The translations under genes were made by a program, and so were the position numbers. Positions 1 through 64,000 of a stretch of DNA of 64,000 nt are shown here, in pieces (positions within the stretch are counted from its first letter, which is position 1; each line of letters opens with the position of its first letter). Source of the stretch: a virus (taxonomy: Duplodnaviria > Heunggongvirae > Uroviricota > Caudoviricetes). A model generated the notes under the pieces. The model was not told where the DNA came from. It worked only from the letters and a program-made list of their open reading frames with translations, and did not search any database. The stretch lies in the IMG/VR virus record IMGVR_UViG_2731957818_000004; one strand, given 5' to 3'.

Positions 1-15
1 TCTACGATCTTCAAA

Positions 16-654
16 TCAGGCATATTCCACCTTCACGCGTTCTTTGTAGTGCTTGGTGATCTGCATATCCGGGCGCAGCGCGTTCTTCAGGTCTTCGTGG
101 GTCGTCGCCACCATTACCGTCGCGCCAACCTTTCGGGCGGCACGCTGGAGGTTCGACGCCACAACCTGGGCGGTTACGCGGTCGAGAACAGCGCCAAATT
201 CGTCGGCTGCCCAGACTTTGGCGCCTGACTCGATCAGCTTGGCGATCTTGAGACGGTATTTCTGACCGTCAGACATCTCGGATGGCTTACGCACAAAGAG
301 ATAGGCGTCATTCAATCCCGCCATAGACAGCAGCCCCAGCGCTTCGCTGGTGGTTTTGCCCAGCTGGTCAATGACGTTAACCTCATTGTCGAAGGTAAAG
401 TCATCGATGGAGGCTACAGAAAGCCCTTCATCCTTCATCTGGCGTTGCAGCTCGCGCAGCACAACGGATTTACCGGAACCGGATTGGCCGGTGATGTACA
501 CCACATCGCCCTGCTTCACTTCCAGCTCCAGATTGTCGTAAAGCGTCCACTCTTTTTCGTCCAGGCCAAGACCGAACGATTCGGCAATCTCCAGCGTGCG
601 CGTGGTTTTGTTCACGCGGGTCTGAAACGATACGTTGATGGTGTATTTGCTCAT
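16..654 (-). CDS. Soluble ABC-type ATPase with no transmembrane domain. Last gene of a three-gene operon.
   Basis: Walker A GQSGSGKS, ABC-signature-like MSDGQKYRL, Walker B VWAADEFGAVLD. Its ATG overlaps the upstream stop as ATGA. Confidence 0.6.
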   Translation of the reverse strand: MSKYTINVSFQTRVNKTTRTLEIAESFGLGLDEKEWTLYDNLELEVKQGDVVYITGQSGSGKSVVLRELQRQMKDEGLSVASIDDFTFDNEVNVIDQLGKTTSEALGLLSMAGLNDAYLFVRKPSEMSDGQKYRLKIAKLIESGAKVWAADEFGAVLDRVTAQVVASNLQRAARKVGATVMVATTHEDLKNALRPDMQITKHYKERVKVEYA

Positions 655-1319
655 GCAGCCAGCTCCCCAGAAGAAACTTTCTCCGCATACGCCACGAAAG
701 CGTCTACCCCGCTCTCTCCCGTGATTTCTTCCATGTGGGCAAGCAAATCCCCAACCACAATGGCAGAGCCAGCAGGGAGCGTTTTAAAGCCCAATACGTC
801 GATGACGCGGACTTCTTCAGAGGCTACTTCGCGACTGATCTCGGTGTGCTCTTCTTTCTGGCGTTCCGTCTCTTCGCCCAGATCGAGCACCAGAGAGCCG
901 GTTTCCATCTCTTCGGTCATGCTGCCGACAAGCACGTTCAGCTCGCGCTCTTCAAAACCGAAGACCTCGACGTCGCCCAGCACCAGGGATTCCAGTTCCT
1001 GCTGCAATTTGATGGCGTCGTAGTCAATACTGGCCAGGCGGTTGTCTTCCAGACGCTTTGCCTTCACTTCTTCTTCGCTCAGATCGTCGCGAACGATGAC
1101 CGGCACACGCTCCAGACCAGCCAGAAGTGCAGCCTCACGACGACCGTGGCCAGTAATGATGACGTCATGCTTGTCGACCGTGATCGGCTGGTCAAAACCG
1201 CGCTTTTTGATGGCGGCCGCCAGGTCGCGGATCTGCTGTTCGTCATGTTTTTTGGCGTTCATCTCATACGGGATGAGTTCTGCCGGGTTTCGATAGACGA
1301 TTTCAAAGTTTTTGGTCAT
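651..1319 (-). CDS. ParB/Srx-like nuclease-domain protein with an acidic C-terminal half.
   Basis: N-terminal ParB N-domain-like pattern (PAELIPY..NAKKH....IRDLAAAIKKRGFDQPITVD..VIITGHGRREAA). Start moved to the ATG at 1317-1319, which has an AAGGAG RBS and a TAATG overlap with the upstream stop. Confidence 0.55.
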   Translation of the reverse strand: MTKNFEIVYRNPAELIPYEMNAKKHDEQQIRDLAAAIKKRGFDQPITVDKHDVIITGHGRREAALLAGLERVPVIVRDDLSEEEVKAKRLEDNRLASIDYDAIKLQQELESLVLGDVEVFGFEERELNVLVGSMTEEMETGSLVLDLGEETERQKEEHTEISREVASEEVRVIDVLGFKTLPAGSAIVVGDLLAHMEEITGESGVDAFVAYAEKVSSGELAA

Positions 1320-2017
1320 TACATACGCTCCTTGTAGTAGTCGACCAGCCACACCAGGGCTTCCCCGGCGTTCTCCATTTCGTTACCGGTATTGATTCCC
1401 TGCTCTTTGATGATGGTTTTGATGGTGTCGGCGACGCGATCTGACGCATCAAACGTCACTTTGAAGCGCATCGTCTGGTGTTCAGCGCCGACTCGCTCGG
1501 TTTTCTCGCGTTTGTCCTCATCGACCGGCTCGTCATCGCCACGGGAGAGCGCTTCCAGCGCTTCAAGATCGATAACGGACGCTTTGGCGAGTGTTGCCGC
1601 CATTTCGTCGTCATACGGGGCGATATCGGACAACCGGTAGTCGATTTCAGACTGGATTTCTTCGATTAAGCGCTGCAAAGCGACCTGATCGTCTTCGCCG
1701 TAGCGCTCGTTATCGACCAGGGACATCTGTTTGGCCACCAGGTCGTTAATTTTGCCCACGGAGATGACGGGAACCGTTGAAATGCCCTGCTCCATCGCGG
1801 CACGCCAGCGGTGTTCGCCACCGAGGATCTCAAAAACGCCCCCGTCCAGCTCCCGCGCCAGAATTGGCTTAAAAAAGCCCAATTTTTCGATAGAGCCTTT
1901 CAGTTTTTCGAAGTTTTGCGCCCCAACGGAGTTGGTATTCCAGGGATTCGGACGCAGGTTCGCGACTTCCACCTGCAGAATCGTAATTTTCACATCCATA
2001 ATTCTGATACAATCCAT
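1319..2017 (-). CDS. ParB/Srx-like nuclease-domain protein with an acidic C-terminal region.
   Basis: Motif LRPNPWNTN...ILGGEHRWRAAMEQGISTVPVI, typical of a ParB N-terminal domain. First gene of the operon. Confidence 0.55.
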   Translation of the reverse strand: MDCIRIMDVKITILQVEVANLRPNPWNTNSVGAQNFEKLKGSIEKLGFFKPILARELDGGVFEILGGEHRWRAAMEQGISTVPVISVGKINDLVAKQMSLVDNERYGEDDQVALQRLIEEIQSEIDYRLSDIAPYDDEMAATLAKASVIDLEALEALSRGDDEPVDEDKREKTERVGAEHQTMRFKVTFDASDRVADTIKTIIKEQGINTGNEMENAGEALVWLVDYYKERM

Positions 2018-2018
2018 T

Positions 2019-2037
2019 GTATAAGTACTTACTCACT
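2019..2037. promoter_or_regulatory. Class B palindrome half-site (TATAAGTACTTAC) in the divergent promoter region between the ParB operon and the helicase. A TATAAT box lies adjacent.
   Basis: Seen directly. Confidence 0.45.
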
Positions 2038-2081
2038 ATAATAGCCAATTACCATACAAAAGGCACGAAGGAAAGAGGTTT

Positions 2082-3641
2082 ATGACAGTTCGGATTGTAT
2101 CGAATGCAGTCAATGCGCTGATTTCTGGCGCTGATGACAACGTGAAACGGCTCGTTCAGGAGATGTTGAGCTATGAAGTGGAGGCTGGTGACTGGAAAGG
2201 AACCAGCACGATGTTCAACTGGAGTAAAAACGCGTTCCCGGCTGGGTTTGCGAAGCCAGTAGCGGCCAACCTTCTGAAAGCTGGCATCAAATGCGTGCAT
2301 GTGCGCAAGGAAAAAGCCCCCGCGCTGGGTAATCCGAACCCGGTAGTTAACCCATTCCCGTATAACCCGGACTATGCGTATCAGGATCAGACTGTGGAAA
2401 CACTGGTGCGCGAAGGGATGATGATTGCCCAGATTGCGACGGGTGGCGGTAAATCGAACGTAGCGTGTAAGGCAGCTGCTCGCATTGGTCGTATGACGCT
2501 GTTTTTAACCACGCGCTCGGTTCTGATGTTCCAGATGGCAGAGAACTTCCAGAAATCCATCGACTACCGCGCGGAGAATGGCGAGCCGTGGTTGAAAGGT
2601 CAGAAAGTTGGGGTGATTGGATCTGGTGAGTTCCAGGTCTCGCGCCATATCAACGTTGCCACGGTGCAGACCCTGGCCAGTTTTCTCGAAGAGCCACCGC
2701 GCGACGCATCGCCGGAGAAAAAACAGTACCACCTGAAGCGCCGGGAACTGGTTAAGCGCTTTCTGTCCAGCGTTTCTCTGCTGATTCTGGAAGAGGCACA
2801 CGAATCATCTGGTTCAAACTTCTACGATATCGCCAGGTTGTGCATCAATGCCGATTACCGTCTGGCGCTGACAGCTACGCCGTTCATGAAGGACTCGACC
2901 GAGGCAAATATGCGTCTCATGGCCGTTGCCGGCCGCATTGAGATAAAGGTAACGGAGAAATATTTGATCGATCGAGGTATTTTAGCGAAACCATACTTTC
3001 TATATCATAAAATCGCGTACACTCCAGACGAGGTGCGGATTAGGGCCGAACTTGCTTCGAAACACCTGAACTTTCGGGTTGGAATGAGTACGGCTTACCA
3101 GAAAGCCTATCAATTAGGCATCGTTTACAATCTGGGCCGCAACGAGGCTATTGTGCGCGAAGCGTTAATGTACAAAAGTCACGGTCTGAACTGTATGACG
3201 CTGGTTCGTTTGAAGCGTCATGGTCAGATTTTGATGGAAATGATGAAGGAAAGCGGCCTGAAGGTCGATTTCATCTACGGAGAATCAAACCAGACTACCC
3301 GACAAGCAAAGCTCAACAGTCTGGCGGCAGGCAAGATAGATGTTCTGATTGGTTCAACCATTCTGGATGTTGGTGTCGACGTTCCAAGCGTAGGGGCGGT
3401 GATTCTGGGTGGTGGCGGCAAAGCCGAAGTTGAGATGCGCCAACGTGTTGGTCGCGGTCTTCGAGCCAAAAAGAATCAGGCTAACGTGTGCTTTATTACC
3501 GACTTTATCGACGTGAGCAACAAATATCTCATGTCGCATTCATATGAGCGGAAGCACATTATCGATACGACGCCTGGGTTTGCCGAGGGCGTATTGCCGG
3601 TGGGTAGCACATTCGATTTCACTGTTTTGAATAGAGAGTAA
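2082..3641 (+). CDS. SF2 DNA helicase (DEAD/DEAH-like; ResIII plus helicase C-terminal domain; UvsW/RecG-like candidate).
   Basis: Motif I QIATGGGKSN, motif II LILEEAHE, motif III LTATPF, motif VI QRVGRGLR. Divergent from the ParB operon. Confidence 0.7.
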   Translation: MTVRIVSNAVNALISGADDNVKRLVQEMLSYEVEAGDWKGTSTMFNWSKNAFPAGFAKPVAANLLKAGIKCVHVRKEKAPALGNPNPVVNPFPYNPDYAYQDQTVETLVREGMMIAQIATGGGKSNVACKAAARIGRMTLFLTTRSVLMFQMAENFQKSIDYRAENGEPWLKGQKVGVIGSGEFQVSRHINVATVQTLASFLEEPPRDASPEKKQYHLKRRELVKRFLSSVSLLILEEAHESSGSNFYDIARLCINADYRLALTATPFMKDSTEANMRLMAVAGRIEIKVTEKYLIDRGILAKPYFLYHKIAYTPDEVRIRAELASKHLNFRVGMSTAYQKAYQLGIVYNLGRNEAIVREALMYKSHGLNCMTLVRLKRHGQILMEMMKESGLKVDFIYGESNQTTRQAKLNSLAAGKIDVLIGSTILDVGVDVPSVGAVILGGGGKAEVEMRQRVGRGLRAKKNQANVCFITDFIDVSNKYLMSHSYERKHIIDTTPGFAEGVLPVGSTFDFTVLNRE

Positions 3642-3643
3642 GC

Positions 3644-3922
3644 ATGAGCGAGAAACGCGCTATACACTGCCAGGTTCAGTTAACCGAAAAAGCAAACGAC
3701 AAGCTGGAAACCTTTCAGAATCGACTGCGTGAACGCAATATTAAGCTGTCAAAGGCAGACATCATCAATCTGGTGCTGTCCAACATGACGATGGCTGATT
3801 TTGATAAGGCAGCTACGTCATTAGAGGCTTCTGCAAAGGCCCGTGAAAAGGTCATGAAGATTTACGAATCCTCTGGCATGACCAAAGAAGATCTGGCCGA
3901 TATTCTCAAACGTCTCGATTAA
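3644..3922 (+). CDS. Small hypothetical protein, possibly a ribbon-helix-helix DNA binder.
   Basis: 92-aa ORF starting 3 nt after the helicase stop. N-terminal beta-strand-then-helix pattern (RAIHCQVQLTEKANDKL). Confidence 0.4.
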   Translation: MSEKRAIHCQVQLTEKANDKLETFQNRLRERNIKLSKADIINLVLSNMTMADFDKAATSLEASAKAREKVMKIYESSGMTKEDLADILKRLD

Positions 3923-3981
3923 GCATTAAGGGCGTCGCAAGACGCCTTGTTCGTTGAAGTGATAAGGATTTAGTTCAAGCC

Positions 3982-4284
3982 ATGAAACACGTTCTACTTC
4001 CACTGATTACCATCCCCGTTTTACTCCTGAGTGCATGTTCATACCGCCCTGTGTCTGTAGCCGATGCAAAACCGGCGCCGCAGGCCAGAGTTTTCAAATA
4101 CCAGACGTCTGCACCAACCACGCTGGTGGTTATGAGGGACAAAGGTATGATAGGTGCGGGCTGTGACGCACTGAACCCTGCTCGTCAGGAACGCGAGACC
4201 ATCACCAAAGCTGGCGAGACGAAAGTCTTCCGGGTGTTCACCAGCAACGCAGGTGACATCGATATCCTACCAACGACACTGTGA
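3982..4284 (+). CDS. Small lipoprotein.
   Basis: Signal peptide plus lipobox LLLSAC. Confidence 0.55.
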   Translation: MKHVLLPLITIPVLLLSACSYRPVSVADAKPAPQARVFKYQTSAPTTLVVMRDKGMIGAGCDALNPARQERETITKAGETKVFRVFTSNAGDIDILPTTL

Positions 4285-4816
4285 CGATATGACGAATATT
4301 ACTGACATCACCTACGGGATTCCTGCAGAAGTCTGGCCGCGCGATTACACCAACGTGGAGAAGGCGCTGATGTTCTGGCGTAAGTCTCTCATTCCTGTAA
4401 GGGTCACGATGGAAGATGGTCAGGTGTTCTGCATGTACGTTCAGGGTCTCATGTCGTCGCGCAACAAAGTCGATCTTTGCCCTGCCCCGTTCGACAAAGA
4501 AAATCGTATAAGGCTCCCACTTGAGCGAATCAGTACGATTGAATCAGGTGTGACAGAAGGCATTGCGCACGATTTCACGGGTCGGACAACGGTACACCCA
4601 GACTATGTGGACAATCGGCCATCTCGCCGTGATTTCTTCAAAATTTGTCGCCAGGCTCATGAGATGCAGAAGTCTATAAGGGTCTACATGGCGGATGGCC
4701 GTGAACTTGAAGGTGTGTCTTCAGGCGTTGACGCTTGTCAGGTCACACTCAGCGTTGGCGATGGTCGGAAGATGGTCGTCATGTTCGATTGGGTTGAACG
4801 AATTTTACCGTTTTAA
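4253..4816 (+). CDS. Hypothetical protein. The start is uncertain; an alternative ATG lies at 4289.
   Basis: ORF adjacent to the lipoprotein gene. No recognisable motifs. Confidence 0.4.
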   Translation: MTSISYQRHCDDMTNITDITYGIPAEVWPRDYTNVEKALMFWRKSLIPVRVTMEDGQVFCMYVQGLMSSRNKVDLCPAPFDKENRIRLPLERISTIESGVTEGIAHDFTGRTTVHPDYVDNRPSRRDFFKICRQAHEMQKSIRVYMADGRELEGVSSGVDACQVTLSVGDGRKMVVMFDWVERILPF

Positions 4817-4819
4817 GTT

Positions 4820-5128
4820 ATGAAAGCGATTTTACTATCCTCAATTCTTCTCGCATCGTCCACGGCAGCCTCAGCTATGGACTATAAACCAGTTATTCAG
4901 TCACTCATGAACGACGTCTGTTCGTCATCGGACAATGTGTCGATTTGCATGTACCAGTTCGCAGCCGCTGTCAAAGCGGGAAAGACAATTGGAGAGAGTG
5001 CCCAAAACTGTAAGGGGCGTTCGGCTGACCAAAGGGAGATGTTGGAGTGTGATGCCAGCGAGTCATCGGCACACTTCGTCGATGCACTCTTTGACACTAA
5101 CCGAAAAATTGTCGAGTCTGCTCAATAA
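4820..5128 (+). CDS. Small secreted/periplasmic protein.
   Basis: N-terminal signal peptide MKAILLSSILLASSTAASA. Cys-containing mature part. Confidence 0.5.
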   Translation: MKAILLSSILLASSTAASAMDYKPVIQSLMNDVCSSSDNVSICMYQFAAAVKAGKTIGESAQNCKGRSADQREMLECDASESSAHFVDALFDTNRKIVESAQ

Positions 5129-5450
5129 ATCTATAAGGGTAATAACCGGCTAAGTCCGGTTATTATTTTACGTGTCACTTCCCGTTATATTTATTTCACC
5201 CACCACGATTCCAGTTTAAATATATAAGGGTGATTGACCGAATAGGGAATTTATTTAGGCAACACCTTCGAGAAAACGCGATTTATTTCTAAGACTTTGA
5301 TTTTTATTGAAGAAAATTTTTTTTCGTTCCCGTGTAAAAAACTCTTGATTTTAATTTCTGTATATCGATAATTAGTCACATCGAAAGCGAACACGCTAAC
5401 GATAAACAAATAACAAATTAAGTTATCAATATTACATAAGGATTAATATC

Positions 5451-6101
5451 ATGTCTAACGTTGCTATCTCTAAAAAATCCATCATCGACGCTGCTGTAGT
5501 TATCGCTAACGAATTACAAGTAGCTGCCAACAATGCTACTCAGACTTATAACAATCATTATCAGAATGGTACGCACACAAAAGCAGATAAAGCCAACATG
5601 CTTGCAGCGACTACTAAACTGGCTTATTTCACCAACAACGTTTTAAACGCTGTTAATGATGATAAACTGGTTGGCGTGTTTTACTACGCGATTAAAGCAA
5701 GTAAACAAGCGCCAGAAGTGTTTTTCCGCGAAGCTATGACAAATAGCTATTCTCTCGAAAAATTGGTTTATCTGGTTAAATCTATCAAGTCTGGTAAATG
5801 CGTTTATTCCGTCGCTGATATGTCCGGATCTCGCGTATTCGCATTAATCGAAATGATTAATGATGAATTAGAAACATTCACAAATGGCGCTGTATTCGAT
5901 TTAATGAATGAAGCTAAAAAAGCATGTGAGATTAAATTAGACGCTGGCTATACGCAAGCAAACCAGTTAATTAATCTTTGTGAACGTCTCGGACTGGTCG
6001 AGAAGATCAAAGGAATGGGCGCAGCGAAAAACGGATCGCAACAATATCGCTTTATTAAGAATGATTTTTATAACTATCTGTCTGATGCTTTCAAAGCGTA
6101 A
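5451..6101 (+). CDS. Hypothetical protein encoded in a low-GC island.
   Basis: 216-aa N/K-rich ORF with an AT-rich upstream region and an AGGA-type RBS. Followed by a rho-independent terminator. Confidence 0.5.
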   Translation: MSNVAISKKSIIDAAVVIANELQVAANNATQTYNNHYQNGTHTKADKANMLAATTKLAYFTNNVLNAVNDDKLVGVFYYAIKASKQAPEVFFREAMTNSYSLEKLVYLVKSIKSGKCVYSVADMSGSRVFALIEMINDELETFTNGAVFDLMNEAKKACEIKLDAGYTQANQLINLCERLGLVEKIKGMGAAKNGSQQYRFIKNDFYNYLSDAFKA

Positions 6102-6111
6102 TTAGATGGAT

Positions 6112-6138
6112 ATAGCGCCCACTATGGGCGCTATTTTT
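6112..6138 (+). terminator. Intrinsic terminator, copy 1 (AGCGCCCACTATGGGCGCT plus T-run).
   Basis: GC hairpin followed by TATTTTT. Confidence 0.6.
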
Positions 6139-6151
6139 AAGGATAAAAATC

Positions 6152-6355
6152 ATGATTAGTTATGACCAGATCCGCGCGGAATATCGCGCAAAATATCGCG
6201 CTTATAAACTTGAATTAATCGACGACTTAAAAGCGCAACGTGACAAATTAAATTTTACGTTTTCTGATTTGCTTAACAGTAAAAGAGACTGTAAGCGCAA
6301 GCGTGAATATTTGCGCTTGTCTGAAATGATCGGAAAACTGCAAAACAGCATTTAA
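6152..6355 (+). CDS. Small basic helical protein.
   Basis: 67-aa ORF followed by a second copy of the same terminator. Confidence 0.4.
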   Translation: MISYDQIRAEYRAKYRAYKLELIDDLKAQRDKLNFTFSDLLNSKRDCKRKREYLRLSEMIGKLQNSI

Positions 6356-6360
6356 GCAAT

Positions 6361-6385
6361 AGCGCCCACTATGGGCGCTTTTTTC
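6361..6385 (+). terminator. Intrinsic terminator, copy 2: an identical hairpin.
   Basis: AGCGCCCACTATGGGCGCT followed by TTTTTTC. Confidence 0.65.
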
Positions 6386-6404
6386 GTTTCAAGATCCGCA
6401 CATC

Positions 6405-6433
6405 ATAACGCGCCATTGTTGGCGCGTTTTTTG
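6405..6433 (+). terminator. Intrinsic terminator.
   Basis: AACGCGCCATTGTTGGCGCGTT followed by TTTTTG. Confidence 0.5.
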
Positions 6434-6839
6434 TCTGAAGTCAGCCAAAACAGACCCAAAATAAGCGCCATAAATGCGCCAATTTAACGCGTTTTTATGT
6501 GTGGTGGTACATACCCATTACCCACAATAAAATCACGTTATAGCGCGTTTTACAGCGTTTTAGCGCGTGGATTATTTTGTCGTGTCGTGGGCGTGATCGT
6601 CTGGCGATAGCTGGCGACGTGATCCGCGCTATCCTTCGGGACGTGTCGGCAATGTTGGCGCTATCCGTGGGCGCTCGCGTATCATTGGCACGTTAGCGCG
6701 ACGTGTACGCGCTTGCAGTGGTTTACCCACGGATTCACATAATCACATAGCGAAAGCTATCTGGATGGCTCAGGGGCTGAAACCCACCAGCGCTACCCCA
6801 GCGCCCCTGCGATATTTTCTGGCAGGATTCTGGGCTTCT

Positions 6840-6960
6840 CCCGCTCTGTTTTCTACATAAAGGCAAACCCAGCCGTTTCCCGAAAATTCCCTGGCCGTTT
6901 CCCTTCGGTTCCCCGAACAGCCCTCTGGCCGTTTCTGAAATTCCCTGCGGCAGCTGGTGG
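6840..6960. repeat. Tandem degenerate repeats of about 25 bp (GGCCGTTTCCCGAAAATTCCCT-like).
   Basis: cagccgtttcccgaaaattccctggccgtttcccttcggttccccgaacagccctctggccgtttctgaaattccctgcgg. Confidence 0.5.
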
Positions 6961-6962
6961 AC

Positions 6963-6993
6963 GAAAAGAAAGGGGCGTTTCCAGCCCCTCCCC
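6963..6993 (-). terminator. Intrinsic terminator after 6996..7478.
   Basis: AGGGGC-TGGAAAC-GCCCCT plus a T-run on the minus strand. Confidence 0.5.
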
Positions 6994-6995
6994 TC

Positions 6996-7478
6996 TTACT
7001 TGCCATTCAGGATGTGAATGCGGTTCTTTCCGTACACCTCTTTCACGTATTCCCCGCACGAGACACTCCACGAGTCGATTCCTGCTTCGTAGGTGACGTT
7101 TTTGCACTTGATGGCATTGTTGGCGATACGCATCCCCTCCCCCACTGCTTCCTGTTCGCTGAAGTCGAACCCGGATTCTGTTTTAACCCATAGCGCGATC
7201 TGCGTGGCGAACTCGATGAGTTTTGACTGGCAGAAGCGACCGCTGCGTACCGGGAAGATGAATACGCCAAATCCCGAAGTGGAGACATACGCTTTTTCAA
7301 ATACGCGTTTATGGCGACGGTTGCAGATAATGTCATTGGTGATCTGCTGTTTCTCTTTCCCGGACAGCTCGATGGTTACATTGTCACGCCAGGCGCCCAG
7401 CACGCTTTTCTCGTCATCAGAGAACGTCACAGAAATATGGCCATGCGCAGGGGTGTTAACAGTAGCGATAAAGTTCAT
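6996..7478 (-). CDS. Hypothetical early protein.
   Basis: 160-aa ORF with the class A promoter/5'UTR motif and an AAAGGA RBS upstream. A terminator hairpin lies downstream at 6963-6993. Confidence 0.6.
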   Translation of the reverse strand: MNFIATVNTPAHGHISVTFSDDEKSVLGAWRDNVTIELSGKEKQQITNDIICNRRHKRVFEKAYVSTSGFGVFIFPVRSGRFCQSKLIEFATQIALWVKTESGFDFSEQEAVGEGMRIANNAIKCKNVTYEAGIDSWSVSCGEYVKEVYGKNRIHILNGK

Positions 7479-7492
7479 GGTGATAATCCTTT

Positions 7493-7505
7493 AAACAACT
7501 TGTTT
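7493..7505. promoter_or_regulatory. Class A palindrome (AAACAA-N-TTGTTT core of GAAAACAA-N-TTGTTTTC) in the 5' leader of gene 6996..7478.
   Basis: Between the -10 GATAAT and the RBS. Confidence 0.6.
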
Positions 7506-7682
7506 TCTTGTTGGTTTAATTATCGCTACGCGCATAAGGCGTCCAAGCGTTCTGTTCCGGCAGCTGGTGGCCGGCAGGGAGTCGGAGGGTTGTTCGGTAG
7601 CCTGGCGACAAGAGGTGGGTGTTTTTAGCCTGCGGGAACAGGATGGTCATTTAAGGCCACCAGCATGAGTGGCCTCGTCCTC

Positions 7683-7964
7683 TTAGTGGAGCAAACCGAC
7701 GTCGATGGTATCGCCGGAGCCATCCACGCGGATCATCAGCATGGCGAAGGCATTTAATGGGTAGCCTGCGTGCCAGTCCGGGAAGCGGTCATCGCGCATG
7801 AAGTCGGCAATGTCATAAACGCTGTCTTCAAAGCGGAAGAAGCGGGCATCACATTGTTCGTCCTGTTCAACGTGATCCATTTCCTGCTGCTCTTCCGGCG
7901 ACAGGTCGAGCCAGGATTCCAGCCATACGTTTTCAGCTTTAGGGGAGATAGTGAAATCGGTCAT
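7683..7964 (-). CDS. Small acidic early protein. Start moved to MTDF.
   Basis: GGAGG RBS 8 nt before the ATG at 7964. The ORF-track start lies inside the conserved UTR motif. Confidence 0.55.
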   Translation of the reverse strand: MTDFTISPKAENVWLESWLDLSPEEQQEMDHVEQDEQCDARFFRFEDSVYDIADFMRDDRFPDWHAGYPLNAFAMLMIRVDGSGDTIDVGLLH

Positions 7965-7983
7965 GTGCATATCCTCCATGCGT

Positions 7984-7998
7984 AAACATCTTGTTTTC
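7984..7998. promoter_or_regulatory. Class A palindrome, leader of 7683..7964. The extended -10 TGCGATAAT overlaps a TTATCCACA DnaA-box-like 9-mer.
   Basis: Seen directly. Confidence 0.55.
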
Positions 7999-8090
7999 TT
8001 GTTGGTGTAATTATCGCAATGTGGATAAGGCAAAAAACATTTTGTTATCGGGAATAAGAAAATGGCGCGGGGTACGCGCCATTGGAGGGA

Positions 8091-8486
8091 TTAAGCGAAT
8101 ACGCTTTCCGGGATGTAGGTTTCAACCGGTTCGTTGGACACGATGCGCAGACCGTATTGTCCAAGCCAGGTGTTGCTCGGGTTCAAGTGGGAGGTGTACA
8201 GCTCGTCTGCTTTCGCCATCATCTTCTCAAACATCTCTTTGTTTACGCCGCGGAAATACGTTTCCAGTTTCAGCAGCATTGGTTCGGATGCGTTGCTGAT
8301 GCTCTGGAAGCCTACGGTGTACACCCCATCCTCTTCTGTCCCGGTGCGAATCAGGTTGGTGGTGAGCACTTCAGTCCCGTTCGTGCTGTCACGCAGAATA
8401 GCGGTCAGTTTTGCAACTTTTCCGCCTGAGGTTGTTTCTGACGCATAGTACAAATCAAGAACCAGGTTTTCACGAATTACAGTCAT
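8091..8486 (-). CDS. Hypothetical early protein. Start moved to MTVIREN.
   Basis: GGGAGA RBS before the ATG at 8486. The track GTG start lies in the UTR. Confidence 0.55.
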   Translation of the reverse strand: MTVIRENLVLDLYYASETTSGGKVAKLTAILRDSTNGTEVLTTNLIRTGTEEDGVYTVGFQSISNASEPMLLKLETYFRGVNKEMFEKMMAKADELYTSHLNPSNTWLGQYGLRIVSNEPVETYIPESVFA

Positions 8487-8560
8487 TTTTGGTCTCCCTG
8501 TTGTTGACCTGATTATATTATTGTCATAGGTAAGCACTTACAATACAGGTAAGCAAAAAA

Positions 8561-8581
8561 GCCCCGAAGGATGGACGGGGC
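8561..8581 (-). terminator. Intrinsic terminator after 8615..8926.
   Basis: GCCCCGTCCATCCTTCGGGGC plus TTTTTT on the minus strand. Confidence 0.6.
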
Positions 8582-8614
8582 TGTCGTGGGGACGACTAAT
8601 CGCTTTTGCACATG

Positions 8615-8926
8615 TCAGGCTGTCGCCAGGAGAGAGGCACGCTGGATTTCTTGCTGGGCTACTTTGTTCGCTTCCAGTAGCGCCTGTTCCAGCTCTCCTT
8701 CCGGCCAGATGATCTGTTTTGCCATCCACCCTCTTCCACTCTGGCGACGCACACTCATTACGTAACGCGTGCGGGAACCATTGTCGAACGAGACCAGCGT
8801 CTCTTTGAACAGGCGAATGGCAGTGCCGTTGGCGATGATATCGAGCAGGGTCAGCTGGCTCATTACGGTTGGTTTTTCTTTACGTGGCTGGCCCGCGCTC
8901 AGTTTGGTGATCATCGCGTTTTTCAT
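8615..8926 (-). CDS. Hypothetical early protein.
   Basis: Class A motif plus GGAG RBS upstream. A terminator lies downstream at 8561-8581. Confidence 0.55.
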   Translation of the reverse strand: MKNAMITKLSAGQPRKEKPTVMSQLTLLDIIANGTAIRLFKETLVSFDNGSRTRYVMSVRRQSGRGWMAKQIIWPEGELEQALLEANKVAQQEIQRASLLATA

Positions 8927-8938
8927 AATTCACTCCGT

Positions 8939-8954
8939 AAACAACTTGTTTTCT
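8939..8954. promoter_or_regulatory. Class A palindrome, leader of 8615..8926, with extended -10 TGGTATTAT.
   Basis: Seen directly. Confidence 0.6.
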
Positions 8955-9065
8955 TGTTGGTGTAAATAATACCAGCGAGAAAACGGCTACAAAGCATAGC
9001 GTTACGGTGCTGCGCTGCCCGGAGGTTGCAAACAGCAAAAAGCCACCGTGCTGGTGGCCTCACGC

Positions 9066-9284
9066 TTAATCTTCGTCGTCCGGGAACTCGATGTGTACCG
9101 CGTCCACCAGCTCCCGCTTTTCATCTTCACTCAGCAGGTGCCAGATCTCCTTCCCTTTGGGTGATTCCCCTTCAGCCGGGACGAACGACCACAACTTGCG
9201 GTACAACTCCGGCCCCACAGCATCCAGGCACTCAGCCAGGGAATCCACGCTCCACACCTCAACCATCACAGGCATCTTAATCAT
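9066..9284 (-). CDS. Small acidic protein. Start moved to MIKMPVM.
   Basis: GAGGGTGAAG RBS before an ATG 10 nt after the upstream stop. The longer track ORF overlaps the neighbouring gene in another frame. Confidence 0.45.
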   Translation of the reverse strand: MIKMPVMVEVWSVDSLAECLDAVGPELYRKLWSFVPAEGESPKGKEIWHLLSEDEKRELVDAVHIEFPDDED

Positions 9285-9294
9285 CTCTTCACCC

Positions 9295-9510
9295 TCACTT
9301 CGTTTCTGACGTTGTGCAGTTCCACGCGACGGACATTGGGTTGTCCTCGATATGGAAATCAAACGTCCCTTCTCTGTATCCTTCAGAGATGAGCGTCGCC
9401 ACGCGACCAGCAACATCCTGAGAGCGGATAACGTCATCGAGGGAGATCTCACACTCGGAGGACGCTTCCTCGCCACAGAGGGTGATGCTGATATTCAGAT
9501 GCTTGTACAT
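9295..9510 (-). CDS. Small acidic early protein.
   Basis: AGGAGG RBS and a class A motif upstream. Confidence 0.55.
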   Translation of the reverse strand: MYKHLNISITLCGEEASSECEISLDDVIRSQDVAGRVATLISEGYREGTFDFHIEDNPMSVAWNCTTSETK

Positions 9511-9527
9511 GTGTTCCTCCTTTGTCT

Positions 9528-9542
9528 AAACACGTTGTTTTC
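9528..9542. promoter_or_regulatory. Class A palindrome, leader of 9295..9510, with extended -10 TGCGATAAT.
   Basis: Seen directly. Confidence 0.6.
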
Positions 9543-9779
9543 TTATTGGTGTTATTATCGCAATAAGACATAGGCGAAAAAGGATTTTATGTCGGGAAAG
9601 CCAGGCTGGGCAGTGAGCATCCGGGAACGACACGAGAGCCAGTATTTACGATATTCTGCTCTACGCGCGCCGCAGGGCTGGTGGGCAGAATTTTCTTCTT
9701 CCCGAAAACCTACTGAAATTGCTTGAGACCCGAGGATGGTCTGGCAGAATGGAGTTCAGCAGCTGCACAAGAGGGAACG

Positions 9780-10010
9780 ACACTCCCCCGCGATTTTCAG
9801 GCGAGCGAAGAGTAAGGCGCACTCCCGAGGATTTCCCGCACCGCTCCCGCAGCCGTCCCTCGCTCTGTACCGGGATGTACCCGTTTCCCGACCGGCAGCC
9901 AGCCTTTTCCCGGTTCGTATAACGGCACTCCCACCGTTTCCCTGAAAACCTCCAGCCTTTTCCCTGCGGCGACGCTCCCGTTCCTAAAAAGGGACATGGC
10001 CTTTTCCCTG
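9780..10010. repeat. Pyrimidine-rich repeat block with CCTTTTCCC / CCGTTTCCC motifs.
   Basis: cagccttttcccgg, cagccttttccctg, tggccttttccctg, cccgtttcccg, caccgtttccctg. Confidence 0.5.
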
Positions 10011-10229
10011 GATGGCCCGAAGGCTGACCGAAGGGGGGTGGTAGGGACGTTACGGGGGATGAGAACTATGGCTTGAATTTCTACGGAGAAAGTAGCGATA
10101 CCCCTCTTCCCCTTCCCACTTATACCTCCAGTTAAATCTCTACGGATTTTCTCTCCTATGAACGTGCAAACCTTCCCCCTGATAACGCTCTATACGGCTA
10201 GTATTCCTTTGGGTGAAATGGGTGGTTTG

Positions 10230-10740
10230 TTCTCTCTACCGGCATATGTGGTTTCGTTCTTCTTGAGGTGGTTCTTCTCTGTGTTTTCGTCTGGGTTGTT
10301 CTCGTCGTTTTGGTGAGTGTTCATCTCCGTGTATGGAGTAATGGCAGGTGCGCTTTTCTCTTCGTTTACGTGAAATGATGGAAGTGTGGGTAATGGCAGT
10401 AGGGCGCTTTAGTTGTTCTCCGCATATGAAGTAAAGGCGTTCCCTGCTATTCAGGAATTTGCGCTCTCTTCCGGGGTAATGGTGGGTAAACGAGATTGTG
10501 ACGGTTCCTGTTCTGGTCTGGGTTTGTCCGGGGTTTCGTTCTGACTGTTCTTCTCCGTATATTGGGTAATGGCGTGTCTGGGTTCGCGTGCGCGAGCTGC
10601 GTTCTCGGTTGCCTGGGAATATTAGGTGGGTGGTCTGTAGCCTGGGGCAATGAGGTGGGTCTTTTCGGTAGCCTGACAGGAAGAGGTGGGTGTTTCCGGG
10701 ATTGTGGGTAATGGCGTCTCTGGGTTTCCTGTGGGTGTGG
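10230..10740. repeat. Direct-repeat array with two unit types: TCTCCGYRTATGRRGTAAWGGC (4 copies) and GGGTAATGGCG (5 copies). The plus strand is G/T-rich and A-poor.
   Basis: Repeat units seen at 10232, 10324, 10408 and 10551; GGTAATGG copies at 10340, 10388, 10473, 10565 and 10703. Confidence 0.6.
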
Positions 10741-10741
10741 T

Positions 10742-10778
10742 TAACTTGTTTTCTTATGCCTGAAAACAACTTGTTTAG
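10742..10778. promoter_or_regulatory. Two adjacent class A palindrome copies with no obvious downstream gene.
   Basis: ttaacttgttttc ... gaaaacaacttgttta. Confidence 0.4.
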
Positions 10779-11152
10779 ACATCCAATATAACGCAACGGG
10801 AGCGCTTCTGAGCGCTTCTGTTTTTGGGTGGTATCACGAGTCGTTTTTGACGTTTTGGTCGCAGGGAGACGTTTTCTGGTGCGTAGGATTTTGGGTATAA
10901 GAGATGGCGTGCGAAAACGTCAACTTTTTAGACCAAATCAGGGGAAAGCGTTGACTTTACGTTGATGTGTTATTTTTTTGTTTTCTTATGGGTGTAATTA
11001 GTTTAAATGCCTTGTCACGCCTAGGCTGGGGTAGGTTGGAAAGGTGGGGAAAGTGGCGATCAACGGACTCTTATAGAAATCTACATTGTTGATGTAGTAA
11101 TTGCTCTGAATATCAATATAGTTGTCATACCCCCTCAACAACTGGAGTTGTT

Positions 11153-11458
11153 ATGAGTACGAGCGTTTGGACGTGGAAAGGGAAGTACTTCGGCTACATC
11201 AGCAATAACAATCTATATACCTATAGAGGAAAGCATGTTGGCAAATTTTCCGGTGATAACGTCTTTGACAGATACGGAAAATATATTGGCGAGATAATGA
11301 GTAATAACAGACTAATCACCAGTCGCCACAAAAGAAATCTCAGAGGTTCGAGTTTTACACCTTCCAACGGAGGCTCACGGGGTAGATATGCAAATTATAG
11401 CGGTTACGCGATGTACGCAGGCTATGAGGACTTCCCCCTGCCAGAAGAGTTCGAATGA
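11153..11458 (+). CDS. Repeat-containing small protein with three GK.xG.I..NN.L motifs of about 16 aa.
   Basis: GGAG RBS. The internal triple repeat is visible in the translation. Confidence 0.45.
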   Translation: MSTSVWTWKGKYFGYISNNNLYTYRGKHVGKFSGDNVFDRYGKYIGEIMSNNRLITSRHKRNLRGSSFTPSNGGSRGRYANYSGYAMYAGYEDFPLPEEFE

Positions 11459-11495
11459 CTAAAGATCGTGCGTCCACAATTTGGACGCACGATAA

Positions 11496-11816
11496 TTACC
11501 AATCCCATGCAGGCAGCCCATCCACCAGCTCGGCGTCGCAATCAAAGTGAACTGCGTCAAAGCCGGCATCCAGTACCTTCTGAATGTTCTCGATGGTTTG
11601 CCATGTGACGCCGTAATCACGTAGCTCTTCTTTCCAGTCGTTGCCACGCATACCTGCGCGGACAATCCATCCGTACTCCGTGCCGTGTACCCAATTCAGT
11701 CCACGATCTGTTAGTGGGTCGAAACAGATATTAGGCAGACACTCAGAGTCATGCTGTGTAACGTGGGCGGTGCTGATCACCGCCGTCTTATACGATTCGG
11801 TGATTTTCAGCATCAT
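11496..11816 (-). CDS. Hypothetical protein.
   Basis: ATGA overlap with the upstream gene. Confidence 0.45.
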   Translation of the reverse strand: MMLKITESYKTAVISTAHVTQHDSECLPNICFDPLTDRGLNWVHGTEYGWIVRAGMRGNDWKEELRDYGVTWQTIENIQKVLDAGFDAVHFDCDAELVDGLPAWDW

Positions 11817-12046
11817 GCCTTCTCCTTTGGAAACAGAATGTCGGCCGTGTCAGAAATGACATCCCAATTCACGCCGACGCTGGCGTCATGGCACTCTTTG
11901 ATTTTTCGCAAAACCTGAACGCACTGTTCGTCAGTCAGGTCTGGTCGCACTTCACCTACATCTTCCTTGTGCCACATCACCATCAGCAGCGGCTCGTCTT
12001 CTGGGTAGTTCTCCAGCTTTTCGATGATATCTTTTGCGGTTCCGAA
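11813..12046 (-). CDS. Small acidic protein. Start moved to MFGTAKD.
   Basis: AAGGAG RBS 7 nt before the ATG at 12046. The track start is a TTG inside the conserved UTR. Confidence 0.5.
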   Translation of the reverse strand, partial: FGTAKDIIEKLENYPEDEPLLMVMWHKEDVGEVRPDLTDEQCVQVLRKIKECHDASVGVNWDVISDTADILFPKEKA

Positions 12047-12061
12047 CATGATTAGCTCCTT

Positions 12062-12122
12062 AAACAACTTGTTTTCTTGTTGGTGTTATTATCTCAAATA
12101 ACAAAAGGCAGAAAACAAGATG
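12062..12122. promoter_or_regulatory. Class A palindrome pair flanking the -10 of gene 11813..12046, one at about -40 and one at about +10.
   Basis: taaacaacttgttttc at 12062 and gaaaacaagatgttta at 12102. Confidence 0.55.
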
Positions 12123-12134
12123 TTTAAGGGATGA

Positions 12135-12401
12135 TTAGGTGAGTTTGAAGTCGTCTATGTCATCAACAAACTCCATATACCTGGCTTCGACACTAGACAG
12201 ACTGATCAGATACGCAAGCCCGTAACTAAGTGAAGTGGGTTGCTCCAGCACAAATTCGAACCCATCATCATGCGTTTTGCCAAGCCAGAATCCCCCACCG
12301 TATTCTTTTTCACGTTGGAAGAAAACGAACTGTCCTGGTATCAGGTGTTTGAGTGCTTCGCCTCTATAGACGATCTCATATTTGGAATTCTTGCTACCCA
12401 T
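12135..12401 (-). CDS. Hypothetical protein.
   Basis: GAGGGTG RBS. Confidence 0.45.
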   Translation of the reverse strand: MGSKNSKYEIVYRGEALKHLIPGQFVFFQREKEYGGGFWLGKTHDDGFEFVLEQPTSLSYGLAYLISLSSVEARYMEFVDDIDDFKLT

Positions 12402-12486
12402 TGTTCACCCTCAACACTGTATGTATAAACAGTAGTTTTTTTTACGGTACTGGTCAACTTTACTGGTTAATTGAATAACAAGGTGG

Positions 12487-12503
12487 TGAAAACAATTTGT
12501 TTC
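12487..12503. promoter_or_regulatory. Class A palindrome in a plus-strand promoter, for gene 12588..12791.
   Basis: gtgaaaacaatttgtttcgg. Confidence 0.5.
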
Positions 12504-12587
12504 GGAACTTGAGATTTTGCAAACCGCACATACATGAAAAGCGGCAATTTTTGAAACCTGATTTGACCCAAGTGAAAGGAGGAAACG

Positions 12588-12791
12588 ATGAAGACCTATG
12601 ATCGCAACCGTAACGCTATCACTACCGGCAGCCGAGTGATGGTGGCAACGAATGGTGCAACGGGAGTCATCAAGGAAATCTGCGGAGAAGGCAAATCAGA
12701 AGAACAATTACGCCGTTCTGACTGCGTGTCTATCGAAGGTGTGGAGGGTCTGTTCTGCCCAATGGATTTAGTTCGCCTGGGGTTCCATTAA
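12588..12791 (+). CDS. Small protein.
   Basis: AAGGAGG RBS. A class A palindrome sits in its promoter at 12487-12503. Confidence 0.5.
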   Translation: MKTYDRNRNAITTGSRVMVATNGATGVIKEICGEGKSEEQLRRSDCVSIEGVEGLFCPMDLVRLGFH

Positions 12792-12804
12792 TTTCACCAC
12801 CTAT

Positions 12805-12840
12805 AAAACAAATTGTTTAAGGCCACAAATAGTGGCCTTA
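12805..12840. terminator. Class A palindrome fused to a GGCCAC...GTGGCC terminator hairpin, between convergent genes.
   Basis: aaaacaaattgtttaaggccacaaatagtggcctta. Confidence 0.6.
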
Positions 12841-12846
12841 TCTGGC

Positions 12847-13551
12847 TTACGGAACAGCGGTAATCAGATCGCAAATGCCTGTTTTAGTTAAATCACTATT
12901 CAGCTTCTGAAAATTGGCATTCAGCATCGCGGTGTGTATTCGAGTCTCAAGCTCAAAGAAAAGGTCGATCTTGCCCTCTTTTGCTGCGTACTTCTTCCAG
13001 ACATTAACTTGGTCATCGGCAATGCGACTGGCGCAGGTGAATAAGAACGAACTCCCTCTGGGAAGGGATGTCGTGCTGTAGTATTCACCGTCAACTTCAA
13101 TATACTTAGCTCGGAATGACTCCAGAGTTAGCTCATCACCGCTCTTAGCCTGCTTTGCGTCTGCCTTGCTTGTCTTTTCCTGAACTTCAGGCTGCTTCTG
13201 CACCGGCTTCGGTGTCTCATTGACCACCGCTGTGCTGGCCGAACCATCCAACCCCTTGAGTCCATTAATTTGGATAAGATAAGCCAGCTCAAGAGCCTTA
13301 TCATCAGTGAGTCTTCCACGCATATTTATCCACTGACGTTGAACCGTCTTTAGGGTGTCTGCATTTTCTGGGTTAGCCTTGAGCGCGCTGGAATAGGTTG
13401 CGCTAAGTTGTTCGTCTAATTTTGACAGGCGTTCGTTGTCACAGATTTTGTGTTCGATTTCTGTCGAAGCCTTTTGGCAGTCAAAGCTGGCTGCAAAAGC
13501 AGCCGGCGATGCTACCAACAATGATGCCAGTAGGATATTTTTCATATTCAC
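12847..13551 (-). CDS. Secreted DUF1311 / LprI-like (lysozyme-inhibitor-fold) protein.
   Basis: Signal peptide. The CD..K..T..E..IC......L...Y...QWINMRG pattern is typical of DUF1311. Confidence 0.5.
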   Translation of the reverse strand: MNMKNILLASLLVASPAAFAASFDCQKASTEIEHKICDNERLSKLDEQLSATYSSALKANPENADTLKTVQRQWINMRGRLTDDKALELAYLIQINGLKGLDGSASTAVVNETPKPVQKQPEVQEKTSKADAKQAKSGDELTLESFRAKYIEVDGEYYSTTSLPRGSSFLFTCASRIADDQVNVWKKYAAKEGKIDLFFELETRIHTAMLNANFQKLNSDLTKTGICDLITAVP

Positions 13552-13583
13552 TCCATAAATATAAAAGCGCCTGACTATAACAC

Positions 13584-14135
13584 TTAACCGACTGCTTCTC
13601 TCGCTTGATCGTCAAGCGCTTTCAGCCCATCACGTACCGCGTTCACGATACGTTCCAGGTATTGGTATCTGGGGTTTGGCACCGTTGGCCAACCGGCATA
13701 CCACGGATCGTCACCAAACAGACTCAGCAGTTCGTTGCCGACACCGAAACAGCAGCAACTTTCTTTTACGTCATCAGCGTTTTCTGCCTCGTCCCACATA
13801 TTGCGGGCCTGTTCTGCGTCGATTTCTTTCTCCCTGCGCAACTTTATGATTTGGGACTTTACGAAAAGCAGGTTTGCGTCGTTGTCATCGTCGACCGTAC
13901 TCAGCAATTGAGGGTCGAGGCAACCAATCAAATAATCGTTGCTCACTCTCTTAATAAACGTCTGCACGTCATCACCGCCCATCGCGAACCAGGCAGCAGT
14001 CCATGCTTTCCCATAGCAGGTGATGGTGACTCTTCCCTTGCCCGGCTCGTAGTTTTCAATCATTACGCGTACCGGGTCGAGACGCTCCAGATCCGTCAGC
14101 ACAAAGGAAAGAACATCTATTTTTTCGACCTTCAT
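13584..14135 (-). CDS. Hypothetical protein translationally coupled to the alarmone hydrolase. Start moved to MKVEK.
   Basis: ATGA overlap with the stop of 14132..14773. Confidence 0.45.
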   Translation of the reverse strand: MKVEKIDVLSFVLTDLERLDPVRVMIENYEPGKGRVTITCYGKAWTAAWFAMGGDDVQTFIKRVSNDYLIGCLDPQLLSTVDDDNDANLLFVKSQIIKLRREKEIDAEQARNMWDEAENADDVKESCCCFGVGNELLSLFGDDPWYAGWPTVPNPRYQYLERIVNAVRDGLKALDDQAREAVG

Positions 14136-14773
14136 GCAGCCTCCCACGCGCCCCAGATCAGCGCTTTGTGTTTTTCATAACGTTTGGTGTGTACCGGTTG
14201 CAGACTGGCAATGCCTTTCGTCACCATCGCCCGGGCGTTTATCAGCAACGAATGCTCTATGCCTTTTTTCTCCAGGTACTCGACAACACCGGCATCGGCA
14301 CCAATCTCCTTGCCGTCAAAGAGTACGGCCAGCATCAGCTCTTTCTCTGCGAGGTAGATGGCTGAGAACTCAGGGTCGCGACTCACGATAGAAGAGGTAT
14401 TGTCCAGCAGGTCAGCCAGCTTGATCATGCGCGTCTGCATGTCGAGGCTTTGCTCCAGCTCCCGGACGTTGATGATGAAGCGCTGTATTCGATTGCCGTC
14501 TTCTGGTCTGGCAATGTTGGTCAGAGCCAGAACCATTTCGGCTACGTGCTCACCGAAGTGCCCACGAACCATCTCTATGGTGACATGGGTGTCTTCGACC
14601 ACATCATGCAGCAGCGCCGCGATCTGCATCTCCACGGTTCCACCATGCCAGGCAACAATCTCGCGGACTGCAACCGGGTGGTTGATGTAGTCTTCACCGG
14701 TATATTTTCTTTTCTGGCCAACGCCGCCATGAGCGCCAGCGGCAAACATATGGGCTTTGGAAATACGGGACAT
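14132..14773 (-). CDS. RelA/SpoT-family HD-domain (p)ppGpp / alarmone hydrolase (small alarmone hydrolase-like).
   Basis: Motifs HxxGQxRKYTGEDYINHPVAV, AALLHDVVEDT, FG..VAEMV, IKLADLLDN match the SpoT/Mesh1 HD domain. Start moved to MSRISK with a GGAG RBS; the track ORF extends through a terminator hairpin. Confidence 0.7.
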   Translation of the reverse strand: MSRISKAHMFAAGAHGGVGQKRKYTGEDYINHPVAVREIVAWHGGTVEMQIAALLHDVVEDTHVTIEMVRGHFGEHVAEMVLALTNIARPEDGNRIQRFIINVRELEQSLDMQTRMIKLADLLDNTSSIVSRDPEFSAIYLAEKELMLAVLFDGKEIGADAGVVEYLEKKGIEHSLLINARAMVTKGIASLQPVHTKRYEKHKALIWGAWEAA

Positions 14774-14826
14774 TCTTAACTCCGTTGTTTTCTGGATGTG
14801 GTTATTTTCACAGATAAGAAAAGGTA

Positions 14827-14861
14827 GAAAACAAATTGTTAAAGGCCACAATAGTGGCCTT
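14827..14861. terminator. Class A palindrome plus the same GGCCAC...GTGGCC hairpin, between 14865..15236 and the alarmone hydrolase gene.
   Basis: gaaaacaaattgttaaaggccacaatagtggcctt. Confidence 0.6.
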
Positions 14862-14864
14862 CAT

Positions 14865-15236
14865 TTACTCAGCGATAAGCGATCCAATCATCGCCTGTAG
14901 CTCTCGTTCTTTTTCTTTGGCTACGCGGAGTAATTCGGCATTTACATGACGTTGCAGCTTATCCATTACACGGAACGACGGACGGCGCATGACGCTCTCG
15001 TCGATGGCTTTGGTATTCAAGCTAATAAGATGCCCGAAGTGGTTGAAGCCAGCCCCGACGAACACTTCATATAGCTGGGCGTCGCGCTCAAACAGAGCTA
15101 TCCCATTTCGCACCTCAAGCAGCGTTCCTTCCTCAATAAGCGTATCCAGCGCCTTATCCCAGACCGGACAAAAGCGATAATTGAAACCTTCCAGTAATGC
15201 TGTAAAAAACAGCGAAACGGCATTACCCAACTTCAT
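14865..15236 (-). CDS. Hypothetical protein.
   Basis: ORF in an operon. The terminator hairpin at 14842-14861 follows it. Confidence 0.45.
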   Translation of the reverse strand: MKLGNAVSLFFTALLEGFNYRFCPVWDKALDTLIEEGTLLEVRNGIALFERDAQLYEVFVGAGFNHFGHLISLNTKAIDESVMRRPSFRVMDKLQRHVNAELLRVAKEKERELQAMIGSLIAE

Positions 15237-15238
15237 AG

Positions 15239-15529
15239 TTACTCTTCCTTACTCCTTGCTCTGTTAGCCTGCACTTCCTTAGCCAGCTCATAGGTAATTT
15301 TGCACGGCACAATCATCGCCCAGCCTTTTTCGTGGCTGTTAATCACCTGCTGAACATGGCCGTCTGTAATGGGCAGATCCGGCAACTGTTTAAAAACTTC
15401 CATCTGCTCATGGATATGCAGAAACCACCTTGCCAGCTCCATCTGCTCACCGCGGGTGAGGGGATTATCCAGCGGGGACTTAACAAAAGCGGAGACGCGC
15501 TCGACAGGCAGATCATTCATGCCGCGCAC
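15239..15529 (-). CDS. Hypothetical protein.
   Basis: Compactly packed ORF. Confidence 0.4.
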   Translation of the reverse strand: MRGMNDLPVERVSAFVKSPLDNPLTRGEQMELARWFLHIHEQMEVFKQLPDLPITDGHVQQVINSHEKGWAMIVPCKITYELAKEVQANRARSKEE

Positions 15530-16206
15530 CTCTCTGCTTTATCCTGCAATTCGCGGACATACTCGACCAAAGAGCCGCCTGGTGGGATCTGGCATTCCTC
15601 AACTAACTGGAAGTAGATGTCTGCGGCCGCGCGTGTGTTCGAGCCTTTGTTTAGCTGCTCTTCGCGCAGCGCATCACGTTCGTTGATCAAACGAACACAC
15701 TCGCCGTTACGCTGATCAACAACGGCCTCAAGTTCAGCGATACGTTCGCCTGGCGTCTTGCCTTCTTTGCGCTGGATGGTGACGGTAAACTCGCCCATTT
15801 CAGGAACGTTGTACCACAGCTCCAGGTAGTTTCTGGCGCCGCTGCGGACGAACTCACCTGCGAACATGGTGGCGAACATCGCAGAGGCCATTTCTCCTTT
15901 GAAAAGCGACTCCAGATCTAACGGAGTGCCGGCAGACAGAGCCTCTTTTGCTGTGTCCATTGCGTCCATGAACCGGTCGAACTCATTGGCGCGTTTCTCA
16001 AGGTCTCTCCACTGCTGGCTCCAACGGCGTGCCAGATGTTCGATAAAAACCTGCGCCGATTCATCAAAGTTACCTTCGAACGTCACAAGCTCCTTGTCGA
16101 TTTTGATGGTTCCGGCAGGCGTTCCTTCGTTCCCCTGTAGCACTAAACTAAATGGCAGCTTCGCCTGATTAACGCTGGCGAATGTAATTCTCGAGTTTTC
16201 GCTCAT
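15517..16206 (-). CDS. Hypothetical protein.
   Basis: A class B palindrome lies just upstream at 16247-16266. Confidence 0.5.
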   Translation of the reverse strand: MSENSRITFASVNQAKLPFSLVLQGNEGTPAGTIKIDKELVTFEGNFDESAQVFIEHLARRWSQQWRDLEKRANEFDRFMDAMDTAKEALSAGTPLDLESLFKGEMASAMFATMFAGEFVRSGARNYLELWYNVPEMGEFTVTIQRKEGKTPGERIAELEAVVDQRNGECVRLINERDALREEQLNKGSNTRAAADIYFQLVEECQIPPGGSLVEYVRELQDKAERCAA

Positions 16207-16246
16207 GTGTTCACCTCTGATAAAGTGGCTCTATTCTTACATAAAT

Positions 16247-16266
16247 TAGGTAAGTATTTACCTATC
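16247..16266. promoter_or_regulatory. Class B palindrome TAGGTAAGTATTTACCTATC.
   Basis: Perfect 7-bp arms. Upstream of 15517..16206. Confidence 0.55.
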
Positions 16267-17950
16267 ATTTTACGCGTTTGAAAACGTATACGCTTACAGT
16301 GATTCCGGTGTCTTCAAACTCGTCAGTAAACGACTTCCCTTTGGCATAAACGTAATTATCCAGCGTCATCCAGTTCAGAACTGGCGCATCACCCGGCAGT
16401 ACTGCCACCAGTCGCCCGCCGACTTTCAGATGCTCCAGCGCGGCCAGCGTATGCTCTCTGTGACGGCCAAGAGAGTAGGGCGGGTTCATGACGATTTTGT
16501 CGAACTGATAGCCTGCGTTGTCCTCAGACCACTTCATGAAGTCGCAGCAGACCGTATTTGTGTACCCCTTACCAAGCAGGATATCAGCGAAGAGAGGTGC
16601 GACTTCTATGCAGGTAACGTCTTCCGGATTAGCGTCGATGCAGGCCAGCAGATCTCCACGCCCGGCTTCAGGCTCCAGCAGCTTCTCACCTGGCTTCAGC
16701 TCAATGGCTCTGGCAACGTACTCCGCTATCAAACGTGGGGTAGGGTAGAACTGGTGTGATTTTGTATCCGGTATTAAGCCGGTGGCCACAATCGTATTGA
16801 GCGTATGGCCGATCTCATACGGGAACTGCCAGTGCTTTTTCTCCTGTACGCCGCCAATGAAGTTCAGTGTGCGCTCAAGCTCTTCCACCTGCGACTTCTG
16901 GAGGTTGGAATCAGAAAAGTACCAGACGCCTTTGTCTTTGCTGAATCGCCCGTCGCGCAGCGCGGTACGAACCGGCTCGGAGATCGTCTTCTGGATTAAC
17001 CCGAACTCTTTTGGTGCCCGTGTTTTGGGTGCAGTACGGCATGGCGCCGGGATTGCTGCAGGCATACTGTAAGCCAGCACCTCATTCAGCTTCCAGGCCA
17101 CGTCAGGATGTATTTCAAAGTGAACGTTGCCGTTCTTGAACATCTTCACGCGCATCAGGTTTCCGTCGACATTCATCCAGTCACCGGTCTGGCAGTCGTT
17201 TGCCCGGTACGCAGCTGATAGCATCTCAGTTGTGCGGTTGATGGTGATGAACTCTTTGTGTGCGAAGAAATGAAGCATGACGCGCAGGTCGTCGATGTAG
17301 TCCTCTTTCCGGTAGTTCACGCTGACGCTGTCCCGCCAGAACTCGGAAATGCAGTTGGCGATGATCAGACGCTCGCTAAAGCCGTTCGTCTTATTGGTCT
17401 TGTGGGCAGGACTCAGCGCTTTAAACAAGCCATACACGCGCTCAGAGAGATATTTGTGCCTGTCATTCAACAGATTGAGCATCGTGGGGATGACCGTTTC
17501 TGCTTTGAACTCCGGCACACCAACGAACTCCTTAACCTTCATCTGGTAGCCGGTTCTGTCAGTCCTGATGGTCTCCTGCTTGCCCTCGATAAACTGCTCA
17601 CGCCACTCGTCGCGGCGGGAAGCTGGCATGATCAGCAGAACGTTTGTCATATCCGTGACCTTCTTCCAGTACTCGGCCCAGATATTCTGTTTCACCCATT
17701 CAAGGTCGACCTTGTCCAGCCAGGCTCTGTTAAAGCGTGTGCGCTCGTCATCCGGCCGGTGGTTGAGTCGCAGCAGGCGGTTAATCATGTTGTGGCGTTC
17801 GTCGCCATAAACGAAGTCGTGAACCTGATGCATGAATGCGATCTCTTTCTCGCACTCGGCCACAATTTCGTGGATGACGTTCATTTCCTGCCGGTAGTCG
17901 ATATCAGTGTTTGGGGTGATAGCGTCAATGATGGAAAGGGCTGTATTCAT
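16265..17950 (-). CDS. DNA methyltransferase (N6-adenine or N4-cytosine) with a large N-terminal domain of unknown function.
   Basis: Motif I LLEPEAGRGDL and motif IV IVMNPPYS near the C-terminus. Start moved to MNTALS; the track TTG start lies in the UTR. Confidence 0.6.
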   Translation of the reverse strand: MNTALSIIDAITPNTDIDYRQEMNVIHEIVAECEKEIAFMHQVHDFVYGDERHNMINRLLRLNHRPDDERTRFNRAWLDKVDLEWVKQNIWAEYWKKVTDMTNVLLIMPASRRDEWREQFIEGKQETIRTDRTGYQMKVKEFVGVPEFKAETVIPTMLNLLNDRHKYLSERVYGLFKALSPAHKTNKTNGFSERLIIANCISEFWRDSVSVNYRKEDYIDDLRVMLHFFAHKEFITINRTTEMLSAAYRANDCQTGDWMNVDGNLMRVKMFKNGNVHFEIHPDVAWKLNEVLAYSMPAAIPAPCRTAPKTRAPKEFGLIQKTISEPVRTALRDGRFSKDKGVWYFSDSNLQKSQVEELERTLNFIGGVQEKKHWQFPYEIGHTLNTIVATGLIPDTKSHQFYPTPRLIAEYVARAIELKPGEKLLEPEAGRGDLLACIDANPEDVTCIEVAPLFADILLGKGYTNTVCCDFMKWSEDNAGYQFDKIVMNPPYSLGRHREHTLAALEHLKVGGRLVAVLPGDAPVLNWMTLDNYVYAKGKSFTDEFEDTGITVSVYVFKRVK

Positions 17951-17962
17951 GATTGCACCATT

Positions 17963-17977
17963 AAACAAATTGTTTTC
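17963..17977. promoter_or_regulatory. Class A palindrome, leader of the large methyltransferase gene.
   Basis: aaacaaattgttttc. Confidence 0.55.
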
Positions 17978-18091
17978 TTGTTGGTGTTATTTTCCCAAAG
18001 TTGAAAAGGCGTAAAAGCAGCATTCACAGGCGTTTCAGCTGATTTAAGGCGTAAAAAAGGGGGCTTTCGCCCCCTGTCGGCAGGTGAGATA

Positions 18092-18664
18092 TTAGTGGTG
18101 TACGTGCTGCGTTTTGTGCGGCTGTTTGTTCAGGTCGTGGCGATGGGTCAGCTCGCGCATCATGTCTTCAAGACGGCTCTTGGTGTCGTCAAGCTGGTCG
18201 GCCATTGCCCCCAGCAGATGGCGAACGGCTATCGGATCGTCGCTGTTCAGCTCAGGCATTTTGAACCCAGCCTGGGAAGACATCAGTTTGAAGGCGGCCA
18301 GCAACATCGCCAGAGAAGACTTCAGCCCGGCGATTTCACGATCTTTGCTGGCGTTGGTTTCATCTGCCTTGACTGAATCCGGTGAGCACTTCGGCTTGCT
18401 TACCATTTCCAGAGTTGCCTGAAGTTTGTCGGCGCGTTCTTTCTCTTCCAGATACGCTTCGCCGAAATGACGCGCCAGCATCACAATTTCAATCGGATCA
18501 TCAATCATGCTTGAGAACTTGAGAACGCTGAAAAGGCGGTCGATAGGGGAGGCGTCGTCTTCGTGACCAACCACAAGACCCATGATCTCAACCAGTTCGG
18601 CCGCACCAACTTTTTTAATCACGTTTTCAACTTTGGCATTAGTTTTTTTGCATTTTTCGCACAT
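18092..18664 (-). CDS. Hypothetical protein with a Cys-rich N-terminus (MCEKCKK). Start moved.
   Basis: AAGGA RBS before the ATG at 18664. Class A palindrome at 18685-18700. Confidence 0.45.
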   Translation of the reverse strand: MCEKCKKTNAKVENVIKKVGAAELVEIMGLVVGHEDDASPIDRLFSVLKFSSMIDDPIEIVMLARHFGEAYLEEKERADKLQATLEMVSKPKCSPDSVKADETNASKDREIAGLKSSLAMLLAAFKLMSSQAGFKMPELNSDDPIAVRHLLGAMADQLDDTKSRLEDMMRELTHRHDLNKQPHKTQHVHH

Positions 18665-18684
18665 GTGTTTTTTCCTTATGTTTT

Positions 18685-18700
18685 TAAACAAGTTGTTTTC
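18685..18700. promoter_or_regulatory. Class A palindrome, leader of 18092..18664.
   Basis: aaacaagttgttttc. Confidence 0.55.
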
Positions 18701-18772
18701 TCGATGGCGTTATTGTGGCGTGACTGAAAAGGTGGGCAAACGCTACGTAAAGGCGGACGCCAACACTGACGG

Positions 18773-19615
18773 TTAATGAAGACATTTGGATTCCTTCATT
18801 TCACGTTCGACATGCTCACGACACGGCTCATACTCAATGGCGCTGGCGATAATTTTCCCGGCAGCAATTAGCTTCACGGCAGCAAAGCAAAGTCCTTTAA
18901 AGGTGAACTTGGCCTGGTTGCGTCCGTTTCCGATGACAACGTTTTTGCCATATCCGCGGTCAATGAAGATCTTGAGGAACTGGCGGTTAACAGTGGTGTA
19001 TTTGCGCTTAACGTACACATCACCCAGCGAGTCCATCAGCGCACCCAGAACAGCCCCGGACGTTCCGAGAATGCGACCAGCTTCATTCAGCCCATAAAGC
19101 TCATCAGCAGTGCCGCAAATGGTGTCCATGAGAATGGCTTTTGGCCTTGCCACCGACAGCTTGCGCTCAAGATCAGCACGCTGTTCTTCAAGATCGGCTG
19201 CCAGTCGAAGTGCTTCTGAAAAGGTTTCCGGGATGCTGGGGTAGGCACCGTAAAGCGCCCCGCTTGAAACACTCATTTCCAGCTCATGCCAGCGCTCAAT
19301 GACAGCAGCGCGGTACTTCAACGAGTAGCCGGTAATGAGAACATCGGTATGCTTTCGGTCGAGCATGTACTCGCCTTCCATTCCCCGGTAATCGATGTTG
19401 ACAACAATGCCTTCAACAATTGTAAGTAACTGATTTTTCTCATAACGCAATTTTGCGTTATGGTAATCGTCGGCATACAGCTCATTCAGCACGCTACGGA
19501 TGTCGCGAAGAATGTCACTGTGTCGTTTACCGGTCAGCTTTGAGATTTCTTTTGAGGACATCAATGGTCTGTCCGGGAGCACACCGGGAATCGATAAAGT
19601 AGTCATCTCAAACAT
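18773..19615 (-). CDS. rha: Rha-family phage regulatory protein with a KilA-C/ANT C-terminal domain (antirepressor-like).
   Basis: N-terminal SKEISKLTGKRHSDILRDIRSV matches Rha, and the C-terminal region resembles a KilAC domain. GGAG RBS. Confidence 0.6.
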   Translation of the reverse strand: MFEMTTLSIPGVLPDRPLMSSKEISKLTGKRHSDILRDIRSVLNELYADDYHNAKLRYEKNQLLTIVEGIVVNIDYRGMEGEYMLDRKHTDVLITGYSLKYRAAVIERWHELEMSVSSGALYGAYPSIPETFSEALRLAADLEEQRADLERKLSVARPKAILMDTICGTADELYGLNEAGRILGTSGAVLGALMDSLGDVYVKRKYTTVNRQFLKIFIDRGYGKNVVIGNGRNQAKFTFKGLCFAAVKLIAAGKIIASAIEYEPCREHVEREMKESKCLH

Positions 19616-19633
19616 ACATTCTCCATTCAGTGT

Positions 19634-19698
19634 AAAAAGGGCCGTCAGTGGCCCTTGTTGTTAACTCTCATTGGTTAATTGGCTAAACAATTTGTTTT
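19634..19698 (-). promoter_or_regulatory. rha leader: class A palindrome (19685-19698) followed by a terminator-like hairpin GGGCC-ACTGAC-GGCCC plus T-run (19634-19656), then the RBS.
   Basis: Seen directly. Candidate attenuator. Confidence 0.5.
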
Positions 19699-19723
19699 AA
19701 CAGTGCCGAAAATGGATTCGGCA

Positions 19724-19912
19724 TCAAAAGAACCCGAGAATGCTGCCCACCGGAACAACGAAAATTCCCACGACACGCGCAAGTGTCATTCCGGCATCAA
19801 ACTGAAGATCGCCACCGTTCACGAGTTTCACCAGATTCATGATCCAGCCACCAAGCAGAAAAATGGCGAGGCCAACAATCATCGCGGTGACTTTCTGGAA
19901 GCTCCATTTCAT
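19724..19912 (-). CDS. Small membrane protein.
   Basis: Two hydrophobic segments in 62 aa. Confidence 0.35.
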   Translation of the reverse strand: MKWSFQKVTAMIVGLAIFLLGGWIMNLVKLVNGGDLQFDAGMTLARVVGIFVVPVGSILGFF

Positions 19913-19921
19913 GCAATAGCC

Positions 19922-20416
19922 TCAGTCACAGTAGAAGGAAGATCCGGAGTTGCAGGTCGAGCTGGAATCGTGTCCAGCAGCATCCCATCCAGAGAGACAG
20001 GAGGTCGTTCTGGCAGGGGCGTCGTCTGCAAGGTTGTGGTGGAAGTAGTTGTGTCCGGTATCAACAGACTCTGACCGGCTGGCACGGCTACCGCTGCCAG
20101 GGTTGCTAAAATTACTCCGTAGGCCATTGGCTTGAGTCGATTTCGTTGAAAATTTTCCATGAGAACTGTCCTTGTGTGCCTGGGATTCACGCAACACACG
20201 AGAGGCGACGGAATCACGCACCTTCTCCATGCCTACTGTCGCGCCCAGATTTGCTATGGCGGTAGCTTGCGCATCAATGCGCTTCTCCAGCTCAAACACT
20301 CGTTCTTCCAGTTCCGCAAGGCGTGCAGAAACACGGCCGCTAAACAGCTCGGCCAGAACCAGGCGAATTGAACGGGGACGTTTATTGAAAGAAGTGAAAG
20401 GCGTTTGACGTGCCAT
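19922..20416 (-). CDS. Hypothetical protein.
   Basis: Class B palindrome upstream at 20545-20566. Confidence 0.45.
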   Translation of the reverse strand: MARQTPFTSFNKRPRSIRLVLAELFSGRVSARLAELEERVFELEKRIDAQATAIANLGATVGMEKVRDSVASRVLRESQAHKDSSHGKFSTKSTQANGLRSNFSNPGSGSRASRSESVDTGHNYFHHNLADDAPARTTSCLSGWDAAGHDSSSTCNSGSSFYCD

Positions 20417-20544
20417 TTGGATTCCACTCAGTGTCAGAAAGAGTTGCGGCTGGACAAGCCAGCCGCCTTTTGGCGTTCCATCCTGGAACAGTACCTAACC
20501 GGTACTTCGTCATCCTGACGAACGGTAAGATACCTGATTTAAAA

Positions 20545-20566
20545 TGATAGGTAAATACTTACTTAT
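20545..20566. promoter_or_regulatory. Class B palindrome GATAGGTAAATACTTACTTATC.
   Basis: Upstream of 19922..20416. Confidence 0.55.
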
Positions 20567-21167
20567 CGTTTTGTGACAAAAATCCAATGTCACGCTTGTG
20601 AGGCATATCAGCTGCGGAGTAGGCGGCGATCTTCGCCAGGCGGTCACACATTTCGTTCTCGCGATGACCGGCATGACCTTTAACCCACTTCCAGCGGACA
20701 TTGTGACGGCTGGCGGCCGCATCGAGACGTTTCCAGAGATCGACGTTTTTGACTGGCTTCTTCTCAGACGTGATCCATCCGTTACGCTTCCAGCCTTTCA
20801 TCCAGAGCGTCATGCCGTTTTTAAGATACTGGCTGTCGGAATGCAGGATCACGTTGCAGGGGTACTTCAGACGCTCCAGCGCAATCAGGGCGCCCATCAT
20901 CTCCATCCGATTGTTGGTCGTGCTGTGGAAACCCTCAGAAAGCTCGCGCTCTTCGCCTCGATACTGGAGAACGATGCCGTAACCGCCCGGTCCGCCCGGA
21001 TTTTTGAGGCAAGAGCCATCACTGAATACTTTTACGGTTTTGAGCTGGGGATTGAACTCGACTACGGGGGTTTTGAAGTTGGTACGGGATTGCTGGTGGG
21101 TTTGGTATCTGGCTTTGGACTTCGTGCGGCAGCCAGTATGTTGCCGGGCTGGGGTCTTGGTCGTCAT
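20559..21167 (-). CDS. rnhA: Ribonuclease HI.
   Basis: [17 protein letters not shown]...TNNRMEMM...LHSDSQY...[16 protein letters not shown] pattern of RNase H1. Confidence 0.85.
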
Positions 21168-21745
21168 TTTGGCTCCAGAATCGCGCGCCGCGACGATTTT
21201 TTTCCCTCGCGCGTGTGCGCACGCGTGCGTGTAAATATTAAAAATTTTTTAGAAAATAAAACTTACTTCCCAGAACAGGTTTTAATAAAACCTGAACTGA
21301 ACGAACGAAGTGAGTGAAGTTCACCTCGAACGAAGTGAGAGGTTGTCTTTTCAGGTAATACTTTCCCAGGGAGGTGAGTACAAAATTTCCTCACCAACCT
21401 GGTCGTTACATAACCTGAAAAGTTATGACCTAAGTCTACTGCCAGCTTAGGCTTGGGAAGTTATGGATGACAGCACCCCAGAACCGAGATCTTCCCACAC
21501 TTTATGAAGGGGAGTACTGGATTCAACCTCTCGAAACACTCCAGACTCGACAATCATAAAGTGACCCTTCTCTCTGCTCACTTTGGTTCCCCCTTCCCCA
21601 ACCCCTAAACGGTGCCGGTTCTACGCTGGTAGTGAGCTTTTTTAAACCTGACGCCAGTGACGCTATCCCCCACCCATCAGGTCGAGCTGCCGGAATCAAT
21701 CCGGAAAGCGGGTATATTTTATCACTGGCGATCTGCGTTTTAAAT

Positions 21746-21759
21746 GGTAAGTACTTACC
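21746..21759. promoter_or_regulatory. Class B core GGTAAGTACTTACC, a perfect 14-bp palindrome, at the head of a 580-bp non-coding leader before rnhA.
   Basis: Seen directly. Confidence 0.5.
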
Positions 21760-21761
21760 GA

Positions 21762-21992
21762 TTATTTCGATTGATTATTTTCTCGCCCATGAAGCTGGAC
21801 GTTCAGGGCAAACACCTCATTGATGAGTTCCCCTAACAGCTGCTCCACCAGCTCTTTGTGCTCGCCTGAATGAAGACATTTGAGCGACCATTCGTAGAGA
21901 CTGAAAGCCTTATCGCGATCTTTCATCATGTCGCGCACTTTGGCCAGAAAATCGCTCTCAACGAGCGCTACGACGTTCGTCGGGTATACCAT
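21762..21992 (-). CDS. Small hypothetical protein.
   Basis: 76-aa ORF. Confidence 0.35.
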   Translation of the reverse strand: MVYPTNVVALVESDFLAKVRDMMKDRDKAFSLYEWSLKCLHSGEHKELVEQLLGELINEVFALNVQLHGRENNQSK

Positions 21993-22110
21993 GATAGTTT
22001 TCCTTACTGTGGTTCATAAAATCGATTCTAGAGCGTCTGAAGAGGGGTTCCAGTGGGTTCTGGAGGTGTAAAACGGTCAGGGAGTTGTTTGGACATCACG
22101 TCTTAAAAAG

Positions 22111-22167
22111 CCTGCGTCTGTATATATTAATAATTAGTACTTAGTTATTTATATATACAGACGCAGG
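22111..22167 (-). terminator. Very long hairpin with a 17-bp perfect stem (CCTGCGTCTGTATATAT ... ATATATACAGACGCAGG), a 23-nt loop and a T-run on the minus strand. It is the terminator after the dam-like gene.
   Basis: Seen directly. Confidence 0.6.
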
Positions 22168-22194
22168 TTCTCAAACTAACTCCCAGACTGGTGT

Positions 22195-22788
22195 TTACGC
22201 TGCCTTTTTACGTGGTCTCTTCTTCCTGACAACATTGGCAGGATCATAACCACCCAGCTTTTTCATCACCGCCAGCGGTATCTTGTTGATGGTGTGCCCA
22301 GATTCCTGACAGTAGCCACGGAAGATAAGCAACATGCTGCCACCAGGGTTGATGTTCACCTCCACCAGCCCAAGTTCAACATCTGGCTCAACGAACGCCA
22401 CGCGGCCGCCAGACAAGATGACGGTTTCGTTGGCGCATTCAGCCGCACGCTCGTACCACTGCGTATCGAGGGATTGTGGTATCAGCATGACCGTCGTCAC
22501 TCCACGCGCCTGCTCGCGGATGGCTGCGTCTATCCAGGGGGTGATTTTGGAGTAGGGCGGGTTAAGGAACGCCACAGTGCCAGGTTCTCCCCAGCTGCAC
22601 TTGAGCGCATCACGCTCAACACCGATAAAGTTCGGCAGGAGGGCATTATCTTTGTTGCAGGCGACGTCCACATCGAACTTTGCGCCTATGTAACGTTGGA
22701 TGGCGACAAACAACCACTGCGGTGTGCGCCAAAGGTCGCGAAGAGAGGCATCACGCTCTCGCTTTTTGATTTTTTCGGCTGCGATCAT
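22195..22788 (-). CDS. dam: Phage-type N6-adenine DNA methyltransferase (Dam-like).
   Basis: NPPYS motif plus the surrounding pattern of the phage N6A-methylase family. Confidence 0.7.
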   Translation of the reverse strand: MIAAEKIKKRERDASLRDLWRTPQWLFVAIQRYIGAKFDVDVACNKDNALLPNFIGVERDALKCSWGEPGTVAFLNPPYSKITPWIDAAIREQARGVTTVMLIPQSLDTQWYERAAECANETVILSGGRVAFVEPDVELGLVEVNINPGGSMLLIFRGYCQESGHTINKIPLAVMKKLGGYDPANVVRKKRPRKKAA

Positions 22789-22799
22789 TACTTTGCTCT

Positions 22800-22820
22800 G
22801 ATAGGTAATTACTTACCTAT
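22800..22820. promoter_or_regulatory. Class B palindrome GATAGGTAATTACTTACCTAT.
   Basis: Immediately upstream of the dam-like gene. Confidence 0.55.
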
Positions 22821-22973
22821 TTTTTCATTTAATCCAACGGATAGCAAACAAAGAAGAACGCGCCAGATTCGCAAACGGGAAGCTCTCTGGCGCGTTTTAT
22901 CGATGCTGGGTATGCAATTAGCTTACCCAGCGTCCTAAAGCTGTCAGGGGGCTTTAGATCGGGTAGGGGAACA

Positions 22974-23816
22974 TCATCCAATGGAATACTCCGCTATGAA
23001 TTTTTTGACGATCGGCGACTCTTTATTAAGGGTTAGATTTCCACCTTCCCTGGTGGCAATGCCAGTAGCTGGAAACACAGCCATCATCTGGCCAGCCTGA
23101 GTCGAAGCGGTGTTGAGCGGATATGGTTTCTCCGGGTTGCTCATTAGCGCCAGTTTAATGCTATTGCTGGTCGCCGTGTTCGCGTCAAGGATATGGCGCA
23201 TTGCGATTACCGTGTAGACGCTGATTTCCGGCCCACCACTAAACCAGTTCAAAAGGTTTAAGATCTTGTCTTTCGCTTTGACTGGCGCCCCTTCGAATGC
23301 GGCAGTAAAGCTCTCACTTTCCAGACCGGCTGTCGCATAGAACGATTCGTCCTTACCTTCCAGCGTGAAGCGAGGTTTGGCCGGGGTACGCTCTGATTTT
23401 GCCTTCTGGCGTTTTGGCTGCTCTTCTTCAGGTTTAGGCTCTGACGCCACTGAAGGTAAAGGGGTTGGATCTGTACCGGTAGTCTCAGTACTTCGAGCGT
23501 CAAATTCAGGCGCTGTCTCGTTCACTATCTCCGCAACAAGGTCACGCTCTGGTTCCTCGACCTTCACCGATTCGTGCTCAATCTCAAGCTCTTCCAGAAC
23601 GCTACTCAGATCGCCGGTAGAGCTGGCATTCATGACTTCATCCGCCACCGCCTCGACTGGTTTTGCGATTGCATCATCCAGACCAGAGAGAAGATCGTCG
23701 ATCTCGTCGACACCGCTCATTTTCGCAGCTTTCTGCACTGGTTCGTCGAGAGATTGCAACATTGCAGTCAGTTCGTCCAGGTCATCGTTTTTAACAGTGT
23801 TTGTAACTGCGCTCAT
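22974..23816 (-). CDS. Hypothetical acidic protein. Start moved to MSAVTN.
   Basis: AAGGAG RBS 7 nt upstream of the ATG at 23816. Confidence 0.45.
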   Translation of the reverse strand: MSAVTNTVKNDDLDELTAMLQSLDEPVQKAAKMSGVDEIDDLLSGLDDAIAKPVEAVADEVMNASSTGDLSSVLEELEIEHESVKVEEPERDLVAEIVNETAPEFDARSTETTGTDPTPLPSVASEPKPEEEQPKRQKAKSERTPAKPRFTLEGKDESFYATAGLESESFTAAFEGAPVKAKDKILNLLNWFSGGPEISVYTVIAMRHILDANTATSNSIKLALMSNPEKPYPLNTASTQAGQMMAVFPATGIATREGGNLTLNKESPIVKKFIAEYSIG

Positions 23817-23944
23817 TTTTAACTCCTTATGTTTTCGTTGGTGCGTTTCCGCGTTTTGGTTGAGCGTATTCTGGCAAAACCTATCAGGCGGAAAAGTCAT
23901 AATTACAGGCAGTTAGAAGAACTGAAGGCAAAGAAAAAGCGCCA

Positions 23945-24502
23945 TCAGGCGCTTTCGAATGGGAGTTTGAAGAAGCCGTATTTCTCTCGGGCTTTGAAGA
24001 AACACTGCATCATCAGGTCAGTATCGTAGAGAGCGCTGTGGGCCTTCTCACGGTCGTAAGTGAACCCAAGTGAGAACGCCAGCTCTTCCAGGCGTGGGCG
24101 CTTCCCATCCTCGGTAGCCCACAAGCCATCCAGCATGGAGTCAACCAGAGGGATATCTGGCAATTTCACCCCATAGCTACCGAACTCGTGGCGAATGAAC
24201 GGAAGGTCAAAAGCCTCTCCGTTATGGGCGACTAACGCGCTACATGCGCCCATGTACGCAGCAATCTTGCCTGCGTGGTCAGCCAGTAGCGGTTCCGTCG
24301 CCAGATCTTCCAGTGAAATGCCATGCACTGCCTGCGCCTTCGGATCGATACTGCGACGCGGGTTGAAGCGCATCTCAAGGCTGTCGATGTGCTTCTGGGT
24401 TTCCAGTTCATAACGGGTTATCGCGATTTCGATAATTTTGTGGCCGGATGTGAAGTCCAGCCCTGTGGACTCAATATCGACGCCACCGACAATCGTGGTC
24501 AT
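23945..24502 (-). CDS. DnaQ-like 3'-5' exonuclease (DEDDh).
   Basis: ExoI DIESTGL, ExoII HNGEAFDLPF, ExoIII HSALYDTD. Confidence 0.75.
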   Translation of the reverse strand: MTTIVGGVDIESTGLDFTSGHKIIEIAITRYELETQKHIDSLEMRFNPRRSIDPKAQAVHGISLEDLATEPLLADHAGKIAAYMGACSALVAHNGEAFDLPFIRHEFGSYGVKLPDIPLVDSMLDGLWATEDGKRPRLEELAFSLGFTYDREKAHSALYDTDLMMQCFFKAREKYGFFKLPFESA

Positions 24503-24511
24503 TGGTACTCC

Positions 24512-24931
24512 TTACAGCTTCTTCGCGCCTTTCAGCAGTGCGCCACGCACAAACTGAGCAGCCTTTTTCAGTGCGTCCTCGCCACTTTCGCAGACGACCG
24601 GCTCGCGCCATTCGCCCGTTGATGTGTTGAGGATCTGGATTTGATTGGTCTCCAGGCAAACGGATACGAACAGAACCGTACCGCCTGAGAGTTTGAGGTG
24701 CATAGGAAACAGAGGGCGCTTGGTGCCGCTATTGAACTGCGACATCGCCACATTGATGGCTTCGCCAACCTCTTCCCCAACAAGCCCTTGAACGGACTCA
24801 AACACTGCGCGGATAGCCAGACGTGCTTCACGTTCACTCATCAAAGAGCGGGATTGTTCGTCAGCAATGCGGATCAGTGCTTCAATCGCTTTACGATCTA
24901 ATTCATCCGAGAGGGGAAGTTCGTCTATCAT
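24512..24931 (-). CDS. Hypothetical protein.
   Basis: ORF packed within the operon. Confidence 0.4.
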   Translation of the reverse strand: MIDELPLSDELDRKAIEALIRIADEQSRSLMSEREARLAIRAVFESVQGLVGEEVGEAINVAMSQFNSGTKRPLFPMHLKLSGGTVLFVSVCLETNQIQILNTSTGEWREPVVCESGEDALKKAAQFVRGALLKGAKKL

Positions 24932-24994
24932 TCTGTTTTTCCTCGATTCATTTCGCGTGTCTTATTGTCACACTGCCCAACAGGGGAGCAACAT

Positions 24995-25639
24995 TCAGTG
25001 GAAGGTCACTCGTCCTGTTATACGGCGCTCGATGTTTTCAGCGGCTCTGTCCAGCACTCGCAATACCGATCTGGCTCGCGCTTCAACCGTGCGGCACTTT
25101 TCAGAAATAACGAACACCTGCAGATCGCCGGTTTGGGGAAGCGTGTTGATTTTCGTCAGCTCACCGCACATAAGTGCATCGATGCGAGCAACATAGAGAC
25201 GGTCAAGCGATCCTCGCTGGGGACGCGCGAGATCTTTGCTGGAAAGCTCAACGCCCGGGCGAAGACCCGCGATAGCATTGAAGTTGGAAATGGCCGCTTT
25301 GTGGCAAAACTGCTCAATGTCGAGAGCCAGCTCGATGCAGCGGTCTTCGTTGGTCTGGCCGACCAGGTCAAGCGTATAAGCCATGACATCGGCTGGCGTG
25401 CGGTCGATAACAAAACCTTCAACGCCGCGGGTGATCATCTCGATGTGTCTGGCAATCTCCATCTGAACCTGAAGACGTTCGTAAAGGGGCAAACGCTCGC
25501 CAACCTTCACCCCCAGACTGCTCATCAGCTTGCCAACGCCGGCATCCACATACGGAATGCCATAATGCGCATCGATGTACCTTGCCAGGGTTGTTTTTCC
25601 ACTGCCCTGTGCGCCAGTGATTCCAATCCGGTAATCCAT
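24995..25639 (-). CDS. P-loop nucleotide kinase-like protein (dNMP/adenylate kinase-like candidate).
   Basis: Walker A GITGAQGSGKTT at the N-terminus. Lies in a nucleotide-metabolism operon. Confidence 0.45.
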   Translation of the reverse strand: MDYRIGITGAQGSGKTTLARYIDAHYGIPYVDAGVGKLMSSLGVKVGERLPLYERLQVQMEIARHIEMITRGVEGFVIDRTPADVMAYTLDLVGQTNEDRCIELALDIEQFCHKAAISNFNAIAGLRPGVELSSKDLARPQRGSLDRLYVARIDALMCGELTKINTLPQTGDLQVFVISEKCRTVEARARSVLRVLDRAAENIERRITGRVTFH

Positions 25640-26115
25640 TACGACCTTCTGTATACGATCTGCAAAAAGCCAGGCTCATCCTCATTTGCACGTTGGGTAT
25701 AAGCCGTTTCTACTGGTACGAACCCTAAAGAACGCATCATTGGCGCCGGGAAGAACGCATCCGCGCCCGGCACATCCACGCCAATATGCGACAGCCAGAT
25801 CTCTTCTACGTGTGGCATAAAGAGCGAGTAAATCTGCCCGCCACCAATCACCCAGACCGGATCTGGCAGTCTCAAAACGTCATCGATGCCAGCGGGGTAG
25901 AACCCATTGGGGATATACCCACAAGAGCGCGTCAAAACGAGGTTATGGCGCTCTGGCAGCGGGCGCTTGAGACTTTCCATCGTCTTGCGTCCCATCACGA
26001 CAGTGGCGTTTTTGGTGAGTTGTTTGAACAGTTTCAGATCGGTCGGGCAACGCCAGGGAAGTTCGTTGCCAATGCCGATTTCATAGTTGCGGCCGACAGC
26101 TGCAATCATCTTCAT
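25639..26115 (-). CDS. folA: Dihydrofolate reductase.
   Basis: IAAVGRNYEIG..LPW....DLKLFK..T....VVMGRKT.ESL..PLP.R.N.VL matches DHFR. Confidence 0.8.
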   Translation of the reverse strand: MKMIAAVGRNYEIGIGNELPWRCPTDLKLFKQLTKNATVVMGRKTMESLKRPLPERHNLVLTRSCGYIPNGFYPAGIDDVLRLPDPVWVIGGGQIYSLFMPHVEEIWLSHIGVDVPGADAFFPAPMMRSLGFVPVETAYTQRANEDEPGFLQIVYRRS

Positions 26116-26525
26116 TGGCTTACCTCATAGATGGTTGGTCGCTGGTGAGAATCTGCCAGCGCAGAACGCAGACGCGGATCATGAACCAGTGCGGCGATAA
26201 GTAAGTCGCCTTTGTGCTCTGCCAGCGTGCGCTTGATATGGGTTTCAAAACTGACACCGCGCGGAACAAGGTGGAGCCAGTCATAATCAATGCCGAAGTC
26301 CTTCAGCCAGCGTTTGGTTGGGCCTTCGAGCGCTTCCGGACGACTACTGATAAGCACCACTTCAGCACCGGAGCGAGCAAAACCACGCAACATGCGGCTG
26401 GTGGGAAAGATGAGTTCATCACCAGCAATGAGAGCGCCTGCATCCGCATCAGGCACTGCTTTGCGATGGCTGGCTCTCGCCAGCACACCTTCAATTTCAC
26501 ACAACACATACATCCCTCTGGCCAT
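26112..26525 (-). CDS. Hypothetical protein with a HAD-like motif arrangement. Start moved to MARGMYVL.
   Basis: The ATG at 26525 lies 1 nt after the thyA stop. The hhhCEIEGVL / SGAEVVLISSRP / K / GDLLIAALVHD order resembles a HAD fold, but the DxD nucleophile is replaced by ExE. Confidence 0.3.
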   Translation of the reverse strand: MARGMYVLCEIEGVLARASHRKAVPDADAGALIAGDELIFPTSRMLRGFARSGAEVVLISSRPEALEGPTKRWLKDFGIDYDWLHLVPRGVSFETHIKRTLAEHKGDLLIAALVHDPRLRSALADSHQRPTIYEVSQ

Positions 26526-26526
26526 A

Positions 26527-27642
26527 TCACACCGCCACTGGAACCTTGATCCACGGAAGAGGGCTGTAGCCGCACACCTGCACACCTTCCCATTTGAAGT
26601 CGTCCAGTTCGGCCCATTCAGGCGGAAAAATGACAACCGGGTCGGACTCTTTGGGCGGCTCGCGCTTCATCAGCTCCTCAACGCCTTCCATGTGGTTGTC
26701 GTAGAGATGAACGTCAAAGCCAAAATGCACGAATGCGCCAGCCATGTGGCCGGTGATCTTCGCGAGGAAGTGGGTGAGAATGCCGTAACCGGCGATGTTG
26801 AACGGCATACCAACAAAGGTATCGACGCTGCGCTGCACCAGACATGAGTTCAGAATGCGTTTCGGGATGCCCAGCTCGTCCAGCATGTTCTCAGTAATGC
26901 CGCCATCTCTTTCCAGAAGACACAGCATCTGGGTGTAAATGGATTCGTGGCCGTGGCGGTTGTGCTGGATGCCAATGTCGGTGGCCATCGTCAGTCGAGT
27001 CTCAAAGTCCAGCTCGCGACTCCACAGTGAAAACACGAAATGGCATGGCGGCAGCTTCATATCTTCCAGTTCGCCAACATTCCAGGCATTCAGCAGGATG
27101 CGACGATCTGTCGGGTTGGTGCGAAGCGTGTGAACGATACGCTGTAGCTGGTCGATTTCACGGGACAACACAACGCGATCTTCACTTACGCCCAGATACC
27201 CCTCAACCTTGTAACCGCGCTCACGGAACGTGTCGATTTTGCTCAAATACTCGCTATGGCTCACGATGCGGGTATCTTCCCACCGACGCCATTGTTTGCC
27301 ATAGACCGGGCCTAAATCGCCATTTTCATCAGCCCAGGCATCCCAGATTTTGACGCCATTGTCTTTCAGGAACTGGATGTTGCCCGTTCCTTTGAGATAC
27401 CACTCCAGCTCAACCAGTAACGGCTTCAGGTTGACGGCTTTTCCGGAGATAAGTGGAACAGAGCCGCCCGTCAGCATGTAGTAGGAAGGGACATATGAAA
27501 CGCTTTTTGTGCCGGTTCCGGTGCGATCACCCGCGTGAACGCCAGTGTTGAGCACCGTTTCAACCACTTTGGCATACGAACCACTGGCAAACTGACCGTT
27601 CGTAAAGTCTCGATTCAGTAGGATAGACAAAATCAACCTCAC
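26527..27642 (-). CDS. thyA: Thymidylate synthase. The N-terminal start is uncertain; a GTG or TTG start is possible.
   Basis: GDRTGTGT...LKPLLVELEWYLKGTGNIQFL..NGVKIWDAWADENGDLGPVYGKQWR, close to E. coli ThyA. Confidence 0.85.
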   Translation of the reverse strand: MRLILSILLNRDFTNGQFASGSYAKVVETVLNTGVHAGDRTGTGTKSVSYVPSYYMLTGGSVPLISGKAVNLKPLLVELEWYLKGTGNIQFLKDNGVKIWDAWADENGDLGPVYGKQWRRWEDTRIVSHSEYLSKIDTFRERGYKVEGYLGVSEDRVVLSREIDQLQRIVHTLRTNPTDRRILLNAWNVGELEDMKLPPCHFVFSLWSRELDFETRLTMATDIGIQHNRHGHESIYTQMLCLLERDGGITENMLDELGIPKRILNSCLVQRSVDTFVGMPFNIAGYGILTHFLAKITGHMAGAFVHFGFDVHLYDNHMEGVEELMKREPPKESDPVVIFPPEWAELDDFKWEGVQVCGYSPLPWIKVPVAV

Positions 27643-27646
27643 ACAA

Positions 27647-27665
27647 GATAAGTAAGTACATACAT
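27647..27665. promoter_or_regulatory. Class B-like motif GATAAGTAAGTACATACAT.
   Basis: Immediately upstream of thyA. Confidence 0.45.
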
Positions 27666-27800
27666 ATTATTTTATACAAGTTTATCTGTCAGAAGTGTGT
27701 AAGGCTAGGAGGGGAGTAAAAAAAATGGTGGCTCTTAGGCCACCATTGCAATGAGCAATTAATAACTTGGACAATAAAACACGCCCAGGCAATATATAAT

Positions 27801-27820
27801 GATAAGTAGATACTTACAAT
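27801..27820. promoter_or_regulatory. Class B-like motif GATAAGTAGATACTTACAAT.
   Basis: Between the MazG-like gene and the thyA terminator/promoter. Confidence 0.45.
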
Positions 27821-28755
27821 TATTTTTTTACCATCTCGTAAAGAGATGAGGCTTTCGCCTTCTCAACAAAGCGAGTCAGATCCACATCGCTGTAGGTTGG
27901 GAATTTGAGGATCTTGCCATCAGAAACTCTGAAGCCAATCATCATGTCAGTCCCTTCAGCGTGGCGGAAGCCCAGATCTTCCTTGTCGTATTTGCAATTC
28001 TCTACCGCCACACGACGCTCTTCGGCGTCAGCCGGCCACAGCTTGGTCATGTTGGAACGATGGATTTCTGCCACCAGCTCAACAATATCGATACCGAGAA
28101 AATCAGCCAGGCGGTAGGTCATCATGCAGGCAACGTAGATTTTGTTCATCACGCGGCGCAGCTCCTGCACCAATTCGGAATCGTTAATCGGCTTCGCTTC
28201 GAGTTTGTCAGCCAGTGCATTCAGCATTAATGCAGCTTCTTTTGCTTCTTCAAACGGGATGGCCATGTCGTCAAAGACCGTGTTGCCTGGAACCATGATG
28301 GTGTGGATGAAGCGATCAACACTCTGCTCTTGGGTGTAGTAGCTCATGCCTGTAGAGATACCGCCTTTGATGGCCACCATTGTGCCGACGCCCACGTAAA
28401 GGAAGTCAGCCATCGCATCCAGCAGCGCCGTCATGTCCCCGTTTTTAGCTGCCGGGATGCCCTCGGTAACAGCTTCTTCGTGGATCAGCTTGGCACGCAG
28501 ACGCAGTAGTGCCGGATCTGGAATGGCACGGCGTGGGTGCTGAAACAGTGTGTGGAACTGGTCAACCATCAGGTAGATGCTTTCCGTTGCCTTGCCAAAA
28601 CCGGGATTCAACTCGTAAGGCTCTGGCTTAAATCCCACGAGTTTGTCTGCGGCAAGTTTCAGATGATCGGTCAGTTTCGTAAATTTCATGTCTTCTTTCT
28701 TTCCTTTGGACTTCATTTGATACGTCAATTGTGACCCAGCAGCGCCAGGCCACAA
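27820..28755 (-). CDS. MazG-like all-alpha NTP pyrophosphohydrolase (tandem-domain candidate).
   Basis: LRAKLIHEEAVE...ALLDAMADFLYV (EExxE...DxxxD/E pattern) and a C-terminal LGIDIVELVAEIHRSNMTK resembling the MazG C-terminus. Confidence 0.4.
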   Translation of the reverse strand: MWPGAAGSQLTYQMKSKGKKEDMKFTKLTDHLKLAADKLVGFKPEPYELNPGFGKATESIYLMVDQFHTLFQHPRRAIPDPALLRLRAKLIHEEAVTEGIPAAKNGDMTALLDAMADFLYVGVGTMVAIKGGISTGMSYYTQEQSVDRFIHTIMVPGNTVFDDMAIPFEEAKEAALMLNALADKLEAKPINDSELVQELRRVMNKIYVACMMTYRLADFLGIDIVELVAEIHRSNMTKLWPADAEERRVAVENCKYDKEDLGFRHAEGTDMMIGFRVSDGKILKFPTYSDVDLTRFVEKAKASSLYEMVKK

Positions 28756-28771
28756 AGTGGTTAAACTCGGC

Positions 28772-29914
28772 TTAAAGGTCTGCGAACTGGCTCAGGCCGG
28801 AGCGATCGACAGCGGAGTCAATCTGGCCAACGAGGTAGTTGCTTTGTTCAGCTTCCTGCGGAGCGATCTGCAGGGTGTCTGACAGCAGCCATTTGTTCAT
28901 CCATACCAGTGGATCGTCTTTGATTTCCGGGAACAGCGGTCGCAGCCCAAGACGACGCATTGCCAGGTTGGTGCGGTATTTCACATAGCTTTTGAGGATG
29001 TCGGCATTCAAGCCAATCATTGAGCCGTCTTTAAACAGATAGTCAGCCCAGCGCATTTCCTGCCCGGCCACGTCCATCATGGTCTGATAGATGAAGCTCT
29101 CTTCTTCTGCGGCAATCATCTTCCACATCAGACCTTCACGACCGGTACGCATAAAACGGATCATGCGTTCAGTACCTTCGCAATGCAGAGCCTCGTCGCG
29201 CGCGATGAAGCGCATGATCTTCGTGTTGCCCTCCAGCAGCTTCCGCTCACCAAAGGCGAACGTACACGCAAAGCTCACGTAGAAGCGAATCGCCTCCAGT
29301 GCATTCACCGACACCAGTGTTCGGAACAGCTGGCGCTGGAGAGGGTAGGGCTTGCCATCAAACTCGCTGACATACAGCCGTTCAAATTCGTCTTCACCAA
29401 GATGCTGGCGAGCGCAGGTCATTTCGTACAGCCTGTCATATTCGCTTGAGATGCTTACAGCCCGGCTGATGATCTCTTCGTCCGTGACGATGCCGTCGAA
29501 AACGATGCTCGGGTCATCCACCATACCGCGGATAATGTGGGTATAGCTGCGGCTGTGAATCGTCTCAGAGAACGACCAGGTCTCAACCCATGTCTCCAGC
29601 TCAGGAATGGAGATCAGCGGCAGTAGTGTTGCGTTTGGACTGCGACCCTGAACGGAATCCAACAACGTCTGGTAACGCAGGTTGCTCAGGAAAATATGGC
29701 GTTCGTGCTCTTGCAGCTTGGTATTGAAGTCGATGCGGTCAGTGGTAATGTCGACTTCTTCAGGGCGCCAGAAGAACGAAAGTTGTTTCTCAATCAGCTT
29801 TTCGAAGTCACGGTACTTTTGCTGATCGTAGCGTGCTACGTTGACAGACTGGCCGAGGAACATAGGTTCCTTCGTTGCGTCGTTAGCGCCCAAACGGAAA
29901 GTAGAATAAGTCAT
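28772..29914 (-). CDS. nrdB: Ribonucleotide reductase class Ia beta subunit.
   Basis: [40 protein letters not shown]...IGLN.D....YV.Y.......LGL...F. Nearly collinear with E. coli NrdB, including the C-terminal SQFADL. Confidence 0.9.
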
Positions 29915-29946
29915 GTGTTTCCCTCTGAATGTTATCGAGTGGCTTT

Positions 29947-29959
29947 AAACAAATTGTTA
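29947..29959. promoter_or_regulatory. Class A palindrome in the nrdB leader.
   Basis: aaacaaattgtta, preceded on the minus strand by ACCAATAAGATAAC. Confidence 0.5.
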
Positions 29960-30021
29960 TCTTATTGGTTTAAACAAGGTGCTCAACTCAATGAAAAGGT
30001 GGGGATCTCTCCCCACGCTCA

Positions 30022-32337
30022 TCAGATTTTGCACGCGCCATCGCACTCATCTTCTGGCTCAACAACCTCCGCAGCGGAAGGTTTTGACACCTGATCGTCG
30101 TCATCACGCTTACCAGCGCCATCACGCGTGTTGTGGTAATAAAGCGTCTTCACACCTTGCTGATACGCAAACAGCAGGTCTTCCAGCAGCTTCATCATTG
30201 GAACCTTATCGCCAGGGAAGCGAGTCGGGTCGTAGTTGGTGTTCGCAGAGATGGCCTGATCGAAGAACTTCTGAATAATGGCCACCTTAGTCAGATAGCC
30301 GCGGTTATCCGGCATATCCCACAGGTACTCGTACTGGTCTTTCAGTTGCGCGAAGTCCGGAACGACCATCTTCACGATGCCGTCTTTTGAAGACTTCACG
30401 GACACCGGGCCGCGGGGCGGCTCAATACCATTGGTGGAGTTGGTGATCTGGCTGGACGTCTCACACGGCATTTGCGCTGTAAGAGTGGAGTTACGCAGAC
30501 CATGCTCACGGATACGGCCACGCAGCTCTTCCCACGGCATTTTCAGCTCGAAAGAGGTCTCCGGGTTGGTATCCAGCGTTTTGCGATAGTGGTCGACTGG
30601 CAGCTGGCCCTGTGCATATTTGGTGTGGGAGAACCAGTCACATGCACCTTTCGCTTCGGCCAGTCGGCAGCTCGCATCGAGCAGGTAGTACTGAATGGCT
30701 TCGAAGGTCTCATGCACCAGCTGGTTGCCCGCAGCGTCAGAGTAGTTAAAGCCGTTCTTCGCCAGATAGTAGGCAAAGTTGGTTACGCCAATGCCCAGGC
30801 TACGACGTGCTTTAGCCGGGATTTCTGCAGCAGCCATCGGGTAGTCCTGATAGTCGAGCAGAGAGTCCAGTGCCGCCACAGCGTAGAACGCCACGTCTTT
30901 CAGTGAGTCCAACGTGCGGATCGCGCCCAGGTTAAACGCAGACAGAGTGCAAAGCGCGATTTCCCCGTTCGAATCGTCAGTGAACGCCAGTGGCTTGGTC
31001 GGTAGCGTGATCTCCATGCAGAGATTGGACTGGTGTACCGGTGCAATTTCCGGAACGAATGCGCCGTGATCGTTCATGTGGTCGACGTTGGCAATGTAAA
31101 CACGACCAGTAGAGGCACGCTCCTGCATCAGCGTAGAGAACAGGTCGACGGCCGGGATAGATTTCTTACGGATGCTCTCGTCGGCTTCGTACTTCAGGTA
31201 CAGCTCTTCGAACTTGTCCTGATCAACAAAGAACGCGTCGTACAGGCCCGGCACATCGTGTGGGCTGAACAGCGTAATGTTTTCGTTGCGCACCAGGCGG
31301 CGATACATCAGACGGTTAATCATCACGCCATAGTCGAGATGACGAACGCGGTTCTCTTCAATGCCACGGTTGTTTTTCAGCACCAGCAGGCTTTCTACTT
31401 CCAAGTGCCAGATCGGATAGAACGCTGTAGCAGCGCCGCCGCGAACACCGCCCTGAGAGCAGGATTTCACCGCCGTCTGGAAGTGTTTCAGGAATGGAAT
31501 AACGCCAGTGTGGGTGGCCTCGCCATTGCGGATCTCACTTCCCAGCGCACGCAGACGCCCAAAGCCAATACCAATGCCCGCGCGACGTGACACGTAGTCG
31601 ATGATTGCGGAAGACGCAGCGCTAATCCCTTTCAGACTATCAGCAGCTTCAATCAGCACGCAGCTGGAGAACTGGCGAGTAGGGGTGCGCACGCCGGCCA
31701 TAATTGGCGTTGGCAGAGACAGCTTGAATGTACTGGTCACATCGTAGAAGCCTTTAACCATCTCCAGACGCGTCTTACCGGCGCAGCCATCTTCCCAATT
31801 CTGGAACAGGCACATGCCTACCAGCATGTAGAGTTGCTGTGGCCCTTCGTAGATAGCGCCAGTTACACGGTTTTGAACGAGATACTTGCTCGCCAGCTGC
31901 ACGGTTGCGGCATAGCCGAAGTATTCGTCGCGCTTAGGCTTGATGTACACGCCCAGCTCGGCAATTTCTTCCTGAGAGTAGTATTTGAGAAGGTCTTCAT
32001 CGTAAACGCCACGGCTGACGTTGCTGACGATGTGATTGTAGAAATTCGGGTAGTCATACTGCCCGAAGGCGTCCTTGCGGATCTTGAACAGGCTCAGTCG
32101 CGCGGCAACCTGCGAGTAGTTCGGGGTTTCCGGAGAGATCAGATCGGCAGCGGACTTCACCAGCGCTTCATGCAGCTGGCAGGTGGTCATTCCGTCGAAA
32201 ATGCTGGCAGCGGCGCCCATAGCGACAGCAGACGCGCTAACGTTGCGAATGTTTTCGACTCCCCACATCACAACGCGGTTGTATTTTTCCTCTGACAACG
32301 GCTCTGTGGAACCGTTACGTTTTACGATGCTTATCAT
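30022..32337 (-). CDS. nrdA: Ribonucleotide reductase class Ia alpha subunit.
   Basis: 771 aa, ATP-cone at the N-terminus, active-site NLCMEI, C-terminal CDGACKI. Confidence 0.9.
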   Translation of the reverse strand: MISIVKRNGSTEPLSEEKYNRVVMWGVENIRNVSASAVAMGAAASIFDGMTTCQLHEALVKSAADLISPETPNYSQVAARLSLFKIRKDAFGQYDYPNFYNHIVSNVSRGVYDEDLLKYYSQEEIAELGVYIKPKRDEYFGYAATVQLASKYLVQNRVTGAIYEGPQQLYMLVGMCLFQNWEDGCAGKTRLEMVKGFYDVTSTFKLSLPTPIMAGVRTPTRQFSSCVLIEAADSLKGISAASSAIIDYVSRRAGIGIGFGRLRALGSEIRNGEATHTGVIPFLKHFQTAVKSCSQGGVRGGAATAFYPIWHLEVESLLVLKNNRGIEENRVRHLDYGVMINRLMYRRLVRNENITLFSPHDVPGLYDAFFVDQDKFEELYLKYEADESIRKKSIPAVDLFSTLMQERASTGRVYIANVDHMNDHGAFVPEIAPVHQSNLCMEITLPTKPLAFTDDSNGEIALCTLSAFNLGAIRTLDSLKDVAFYAVAALDSLLDYQDYPMAAAEIPAKARRSLGIGVTNFAYYLAKNGFNYSDAAGNQLVHETFEAIQYYLLDASCRLAEAKGACDWFSHTKYAQGQLPVDHYRKTLDTNPETSFELKMPWEELRGRIREHGLRNSTLTAQMPCETSSQITNSTNGIEPPRGPVSVKSSKDGIVKMVVPDFAQLKDQYEYLWDMPDNRGYLTKVAIIQKFFDQAISANTNYDPTRFPGDKVPMMKLLEDLLFAYQQGVKTLYYHNTRDGAGKRDDDDQVSKPSAAEVVEPEDECDGACKI

Positions 32338-32349
32338 GTATCACCCAAT

Positions 32350-32404
32350 AAAAAAGGCCACTAAATATAGTGGCCTCATGTTAATAGATAAGCACTTACC
32401 TATC
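32350..32404 (-). promoter_or_regulatory. nrdA leader: class B palindrome GATAGGTAAGTGCTTATC (32387-32404) followed by a terminator-like hairpin GGCCACTATATTTAGTGGCC plus T-run (32350-32377), only 12 nt before the nrdA ATG.
   Basis: Seen directly. A possible TTGATA-17-TAACAT promoter overlaps the palindrome. Confidence 0.5.
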
Positions 32405-32414
32405 AATTACCGAC

Positions 32415-32984
32415 TTATAAAATTCCTGCAAGAACATCGCGAACCTGACGGAATTGATCAGTTTGCATACCGGTGTAAATCGACGCAACAGCGTCCGCAA
32501 GGTGCTCGTTTTTATTCACCAGCACTTCCTTGCCAGATTGCTTCCGGCGCAACCACGGGGCGTTTGGTTGCTTCTGCGTAGCCCACTGAATGATCTCTTC
32601 CTTCGACGTGGTCAGCTTATTCCCAACATAGTGCTTAATCTCGTTTGGCGTGACCTGTATAAGTGGCTTATCCACGCACGCCAGTACGCCAATGCAAATG
32701 CCATATGAGGTCTGAGAGCGACTCGATTGGCTACCAACCGGCAATTCACAAAACACCATATGAGCCTGCTCGATTATGGGCTTGGCGGTACGCCAGATTT
32801 CATTAGCGCGGCGCAGATCGTCGCTGTTTACGCGAACCGTCTTCTTGTTGCCGCCAGCTTTGGTTTCCACCAATGTCAGGCCATGAATGTCCAGCTTATC
32901 CGTTTCCAGATCCAGCGTGCCAATCGCCAGGCCAAAGTTGCTCATTGAAGGGTCGACGCCGACCACACGAATGGTTTTACTCAT
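32415..32984 (-). CDS. RuvC-like Holliday-junction resolvase. Start moved to MSKTIRVVG.
   Basis: IRVVGVDPSMSNFGLAIG (RuvC motif I) and EHLADAVASIY. AAGGGGA RBS. Confidence 0.6.
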   Translation of the reverse strand: MSKTIRVVGVDPSMSNFGLAIGTLDLETDKLDIHGLTLVETKAGGNKKTVRVNSDDLRRANEIWRTAKPIIEQAHMVFCELPVGSQSSRSQTSYGICIGVLACVDKPLIQVTPNEIKHYVGNKLTTSKEEIIQWATQKQPNAPWLRRKQSGKEVLVNKNEHLADAVASIYTGMQTDQFRQVRDVLAGIL

Positions 32985-32995
32985 TTTTGGTCCCC

Positions 32996-33742
32996 TTACC
33001 ACGTAGCCCAGGTTGGGCATTCCATTAGTTTCTGTTCAAGTGTCTTTTCCGGCTCGCGAGTTGGCGGCTTCGGAATGTCGCTAACAACGTGAATGCTATC
33101 GTTGGTTAGAACGCCTGCAGCAATGTCCGTATCGATCATGCTCTGGCCGATGAAATGCCGCATGATGTCGATCAGATGGTGTGCAGCCGTTTCATTCGCG
33201 CTGAATACATGGGGGAGAAGAACTTCAATAATCGCTACTTCACATCCCTCCTCGTAAAAGCAGAGTTTCGCCCGCTTTGAAATTGGCGCGTGCAGGTCAT
33301 AGTCAACAGAGAAGCTGGCGAAGGCAGCACCCGGCATTGCAACGTGATCCGCGCGTGCGTTAGCGTGTCGAATCAGATTAGTGAATGCGGTGCTGATGTG
33401 CGTCTCCATCGCATTGAAGAGCGCATTTTCTTGGATGTTCAGCGTTCCGGTTTCAGGAATCACAACGAACCCCGGCCCAGAATGTGGGAGATATCCACCT
33501 TCCGTAAATGGATTAATAAGGATCGGCGCAGTGCTTCCTGACGGCAGCATAGACAAACTCGGCATCAACGGAGTCGATGACAACAGACTGGTTAATACCG
33601 AGAACTGGTCGTCATTGATGTTTTCGTTTTTCCACAAAAGTGCAGGCGCAGCTGCTTTTGCCGTATGGTGGTTTATCAGCTTTATAGACTGCATCACGGC
33701 AAACATCTGCAAAAACTGCGTTCGGCTCAAGTTAAACGACAT
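32996..33742 (-). CDS. Hypothetical protein.
   Basis: 248-aa ORF between the SbcC-like and RuvC-like genes. Confidence 0.45.
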   Translation of the reverse strand: MSFNLSRTQFLQMFAVMQSIKLINHHTAKAAAPALLWKNENINDDQFSVLTSLLSSTPLMPSLSMLPSGSTAPILINPFTEGGYLPHSGPGFVVIPETGTLNIQENALFNAMETHISTAFTNLIRHANARADHVAMPGAAFASFSVDYDLHAPISKRAKLCFYEEGCEVAIIEVLLPHVFSANETAAHHLIDIMRHFIGQSMIDTDIAAGVLTNDSIHVVSDIPKPPTREPEKTLEQKLMECPTWATW

Positions 33743-35648
33743 AGCTGCGACCCTCTTTGACTTCGACTGTGATGGTTTCCCGGAACCACGATTTCATCTC
33801 TTTGTGGGAGATGATCATCACTGTGCCGCGTTCACGCGCTTTGGCTTCCAGAATCCCCATGAGACGCTCCAGACCGGCAGTGTCGAGCGCGTCGTCAATT
33901 TCATCGCCGATAAACAGCTCGATATTCTTACTGGCGCGACTGGCAACCAGATCCTGCAAGGCAAGAGAGCACGCAATGCGTACCTTACGCTTCTCGCCAC
34001 CAGACAACGTCTGGAAGGATTTGCTGGAGCCTGTTTTGGTTACGCTGATATTGAATTTGTCGCGATACTCGCCTTTCTTCGTTGTCTCCATTGTCGACCA
34101 TTCGGCAACGATATTGCCGTCCGACAGCGTGTTGAGATACTCCGCAGTCCTGATGTTCAGGAAAGGCGTAACAGACGTCAGGATGTGTGAACGCACGCCT
34201 GCTGGGGAGTAAACCTGGCGAGCTTTCTCCAGCAACAGAGCCTGTTCCTGAATGCTTTTTAACTCTTTTTTAAGTACTGCATGATTAGATTTATTGGCAG
34301 CCAGGTTGTCTTCATGGCGCTTAATGACAGCCAGAAATGGGTTTACCTCTGCCATGATGCGATTCACGTCAGTACGCGCCCGCGCCACCATCGCTTCGAC
34401 GGCCACAACTTCACGTTCTCGATGACGCAGCGCACTTAGCTCATTGGTCAGGCGTTCGATTCTGGCGATGATTTCTGAGACGTCGGGTGTGGCTGCGACC
34501 AGTGCAGACTCGATGCCGAGCGCTTTCTCAAGACGAGCTTTGTGTTGAGCCACTGCCGCTGCTGATGCCTGCGCCTGGCCGATCTCATTACGCGCTTGTT
34601 CAATGAAACTCTCCTTCACGGTGGACAAATCTTCTTCGCAGTAGGGCTTTCCGCACGTAACACAAGGTGCTCCGACCTTTGTGTTGACCTCTTCTGCTTT
34701 GGTTTTAAACGAGCGAGCACGGTTCATCGACTCGTTCTGTGCCGCTTCTGAAGTGCGGATGCTTGAGCGGATCTCCGTAATCGCACCGCGCACCTTCAGC
34801 AGTTTGGCGTCATGCTCTTCTTTGGAGGCCAGCTTGCTGCGTTCGCCAGCAATCGCGTTTTCCGTATCCCGGATCTGTTCCGGCAGCGAGCGAATTTCCA
34901 TCACGACTTCAGACAGCGTTACCTCCGCGCCAGCCAAATCGACGCGGGCCTTGTCCAGACGTTCGCCGCGATCGCGTTCCCAACTATCAGAGGACGCTTT
35001 GGCCGCCTCAATCTCTGACTGCGCGGTCTCGATAAGCGTGAGACAGGCTTCCATTTTGGATTTGGTAACATCCATGCGTGCGGCAGCTGCATTAGCACGC
35101 TCGCGAGCAATGGCATAGGCTCGCGTTAACCGGTCGACGCCAGCGGCTTCTTCAACGATGGTTTTGAGGTTCTTGTCGGACATACCCGGCAGATCTGGCA
35201 TTGCTTCCTGACTGGCGTAGATGGACGCCATGAACACCTCTTTCGATGCACCAATCAGGCGTTCAACGAACTCCTGCGTCAGTGTGTCTTTGCCTTTGGT
35301 CATATCACCGTCTTCGCCACGGACGATCAGCCGGTTCTTGAACTCTTTGTGTTTGCGGTGGCGAATGATGGCGTAACGCTTTCCTTCATCCTCAACAGTC
35401 ACCATCACGCGACAGTTTTTCTCGTGGCCTGTAGAGAGCACGTCGTCACCTTTAACGCCATGCGCAGTTTCACCATACAGACACCACATCAGGCTGTTCA
35501 TCAAAGTCGATTTGCCAGCGCCATTGCTGGCAGCGGAAGAGTCGCCACTGTTAACACCCTGAATGAGCACCAGACCGCGTTGGTCTAACTCAACTTCGGC
35601 GCTGGCTAACGCCATGAAGTTCTCAACCTGGAGCTTCAGAAATTTCAT
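33732..35648 (-). CDS. sbcC: SbcC/Rad50-like ATPase.
   Basis: N-terminal Walker A GVNSGDSSAASNGAGKST, long coiled-coil middle region, C-terminal signature LSGGEKRKV and Walker B LFIGDEIDDALD. Confidence 0.8.
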   Translation of the reverse strand: MKFLKLQVENFMALASAEVELDQRGLVLIQGVNSGDSSAASNGAGKSTLMNSLMWCLYGETAHGVKGDDVLSTGHEKNCRVMVTVEDEGKRYAIIRHRKHKEFKNRLIVRGEDGDMTKGKDTLTQEFVERLIGASKEVFMASIYASQEAMPDLPGMSDKNLKTIVEEAAGVDRLTRAYAIARERANAAAARMDVTKSKMEACLTLIETAQSEIEAAKASSDSWERDRGERLDKARVDLAGAEVTLSEVVMEIRSLPEQIRDTENAIAGERSKLASKEEHDAKLLKVRGAITEIRSSIRTSEAAQNESMNRARSFKTKAEEVNTKVGAPCVTCGKPYCEEDLSTVKESFIEQARNEIGQAQASAAAVAQHKARLEKALGIESALVAATPDVSEIIARIERLTNELSALRHREREVVAVEAMVARARTDVNRIMAEVNPFLAVIKRHEDNLAANKSNHAVLKKELKSIQEQALLLEKARQVYSPAGVRSHILTSVTPFLNIRTAEYLNTLSDGNIVAEWSTMETTKKGEYRDKFNISVTKTGSSKSFQTLSGGEKRKVRIACSLALQDLVASRASKNIELFIGDEIDDALDTAGLERLMGILEAKARERGTVMIISHKEMKSWFRETITVEVKEGRSYVV

Positions 35649-35877
35649 ACAATGCCTCTAACTTTTTGATTCAAATGCTGGCCTTTTCGCAGTTGAAACT
35701 CCGTGTGGGCTGGGAAAGATCGGCGTTTCAGTACGCCTTGTTTGCTCAGTCTTCCCAGATAAAACGCCACAGGGTTTCCGTTGGGTGGGTAGGGCTTGTG
35801 GAACATCACCGTCTGGCCTCGTTCAAGTCTTTTCATCGTGGAGATGAAGTCCCGAAAGCTCCCAGAATGGCTCGTAC

Positions 35878-36963
35878 TCACATTGCCTCCGCACTCTCCG
35901 CTTCGGTCAGGATCTCCTGACACAGCATGTCCAGCTTGCTCAGGTCGAAGCCGCCGTCAGTGTCGTGAACGATCTTGCAGTACGCCGCGACGGACTCGCC
36001 CAGGCTGTCTATTTTGCTGGTCTCCGCAGTACTGGCAGTGCCTTCCATCATCGATGCCTTGCGGATGAAGTTGCAGACGACACCCTTCGCGCCCATTGTT
36101 TTCAGGACGTTCTGGATTTTGATGCCCTCTTCATCGCTCTCCACAACGGCACGGAAGCGCACGTAGTTACCGCGAATTTGGTCGTCTTCCACATCGTCCT
36201 CAAGGTTGACGAACTTGGGTGCGGAGGTTTCGTGGTGGGTGAATGTGCCGTCAGGGTTGACGATCATGAAGCCAGCCAGCGAGCCAACATCGCCCCAATT
36301 CTGGTGCGTCAGCGCCCCGATGCTAACCACTCCAGGCAGCACTTCTTTGTGGTTGTGGTAGTGTCCGGACAGCAACAAACGGAAGCCGATATCTTTCAGT
36401 TCCTGTGCGTCGATGCCGACATCTGGCATGGTGGGGATCGCTTTGTTGATCGAGGTATGCACAACGACATCGTGATTGTCGCCATCCAGCCCGGAACGCA
36501 GTGTTTTGAGGTCGCTAATAAGCTCTGCGTGGTTGTTACGCCAGCTAATCAGGTGGACGGTTACGTCGCCCATTTTGATGGAGTGAGGACGTTTGCCGCA
36601 GACAATTTCCACACCGATTGAGCGCAGAGAGGCCGCTGCATTGGCGCTGTATACGGAATCGTTGGTTTCGAGGTCGTGGTTGCCGGCCAGCATAACCACT
36701 TCGAGACCCAACTCTTTGATGATCCACTCGTAAGTTTCAGTCACGAAATGCAGGACGGAAGGTGATATAGCACCACGAACATGGAAAGTATCACCAGCCA
36801 CCAGCATGTACTTACAGCCCGCAGCTTTCATGGCTTTGGCTGCTTCTTTAGTGGCGTCCAGTTGGATCTCCAGTCGAGAGTTCAGCCCGTCAGCGTTTGT
36901 TGTCGCAAAAGCATCCCAACGATGATAATGGGGATCTGATATCACCCCGTATGGCAATGTCAT
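35878..36963 (-). CDS. sbcD: SbcD/Mre11-like calcineurin-type phosphoesterase nuclease.
   Basis: DPHYH, GDTFH, GNHD phosphoesterase motifs. Confidence 0.8.
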   Translation of the reverse strand: MTLPYGVISDPHYHRWDAFATTNADGLNSRLEIQLDATKEAAKAMKAAGCKYMLVAGDTFHVRGAISPSVLHFVTETYEWIIKELGLEVVMLAGNHDLETNDSVYSANAAASLRSIGVEIVCGKRPHSIKMGDVTVHLISWRNNHAELISDLKTLRSGLDGDNHDVVVHTSINKAIPTMPDVGIDAQELKDIGFRLLLSGHYHNHKEVLPGVVSIGALTHQNWGDVGSLAGFMIVNPDGTFTHHETSAPKFVNLEDDVEDDQIRGNYVRFRAVVESDEEGIKIQNVLKTMGAKGVVCNFIRKASMMEGTASTAETSKIDSLGESVAAYCKIVHDTDGGFDLSKLDMLCQEILTEAESAEAM

Positions 36964-37076
36964 GTGTCTTTTCCTTTGTGGTTATTTTGATACAGATGTT
37001 AAGCGTGTTTGAGAGGCGAGCAACCCAGACAACACGGCACAGAAGAAAAACTACAGGCACACGATTATGACAAAAT

Positions 37077-37098
37077 ATATAAGTAAGTGAATACCTAT
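37077..37098. promoter_or_regulatory. Class B-like motif upstream of sbcD.
   Basis: tataagtaagtgaatacctatt. Confidence 0.45.
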
Positions 37099-37191
37099 TT
37101 TATGAAGCGGCATAGATTTCTAAATGTTACAAGCCACTCTATAATCGCAGTCACTCATTGATGACAACTAAACGAAAAAGGAGAACGGACG

Positions 37192-37695
37192 GTGAAACGC
37201 GTAATTATAGGGACGATGGCCATTGCTCTGATCGGATGCGTGCCAAAGCCGCCTCAAGATGAAAAGTCAGCTGGCGGGTACGTTGATATTTATTCCACTT
37301 CAAGCGTAGCTATTGCCCAAGACAGAGCCGACAAATTGTGTGGAAGCCATGCCTATTATGTCTCCAACGACAATGATTTAACTAAAGTCATGGGTAAATA
37401 CGCGCCTTCATTCCCAAAAATCCGTTTCAACTGTGATCTTGAAATGGCCGCTTATCTCGGTAGCAAAGAGGCAAAGGAGATCAAGATGAAGCGCATAGAG
37501 GAAGCCTACAAGGAGATGTACAAGACCCAATATGAGCTGAAAGAAGTGCGCCGTAAGAACGCTGATCCGAAGAAGCTGGAGTCCTACACAGAACGCGATC
37601 CTGACGGCACTATTCGCAGCTACAGCTTTTTTAATGGCAAATCTTGTGAAGCCATCACCTATCCCGATGGAACTGGCAAAACCACCTGCGATTAA
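37192..37695 (+). CDS. Lipoprotein.
   Basis: Signal peptide plus lipobox LIGC. GGAG RBS. Confidence 0.5.
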   Translation: MKRVIIGTMAIALIGCVPKPPQDEKSAGGYVDIYSTSSVAIAQDRADKLCGSHAYYVSNDNDLTKVMGKYAPSFPKIRFNCDLEMAAYLGSKEAKEIKMKRIEEAYKEMYKTQYELKEVRRKNADPKKLESYTERDPDGTIRSYSFFNGKSCEAITYPDGTGKTTCD

Positions 37696-37802
37696 AGTTT
37701 CAGGGCAACCCGTATGGGTTGCTCCCATTTCAAATTCCCGTAGCGCTAAACGCTTCTGTGAGACGCGATGTTTTCTCGCCATCCAAAGACATAGCTTTGT
37801 AA

Positions 37803-38447
37803 TTAAATCGTCTCTGAGGGCTTCTGACGCGCTATGTTGATGTCGATCACCCCTGCTTTTGGACGTGGGTCAACGAGATGTAGCTCTTCCTCGCTGTGAT
37901 ATTCGGTGTCGAACTCCCGGTCGAGGTGCTTGACGTAAATAGCCGTCAGCAGGCTGTCGTCTTTGAGAAAGTGTCCGTAAGATTTGCGGATAACTTCGCT
38001 CACCTTCTCGATCTTCTCTCCGCCCATACACAGATGGTTGAACCGGCTGTGTTTACGCAGCATCTCATCCACCGGCCCGGAATAGACCTTGTCCACTTTG
38101 CCAAACCGGATGATCTTTCCAGTATCAGCCTCAACCAGACAAACAAGCTTTCCAGGTTCGACGCGGTCTCGCCATGTCACGCCAGAGCGCAGCGTGTTGA
38201 AGTAGGGCGCGTCTAATCCGATGATCGGTTTGCGAAATGCCAGCAGAGGCACGTATCTGATGCAGCTATTCAGGTGAAAGTGGGCGCCTGCCTCATGTAG
38301 TTTTATGCGCGCTTCGTTAATCGGACATTTGGAAGCAATGCCACACAGTTCACAGAGGAGCTTCTGCTTGTTCAGGTTGGTGTTTGACTCAATGGTGTAG
38401 GAGCCATCCTCAAGACGGCGTACCCAGCGTGTGCGTTTTAGATCCAT
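37803..38447 (-). CDS. Hypothetical Cys-containing protein.
   Basis: 214-aa ORF divergent from repA. Confidence 0.4.
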   Translation of the reverse strand: MDLKRTRWVRRLEDGSYTIESNTNLNKQKLLCELCGIASKCPINEARIKLHEAGAHFHLNSCIRYVPLLAFRKPIIGLDAPYFNTLRSGVTWRDRVEPGKLVCLVEADTGKIIRFGKVDKVYSGPVDEMLRKHSRFNHLCMGGEKIEKVSEVIRKSYGHFLKDDSLLTAIYVKHLDREFDTEYHSEEELHLVDPRPKAGVIDINIARQKPSETI

Positions 38448-38534
38448 GTTCTTAATTCACGTTATTGTTGCTCGCCGCAAACATAGCGCATGAGGTGCGG
38501 CAATGTTCGCAAACGCCTGTTTTAGTTATTCACA

Positions 38535-38543
38535 TTATCCACA
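38535..38543. promoter_or_regulatory. Consensus DnaA box TTATCCACA in an oriR-like region.
   Basis: Exact 9-mer, about 100 bp upstream of the iteron array. Confidence 0.5.
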
Positions 38544-38547
38544 GGGT

Positions 38548-38612
38548 AGATCCTATTAATTAGATCCCGTATAGATCCCTATATAGATCAAAAGAGATCC
38601 CCGATCCTCGCA
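38548..38612. repeat. Cluster of five GATC-containing short repeats (AGATCC) in an AT-rich stretch, analogous to the Dam-methylation cluster of P1 oriR.
   Basis: gtagatcc...tagatccc...tagatccc...tagatca...gagatcccc, seen directly. Confidence 0.5.
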
Positions 38613-38647
38613 GGCCGCGCCACGTCTGGCCTCACGGGGTATTCGCG

Positions 38648-38748
38648 TATGCTGTCAGCGGTAAAAGATATGCTGTCAGCGGTGAGCGATATGCTGCCAT
38701 CTGTTTTTGGTATGCTGCTAACGGCAAATAACGTATGCTGTCAGCGGT
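38648..38748 (+). repeat. Five direct 15-bp iterons (TATGCTGYCAGCGGT) at 21-bp spacing upstream of repA, incC-like.
   Basis: Copies at 38648, 38669, 38690, 38711 and 38734. Confidence 0.85.
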
Positions 38749-38769
38749 TGGAAGCGGAAAGGTGTCAAC

Positions 38770-39870
38770 ATGCCCACTCGAAAGAAAAAAGAAACCAAAA
38801 ACAATGTGTTAGACGACAGTATAGATAATTTTGAAGAAGAATCCCTCGAACTATACACAGGCGATCTTGTTCCAAACAGCAACAATACTGTTCAGCCTAT
38901 AGCGTTGATGAGGCTTGGTTTGTTCGTGCCCACGCTAAAGGGAACAAAGAACAGCAAGCGGAACAGACCTAATGAGATCGACGCCTCAAAAGAACTGGTT
39001 CAGCTGGAGGTTGCTCGTTCAGAAGGGTATTCCGACATCAAGATAACAGGTCCACGCCTGGATATGGATCACGATTTTAAAACGTGGGTCGGCGTCGTGC
39101 GCTCTCTGGCCGAGTACGGGGAGCCGAGTGGCCGCGTCGAGTTGAGCATTACCAAGTTCGCCAAATTCTGCGGCTATCCGTCGTCGCAGATCCGCAAGAC
39201 GCTGCGTGACAGGCTCACCAACAGCCTCCTGAAGATCATGCGCACCACGCTCTCTTTCCAGCGCACGTATGAAGAAAAGAACGTCGACGGCTCGAACAAA
39301 ATCTCGCTCCTGATGGTTCACCTGGTGAACAGCGTCGATTACAACGAGCAAAAAGACTCCATCATCTTTCACGCAGAGCCGAAGCTGGCCGAACTCTATC
39401 GCTTCGACCACAAAGTGCTGCTCCAGCTAAAAGTCATTAACAAGCTGCCGCGCAAAGAGACCGCCCAGGCGCTGTATACGTTCATCGAAAGTCTTCCAGC
39501 CAAACCGGCACCAGTATCGCTGGCAAGGCTTCGAGCCAGACTCAATTTGAGTAGTCGTAACGTCAGCTCGCAGAACCAGACCATCCGCAACGGCTTAAAA
39601 ACGCTGGAGGAATTGGGCTATCTCGAATACAGCGAGATTAAGCGTGGCCGCTCGATTTACATTCAGATCCACAGCCGCAATCCCAAGCTCAAAGCCTCTT
39701 CGGTCAAAGAGGAAATGCCCGCGCTTCCGGATAAGCCGGTCGAGAACACGTCTTCTGGTGTCGATGCAAAACAAAACCTCGTGAACAAAATCACCGAGTT
39801 ATCGCAGAACCTGACGCCCGAAAACATCAAGCTGATCGAGATTCTCTCCAACAGCCTGAAACTCCTTTGA
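38770..39870 (+). CDS. repA: Iteron-binding plasmid replication initiator RepA (P1/pMT1 family).
   Basis: Flanked on both sides by iteron arrays. NSNNTVQPIALMRLG and YTFIESLP..PAP.SLARLRARLNL match the P1 RepA family as I recall it. GGAAAGG RBS. Confidence 0.8.
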   Translation: MPTRKKKETKNNVLDDSIDNFEEESLELYTGDLVPNSNNTVQPIALMRLGLFVPTLKGTKNSKRNRPNEIDASKELVQLEVARSEGYSDIKITGPRLDMDHDFKTWVGVVRSLAEYGEPSGRVELSITKFAKFCGYPSSQIRKTLRDRLTNSLLKIMRTTLSFQRTYEEKNVDGSNKISLLMVHLVNSVDYNEQKDSIIFHAEPKLAELYRFDHKVLLQLKVINKLPRKETAQALYTFIESLPAKPAPVSLARLRARLNLSSRNVSSQNQTIRNGLKTLEELGYLEYSEIKRGRSIYIQIHSRNPKLKASSVKEEMPALPDKPVENTSSGVDAKQNLVNKITELSQNLTPENIKLIEILSNSLKLL

Positions 39871-40347
39871 TATGCTGTCAGCGGTAAAACGTATGCTACC
39901 AGCGGCACAAGATATGCTGTCAGCGGTATTTTTCACATAAAGTATGCTGTCAGCGGCAAAAAGATATGCTGTGAGCGGTAATTTTTAGAAAATGTATGAT
40001 ATCAGCGGGCGATTTTGCTCATTAGCCCGCCGTTATCTGGTCTGCGCGCCTCTTCGATCCCATTTCCCGCGACAACTTCCCCAGTGGTCACTAACCCCGC
40101 AAGCCGCATGAAATAAGGGTTTGCACTCACTAACTTGATTGTTTTTCTCGTCCTGACAGAGCGCCCACAGAGGCGAAAAACGCCGATATGCTGCCAGCGG
40201 TATGAGGTGATGTTTGGATATGCTGTGAGCGGTAAACCTTGTCTTGTGGTCATAACGTATGCTGTCAGCGGTAAATTGAGCGACTAAAAGATATGCTGTC
40301 AGCGGTAAAAAAGAGGAGAATTTAGACAAACGTATGCTGTCAGCGGT
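39871..40347 (+). repeat. incA-like downstream iteron array: 11 copies of the 15-bp iteron in two clusters (6 + 5) separated by about 175 bp.
   Basis: Copies at 39871, 39892, 39913, 39943, 39965, 39995, 40188, 40220, 40257, 40293 and 40333. Confidence 0.85.
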
Positions 40348-40420
40348 AGGCACTATGATGTTGCTTCTACGGGCAAGATAACCACTATGGGAAGTGGTTC
40401 TTCCCATAGTGGATAATGGA

Positions 40421-40636
40421 TCAGATGATTTTCTTCAGCAGCCCCCAGAGTGTCCCGGCCTTCGTCGTGAGCTTACCTGTTTCCGGATCGTACATGCGCC
40501 ATTCGCGACGCTGGTGGACAATGACACCGTCCTCACGCTCCAGACGCTCCAGCACGCCGGGTTGCTTAAACCCTTTGGCACGCCAGTAGCCACTTGTTTT
40601 TTCGATTTCCAGACCTGCCAGTGTAACCGCCATCAA
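40421..40636 (-). CDS. Small hypothetical protein.
   Basis: 71-aa ORF with an ATGA-type overlap with the next gene. Confidence 0.35.
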   Translation of the reverse strand: MMAVTLAGLEIEKTSGYWRAKGFKQPGVLERLEREDGVIVHQRREWRMYDPETGKLTTKAGTLWGLLKKII

Positions 40637-40968
40637 CCAACCTCCTTGCAGTCATCGAAAAGGTAGCTGGCGTTCTTCGCGTGAACGCCGTAGACATCAC
40701 CTGATTTGTTGTAAACGAACTTATCTTCACCCACGCCAGACGGTTTGCCGTTACGTTTGGTGAGATAGGGGGAAGACAGGACGCGATCATCGCGCACAAC
40801 ATAAAACTGTTCGCCGCTGTCCACAACCATCGCGCCGTAGCTGGCTTTGACGACATTGCGGATCTCGTCGTTTTTCACTTCGGCCACTGACATCTCACAC
40901 TCATAGACGTGCGTGTCCGAGTATACAGGGAGGGAGAGCAGTGCCAGAGCCAGGACTATTTTCTTCAT
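40633..40968 (-). CDS. Small secreted protein.
   Basis: Signal peptide MKKIVLALALLSLPVYS. Confidence 0.45.
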   Translation of the reverse strand: MKKIVLALALLSLPVYSDTHVYECEMSVAEVKNDEIRNVVKASYGAMVVDSGEQFYVVRDDRVLSSPYLTKRNGKPSGVGEDKFVYNKSGDVYGVHAKNASYLFDDCKEVG

Positions 40969-40980
40969 GCCACGACTCCT

Positions 40981-41145
40981 TAGATAACGCCAAATGCTGA
41001 GTCGAATACCAGCACTACGGCCAGCGCATTAACCATCGCGCCATTAACAGGCGTCAGCGCTTTACGGATTGCTCCGGTGAAGATGCAATCGAGCACAAAA
41101 GCTATCGAGATAATAAGTAATAAAGTGTCAAATACAGTTTTCATG
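40981..41145 (-). CDS. Small (54-aa) hydrophobic membrane protein, absent from the ORF track because it is shorter than 60 aa.
   Basis: ATG at 41145 through stop at 40981; reads MKTVFDTLLLIISIAFVLDCIFTGAIRKALTPVNGAMVNALAVVLVFDSAFGVI. A class B palindrome lies immediately upstream. Confidence 0.4.
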
Positions 41146-41165
41146 ATAGGTAGATACTAACTTAT
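41145..41165. promoter_or_regulatory. Class B-like motif GATAGGTAGATACTAACTTAT.
   Basis: Upstream of the 54-aa membrane ORF. Confidence 0.45.
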
Positions 41166-41184
41166 ATATTTTTTGCTGTAAATA

Positions 41185-41460
41185 TCACTCAAAAGTGCTG
41201 ATACCTAAGATACGCTCAAGATGAGCCGCGTCTTCATCGCTTACCGGCATCGTGTCGTCGACGTACCAGCAACTACCGTTGTGCCAACAAACACCGTCAT
41301 CATCGACATACACAGAATCTGCATCCATGCCAGTGTACTCAACGAGATTGCGCTCAATTGCCGCTTGAATTTCTTCATCGTTCAGCCCATCACACTTGAC
41401 CATGAACAACGGGTAAACGTCATAGTCGGTGCTGGCTGAAATGCGAACCAAAATCTTCAT
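41185..41460 (-). CDS. Hypothetical acidic protein.
   Basis: AAGGAG RBS. Class B-like motif at 41476-41491. Confidence 0.45.
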   Translation of the reverse strand: MKILVRISASTDYDVYPLFMVKCDGLNDEEIQAAIERNLVEYTGMDADSVYVDDDGVCWHNGSCWYVDDTMPVSDEDAAHLERILGISTFE

Positions 41461-41527
41461 GTGTTTCTCCTTGTTGGTAAGTACTTATTTATATTAATGT
41501 GCGCCATGCGGCGCACAATCATTGTGT

Positions 41528-41938
41528 TCAGGCTGGAGGAAAGAACTTCTCCAGCGTGCGGTCGACAGCCTTATCAATGTGCATCAGATGCCAGACGACC
41601 ATATCTTTGTTTCCCAGACCGCGGGTGTAGATCACGTCGAACTTACGCCAGGCGGCGTGAAACCAGTGCGGTGTATCATCAACCGGCAGGTTCTCTCCAG
41701 CTTCCTTGAAGTACTTGAGCAACATGGCCTGTTCAGCGGTTGGCGTCGGGCCAATCTCTTCCGCGTACATTCTGATGAAACGCTGCCAGTCGGCTTCATC
41801 TTCTGAAGGTTCCGGTGCGTTCATCTCTGCAATCGCCTCACGCAGCTGCGTCGCCCATTCTGGCTCCGGGAAGCCCTGGGCAATTTCGGTATCCACTACA
41901 TCCAGCGCAGCGTTGGCCGCGTCATACAGTTTCTTCAC
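41528..41938 (-). CDS. Hypothetical protein.
   Basis: 136-aa ORF. Confidence 0.45.
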   Translation of the reverse strand: MKKLYDAANAALDVVDTEIAQGFPEPEWATQLREAIAEMNAPEPSEDEADWQRFIRMYAEEIGPTPTAEQAMLLKYFKEAGENLPVDDTPHWFHAAWRKFDVIYTRGLGNKDMVVWHLMHIDKAVDRTLEKFFPPA

Positions 41939-42293
41939 GCTTTTTCTCCTGCATTAAAAGGAACACGGTCATTGCCGCTCTGAAAGGGTTAGGGTTCTGG
42001 ATCAGATGTTGTGGCGTTGAGCTATCCACTTTTCTGTGGGCCGCTCTCCACTCGCCAGGCTGTCTGGCAGGGATTACGCCGATTCTGTATCGGTAAATAA
42101 TGTCCCACGCATCTTCCGGATCGTTACACCAGTCGAAGGTTCCGGCTCCGTTCGGGCCGATGGCGACCACTGCGGTGTAATCGCCTTCCTGTGAGCCTTT
42201 CCAGCCATATTGTGAGATAAGCGGTCGATGGCCGGTGGCTTCCGCGACCAGGCAGTTAATCTCAAAGTCCGTCATCTCGCTGTAATTTTTCAT
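41922..42293 (-). CDS. Hypothetical protein. Start moved to MKNYSE.
   Basis: AAGGAG RBS 8 nt before the ATG at 42293. Confidence 0.45.
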   Translation of the reverse strand: MKNYSEMTDFEINCLVAEATGHRPLISQYGWKGSQEGDYTAVVAIGPNGAGTFDWCNDPEDAWDIIYRYRIGVIPARQPGEWRAAHRKVDSSTPQHLIQNPNPFRAAMTVFLLMQEKKREETV

Positions 42294-42377
42294 TCCCGAT
42301 CTCCTTCTCATCCGTTGCCGAACAACTATGTGGCGTTGTCACTTTGTACTTCTACGGATGGTAATTCCGTATTAGTA

Positions 42378-42391
42378 ACCAATTTGTTTTC
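42378..42391. promoter_or_regulatory. Class A-like motif upstream of 41922..42293.
   Basis: aaccaatttgttttcttgttggtgataat. Confidence 0.45.
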
Positions 42392-42455
42392 TTGTTGGTG
42401 ATAATGCGGAAATAAAAAAGGCGTCCAAGTGGACGCCGTATCTTTGAAAAGGCTG

Positions 42456-43286
42456 TTACTTCAACGCGATAAACGGAGTATTCGCCCCTTCAGTCATGTA
42501 CTGAGGCAACTGGCCATTCCATTTGTTGATGGCTTCCAGCTCCATGACGTTCGGGTTCTGACGTAATGCTTCACCGCGCAACTTGATGGCATCAGCTTCT
42601 GCTTGAGCACGCTTGCGGATAGCGTCGGCTTCACCTTCGGCTTGTTCACGCAGCATGTTCGCTTCTGCCTTGCGCTGCTCAACTTCCTGCTGGCGCTGGA
42701 GCGTTTTCTGGTTCGCGGTCACTTTGGCATTGATAGATTCGATGACAGTGTCCGGGTAGTCTGGTTTGCCCACCCATGACAGGCTAATAACCTCAATACC
42801 TACCGGTGACATTTCTGCCTGAATGTCTTTCAGCGCATTGTCGAGCAGAGACGCCTTGCCACCGTCGATGAACGTGTCGGTAGTCATGCGGCTGGCCAGA
42901 CGGTTCAGTGAATCCGCAATCTTCTGGCGCAGATCAGTGTCGGTAATGTCATCAACACCTTTGCGATAGGTCTGGAATACGGTAGTTACTTTGTCGCGAT
43001 TAACCAGATATGCCACACCAATTTTGTGGCCGATGGCTGTACCGTCGCTCATCTGGAATGTGAACGGCTCATCGTAGGTTTTCATCTGTTTGAAAGTGGG
43101 GAAGGTGTACAGCTCGGTATTCAGACCAGTCCACTGACGGCCAACGCCGACAACTTCACCGATACCTTTGTCTTCACCCAATTTGTTTACCTTAATGCCA
43201 ACGTATCCCGGTTCCACGCGATCGCAGCCGGTCAGACCCATTGTGCAAATAGCAGCCAAAGCCACCGCCAGTAAACCTTTCTTCAT
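42456..43286 (-). CDS. SPFH/band-7 (HflK/C, YqiK-like) domain lipoprotein.
   Basis: Lipobox LTGC. SPFH core and a C-terminal coiled coil with an ELEAINKWNGQLP-type ending. Confidence 0.55.
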   Translation of the reverse strand: MKKGLLAVALAAICTMGLTGCDRVEPGYVGIKVNKLGEDKGIGEVVGVGRQWTGLNTELYTFPTFKQMKTYDEPFTFQMSDGTAIGHKIGVAYLVNRDKVTTVFQTYRKGVDDITDTDLRQKIADSLNRLASRMTTDTFIDGGKASLLDNALKDIQAEMSPVGIEVISLSWVGKPDYPDTVIESINAKVTANQKTLQRQQEVEQRKAEANMLREQAEGEADAIRKRAQAEADAIKLRGEALRQNPNVMELEAINKWNGQLPQYMTEGANTPFIALK

Positions 43287-43289
43287 TAC

Positions 43290-43490
43290 TTACTTCTCCT
43301 TAGTTTTATTGAGTGAGTTGATATACCTGCGGCCAGCTTTTAACAAGGCAACCGGGAAGATTAAAGCGATGGCAAGTCCGATAAAGAAGGCCAGATCGCT
43401 TTTAGCTGATATAAGCGATGGAACCAGTAAACCGTAAATAAAGCAGACTGATACCACTGCTGAAACAGCCATGAGATAACCCTTGATCAT
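43290..43490 (-). CDS. Small two-TM membrane protein.
   Basis: 66-aa hydrophobic ORF that ends 4 nt before the SPFH gene start. Confidence 0.4.
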   Translation of the reverse strand: MIKGYLMAVSAVVSVCFIYGLLVPSLISAKSDLAFFIGLAIALIFPVALLKAGRRYINSLNKTKEK

Positions 43491-43521
43491 GTGTTTCCCT
43501 TTGTCGTTTTGGTGTAGAAAT

Positions 43522-43540
43522 GATAAGTAAGTACTTATAT
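43522..43540. promoter_or_regulatory. Class B palindrome GATAAGTAAGTACTTATAT.
   Basis: Upstream of 43290..43490. Confidence 0.5.
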
Positions 43541-43581
43541 ATTTTCAAGTATAAAAAAGGCGTCCAACGGACGCCTTGTGA

Positions 43582-44658
43582 TTACGCTTCTTCTGTCTCT
43601 GCTGGGGACGACTCTTTCGCTCGCCGTTCGTCTATCGCCTGGAGTGCTGCGATGATTTCCGGGAGTGGCTTCTCGCGGTACATCTCGACGATCTGCGATT
43701 TGGTGTATTTCTTATCGCCAATTTCCACACGCCCGCTGGCGTTCTTGGGCAGGTATCCTTCCTCCAGCATGTACTCAACCAGCGATTCGATGACGTCCAG
43801 CCCGCGAGTCGGGTCGAAGTAGAATTTCCATGAGCATTTGCCAAACGGAGGCGCGACTTTGTTTTTAATGCACTCGGCGCCAACGTCCTGTCCGATCTTC
43901 TCTTTGCCATCCTTCATAACGGATGCGCCCAGACGGATGCGCACCGACGCGTAGAACTTCGGAGAGTCGCCACCTGGAGACGTCGTCGGATCGCCAAACA
44001 TCACGCCAATTTTGGTACGCACCTGGTTCAAGAAGATGATGCACGCGTTGTACTTACGCGCCCAAAGCGCCAGAGTAGGGAAGTTCGCACTCGTCGCGCG
44101 CGCCAGCGCCGTGTTGTCGTTCATGTTCAGCTGATCTTTGTCCTTCGCAGTGCCTTCTGCCATCTTGTCGAACTTCTCAGCCTTCGAGTTCGGAACCATC
44201 GACGCCAGAGAGTCGGCAACGATGCAGATAGGGGCTGTTTCCGGGATAAGCTCTTCGTCGCGCACCAGCTTGAGGATTGTGCCGATCAGCTCGACGGAAT
44301 CTTCGAAGGTATCCGGCTGTTTGTAGACCCACTGACCGTCGTCTTCGTCGGCGTTCAGTCCGTTCGCCACCGCCAGACCAACGTCGAAACTGTTTTCGTG
44401 GTCAAGGAATACGGCCAGACCATCCTGTTTCTGTGCTGACACCATTGCAGCCGTGGCTAAGAACGTTTTTCCTGCACTCGGAGGCCCAAATACCTCAACG
44501 ATGCGCCCACATGGGAAGCCGCCGTCGTAACGTCCGGAAATGGCTTTGTTCAGTGGAGGGAAACCGGAGTCAATCCAGTGGGAGACCTTCTGGATCTCGT
44601 CATTGCTGCCGATTTTATTTTTCAGCGCCAGTGCCAGTGCGGATTTGCCTTTTGCCAT
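43582..44658 (-). CDS. RecA/UvsX-like recombinase.
   Basis: GRIVEVFGPPSAGKTFLATAAM RecA-type Walker A region. 358 aa. Confidence 0.65.
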   Translation of the reverse strand: MAKGKSALALALKNKIGSNDEIQKVSHWIDSGFPPLNKAISGRYDGGFPCGRIVEVFGPPSAGKTFLATAAMVSAQKQDGLAVFLDHENSFDVGLAVANGLNADEDDGQWVYKQPDTFEDSVELIGTILKLVRDEELIPETAPICIVADSLASMVPNSKAEKFDKMAEGTAKDKDQLNMNDNTALARATSANFPTLALWARKYNACIIFLNQVRTKIGVMFGDPTTSPGGDSPKFYASVRIRLGASVMKDGKEKIGQDVGAECIKNKVAPPFGKCSWKFYFDPTRGLDVIESLVEYMLEEGYLPKNASGRVEIGDKKYTKSQIVEMYREKPLPEIIAALQAIDERRAKESSPAETEEA

Positions 44659-44660
44659 GA

Positions 44661-44927
44661 TTAGGCTCCTTTTGATTCGTTGATTCGCTTCGAAGCAGCG
44701 GCTTCGTCAAACTTGATTGCGTCGTGGTTCAGGTGTTTGGCGACGCGAGCGATGATCTTCACGACCTGCTCGCTGACCAGCGCGAACTCACGCTCAGTAG
44801 CAGAAATGCCAGCAGCGCCCAGAATGTTCGGCAGCGCCACCACAGCGTGCTCGCCGTGGCAGAAGACAATCTCTTTAGCCAGCATGGTTGGCGTAGTTGC
44901 CCCGCCATTAATGATGGATTTCAGCAT
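44661..44927 (-). CDS. Hypothetical protein.
   Basis: 88-aa ORF. Confidence 0.35.
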   Translation of the reverse strand: MLKSIINGGATTPTMLAKEIVFCHGEHAVVALPNILGAAGISATEREFALVSEQVVKIIARVAKHLNHDAIKFDEAAASKRINESKGA

Positions 44928-45871
44928 CAGCAGTACCTCTCAAATGGCAGAACAAACACTTCCAGATCTTCCAGAAACGACCGGAAGTTCAGCTCGTAAC
45001 ACATCTGTTCGAAGGCATTCATGTCGCGTGCGCCTTTAATCGACTCGATTTCGCTGGGTGGGAATTTTGTGTCGATAAGGTTCATCAGCATCATGTTGCG
45101 CTTAAAGGCTTCGAGCATCCGGCAGCCCGTCTTCTCGTTGAAGGCATTCTTTGCCAGCTTGTTGAATGCCGTCTTATAGCGACCTTTGTTGATGACAATG
45201 GAGCCGTCGTTAATGCCGCGTACCATTGCGGCCACGCTTCCCCATTCATGAAGCAGCTCTTTCGCGCCACCATCACCAATGCCACCGACGCCTTTGATGT
45301 TGTCCGAGTTATCGCCCTGCAATGCTTTCGCTTCCAGAAACGCTCGTGGCGTTGGCAGACCGGTCAGCTCTGCGAACTGTTCGAAGTTCACCTGCTTGTG
45401 CTTGGCATCTTCACGCAGGCTTACCCAGCTCACATTCTCGCGAACCAGCTGGAGCCAGTCGCCATCGCCAGTCAGCAGGTAGATGTGATCGACGGTCGGC
45501 TGCGGAGCCAGGCGAGAGACCAGCATTCCAGCCAGGTCGTCCGCTTCTGCGTCCTTTGCAATGAGTTGGTTAACGCCCAGCGCGGTCATCATTTTCAAGA
45601 TGTACGGCTTCTGGATGGCAAAGCCTTCTTTCATCTTCTTCATATCCGGGTCGTCATCGCGATTCGCTTTGTACTCCGGGTAGAAGTCGCGACGTTTGTC
45701 GCTGAATCCATCCCACAAGATCATTGGGCGGGCATGGAGAATTGAGGCGTAACGACGAACGTTCTTCACGAAGCCAAAAGCCGCCTGAACTTCCATCTCG
45801 CCGTTGTGTAATTTGTCGGATTGCTGGTGGTAATAGCCCAGGCTGTTACCGTCCACAAAGAGATAATTCAC
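44927..45871 (-). CDS. 5'-3' exonuclease / flap endonuclease (FEN family, T4 RNase H / Pol I N-domain-like). Start moved to the GTG at 45871.
   Basis: LFVDGNSLGYY, EADDLAG, LTGDGDW, GVGGIG helix-hairpin-helix. GGAAGGAG RBS 7 nt before the GTG. The track N-terminus runs through a terminator hairpin. Confidence 0.7.
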   Translation of the reverse strand: MNYLFVDGNSLGYYHQQSDKLHNGEMEVQAAFGFVKNVRRYASILHARPMILWDGFSDKRRDFYPEYKANRDDDPDMKKMKEGFAIQKPYILKMMTALGVNQLIAKDAEADDLAGMLVSRLAPQPTVDHIYLLTGDGDWLQLVRENVSWVSLREDAKHKQVNFEQFAELTGLPTPRAFLEAKALQGDNSDNIKGVGGIGDGGAKELLHEWGSVAAMVRGINDGSIVINKGRYKTAFNKLAKNAFNEKTGCRMLEAFKRNMMLMNLIDTKFPPSEIESIKGARDMNAFEQMCYELNFRSFLEDLEVFVLPFERYC

Positions 45872-45887
45872 CGGTACACTCCTTCCA

Positions 45888-45917
45888 AAAAGTAAGGCGT
45901 CCGTAGACGCCTTACTG
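45888..45917 (-). terminator. Intrinsic terminator after the gp32-like gene.
   Basis: AAGGCGTC-CGTA-GACGCCTT followed by a T-run on the minus strand. Confidence 0.55.
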
Positions 45918-45931
45918 GTCACGTTATGGGA

Positions 45932-46960
45932 TTACAGAGCGTCCAGTTCAGCCAGCAGGTCGTCGAGACCTTCGTCAGCTGGTGCAGATGCAGCGGCAGC
46001 AGATGCTGAAGCACTTGCAGATGCGGCGGCTTCCGGAGCTTTAACTTCTTCCGGTTTAGTTTCTGGCTTGAACTCAGCTTCAGCGGCACGCAGGATCTCT
46101 TCATCAACCAGGCTGGTGGACTCTGGAGCCGGAGTGTGTGCTGTAGCGACAGCAGCTGCACCTTCCGTATGACCAGTGATAGAGCCAAAGCCTGGCAGTT
46201 CAGCAGCAGCTGATTTTGCAGCGGAAGAAATGGCCGGAGAGGACATTGTTGCTGCCGGAGCCGCGATACCAATCAGACGACCCATAGTGCGAGCCGTAGA
46301 CAGCAGACGGGTTTCGTCAGCCTGGTTCGCGTATGCGATCAGATCGTGTTGGGTAGTCCAGAGCTTCTCAGGAACGTCGCCTTTGTAGACTTTACGTTTC
46401 GGGGATACGTCGTACTTGGTGTCACGACCGGAACCGGTACGCTTAATCAGGAACGCATAGCCTTCTTCTTTGCTCAGTGGGTTGCCGATATCATCCGCAA
46501 TATCTTCGGACATCACTTTGCAGATATCGTCGAAGACCGTAGACGGCAGCTCAATCAGCTGGCATTTCTCTGCGTCCGCAAAGTCTTCGCGCGCAGACAG
46601 AACACCGTTGACCAGATAACGCGGTGTAGCACGCATACTGTTAATGCGCTCTTCCATCGCTTTGTTGCCCTTAAAGCGAGCACGACCTTCCATAACCATC
46701 TCACACAGCTGGCAAGCGTGGCCGTGGGTGTGCTGTTCGCAGATGTAGGCGGTGGTTACATCTTTGCCTTCCTCATTCTGATGCTTAACGTAGTGCATAC
46801 CGAAAGTCTGGAAGAACACGCCATTCGGGTCGTCCTTGTTCGGAAAAATGCGCAGATAGTTATTGCCGTCTTTCAGACGGGTCAAATCAACGTTATTGCC
46901 ACGTTTAGAAGCAATATCGCCACGGGTCTTGTTAAGCAGATCAAGTAATGACTTAGACAT
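45932..46960 (-). CDS. T4 gp32-like single-stranded DNA-binding protein with a Zn-binding module and an acidic C-terminus.
   Basis: YLRIFPNKDDPNG..F...G.HY....YICEQHTHGHACQLCE resembles the gp32 Zn site. C-terminal ADEGLDDLLAELDAL. Confidence 0.6.
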   Translation of the reverse strand: MSKSLLDLLNKTRGDIASKRGNNVDLTRLKDGNNYLRIFPNKDDPNGVFFQTFGMHYVKHQNEEGKDVTTAYICEQHTHGHACQLCEMVMEGRARFKGNKAMEERINSMRATPRYLVNGVLSAREDFADAEKCQLIELPSTVFDDICKVMSEDIADDIGNPLSKEEGYAFLIKRTGSGRDTKYDVSPKRKVYKGDVPEKLWTTQHDLIAYANQADETRLLSTARTMGRLIGIAAPAATMSSPAISSAAKSAAAELPGFGSITGHTEGAAAVATAHTPAPESTSLVDEEILRAAEAEFKPETKPEEVKAPEAAASASASASAAAASAPADEGLDDLLAELDAL

Positions 46961-47049
46961 GTATTTCTCCTTGTTGTGATTGTGGCCATTGGCGCTATGC
47001 GCGTTGGGCGTTCGTTTATTCGTGGCTCTTTCGAGCGAGAAGAATAATA

Positions 47050-47070
47050 GATCAGTACTTACTTACGATC
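47050..47070. promoter_or_regulatory. Class B-like GATCAGTACTTACTTACGATC.
   Basis: Upstream of the gp32-like gene. Confidence 0.45.
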
Positions 47071-47079
47071 TAGTATAAA

Positions 47080-47511
47080 TTAACGGGGAGAGTGGAAACG
47101 TTCGGCGCCCAAACGTTCAATCTCCACGATAGCCATTTTGGACGCCTGGACAATCATGTCGCGGCGGTGAGAGAAGGCGGCTACAGCGTGCTTGTACAGA
47201 TCCGCAATGTGCCGGGCATCGTCGAGTTTCTGGCGCTTTGCGAGGTATTGCGGGTTGGTTCTTACCTTCGCCTCCAGTACGGATTCATTGAACTTAATGC
47301 CGTTCATACTCAGGTTCTTACGCTCATTGTCGTAGATTTTCGCCTCAATCGCATCGAGGGAGAGTTTTGCATCTGCGACCTCGCGTTCTGCCCGCGCCAG
47401 CTTAGAGCCGTATTCCATCAACAGGCGCGGTTGCTGACGCCAGACGTCCTCAAGATTGTCGCGGTCGAACTCCAGATCGGACATGATTTTTTCGTAGATA
47501 TCTGCACTCAT
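47080..47511 (-). CDS. Hypothetical helical protein; a possible UvsY-like recombination mediator is speculative.
   Basis: 143 aa next to the gp32-like and RecA-like genes. Coiled-coil character only. Confidence 0.3.
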   Translation of the reverse strand: MSADIYEKIMSDLEFDRDNLEDVWRQQPRLLMEYGSKLARAEREVADAKLSLDAIEAKIYDNERKNLSMNGIKFNESVLEAKVRTNPQYLAKRQKLDDARHIADLYKHAVAAFSHRRDMIVQASKMAIVEIERLGAERFHSPR

Positions 47512-47731
47512 TTTGATAGGTTCCAGCTTATTTCTTTATATCAATTTTATCATGAAAGAAATGAAGGATGGAGCTTATAGAAGGAAGAAGTTAGGGGGCA
47601 GGGTAGGTAAGTTGATGAAAACAGGGAGTGTTCTGATAATCTATAGCCGTTTTCTGCGGCCGTAGACGTCAGAAAATAGACAGTGTTGACACGCGCTCAC
47701 ACTATACCTATCATAATGACATCGGAGGAAA

Positions 47732-47983
47732 ATGAAATCACATCCGAATAAGCATATTCAAGAGGCCATTGAATACGCGTTGAGTAAAGGCTGGGTTTGG
47801 GTTCCAGCAGGTAAGTCAGCACATTGCTTCTGCAAGCTGCGCTGCGGCGATAAATCAGGTGAACATACAAGTCACCACAGAAGTGTATGGTCGACTCCAG
47901 ATGTACCGGAGCACCATGCCACGCAAATCAGGCAAGCGGTCGACCAGTGTGGCCGTATCAAAAGCCAGATGAGCAAAAAATAG
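47732..47983 (+). CDS. HicA-like mRNA interferase toxin candidate.
   Basis: LSKGWVWVPAGKSAH...HRSV resembles the HicA GW...GSHH core. Upstream of a HicB-like ORF. Confidence 0.35.
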   Translation: MKSHPNKHIQEAIEYALSKGWVWVPAGKSAHCFCKLRCGDKSGEHTSHHRSVWSTPDVPEHHATQIRQAVDQCGRIKSQMSKK

Positions 47984-48055
47984 TAGTTAGTGGCGGTTTT
48001 GGCCGCCATTTGTTCCAAAGGTACATTAATACTTCACTTTAGATAAAGAGGTTTT

Positions 48056-48619
48056 ATGGCGCTTTATAACTTCACTCTGACTCTCTCAGGCGTAACCTAT
48101 GAGACCGAAGGATTGGAAGATGCGCTGTACGAAAGCGGCTGTGGCGATGCGATTGTTTGCGCATATGGAAACTCCGTCTATGTTGAGTTCGACCGCGAAG
48201 CCGAATCGCTGGATGCAGCCATTGCATCAGCGGTCGACAATATCGAATCTGCCGGTATCGGCGCGATTGTAGAATCAGTCGACTCGGCCTTAGTTGGCCT
48301 GAGCGATGTAGCTGAAATGACGGGCATGTCTCGACAAGCAATTACCATGCTTAAAGATGGGCTTCGTGGTGGTGGCGACTTCCCTTGCCCTATCCAGAGA
48401 ATCCAGGGACAGTCCCCGCTGTGGGATTGGGCTGATGTGGCGAACTGGCTTGAAGCCAATGGACGCCTTAAAGAAAACGCAGAGCTGGCACACAATGCTC
48501 GCGTATTAAGTAAGTGGAATTTGGCCCTTCGCAATAGCGTCTCAAAAGACTTTGTTGAGATTGAACATATCGCTTCTTCACTTATCGAACGTCGACGTCA
48601 TCACGCCGAATGCGCATGA
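48056..48619 (+). CDS. HicB-like antitoxin candidate: N-terminal HicB-fold-like region plus a C-terminal HTH.
   Basis: LVGLSDVAEMTGMSRQAITMLKDG HTH segment and toxin-then-antitoxin order as in hicAB. Confidence 0.3.
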   Translation: MALYNFTLTLSGVTYETEGLEDALYESGCGDAIVCAYGNSVYVEFDREAESLDAAIASAVDNIESAGIGAIVESVDSALVGLSDVAEMTGMSRQAITMLKDGLRGGGDFPCPIQRIQGQSPLWDWADVANWLEANGRLKENAELAHNARVLSKWNLALRNSVSKDFVEIEHIASSLIERRRHHAECA

Positions 48620-48648
48620 AAAAACCCGCCGATTGGCGGGTTTTTGCT

Positions 48649-49092
48649 TTATGCGACTTTCTTACCAAAAATGTTGGATAGTGTGACTCTGGTCTGGCGT
48701 TTCAACCTGTACTGTCTCACATCACCAATCTTGTTCACTTCCATAAACTCTTTGGCCACCTTCAGCACCAGCCGATTGCGGAACACTTTGAACGCCTCCA
48801 GCTGTTCCTCTGGGTTATCCGATTCGTAAATCTCCAGCAGATACTGGCACGCCTTCGGATCTTGCGTTTTAAGCGCCAGCGCTCTGGCACATTTACGCAG
48901 ACGACTGACTTTATCGGCACCATCCAGCCCGGCGAACGCCAGCGCCAGATCTAACGTGACCGGGCAGTCGATGATTTCCCAGAACTGCGACCGCATGGTG
49001 GCCGCAACAGCTTTATCCTGAAAATCCGCTGGGATAGCCGCCAGCGCTTGTGCAATCTTCTGTGCCTCGTTCATGGTGTTCTCTTTATTCAT
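48649..49092 (-). CDS. Hypothetical protein.
   Basis: 147-aa ORF with an ATGA overlap with the dnaE C-part. Confidence 0.45.
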   Translation of the reverse strand: MNKENTMNEAQKIAQALAAIPADFQDKAVAATMRSQFWEIIDCPVTLDLALAFAGLDGADKVSRLRKCARALALKTQDPKACQYLLEIYESDNPEEQLEAFKVFRNRLVLKVAKEFMEVNKIGDVRQYRLKRQTRVTLSNIFGKKVA

Positions 49093-50258
49093 TTGCTAAT
49101 AGTCTCCGCTACCTCTGCCAGAATTGCTTCCAGCTTTTCGCCTTCTTCTGGGCGAAAGTACAAAATGTTTGGGTTAAATCCGTAGAAAACGGTCACATCC
49201 AGCTCCGGCAGATACTCTTTGCGTCCAACCAGGTCGGATGGTTTGTTCTTGTTGTTGAAGAGTGACGTCGCCCGACTGCCACACGTCAGCACATAGGTCG
49301 GACGCACCAGATTGATCTCTTCACGCATAAAGTCGGTGAACTGGCCGATCTCGTCTTTGGTGTAGTCCTTCTCTTTGTCCTTCACCTTTTTGCACACGCC
49401 GGTGACGTAGAGATCGCCCATGCGCAGATCGCCTGCAGTAAGCAACTTCGCTTTAAAGTCGTCGTAGCCGTTCTCCATGAAGTAACCGGTACGCCCATCA
49501 TTGCCGTTCGCGTTGTCCAGAATGACCATGATTTTCGGCTTAATGCCAATGCTTGGGCGGATCAGGTCGTCTCCCAGACCCATTTCAGCCGCCATGCGAG
49601 TCATCAGTACATTCACTTCAGCAGAGCGCTTAGGGTTCATCTCGAACGGTCGAGAGGCTTTTACAGCGTCGATCACCAGATTGCCCATCAACTCTGCCTG
49701 GTCGCGCAGTCGTTCCGGATCTGTCGCTGGCAGACTGCCAGGCTCAATCGATGCGAACGCACCTACTTTTTGCAGTGACTCGCGTACCCGGCTGTTACAC
49801 GCACGCTTCTCGACCGCTTCCTCAAATTGCTCAAGTGACTCGAATTTGCCGCCAACTTTCTCACGCGCTCTCATGATGGCCTGGCAACCATTCTCAGAGC
49901 AGCCTTTTACAGCAGAGAATGGCGCATACAGAACCTGGCTGCCGTCTTCCAGCGTGCGGATCTCAATGCGATTAGACGATATGTTCACATCTGGTGGCAG
50001 TACGCGAATGCCATAGGTCAGCGCATCCTTCACAAGCCCCTGATGTTTGTCCTCGCCCAGAATGGTGAGCGCAGCAGCAAAAAACTCAGCCGGGTAGTGC
50101 GTTTTTAGCCACATGGACTGATAGCTGATTAAAGAATAAGCAACAGAGTGCGATTTGTTGAAGGCATACGCGCCGGATTTCTCAAACATATTCCAGATTT
50201 CTTCGGCTCGTTCGTGCGTCAGGCCATTGCTCTCTTCAACAACACCGATAATTTTCAT
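49089..50258 (-). CDS. dnaE: DNA polymerase III alpha (DnaE)-like, C-terminal fragment.
   Basis: AFNKSHSVAYSLISYQSMWLKTHYPAEFFAA, the DnaE fingers motif GFNKSHSAAYAL..YQT.WLKAHYPAEF. The ATG overlaps the HNH ORF stop as ATGA. Confidence 0.8.
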   Translation of the reverse strand: MKIIGVVEESNGLTHERAEEIWNMFEKSGAYAFNKSHSVAYSLISYQSMWLKTHYPAEFFAAALTILGEDKHQGLVKDALTYGIRVLPPDVNISSNRIEIRTLEDGSQVLYAPFSAVKGCSENGCQAIMRAREKVGGKFESLEQFEEAVEKRACNSRVRESLQKVGAFASIEPGSLPATDPERLRDQAELMGNLVIDAVKASRPFEMNPKRSAEVNVLMTRMAAEMGLGDDLIRPSIGIKPKIMVILDNANGNDGRTGYFMENGYDDFKAKLLTAGDLRMGDLYVTGVCKKVKDKEKDYTKDEIGQFTDFMREEINLVRPTYVLTCGSRATSLFNNKNKPSDLVGRKEYLPELDVTVFYGFNPNILYFRPEEGEKLEAILAEVAETISK

Positions 50259-50989
50259 GCAGTCACCTCATCAATCTTCATGAACTTATACCCATTGGAC
50301 ACCAGCCAGTCCCGTTGGCGCACCCAGCTCCATACCTCTTCATGCATTTCGCTATGCAGACGAATGTGAGCGTCTTCTGGAAGTGCCACCAGATTCCCAG
50401 GGACGTTATCTAGCGTGTCGCGGTTAATGTGGTGGACATGTTCATCGTCACGTAGCTCCCGACCGAGATGTTCTTTCGCTATCAACCGATGAACGTATTC
50501 GTATTGCGAAACGCCATTGTTACCAACCAGCTGCATCATGTAGCCGTTGGTTTTTATGATGACGCCACCTTTGTAGTTGTTCGCTTCTTCTCCGGTCTTT
50601 CCGCGTTTGGCAGCAGCCAGCTTTTCCTTCGTCTCCAGGCGGATTGTTCTGCCGGTCAGCTTTTTCGAAACGGTGGCCACTCGCTCATCGGTATCGGCAC
50701 GCAGCCCTGCATTCCACGAGGTTTTCCCATACATAGGGTTGCCAGCGCCAGTCCGGGCTTCGGAGAGTCGCTTTATGCGTTCGTCATTATTTTTGTTTTT
50801 GCCACGATTCCAGGCTGGGGTAGCGGAGATCCGCGCGTTTCCGCGCCTGATCCCCCATTTGGCTAATAAGCGATCAATGTTTGCCTTGCTGCAACCAGCT
50901 TCGGCGGCAATGTCTTCTTTTCTCATCAGGTCAACCATGTAACGCTGACGTAACCATTCTTCTGTGATTTTGTACTTCGTACCCGGCAT
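50255..50989 (-). CDS. HNH homing endonuclease inserted within dnaE.
   Basis: C-terminal EHVHHINRD...N HNH motif and N-terminal NUMOD-like helix-turn-helix repeats. Its own class A promoter lies at 51004-51040. Confidence 0.7.
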   Translation of the reverse strand: MPGTKYKITEEWLRQRYMVDLMRKEDIAAEAGCSKANIDRLLAKWGIRRGNARISATPAWNRGKNKNNDERIKRLSEARTGAGNPMYGKTSWNAGLRADTDERVATVSKKLTGRTIRLETKEKLAAAKRGKTGEEANNYKGGVIIKTNGYMMQLVGNNGVSQYEYVHRLIAKEHLGRELRDDEHVHHINRDTLDNVPGNLVALPEDAHIRLHSEMHEEVWSWVRQRDWLVSNGYKFMKIDEVTA

Positions 50990-51003
50990 TTCTAAGACTC
51001 ACT

Positions 51004-51040
51004 AAACAAATTGTTTTCTTATCCTATAAATTAATTATCA
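51004..51040 (-). promoter_or_regulatory. Class A promoter for the HNH endonuclease. Its -10 GATAAT overlaps the stop codon of the dnaE N-fragment.
   Basis: gataattaatttataggataagaaaacaatttgttt on the minus strand. Confidence 0.55.
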
Positions 51041-53401
51041 AATATCGAAGCTCGTTATGTCGGCATTTATTGCCATTGCTTCGGCATAAGTGCGACGCTC
51101 ACCATCAGCGCAAAGCAAACGTGCCGTTTTATGAATTTTCCGCGTAGAACCATCATCAAGTGACACTGTCACCCAGCCTTTCTCCGCTCGCTTAATGAAG
51201 TCGCCACCAATGGATTTCATTTTTTCCATATCTTTTTTCCCGATCGCTTTCCTGACCGAGTCTGCTTCCGCCATTGAGAACCCCGCCAGGATTCGCGTAG
51301 CAGCCATGATTTGCTCCTGATAAATCAGTACGCCGTTTGTATCGCGAGATATATCGTCTAGCATTGGGTGCAAGGAATGTGGTGGCATGAAGCCTTTGGC
51401 CACAGAAACGTAGTCATCCAACATGCCTGACTGGATGGGGCCGGGGCGGAAGAGCGCGGTGGTCGCGACAACCGTTTTAAAGCTCATTGGCTCGATACCG
51501 CTACCCAGATCTCTAAGCAGCTTGCGCATTGGGCCAGATTCCAGCTGGAAGACGCCCTGTGTGTAGCCAGCTGCGAAACCATCCAGAACTTTGCGGTCGT
51601 CGAGTGGAATGGCGTCGAGGTTGATATCGTTGCCAGTGCTCTCTTTGATGTAACGCTTTGCGCTATCCAGCAGATCGAGCGTGGCCAGACCGAGAACGTC
51701 CAGCTTAATCAGCCCCATCGCCTCGCAGTAACGTTTATCGAACGCAATACAGCGAGCATTGCCACGCAGCTCGACGGGCGTGCGCTCTACCAGTGGAACG
51801 CCAGCGACGATCATCCCCGCAGCGTGGCGACCAAAACCACGCATCAGGCTTTGCAGCTTACACGCCGCTTTGAACGCTTCCGGGTATTTCGTGGCGTATT
51901 TGTCCAGGCTGGCCAGTTGCTCGCGCAGCTCTTCCAGCGACAGGCTATCGTCCTCCAGATTCTTGAACTCTTTGGATACCGCCATATCCGCAGCGTCGAC
52001 ACCGTAAATACGCGCAGTGTCACGCAGCGCCGAAGCAGCGCCCAGATAGGTGAAGTTCGGAATACCGGCAACGTAATCTTCGCCATAGCGTTCATTCAGA
52101 TACTCGATCACCTCATGACGACGTGCCTGGCTGAAGTCCAGATCCGCATCCGGCAAGTCGAGACGTTCAGGGTTAATGAAACGCTCAAACAGAAGACCGT
52201 GACGGATAGGATCAACGTTGGTTATGCCTATGCACCACGCCACCAGAGACCCGGCAGAGGAACCACGACCTGGCCCGACAGGAATGCCAGTTTCACGGCT
52301 GTGATTCATCAGGTCGCGCACCATCAGGAAGTAGCCACAGAAGCCCAAGCGGGTCAGCGTGTCCATTTCGTACTTCAGGCGATCAACATACACACGGTGC
52401 TCAGAAGCCGGTGGTGTGTAGCCAAATTCTTTGGTAGTAAGACGCTTGCGTAGCCCCGCGACAGCCAGCTTCATCAGCGTTGCAGGCTCGTCGTCTGCCA
52501 TCTTGGGCAGTGCTGGTGGCAATTCATGCCAGCGCCATGTGCAGGCTTCAATAATGGTGTCCTGCGTTGTTGAGGCCATTGCAGCTGTTACCGGCACATC
52601 CATTCGAACGGAGAAGGCTTTCAGCGCTTCAAGGAGATGGCGGCGACCATTAACGGCGTTATCTCGCTGGTGGGGAATACGCAGACGATGCGGCTGGTCG
52701 ATTTTGATGTTGTTCGTAACCATGTGCGCAATGTCTTTAATGTCAGCGTCGTCGACCGCTTCGTAATAAGCGGGATAGAACGCCACTGGCTCTATTTTCA
52801 GTGCGCTCGCCACTTTCATCGCCCGGACGTTAATCTGGTCGTAGAATGGGGTAGGGTGCGGATAAACCACGCTGTAGAAGTTATCGCGTCCTCCAGCTGT
52901 CACCAGCGTCCCGATAATCTTTGCGAAGTCCCGGCGCTGGAATACACTGCCAATGTCGGACGTCAGCAGGATGATGTTGCCTTTGGCATATGCGGCCGCC
53001 AGCTGGTCAAGTGCCAGACGCGGGACAAAGTAGAATTGCTCGCGCTTGTTCGCTAAGGTCATCAGTTCGCACACGTCGCGATAACCTTGCTCATTCTTTA
53101 TCAGTGCCGTGAAGCAGTAGCTGCGATCACGCACCAATGATTCCATACATCCCCCTGACTCTTTCGCCAGGCGGGCGCGGTGCTCGTATGTCGGATCGTC
53201 GACCACATTCAGCTTAACACCACAAATAACCGCCATGTCGTCGCCAGCGGCACGCTGCAGGGGGATCACACTGGCAATGTTCATGCTGTCAGCGGAAATG
53301 ACAGCGGTGTAGCCAGCGTCTCTCGCGATTCTCACCGCGTTTTCTGCTTTTAGAGCCGACTCTCCCAGGGAGAAGTCAGTTCTGACCATCAGAGCCTTCA
53401 T
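51038..53401 (-). CDS. dnaE: DNA polymerase III alpha (DnaE)-like, N-terminal fragment (PHP-like, palm, thumb).
   Basis: LLFERFINPERLDLPDADLDFSQARRHEVIEYL matches the DnaE palm catalytic region FERFLNPERVSMPDFDVDF...R..VI.Y. About 44 non-homologous residues precede the stop. Confidence 0.8.
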   Translation of the reverse strand: MKALMVRTDFSLGESALKAENAVRIARDAGYTAVISADSMNIASVIPLQRAAGDDMAVICGVKLNVVDDPTYEHRARLAKESGGCMESLVRDRSYCFTALIKNEQGYRDVCELMTLANKREQFYFVPRLALDQLAAAYAKGNIILLTSDIGSVFQRRDFAKIIGTLVTAGGRDNFYSVVYPHPTPFYDQINVRAMKVASALKIEPVAFYPAYYEAVDDADIKDIAHMVTNNIKIDQPHRLRIPHQRDNAVNGRRHLLEALKAFSVRMDVPVTAAMASTTQDTIIEACTWRWHELPPALPKMADDEPATLMKLAVAGLRKRLTTKEFGYTPPASEHRVYVDRLKYEMDTLTRLGFCGYFLMVRDLMNHSRETGIPVGPGRGSSAGSLVAWCIGITNVDPIRHGLLFERFINPERLDLPDADLDFSQARRHEVIEYLNERYGEDYVAGIPNFTYLGAASALRDTARIYGVDAADMAVSKEFKNLEDDSLSLEELREQLASLDKYATKYPEAFKAACKLQSLMRGFGRHAAGMIVAGVPLVERTPVELRGNARCIAFDKRYCEAMGLIKLDVLGLATLDLLDSAKRYIKESTGNDINLDAIPLDDRKVLDGFAAGYTQGVFQLESGPMRKLLRDLGSGIEPMSFKTVVATTALFRPGPIQSGMLDDYVSVAKGFMPPHSLHPMLDDISRDTNGVLIYQEQIMAATRILAGFSMAEADSVRKAIGKKDMEKMKSIGGDFIKRAEKGWVTVSLDDGSTRKIHKTARLLCADGERRTYAEAMAINADITSFDI

Positions 53402-53579
53402 GTGTTTTTACCTTTCTGGTTTTCTTGATTTTGTCATTGGGGAAGCCAACGAACTTCCCATACATCGAAATCGCAACCTCTTTGGCTGACTGGTGGCACT
53501 CGGGCCTATCCGGACACGCCAGACAAGCCCGGCCAGTTTCAGACGCTGCGATAAGAGAGCCGAAACATCCTTTACGCAC
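53376..53579 (-). CDS. Possible small Zn-ribbon protein with a GTG start.
   Basis: C..........C..C......C pattern. No clear RBS. Overlaps the dnaE start by 26 nt. Confidence 0.25.
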   Translation of the reverse strand: MRKGCFGSLIAASETGRACLACPDRPECHQSAKEVAISMYGKFVGFPNDKIKKTRKVKTHEGSDGQN

Positions 53580-53581
53580 GA

Positions 53582-54817
53582 TTAACCGAAGATCTTCAGA
53601 ACCACTTCACGCGCTGCCTGTGCAGACGTGGATGGAAGTTTATTGATAAACGACTTTTCGATGCCGGCAGAGAAATCACCGCGCATCATTCCGATTTTTG
53701 CGGACAGCAGCAGCTCGCGAGGGCCGATTGGCTGGCTGATCAGATGCTGTTCATAACCTTCACGGACAAGGTTCGCGAATTTCACCATCTTCTCGGCGTA
53801 TTCGCGGATGACGCCAGCCTCAGCCAGCATGTTGACTTCAGCCTTAGTGCTCATGTACTTCACGTTCGATACAATGCCGAAGCGCGAGAAGTTCGCCGCG
53901 TTCTGGATGTTCGTTCCTTGATAGAGACCCGTTTCGTCGCCAGAGCCGTTAGTGTTGCCAGTGCCAATGAAGGCAAAGCGTTTATGCGGAGTGATACGGC
54001 GCCAGTCCGGAGTTGCCTCTTTGATGATCAGCGGTTCTCCTTCAAGAACTGGCTGGTACACACCCAGAATCTGCGGGAACGCGAAGTCATATTCATCAGC
54101 GAGGTACACCCAGCCATTTTTCATCGCCAGCGCCAGCAAACCAGGCTCGAAGTAGGTGGAACCATCGCGAGCGAGTATCTGGCCTGTAACGTGTGCCTCT
54201 TCCATAGACGCCGTATGCTGGGCGCGGATCAGTGGTCGATTCAGCAGGGCGCATAGCTGCGTAGGAAGAGAAGATTTACCGGTTCCTGCATGACCCCAGA
54301 GATAGCCTGGGATTCCGATTTCCAGCATCATGAAGATGTCTTTAATCAGGTCGAAGTCGCCATACACATAGTTCTTCTTCGCTTCCGGTACGAACTCCGG
54401 ATATGGCGTGTTGACGTTGACTGTCACCTGTAGTGGTTTTCCGCGTGGCGTTCCCAGCTCTTTGATCGTTACGCCAAGCAGCTCGTGCGCGGCCACCAGT
54501 TCGGTCTTGTATTCGACCGTTCCTGCGTAGCCCGGATGTGCGCTAATCTCCGCTACTTTTCCTTCGCCTGAATGCTTTTCGGCACGCTTCTCATTGAGTT
54601 TGGCCAGTGCCGTGCGAGAGATCGTTGGTTCATCCGGAAACGCAGTGGTGTACATTTTCACCACCTCGTCCACGTCCAGACCTTTCGCTGACTCAGGAAT
54701 GTTCTCGCAGCGGCCCATAGAGATATGGGATTTCAGGTAATGAAAGGATTTGCCACACCACTTGCAGACGATGGCTTCCGGCAAATGTTCTTCTTGCTGT
54801 AGTGCAGTAGCGGTCAT
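53582..54817 (-). CDS. CobS/MoxR-like AAA+ ATPase.
   Basis: Walker A GHAGTGKSSL and Walker B VYLADEYD. Paired with the VWA protein. Confidence 0.7.
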   Translation of the reverse strand: MTATALQQEEHLPEAIVCKWCGKSFHYLKSHISMGRCENIPESAKGLDVDEVVKMYTTAFPDEPTISRTALAKLNEKRAEKHSGEGKVAEISAHPGYAGTVEYKTELVAAHELLGVTIKELGTPRGKPLQVTVNVNTPYPEFVPEAKKNYVYGDFDLIKDIFMMLEIGIPGYLWGHAGTGKSSLPTQLCALLNRPLIRAQHTASMEEAHVTGQILARDGSTYFEPGLLALAMKNGWVYLADEYDFAFPQILGVYQPVLEGEPLIIKEATPDWRRITPHKRFAFIGTGNTNGSGDETGLYQGTNIQNAANFSRFGIVSNVKYMSTKAEVNMLAEAGVIREYAEKMVKFANLVREGYEQHLISQPIGPRELLLSAKIGMMRGDFSAGIEKSFINKLPSTSAQAAREVVLKIFG

Positions 54818-54876
54818 GTGTTTTCCTTACTGTTTGTCGTTCGTGGGGTATATCTTATATAAATATATTAGGCTGT

Positions 54877-54895
54877 ATAGTAAGTGATTACTTAT
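54877..54895. promoter_or_regulatory. Class B-like ATAGTAAGTGATTACTTAT.
   Basis: Upstream of the CobS-like gene. Confidence 0.45.
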
Positions 54896-54912
54896 TTTTA
54901 CGGGTAAAGCAA

Positions 54913-57291
54913 TTACCCAAGAATGATACGAGATAGCTCTGTGACGACTGACGGCCCTAACTCTTCTACGCTGTTTACCAGTGCGTAATTTTTGTAGTAA
55001 CGCCGTGGTGCGTCGGTCAGAACGCCGATAGCCATCAAATCGATGTCACTCAACGTCTCAATTTCCTTGGTGACGGTTCGCAAATGCTGATGGAACCCAT
55101 CGCCTGCAGCACATGGCGCCCCGTCGCTCATAACCAGCATGATCTTCTTGTCCTCCATTCGCCCTGCAAACAGAGTCGCCAGCTGCGCGACGCTCTCACC
55201 ATCGACGTTATTGAGCAGGGGGAACGTCTCACACACGCAGCCCATGCGGGCGCGGATCTCTGGAGAGTTAGCTTTCTCATTCCAGTTTTTGATAATGGGC
55301 AGCATTAGCGCCTCGAAGCGAGTAAACCCGCGCTTCGACATGGTTTCATAATCTGGACTACCAAACGTGGTAAAGCCGGTGATGATGTTAGGCACATTGA
55401 TACGATCCAGAGCATCCGCAATGGTGTAGGCGCTTGCGAGTGCCAACTGAATCTTCCTGCCGCCCATTGAGCCGGACAAGTCGATCACTTGCTGGACGCA
55501 CGCGTTCACCGCTCTGTGGTCTTCTTTTTTGCGGAACACGCGGTCGTCGTTCATTGCCAGACGATACAGGTTCGCGCCATGTATCCGCCCACGTCTCTGG
55601 CCTGGGATAAACTGAACTCGGTTGCGGCTGGCGATAGCTCGCTCCAGGTCTTTGGCCAGAGTCGAAGAAACGCCTGCTGACAGATGTTTTTCGATTTTCA
55701 GTTCAAAGAGCTTTCTGCCTTCCGGAACCATGCGGTAGCGATCGACCGGTGAGTGCATCGGGATTGCGCCGAACGTCTTTCTGGTGCGCTTTACATGCTC
55801 TTCAGCCTCATCAATCAACCCGATAAAGTCGTATGAACGATCGTATGGGCGATACTCAGAAAGTGAGGTGCTCATAAGCTCTTTGCTGATGGTGGCCGAC
55901 AGTGCGTCTTCGGTCATTTCGCCTGTTCCGTCTTCCATCTCGTCGAGCGCCTTGAGTGCGTCCTCCAGAGTCATTTCATCCGGAGCAGGAACAAAGCCTG
56001 ATTCACTGTCTTCAGGCGCTTCCGCGGCATCCTCATTTTCTTTACCTTCGCCGTCTGTGTGATCGGCGGCGTCATCTTCCTCTTCGCCTTCTCCTTCGGA
56101 CTCCCCATGACCGGCATCGGAGTCTTCGCCGTCATCACTATCACCATCACCATCACCATCGCCAGCGGCGCCAGAGCCATAACCATCGGAGTCATCGGCG
56201 TCATCGCGAATGCCATCACCAGGCGTTGGAGAGCCAGTGTCATCACTACCACCTTCGTCATCAGAATCACCTGATTCCATGCCGGCATCATCGGATTCTG
56301 GGGTGTCTCCTGATTCCTCTTCGCCTGCTTCTGTATATTTACTTTCTGTATCACTAATTTCTTTATCTTCTGTAGGTAAGTCCTTATATACTGATTCAGG
56401 CAAATCAGAATCCCCAGACTCTTCCTCTTCTGAGGCATCATCTTCTTGCTCTTCCTTGTCGTCGTCTTCGCCTTTGGTACGCTTTGGTGCTGATTCACTA
56501 TGAGTCGGTTCATCACCGGCTTCTGGGGTTTCCTCTGACTCGTCCTCACTCTTCGACGGCTTCCTAGCAGACGATTTCAGCTCTGGTAATTTGCCCTCTG
56601 GCTTGTCTTTCATATCCTGCATGATTTGGGCGATAGCAGCTGCGACCTTCACACAGTCTTCTGTGTTCGACATATTGCGAACGGCCACGTCGATACCATG
56701 CTCTTTGAGCAAGGCCACAGGCTTCTCGATGAGGTGCCAGTGTTCTTCCATAAAGTCGATGAAAGGGCTTTGGCCATCCCAGGCGCGAACGACCGGGCAA
56801 AGGAAGAATTTCAGGAACAATTCACGCTGGTTGCCGTGGCAGATTGAAACCGCCTCTGACACTTTGCCCTTGAAGTATTTGTCGATCACCAGGTTCTGTG
56901 TGGCCAGTAAATTGCGACGGGTTCCGTTGAATACCTGTCCCATTCTGCGTTCAATAAAAACGTCTTCCAGCGCGTTCCAAAGCCCGGTAGACGGAGCCTT
57001 TCCTTTCTCGCGCATCTTCATTGCGACTTTCGGATCAGTAAAGAGGATATGGGCTACCTCATGGTCGAGAAAACCACGTACTGCGTTCATGAGGGTTGGT
57101 GACGCGTCGTCCGGTATAGATGGGATGTTTACCAGCACTGGTTCGCCGCGCCGGTTGTAGCGGACATATGCTTCATTGCCTCGCTCTGCAACAGGTATCT
57201 GTTTGCCTGATAGCATCGCTACAACTCGTTTCACGCAGTCGCGGAAGTCCTGTACCTCTTTCAGCACAGCTCTGGTCATGGCTTTGGACAT
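54913..57291 (-). CDS. CobT-like protein with a long D/E-rich linker and a C-terminal von Willebrand A domain. Start moved to MSKAMT.
   Basis: MIDAS motif VIDLSGSMGG. An acidic low-complexity tract of about 250 aa. AAGGAAA RBS before the ATG at 57291. The track N-terminus translates the class A UTR. Confidence 0.65.
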   Translation of the reverse strand: MSKAMTRAVLKEVQDFRDCVKRVVAMLSGKQIPVAERGNEAYVRYNRRGEPVLVNIPSIPDDASPTLMNAVRGFLDHEVAHILFTDPKVAMKMREKGKAPSTGLWNALEDVFIERRMGQVFNGTRRNLLATQNLVIDKYFKGKVSEAVSICHGNQRELFLKFFLCPVVRAWDGQSPFIDFMEEHWHLIEKPVALLKEHGIDVAVRNMSNTEDCVKVAAAIAQIMQDMKDKPEGKLPELKSSARKPSKSEDESEETPEAGDEPTHSESAPKRTKGEDDDKEEQEDDASEEEESGDSDLPESVYKDLPTEDKEISDTESKYTEAGEEESGDTPESDDAGMESGDSDDEGGSDDTGSPTPGDGIRDDADDSDGYGSGAAGDGDGDGDSDDGEDSDAGHGESEGEGEEEDDAADHTDGEGKENEDAAEAPEDSESGFVPAPDEMTLEDALKALDEMEDGTGEMTEDALSATISKELMSTSLSEYRPYDRSYDFIGLIDEAEEHVKRTRKTFGAIPMHSPVDRYRMVPEGRKLFELKIEKHLSAGVSSTLAKDLERAIASRNRVQFIPGQRRGRIHGANLYRLAMNDDRVFRKKEDHRAVNACVQQVIDLSGSMGGRKIQLALASAYTIADALDRINVPNIITGFTTFGSPDYETMSKRGFTRFEALMLPIIKNWNEKANSPEIRARMGCVCETFPLLNNVDGESVAQLATLFAGRMEDKKIMLVMSDGAPCAAGDGFHQHLRTVTKEIETLSDIDLMAIGVLTDAPRRYYKNYALVNSVEELGPSVVTELSRIILG

Positions 57292-57309
57292 GAGAATTTC
57301 CTTGTTATT

Positions 57310-57325
57310 AAAACAATTTGTTTTC
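57310..57325. promoter_or_regulatory. Class A palindrome with perfect 8-bp arms, in the leader of the CobT/VWA gene.
   Basis: aaaacaatttgttttc. Confidence 0.6.
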
Positions 57326-57400
57326 TGATGTGCGTAATTTATCACTGTACGAACAGGCGACTAAGCTGTTCGTACAGGCTTCTATCGGCAGGAATGTGTG

Positions 57401-57613
57401 TTAAATGGTTCTCACGGCAAGGGAGCCGCAACCAGTATTGATGAGTGTGAAATGTTTATTTTTTAGTTCAAAAGTGAAAACCGTCGTATCAACCATCTCC
57501 ACGGGAAGCTCTTCAGATTCTAGTTCTGTCAGAATCGTCGCAACGCCATCCAGCCCAATCGCATATGCGTGTCCAACCTCAAGGGCGGTCAATTTAGAAG
57601 TTATATTTTTCAT
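57401..57613 (-). CDS. Small hypothetical protein.
   Basis: 70-aa ORF. Confidence 0.35.
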   Translation of the reverse strand: MKNITSKLTALEVGHAYAIGLDGVATILTELESEELPVEMVDTTVFTFELKNKHFTLINTGCGSLAVRTI

Positions 57614-57876
57614 TTCATATCATCCAACTGAACACATTTGAAAGTTCGGCAATACTACTACCTATTGTATCAATATGGAATGCACCTATATCAGATATGT
57701 CTTACTTTTCTCCGTAAGCGAATAGTGACAAATCGCCTAAAAACCATAGTATAATGGCGGTATGCCGGGATTTTGTTCCTACCGAAATTAAATAGATAAG
57801 TCTTTACAACCCTGGCCTTTGCTGTAATATCAGTAAGCACTTACCAGAGATAAACAAAACACGCAAGGTTCACTAC

Positions 57877-58263
57877 ATGGCTACCAACGAAACAGAGATC
57901 AAACAAGGTCGCTACGCAGCTTACATTGACTCGTTAATCACAATCTCGCCTAAAAGTCAGGCTACCATTGCCAAAGAGGTTGGGTACAAGAACGCCAACA
58001 ATCTCTCTCTCATCAAAAGCGGCAAAATCCCACTTCCAGTAGATAAGGTTCGAGCATTAGCCGAAGCGCTGGATGCAGATCCGGTTCGACTGATGCTGAT
58101 GGTTCTGGAAGAACGTCATCCTGAGCTGCTTGAGTTTTTTCGCGAAGAGGGCACTGCACCTCTCTCCGCTGATGAAAAACTCGTTCTAGAAGCGTTCCGT
58201 AACCGTTTTGACGGTCAACAAGGTGCGTCAGAAAAGGTGGTTGAGGCCATCAAGTCACTGTGA
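57877..58263 (+). CDS. XRE-family helix-turn-helix transcriptional regulator.
   Basis: QATIAKEVGYKNANNLSLIKSGKIPLPVDKVRALAEAL HTH pattern. Convergent with the recombinase gene. Confidence 0.55.
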   Translation: MATNETEIKQGRYAAYIDSLITISPKSQATIAKEVGYKNANNLSLIKSGKIPLPVDKVRALAEALDADPVRLMLMVLEERHPELLEFFREEGTAPLSADEKLVLEAFRNRFDGQQGASEKVVEAIKSL

Positions 58264-59361
58264 GAAATTTACACGAATAAGCTCGGTGGCTAGACGATCT
58301 CCCTTGAATTTGTGGTCTATCTCGTCTAAGTCTGTTTGATTAACGATGGATGCGATGTACGTTGAGAAGTTATTCAAGGCGTCTCGCATCTCATCCATAT
58401 AATCGTGGCGGTCATAGACGCGATCTATCCCTTCAAGACTGTGGTTCATAATCTTACGAGCCACCTCCTGACTGATCCCCAGAGCCGGAAAGTAACTGCG
58501 CGCGGTTCTTCGCAGATCGCGCGGGGTGAACGGCTCTAACTCCATCATTTCAGGACGCTCCAGAATCCTGCGCAATGACTGCGCTATGGCCACCTTAGAC
58601 ATTGGCACATCCTCGCCGCGCTTCTTGTTCGACGGGACAAGCCATTGGCTCCCCTTTCCGTACTCGAACAGTTTCTCAACACATTGCCGCATTAAGGGGC
58701 TTAACGGGAGACTGTGCTGTCGGCCCGATTTGTTGCGGGCGCCTTGATTCCATACATCACGCTGAAGGTTGAACTCACTCTTCTTCGCGCGGAGCACTTC
58801 ATCAGGGCGTCTGGCAGCTACAAGACAGAGTCTGGCAGCCCATTTCGTCCCTTCGCAAACGTTGAAGTAGTCCCAGACGTTCCAGAACACCCACACTTCG
58901 GCATCTGTCAGCTTCCGTTCCCGCGGCATGGGCTTAGCGCCCCCGGCGACTTTGTTTAGAGAGATGTCATTCAGCGGAGAGGTTTCAATTACACCCTGAA
59001 ATGCACACCAGCCAAGAAACTGCTTCATCAGCGAGAACACACGTCTGCCCTGGACAATCTTGCCTTCCAGGATCAGCGGGTTAACCAGCTGGTTGACCAG
59101 CACCCTATTTATGTCACTTACCTTAACATCAGCAATGTGTGGCATAACATGTATCAAAACACAATGGACGGCTATCTCCGGTCGACGTCTCGTTATCAAT
59201 AAAGATAAGCGAGTGAATAACATGAATGCCGATGAGAACCGCATGTCCCCATCCAGGTTAATGGTCGATACCGCCGACAGGCCAGCTGCCCATTCGAGAT
59301 AAGCAATGGCCTCGCGTGAGGTGTTTTCGGCTGCGCGTGCTTTATCAAAGGTGTTTTTCAT
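58255..59361 (-). CDS. Tyrosine site-specific recombinase (integrase / resolvase family).
   Basis: R (AARRPDE), DLRRTARS, MNHS and catalytic Y in DRVYDRHDY. A LexA-box-like site lies 22-41 nt upstream. Confidence 0.65.
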   Translation of the reverse strand: MKNTFDKARAAENTSREAIAYLEWAAGLSAVSTINLDGDMRFSSAFMLFTRLSLLITRRRPEIAVHCVLIHVMPHIADVKVSDINRVLVNQLVNPLILEGKIVQGRRVFSLMKQFLGWCAFQGVIETSPLNDISLNKVAGGAKPMPRERKLTDAEVWVFWNVWDYFNVCEGTKWAARLCLVAARRPDEVLRAKKSEFNLQRDVWNQGARNKSGRQHSLPLSPLMRQCVEKLFEYGKGSQWLVPSNKKRGEDVPMSKVAIAQSLRRILERPEMMELEPFTPRDLRRTARSYFPALGISQEVARKIMNHSLEGIDRVYDRHDYMDEMRDALNNFSTYIASIVNQTDLDEIDHKFKGDRLATELIRVNFSQ

Positions 59362-59386
59362 CGCTCACTCTCTGAGTGACGCCTTT

Positions 59387-59406
59387 AACTGTATGTTTGT
59401 ACAGTA
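59387..59406. promoter_or_regulatory. Candidate LexA (SOS) box AACTGTATGTTTGTACAGTA in the recombinase promoter.
   Basis: CTGT-N8-ACAG with an AT-rich spacer. Matches 16 of 20 positions of TACTGTATATATATACAGTA. Confidence 0.5.
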
Positions 59407-59455
59407 TATTAGGCACAAATTTTTATAGGATCAACACCAAAATAGCTGTTTTTGA

Positions 59456-59494
59456 CCAATGATTCCATACTTAATAGGTATGGAATCATTGAGA
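59456..59494. terminator. Perfect 14-bp inverted repeat CAATGATTCCATAC-N8-GTATGGAATCATTG.
   Basis: Seen directly. Lies after the 59533 gene and before the recombinase promoter. Confidence 0.4.
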
Positions 59495-59532
59495 GTCGAT
59501 TTTTTTAAATCTGAGAAACAAGCAAGATGATT

Positions 59533-59949
59533 TTAGCGGTTGTGAAAATCTTCAGCACAGGCTGAAAAGTGGGAGATTAACTGTGTGTTGGCGGCGCTCA
59601 TGAGATCGTGTGCTGGGGTAACAACTGCAAGAATGGAGTATCTGTCCGGATTCCACAAATGCTGTGCATAAACTAAATAAGTATTACTCTTCTTCTGCCG
59701 ATCTGGAGTGCGAGGTGGCCAGGGCTGTTCGTCGGGTAGCTTGATGTGGATGCGAGCGAGTTGAGCGTCTACGGCATAAGGTGGAAAAGTGAAGACGGCG
59801 TCACTGCCGAAGGTATCCGTTGTGGCGTTGTGCTCCTTGCAGTAAATAAATTCCTCTATGAGCTGCTGTTCCAATCCAGGGAACTTTTTGAAAGTGGGGT
59901 CTAAAAATGCGGCGCGTGTATCGGGGTTGATCTCGACAATCAGAGCCAT
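59533..59949 (-). CDS. Hypothetical protein; a resemblance to YafO-type toxins is possible but unverified.
   Basis: 138 aa, translationally coupled to the upstream periplasmic protein gene. Confidence 0.35.
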   Translation of the reverse strand: MALIVEINPDTRAAFLDPTFKKFPGLEQQLIEEFIYCKEHNATTDTFGSDAVFTFPPYAVDAQLARIHIKLPDEQPWPPRTPDRQKKSNTYLVYAQHLWNPDRYSILAVVTPAHDLMSAANTQLISHFSACAEDFHNR

Positions 59950-60464
59950 TTGGTCGAAGCCTCTGTGCCACTGGCTGCCAGAACAGCAAGAGCCGCATGG
60001 CTAATTTCTGATTCGCGAAGAGGGCTAACTGTCAGGATCTGATTAACCAGATTATCGAGATTTTTGGCCCCGTGACGCATCTCAGCGACAGCCCTGCATA
60101 GCTTGTATTCAGTGGAGTTTTTGTCGTAAGACCGGATGATCGACATCTCTGGTAATGCCTGGAATAAGAACTCGGCAATTGCCAGGGAGCCAATTACATC
60201 AGCACGTAAGCCTTCTGCGGCAAACTTTGCCTGCTCAAAATCATGTTCTGCCAACGCATCCAGTCTGGCGTAAATTTCACGGCCATCAGCGGTAACTTCC
60301 TGGATTTTACCCACACTTTCGCGCAGTTCTGCGAGGGATGGTGCGCTCGCCCCTGAAGTAATAGCGCTGCGTTCATGGGTGTGATCTTTGGCATAAGAAC
60401 CGTGTGACAGGCTGCTTAGTGCCAGTGCCACAACCATTGCGATTTTGGTGATTGAGTCTTTCAT
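59940..60464 (-). CDS. Periplasmic protein with a cleavable signal peptide.
   Basis: MKDSITKIAMVVALALSSLSHGSYA signal. Its own sigma70-like promoter TTGTCG-17-TACACT lies upstream. Confidence 0.5.
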   Translation of the reverse strand: MKDSITKIAMVVALALSSLSHGSYAKDHTHERSAITSGASAPSLAELRESVGKIQEVTADGREIYARLDALAEHDFEQAKFAAEGLRADVIGSLAIAEFLFQALPEMSIIRSYDKNSTEYKLCRAVAEMRHGAKNLDNLVNQILTVSPLRESEISHAALAVLAASGTEASTKWL

Positions 60465-60560
60465 GATTTATCTGCCTGCTTTTTGCTGGCTCGTAACTAA
60501 GTGTACGCGTTCCCTGAAACTGCGACAAACAGAAACGGCCCCAAAAGGAGCCGTATTGTA

Positions 60561-60809
60561 TTACAGGGTGCTCGCAAAAGCAGCAAATTCCGTATAACCC
60601 CCGATAGGTTCGCCATTTACGAACACCTGCGGTATGGTCTCCACCGGCTTGCCAACCAGGTCGCTCAACTTCTCTTTGTCGATCCCGGCAGACACAATAT
60701 CGATGTATTCATAATCGCCAAAGCCGTGGCCGTGCAGCTGCTTCGCCAGCTCGACCGCACGTTTGCAGTATGAGCAATTATCCCGTCCGTAGATAACGAC
60801 CTTCATCAC
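60561..60809 (-). CDS. Glutaredoxin / NrdH-like redoxin, the probable RNR electron donor.
   Basis: VVIYGRDNCSYCKRAVELAK CxxC glutaredoxin fold. 82 aa. Confidence 0.7.
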   Translation of the reverse strand: MMKVVIYGRDNCSYCKRAVELAKQLHGHGFGDYEYIDIVSAGIDKEKLSDLVGKPVETIPQVFVNGEPIGGYTEFAAFASTL

Positions 60810-61171
60810 TTCACCTCGTGCAGCTGCTGCTTGAGAAGATAGCCTTCCAGGGGCCAGATTTTGGCAATCGCGTTCTGGCGTGCAATTTTACGTCCGATCT
60901 CCGGATCAAAGTTCTCCGGGCTGGCGCACGCAGACTCGCCGGTTACGGTGTAGCCGTTCTCCAGCACAAGAACGCAGAATGTCAGCAGTTCGAGTGATTG
61001 CGGGGCCGGTTCAGGCTCTTCCTGCTTCAGCCACAACGGTGAGCTGCGATATCCGTCCGCGCCGGTAAAGTAAAATTCGCCTGAGATAACAGCTTCAATG
61101 CGTTCCGGGGTAACACGCGCGGCCGTTTTGCCTTTGGCCACAATCTCTTTTTCGATATCCATATCGGTCAT
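60806..61171 (-). CDS. Hypothetical protein.
   Basis: ATGA overlap with the glutaredoxin gene. Confidence 0.45.
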   Translation of the reverse strand: MTDMDIEKEIVAKGKTAARVTPERIEAVISGEFYFTGADGYRSSPLWLKQEEPEPAPQSLELLTFCVLVLENGYTVTGESACASPENFDPEIGRKIARQNAIAKIWPLEGYLLKQQLHEVK

Positions 61172-61186
61172 TTTGGTTTCCTTACG

Positions 61187-61390
61187 TTAAAAACGAGCGA
61201 TTCGGGCACGAAGAATTAGCTCATAGGCTTTCATCGCGTCCAGCTGCTTAATGAGCATGTTGCGGTCGACTTGAGGGAGACGACTAAAAATCTCGGTGGC
61301 TGTGAAGCACTCCAGCTTGAAAATACGGCGCGACAGATCTTCCTGTTCCTCTATCACACGCTGCTGGTGAGGCAGATATTCTTTGGTCAC
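61187..61390 (-). CDS. Small hypothetical protein, GTG start inferred.
   Basis: GGAGATAAGC followed by a GTG 11 nt after the phoH stop. The track ATG start would overlap phoH by 80 nt. Confidence 0.3.
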   Translation of the reverse strand: MTKEYLPHQQRVIEEQEDLSRRIFKLECFTATEIFSRLPQVDRNMLIKQLDAMKAYELILRARIARF

Positions 61391-61400
61391 GCTTATCTCC

Positions 61401-62174
61401 TTATTGGTAGGCTTCAAGCGCAATTTTGCATAACTCAGACCGTACACAGTCCTCGCTCTCGAACTCGATCCGTCCAACATATTCAGACGGCTTAAAGCGC
61501 TCCATAGCGTCTTCCAGCCCGGATTTGACGCTGCCAGGAAGATCGCATTGGGTGATGTCCCCGTTAACGATAACCGTGACGTTTTCTCCCATACGGGTCA
61601 GGAACATTTTCATTTGTGACGCTGTCACGTTTTGAGCTTCATCCAGAATTACCACAGCGTTTTCGAAAGTGCGCCCACGCATGTAAGCGAAGGGGGCAAT
61701 CTCCACTTTGGCCACCTCTGGCTTTAAGCAGTATTCGAGAAACGAGCCACCCAGACGCTTCTGTAGCACGTCATAGACGGGCCGGAAGAACGGAGCGAAC
61801 TTCTCGCTCATGTCGCCCGGAAGGAAGCCCAGATCTTCGTCTGCTTGCAATACCGGACGAGTCACGATGATCTTGTCCACTTCCTTATTAAGTAGACGCT
61901 GCGCTGCAACGGCCGCGGCCAGGTACGTTTTACCGCAGCCAGCTTCGCCAGTGGCGAACGTTAGCGTTTTGGTATCGAGGGAGATGAGATAGTGGGCCTG
62001 GGCCTCGTTTCGCGCTTCGAGAGGAGAGTTGTCGCGCTTCGGTTTCGGAGGCAGAGCAGGGGCGGCAGCCAGCTCGTCAACGATGATTGTGTCAATTTCG
62101 TAGCCGTGGATGCGTGGCTTTGACTTCAGTGCCTGACGAGCTGCGCGACGCGCCTGTTTACGTTTGTTTCCCAT
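61401..62174 (-). CDS. phoH: PhoH-like ATPase. Start moved to MGNKRKQ.
   Basis: GEAGCGKTYLAAAVAAQ Walker A and PhoH family architecture. AAAGGA RBS. The track N-terminus translates the class B palindrome. Confidence 0.75.
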   Translation of the reverse strand: MGNKRKQARRAARQALKSKPRIHGYEIDTIIVDELAAAPALPPKPKRDNSPLEARNEAQAHYLISLDTKTLTFATGEAGCGKTYLAAAVAAQRLLNKEVDKIIVTRPVLQADEDLGFLPGDMSEKFAPFFRPVYDVLQKRLGGSFLEYCLKPEVAKVEIAPFAYMRGRTFENAVVILDEAQNVTASQMKMFLTRMGENVTVIVNGDITQCDLPGSVKSGLEDAMERFKPSEYVGRIEFESEDCVRSELCKIALEAYQ

Positions 62175-62221
62175 ATTGAGTCCTTTCAAGTGAGTCACCG
62201 AAAGAACTATACCGACAAATA

Positions 62222-62242
62222 ATAGGTAAGTCATTACTTATC
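62222..62242. promoter_or_regulatory. Class B palindrome ATAGGTAAGTCATTACTTATC.
   Basis: Upstream of phoH. Confidence 0.5.
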
Positions 62243-62412
62243 AATTGCATTTTTATGAGACATTCAAGACTCATTGTTTCAGTCTTTGGAAGACTGTTGC
62301 TGCGCGGTTATCGAAACTTGGTTAATGCTAATGTACGCGTACATTAGCATTAACCCTCTCATTCCGGCAACAAATAGCATTACAGCAGTGGGAAGCGACG
62401 AGAACCATCAAC

Positions 62413-62437
62413 AAAAAAGGGGCCGAAGCCCCTTTGG
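62413..62437. terminator. Bidirectional intrinsic terminator GGGGC-CGAA-GCCCC flanked by A- and T-runs.
   Basis: Seen directly. Lies downstream of the tRNA on the minus strand. Confidence 0.6.
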
Positions 62438-62591
62438 ATTTTGCGCTGAAAAAAGTGTAACTACGATGCTAAGAAGCACTATGGTTAAGAACGTCTGCCG
62501 TGTCTATCACAGCGTTGAACGGTCTGGCGACATTTGCGGAGTCTTTCCGTTCGGACGGTGGTGGCGAACTCCAAACCGTTCAGCGCTGTGT

Positions 62592-62666
62592 TGGCGATGG
62601 TGGGTGGACTCGAACCACCGACCAGTTGATTAACAGTCAACCGCTCTACCACTGAGCTACACCATC
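62592..62666 (-). tRNA. tRNA-Asn (anticodon GUU) with an encoded CCA.
   Basis: Manual cloverleaf: acceptor GATGGTG/CACCATC (7 perfect bp), D-arm GCTC-AGTGGTA-GAGC, anticodon stem GTTGA/TCAAC with loop CTGTTAA, T-arm GGTGG-TTCGAGT-CCACC, discriminator G, CCA. Confidence 0.8.
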
Positions 62667-63397
62667 ATTATTCGCGGCGGTACTTGTTCATGGACAACCA
62701 GGCAACCAAGAACTTTCCCGCAACTTGCACTTTACGTTAGTGCCAGACGAGGCTTGTGGCTTGCTCACATAGAGCGAAGATCTGGAATCCTTCTCGGCGG
62801 TTGATGGCCGCCAGATTCTTCGATCTTATTGGATGTATGGAATCATCCATGTTGTGAAACCAGGGGCTACATAGGCAACAATGATTTCACCAGAGGGTTA
62901 AAGAATCCTGCTTTCACAACGTTGAGGCCACTGACCCATTTATGTTCGACCCAACATATTGATCAGTCACTACAGCTCTGTGGAATCACCTGTATGATTA
63001 AAAGAAAAACAGTGACCTCAACGTTGTGCGCTGGCTAACCAAGCCAGCCGGGTTACGTCGCCGCTTTTAACCCAAGATTAAACGACATAAGTAATGGAAA
63101 TGACGTAACAGGATGGACGGTCAGCTGGCTGAAACCGGGATGATGGAATGGAATGAGGAAAACCAACCGCCCATCCTGTTACTTCATCGAATAGGGCATG
63201 GGTGGTGCAACATGCCCTATCCTGCGTTCTGCAATCACACTCGCTCAGTGTGTCCCATTTCGGTGACGAGGCTGGAAACTGACCTCGCTGGTGTTTGGCT
63301 TCTTAGGCTACTGCCAGGTACGTATCTTCGTTTGCAGTTATATTTAACGTTCAAACAGTCGCGTCTCAACGAAAACAAATGAACCTTATACATAATA

Positions 63398-63418
63398 GAT
63401 AAGTAAGTAAATACTTAT
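63398..63418. promoter_or_regulatory. Class B-like GATAAGTAAGTAAATACTTAT.
   Basis: Seen directly. Confidence 0.4.
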
Positions 63419-63720
63419 TTTTCTGTTACTCGTTCAGTTGCTATCTTTTTGATCAAACTCACCTTCTGTTCCGGCGTTCTCGTGATGATGGCCGTAAAAC
63501 GCTTCGCTTGGATAGTGATAGTTTCGTTCTCCTTCAGTTCGCCGTAGTGAGTCTCCAGCAGAGAACCCAGGCGCCACAGACCGTCGTCTATGCGTTTATG
63601 GCTGGCAAATCTGATCAGCAGTAGCTTTACGATTAACTGACCAATGTAAAAGGCATATCCGACGCCGGCCGCCACGAGGTAGGTTGCCAGCCACCAGTCG
63701 AAAGAGGTCAAATTGCTCAT
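63415..63720 (-). CDS. Membrane-anchored protein.
   Basis: N-terminal TM segment WWLATYLVAAGVGYAFYIGQLIVKLLLI. Confidence 0.4.
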   Translation of the reverse strand: MSNLTSFDWWLATYLVAAGVGYAFYIGQLIVKLLLIRFASHKRIDDGLWRLGSLLETHYGELKENETITIQAKRFTAIITRTPEQKVSLIKKIATERVTEK

Positions 63721-64000
63721 TTCTGCACTCCCGTCTCGTGAACAACCCGATACAGACGCTTACCGATGCGAAGCGTTTTGGTTTTCAGTTCCTGCCTGAC
63801 CAGATCGGGGTCGTCTCAGAAAACGGAATCTATGGTCACTCCCGTTTTTGCAACACCGATTTTGACGACAAGTTGGCTTGCTTGAATCTATCCGGCGTCT
63901 GAATGGGATTTTATTCCCGCGCCTTGATGAGTTCCGCGCCTGATGAACCTCCAGAAAATATACGGCTTCAATGAGCCTTTCCGTTTTACAGGTTCCTCAA

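Follow-up and report, generated by a model that had tools for sequence, protein, structure and literature searches.

A recombinase gene under probable SOS control and its proposed palindromic target at the edge of a cargo slot in SSU5/pHCM2/pMT1-family phage-plasmids

What does a tyrosine recombinase do in a phage-plasmid, and on which DNA site would it act? The question is raised by one locus in a 64,000-nucleotide stretch of viral DNA (the window), which belongs to a phage-plasmid of the SSU5/pHCM2/pMT1 family. The original prediction for this locus, made from the sequence alone, described a LexA-controlled recombinase between an XRE-type regulator and a two-gene operon, and offered Cre-like dimer resolution or DNA inversion as its function. 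Here we describe the anatomy of the locus, in which the recombinase gene (int) adjoins a small palindrome that we propose as the target of its own product. On balance the evidence leans towards Int and the 35-bp palindrome being a self-contained single-site module of the Cre/loxP kind, which would keep the plasmid monomeric and be derepressed by the SOS response.

The int gene (58255-59361, minus strand; ORF list and profile matches) encodes a protein of 368 aa with a two-domain fold, composed of a core-binding and a catalytic domain. It matches the Pfam family Phage_integrase (PF00589) with 38.8 bits against a cut-off of 27.1, and the integrases of PHROG 1 at E 6e-45. The proposed catalytic set is R185, K211, R281 (at the His-II position), R284, H307 and Y316. 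This assignment, including the arginine at His-II, was made from motif spacing and not from a residue-level structural alignment; the intervals are 26, 70, 3, 23 and 9 residues in Int and 23, 73, 3, 22 and 9 in lambda Int (R212-K235-H308-R311-H333-Y342). R185, K211, R284 and Y316 are invariant in 26 sequences with identities down to 22%. In a 20-member family alignment R281 is invariant and H307 nearly so (at least 90%). The predicted protein is a catalytically intact tyrosine recombinase by these motifs, and the earlier identification of the enzyme is upheld by the PF00589 match and by retention of the tyrosine on alignment.

The AlphaFold2 model of Int (pLDDT 84) is most similar to lambda Int in a Foldseek search (1z1b, E 2.7e-7), with further matches to Tn1549 Int, XerH and IntI. 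The N-terminal 70 or so amino acids are helical in the model, unlike the N-domain of lambda Int. The arm-binding domain PF13356 was not found in the Int family, whereas it is present in the nearest outgroup (27-34% identity). In the NCBIfam search the sole match was PRK09692, aligned to residues 71-337, and no match to IntI was obtained. From its sequence and model, Int looks like an enzyme of the simple-site type.

The key feature of the locus is a perfect inverted repeat upstream of int (59457-59491, not assigned to a strand), which we propose as the core recombination site. It consists of two 14-nt arms, CAATGATTCCATAC and GTATGGAATCATTG (59457-59470 and 59478-59491), separated by a 7-nt spacer, TTAATAG. 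The conserved arm core of 11 bp, TGATTCCATAC, changes to TGACTCCAGAC symmetrically in both arms as Int diverges. Without exception the spacer is AT-rich and 7 bp long; TTAATAG and its complement CTATTAA dominate, and either orientation relative to int occurs. Full sites numbered 58 in a scan of 185,579 species genomes. In all except one (57/58) an Int homologue, with identity as low as 45%, follows downstream at a distance of 58-164 nt; the locus of the 58th ends before the position of int could be covered. The linkage extends to megaplasmids of Pantoea and Rahnella that have neither the XRE gene nor a phage backbone. No full site without an adjacent int was found in the same genomes, full sites only being counted. 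Each replicon carries one full site, and the site is single-copy in a complete 112-kb relative. Inverted elements around a short asymmetric spacer, present once per replicon beside the gene, fit the core site of a tyrosine recombinase. The original prediction had noted the perfect 14-bp repeat but treated it as a spacer element between genes; the lox-like cognate site that it proposed to search for is, we suggest, this repeat itself, which had been overlooked.

The repeat lies between two transcription units on the same strand and could form a 14-bp hairpin, which symmetric changes in the arms would also preserve. Such a structure would suit a terminator or an insulator that separates cargo from int, or an operator for another regulator, and the solitary copies of the arm motif described below resemble dispersed regulator-binding sites. 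We consider these roles very improbable. The stem is not followed by a T-tract on either strand, and a terminator scan did not call the repeat on either strand. The arms are conserved as sequence and not merely as pairing in relatives of 57-97% identity with diverged flanks. The "loop" keeps a constant length of 7 nt, and its conserved sequence is seen in both orientations. The repeat also accompanies int into genomes that have neither xre nor any cargo operon.

The genomic distribution bears on a classical integrase, for which the palindrome would be attP and SOS induction would be followed by chromosomal integration or excision. Databases label Int a "site-specific integrase", P4-type integrases are its closest relatives beyond the family, and the site adjoins int as is usual for attP. 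The element was nevertheless chromosomal in 0 of 255 places in E. coli, all of them plasmid-borne (252 of 5,426 complete genomes), and the literature describes SSU5-type phage-plasmids as exclusively extrachromosomal (PMC9600943). The species-genome scan gave no full site apart from int that could represent an attB. The arm-binding domain is missing, an arm-type site and an excisionase gene are not evident on a plain reading of the annotations and the sequence, and a site that is fully symmetric apart from its spacer provides no built-in directionality. We regard chromosomal integration as quite improbable.

In the resolution model that we favour, two Int monomers would bind the inverted TGATTCCATAC arms and cleave at the edges of the 7-bp spacer. 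Recombination between two copies of the site in a plasmid-prophage dimer or cointegrate would then restore monomers. The annotated relative NZ_CP019891.1 has just two further site-specific recombinases, both of the serine type; one lies next to a Tn3-family transposase and the other in an inserted block that is missing from the window. Cre-like resolution is the more plausible of the two functions first offered. With a single full site in each replicon, an inversion switch is unlikely. The same evidence may fit other single-site uses equally well, such as cyclisation after infection or cointegrate formation.

Copies of the arm core also occur alone. With one mismatch allowed the 11-mer matches six times in the window, against 0.82 expected, and 0 of 100 shuffles reached six. 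One solitary half-site, TGATTCCATAC(ATC), lies within dnaE (53138-53148, plus strand) and points toward the core site; its position is occupied in relatives too. Another lies within int (58745-58755, plus strand), where it encodes V-W-N-Q of a conserved beta-hairpin. Relatives as distant as 57% identity retain it, which may reflect coding constraint only. A non-coding half-site among the 11-mer matches is found near tRNA-Asn (62835-62845, minus strand), in the orientation opposite to the three across the core. These elements carry the sequence of the core arms kilobases from the core and are not accounted for by the single-site resolution model. Pairs of half-sites about 1,000-1,020 nt apart recur in viral contigs of SSU5-like appearance.

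The palindrome is also the edge of a slot for swappable cargo. The slot extends from the stop codon of the glutaredoxin gene to the inverted repeat and measures 790-1780 nt in most relatives; its far boundary in the window is the intrinsic terminator of the glutaredoxin gene (60535-60554, minus strand; terminator scan). It holds two minus-strand genes that overlap by 10 nt. The second (59533-59949, 138 aa) encodes a YafO-family toxin (Pfam PF13957, 67.5 bits, cut-off 25), and its relatives are annotated as YafO family toxins, while the NCBIfam YafO score of 46.5 is under the equivalog cut-off of 153. The first (59940-60464) encodes a 174-aa orphan protein in the antitoxin position, translationally coupled to yafO. 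It has no match in Pfam, NCBIfam or PADLOC, its relatives form only 7 clusters among 5.8 billion proteins, and its model is a helical bundle with no PDB match. Its conserved hydrophobic N-terminus resembles a Sec-type signal peptide. A YafN (Phd/YefM-type) antitoxin was considered for this gene and rejected, given the absence of a family match and the signal-like N-terminus. A homologous gene pair occurs in a conjugative IncFIB plasmid. A promoter recognised by eye (TTGTCG-17-TACACT, 60500-60528) is conserved in two relatives. The operon had been described correctly as a signal-peptide-like protein coupled to a 138-aa protein, but the toxin had gone unrecognised, and the sigma70-like promoter claimed for it matches at only 8/12 positions, below the scan threshold.

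Cargo differs in nearly every lineage and includes YafO pairs, RelE/StbE and a colicin-immunity gene. The slot of Cyrano holds a moron expressed 723-fold, that of pMT1 the plague F1 capsule operon caf1 (Yersinia pestis), and that of Cronobacter a chaperone-usher system with an S6 peptidase and an omptin. Each unit is a complete operon that brings its own promoter, orientations are mixed, and none is a promoterless cassette. In relatives with different cargo the breakpoints lie 0-30 nt from the arm or site, and homology stops, counted from the arm core, either at -2/-3 or at -16 to -26. The second class falls at a conserved A/T-tract that flanks the site towards the cargo (59492-59517, not assigned to a strand; TTTAAAAAAATCGACTCTC when read on the int strand). 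Among the E. coli records the break falls at query position 103 or 121. In the megaplasmid clade, flank homology has disappeared entirely within 60 nt of the site in 90 of the 139 pairs that could be aligned. The locus had first been viewed as one separately acquired module within an otherwise lytic-style operon structure. Only the two-gene operon is swappable cargo; int and xre are a persistent pair in about 940 plasmids, although phage SSU5 itself is without the whole xre-int block.

Under the resolution model the site would be usable for recombination between any two members of the family, which would make it the fixed edge of the slot between the glutaredoxin gene and int. Alternatively, Int and its site could be an SOS-gated platform for cargo exchange that recombines with other replicons or circular DNAs after damage, so that cargo is inserted or swapped next to int in a manner loosely comparable to intI/attI of integrons. 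The variety of cargo would agree with such a platform, as would the int-side junctions of pMT1, Cronobacter and Kluyvera, which lie 0-3 nt from the arm. The spacer is common to clades with 45% Int identity and cross-recombination would therefore be allowed. Integron intI is under LexA control, and the predicted LexA control of the recombinase here is similar. We nevertheless judge a dedicated exchange platform unlikely. There is a single full site per plasmid, and no degenerate second site (up to 6 mismatches in 22) was found at the far boundary of the cargo, nor any site-like sequence at the left junction of pMT1. The cargo consists of whole operons, the NCBIfam search gave no IntI match, and the junction pattern is equally expected from selection preserving the site. 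The breakpoints could mark the onset of purifying selection in a permissive intergenic region.

The regulation of int was examined next to its promoter. A LexA (SOS) box, AACTGTATGTTTGTACAGTA (59387-59406, not assigned to a strand), was identified by consensus match and conservation. The near-consensus character claimed for it holds, with 16 of 20 positions matching TACTGTATATATATACAGTA, but it lies 26-45 nt upstream of the int ATG and not 22-41 nt as stated. Only two sites in the 64-kb window reach 16/20, against 0.02 expected from shuffles; the bare CTGT-N8-ACAG pattern is not significant (2 in the window, 0.83 expected). We infer an int promoter at 59406-59434 on the minus strand, with a -35 element TTGATC (59429-59434), a 17-nt spacer and a -10 element TAATAT (59406-59411). 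This putative promoter is an 8/12 match, under the scan threshold, and relatives retain the two hexamers at the same spacing. The box reaches over the final base of the -10 element and over the expected start of transcription. The CTGT-N8-ACAG motif recurs at the same place (-32 to -45) in 13 of the 14 close phage-plasmid relatives, its inner 8 nt being variable; the remaining variant is CTGA. The box is absent from the megaplasmid clade.

Phylogenetic footprinting supports the predicted control of int by LexA, and expression data from Cyrano are consistent with it. In public RNA-seq the int homologue of Cyrano rises 19-25-fold in macrophages at 6 h, which the authors consider an SOS-inducing condition, from a basal level five times the local background. 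The repA gene is flat and most structural genes are low. The condition is mixed and not a clean SOS response, as toxin-antitoxin genes and some structural genes also rise. In the SSU5/pHCM2/pMT1 lineage Int would be low in the lysogen and derepressed upon DNA damage because the LexA box overlaps the int promoter. Damage would be the time when RecA-driven recombination makes multimers and when phage-plasmids are induced. The literature searched describes nothing on LexA for SSU5-type elements. It counts against the resolution model that a resolvase has no obvious need for repression; we are aware of no plasmid resolvase for which LexA control has been described, and the literature searched gave no example.

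The neighbours of int may point to another role for the promoter. As predicted, an XRE-type HTH gene (57877-58263, plus strand, 128 aa) converges on int and overlaps its 3' end by 9 nt. The protein matches PHROG 8 at E 1e-11 and, weakly, Pfam HTH_31. All phage-plasmid relatives have it as the conserved partner of int, and in the megaplasmids it is not next to int. A promoter scan placed the xre promoter, TTTACA-16-TAATAT, ahead of the invariant palindrome GTAAGCACTTAC (57833-57844), together spanning 57803-57844 on the plus strand. The block is invariant or near-invariant in a seven-way alignment, and the palindrome is a candidate operator. Downstream of int on the same strand is a conserved 70-aa gene (57401-57613, minus strand; PHROG 2627, E 4e-40). 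Its Cyrano homologue, CYRAN_46, rises alongside int from log2 4.3 to 10.8, and the 70-aa gene is likely to be co-induced with int.

This arrangement could make the LexA-controlled promoter mainly a part of the lytic switch, with Int as a passenger or in a second role. After damage the transcript would cross int, run antisense through xre and continue into the 70-aa gene, and less repressor would be made. The tail-to-tail genes have no terminator between them that the scan could find, and within a long array of minus-strand genes xre alone is on the plus strand. The XRE homologue of Cyrano, CYRAN_45, carries the annotation "putative repressor", and the lysogen expresses it (PMC9928086). The 19-25-fold rise of Cyrano int is accompanied by 26-88-fold for CYRAN_46 and only 4-8-fold for cobT. 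The absence of the xre-int block from SSU5, which was isolated as a phage, is also in keeping with a switch, and ciprofloxacin or mitomycin C induces Cyrano and the SSU5-like elements of E. cloacae. The repressor role of XRE is, however, putative, and the xre signal also rises in macrophages, where reads may come from either strand. About 45 megaplasmid species have the site-int pair but neither xre nor the LexA box, so the recombinase has a function of its own. For an SOS-controlled antirepressor, the 88-aa gene that follows the second LexA box (12415-12434) is a more conventional candidate. A primary role in the lytic switch is doubtful on this evidence.

Several known systems share parts of this organization. 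The cargo operon resembles YafNO of E. coli (dinB-yafNOP) in its YafO toxin domain and in the overlapping upstream gene, as for an antitoxin. The partner of the toxin is a 174-aa orphan and not YafN/Phd-like, and the toxin's own score is far below the NCBIfam equivalog cut-off. Integrons likewise have a LexA box over the promoter of a tyrosine recombinase (intI) and a site (attI) beside variable cargo. They differ in having attC sites, a cassette array and the IntI family, none of which was found here; the cargo of the phage-plasmids consists of complete operons and their site is a simple double-stranded palindrome. Membership of the integrons was rejected on the lack of an IntI match, the one site per plasmid and the lack of a second site at the cargo ends. 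The nearest sequence relatives outside the Int family are heterobivalent integrases of the P4/CP4-57 type (27-34% identity). In place of their PF13356 domain Int has an unrelated helical N-terminus of about 70 aa, and no attB, chromosomal copies or excisionase were found for its element. Assignment to the heterobivalent (lambda/P4) type was rejected, with PF13356 missing and none of the 255 E. coli places chromosomal.

Host LexA is wired directly into plasmid prophage induction through the antirepressor AntC in N15 and through LexA/gp7 in GIL01 (PMC11652158). The present element appears similar, except that one of its two LexA boxes would govern a recombinase and not an antirepressor or lytic promoter.

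ResD/rfsF of F and Rsd/crs of Salmonella virulence plasmids are multimer resolution systems in which a plasmid tyrosine recombinase acts on a nearby cis site present once per replicon. Against this established background, Int differs from ResD and Rsd in being derived from the P4 type, about 100 aa longer and, in the phage-plasmid lineage, apparently under SOS control.

The closest parallel is Cre/loxP of the phage-plasmid P1. Int has no detectable sequence homology to Cre, and Foldseek matches it to Cre (E about 0.02) less well than to lambda Int. The spacer is 8 bp in loxP and 7 bp here, His-II is an arginine in Int, and the present site borders a cargo slot. The int promoter has a LexA box, which to our knowledge has not been described for cre. 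Both systems combine a tyrosine recombinase without an arm-binding domain with two inverted arms of 13-14 bp around an asymmetric spacer of 7-8 bp. In both, one site per replicon lies beside the recombinase gene of a plasmid prophage that must stay monomeric.

The region studied shares 93.9% identity with Enterobacter and Citrobacter IncFIB plasmids (110-125 kb), with weaker plasmid matches in Salmonella, Yersinia, E. coli and Klebsiella. Phage matches are to the Escherichia phages Cyrano and CMS-2020a and to Klebsiella phage-plasmids. The window is therefore part of a phage-plasmid of the SSU5/pHCM2/pMT1 type. Gene order in the relatives is phoH, gp49, glutaredoxin (grx), variable genes, int, xre (convergent), a 70-aa gene, a gene for a cobT-like VWA protein, an AAA ATPase gene and dnaE. 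These phage-plasmids encode their own RecA, and Cyrano is present at about 5.5 copies per cell (PMC9928086).

Every feature listed in the original prediction is present in the window. The recombinase gene int lies on the minus strand (58255-59361, 368 aa) and its 3' end is overlapped by 9 nt by the XRE gene (57877-58263). Upstream of int are an inverted repeat with perfect 14-nt arms (59457-59470 and 59478-59491) around a 7-nt spacer, and two genes (59940-60464 and 59533-59949) overlapping by 10 nt. The promoter proposed for these two genes is less certain: its hexamers are common to two relatives, but they match the consensus at only 8/12 positions and went unreported by a promoter scan. A further invariant palindrome, GTAAGCACTTAC (57833-57844), lies directly downstream of the xre -10 element; relatives ranging from Klebsiella to Yersinia share it, and it is a candidate operator for autoregulation.

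The catalytic residues of lambda Int are R212/K235/H308/R311/H333/Y342. In Int, R185, K211, R284 and Y316 are invariant in alignments down to 22% identity and H307 is nearly so; residue spacing matches lambda Int, the assignment being by motif spacing only. On the same basis only, an invariant arginine, R281, stands where lambda Int has His308. Int scores above the Pfam Phage_integrase cut-off. The catalytic tyrosine, whose absence would have refuted the original prediction, is thus kept, and the identification as a tyrosine recombinase holds. An AlphaFold2 model built with database homologues (pLDDT 84) matches lambda Int best (E 2.7e-7), then Tn1549 Int, Xer proteins and IntI. A single-sequence search of the PDB with Int gave no meaningful match, a profile search gave weak matches only, to XerH and integrase domains, and five proteins submitted to PADLOC gave none.

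The family is tight, comprising 113 clusters at 44% identity or more, all of 340-380 aa and with every source-named taxon in the Enterobacterales. Below it, identity falls to 27-34%, among P4-type integrases; these carry the PF13356 arm-binding domain, whereas the Int family does not. Members occur in about 940 sequenced plasmids, including S. Typhi pHCM2, Y. pestis pMT1 and the common phage-plasmids of Klebsiella, E. coli and Enterobacter, which carry resistance genes as well. Databases label the protein only 'site-specific integrase', and our literature search found no described function, site or LexA control for it and no paper defining its site or regulation.

The original prediction called for a search for a cognate, lox-like site, and the inverted repeat itself proved to be the candidate. 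The structure lies upstream of int in 12/12 relatives fetched from plasmid and phage records, at Int identities down to 45%, always with an AT-rich spacer of 7 nt. Close relatives have the arm core TGATTCCATAC and distant ones TGACTCCAGAC, both arms having changed symmetrically. We scanned one genome per species, 185,579 species in all, with the pattern TGAYTCCAKAC-N7-GTMTGGARTCA. All 58 matches are in Enterobacterales, and an Int homologue starts 58-164 nt from the site centre in 57 of them, the last being cut by the end of the locus. Most are in Pantoea, Rahnella, Erwinia and Ewingella contigs of megaplasmid size that have neither an xre neighbour nor phage genes, which shows that the repeat follows int, and not xre or the cargo.

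Tyrosine-recombinase core sites consist of two binding elements around an overlap region of 6-8 bp. The repeat has this geometry, which fits an enzyme with no arm-binding domain. A reading of the repeat as a terminator was rejected: it has no T-tract and was not called on either strand by a terminator scan. We infer that the palindrome is very probably the site of Int. The commonest spacers across the family are TTAATAG and its complement CTATTAA, which face either way with respect to int; judging from these sequences, the central spacer evidently flips during evolution. Its orientation differs even between the window and a Buttiauxella locus whose Int is 91% identical.

The number and location of the sites bear on what the enzyme does. 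Dimer resolution and inversion had both been proposed. Inversion is unlikely: the window and a complete 112-kb relative have exactly one full site each, and a second one, full or degenerate (up to 6 mismatches in 22), is absent from both. One site search returned two places per record, most likely because the palindrome matches both strands. Chromosomal integration was rejected also, as the int-site unit occurs in 252 of 5,426 complete E. coli genomes, at 255 places, and 0/255 are chromosomal, all being plasmid-borne. Pfeifer et al. (PMC9600943) state that, among the genomes they examined, all phage-plasmids of the SSU5 type were extrachromosomal. The only other site-specific recombinases in an annotated relative are two serine recombinases, one adjoining a Tn3-family transposase and the other in an inserted block absent from the window. 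The single site, the plasmid-only location and the scarcity of other recombinases together argue against an inversion switch and against chromosomal integration.

Solitary half-sites surround the core. The arm 11-mer, extended to ATGATTCCATACATC, recurs at 53138-53148 (in dnaE), 58745-58755 (in int, encoding VWNQ) and 62835-62845 (non-coding), with a one-mismatch copy at 56272-56282. Matches to the arm motif number 6 in the window against 0.82 expected; the half-sites lie no more than about 7 kb from the core, some in genes and others in non-coding DNA. In the window and four relatives they have one orientation on one side of the core and the opposite on the other, so that all point toward it. 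Pairs about 1,000-1,020 nt apart recur in viral contigs presumed to be SSU5-like, and loci with TGACTCCAGAC arms have no solitary copies. Coding sequence could by coincidence account for the copy inside int, though not for the whole set. An origin by nested insertion was discarded, as the bases that follow (ATC...) do not match the core spacer. An Rfam search of 57000-64000 gave no match at the inverted repeats or half-sites. A plus-strand match to the Yersinia sRNA Ysr251 (61406-61599) did appear, at 76 bits where the gathering score is 100; it covers, in antisense, the phoH-like gene (61401-62234) at its 3' end and the beginning of the neighbouring 97-aa ORF.

The block had been described as a separately acquired module. 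This is partly right. Phage SSU5 (NC_018843.1) lacks all of about 57380-62590 (70-aa gene, xre, int, site, cargo, glutaredoxin, gp49 and phoH) and has tRNA-Asn directly after cobT, and the block is thus an indel relative to SSU5. Should xre encode a repressor, this type phage may be a lysogeny-defective deletion variant. The genes int and xre are a persistent pair in about 940 plasmids, and variation within plasmid-resident relatives is limited to the cargo, the interval from the grx stop codon to the repeat. This slot differs between lineages. One holds another YafO pair with a colicin-immunity gene, another a RelE/StbE pair, Cyrano a single moron expressed 723-fold over background, pMT1 the caf1R-caf1M-caf1A-caf1 capsule operon, and Cronobacter a chaperone-usher system with an S6 peptidase, an omptin and a chorismate mutase.

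In the window the slot encodes a 138-aa YafO-family toxin and a 174-aa partner that matches no family, has only 7 clusters among 5.8 billion proteins and keeps a signal-peptide-like N-terminus. The pairing is real, since a homologous 175-aa and 138-aa pair with the same 10-nt overlap adjoins dsbA in a conjugative IncFIB plasmid (L195 1983-2917). The partner is not a YafN-type antitoxin, and plasmid YafO-family toxins are here paired with a signal-peptide-like protein of about 175 aa instead. It would be odd for a cytoplasmic toxin to have an exported partner. AlphaFold2 produced one confident model in five for the 174-aa protein, and a PDB fold search returned generic helical bundles only.

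Cargo differences begin at the site. In pairs of phage-plasmids with different cargo, homology through int (at least 1.5 kb) ends 2-3 nt or 16-26 nt outside the arm core, a short conserved A-tract preceding the latter class of breakpoint; E. coli records break at query position 103 or at 121, which is the first arm base. Of 139 alignable pairs in the megaplasmid clade, 117 lose homology within 60 nt of the site, and 90 of these have no other flank homology in 2.5 kb. Such junctions are expected if different replicons recombine at the site, and equally if a functional site bordering a permissive region is under purifying selection. Neither a second site nor a remnant of one was found at the far end of the cargo in the window, the complete 112-kb relative or pMT1; the left junction of the pMT1 caf cargo, about 44 nt before a solitary half-site position, has no site-like sequence. 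It is possible but improbable that the site is an SOS-triggered docking point at which these phage-plasmids exchange or capture whole operons, as would Pantoea, Rahnella and Erwinia megaplasmids with no LexA control. If so, caf1 (the Y. pestis F1 capsule), the Cronobacter protease and fimbrial island and many toxin and moron genes would have come to the arm edge by site-specific recombination and not by chance, and the oriented half-sites would be part of the same machinery. The analysis as a whole offers a concrete hypothesis for the accumulation of virulence and toxin cargo at one fixed junction.

The predicted LexA box, AACTGTATGTTTGTACAGTA, is present at 59387-59406, 26-45 nt from the ATG and not 22-41 nt as first given. 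It starts at the last base of the -10 hexamer TAATAT, which is 17 nt from the -35 TTGATC; both hexamers are conserved. The bare motif CTGT-N8-ACAG is not significant alone (2 found vs 0.83 expected), whereas sites matching the full consensus at 16/20 positions or more are (2 vs 0.02). CTGT-N8-ACAG occupies the same position, its inner bases varying, in 13 of the 14 phage-plasmids that are close relatives (those with an xre neighbour and an Int of at least 58% identity); in the remaining one, Buttiauxella, the motif reads CTGA-N8-ACAG. The megaplasmid clade lacks the box, which is therefore an addition specific to phage-plasmids.

Expression was assessed in public E. coli LF82 RNA-seq data, taken from S1 Table of Misson et al. 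(PMC9928086). The int homologue of Cyrano, CYRAN_44, is at 5 times local background in LB and rises from log2 5.6-6.1 to 10.3 in macrophages at 6 h, a condition that the authors describe as genotoxic and SOS-inducing. The 70-aa gene, on the same strand downstream of int, rises in parallel and cobT much less; repA is flat, most structural genes stay low, and toxin-antitoxin genes and a few others also rise. The induction is consistent with LexA control, with no claim to prove it. LexA very probably controls the int promoter. A plasmid-maintenance recombinase under direct LexA control would be a new member of the SOS regulon of mobile elements.

Other regulatory features were observed. A second, stronger LexA box, CACTGTATGTATAAACAGTA (12415-12434, 17/20), lies 14 nt upstream of an 88-aa ORF (12135-12401, minus) that heads a run of small genes, and is conserved in NZ_CP019891.1 (L072 position 5922); the ORF could be an antirepressor or early gene under SOS control, by analogy with N15. 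In Cyrano a LexA-like S24 peptidase (UmuD/HumD-like), CYRAN_98 (OV696614.1 89311-89700), is strongly induced in macrophages, from 7.2 to 12.2 log2 (PMC9928086, S1 Table), which suggests that further genes of these phage-plasmids respond to SOS. Between the 70-aa and cobT-like genes, a perfect 12-bp inverted repeat (57345-57377; CTGTACGAACAG, 9 nt, CTGTTCGTACAG) is conserved in SSU5. Cyrano expression falls sharply across its equivalent (CYRAN_46 10.8 vs CYRAN_47 5.9 log2), and the repeat may serve as an attenuator or as a binding site.

With a 35-bp candidate site named, the function of Int can be tested directly, and enzyme and site would add a compact, apparently orthogonal recombinase/site pair to the list of tools. 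A role for the LexA-controlled promoter in a lytic switch, through transcription antisense to xre, and a role for the site in cargo exchange are compatible additions and not exclusive rivals. The dimer-resolution role that had been proposed is the best supported, and on balance probable: there is one site in each replicon examined, no chromosomal copy was found in the complete E. coli genomes, and the enzyme has no arm-binding domain. Int and its site would then resemble Cre/loxP in keeping a low-copy plasmid prophage monomeric.
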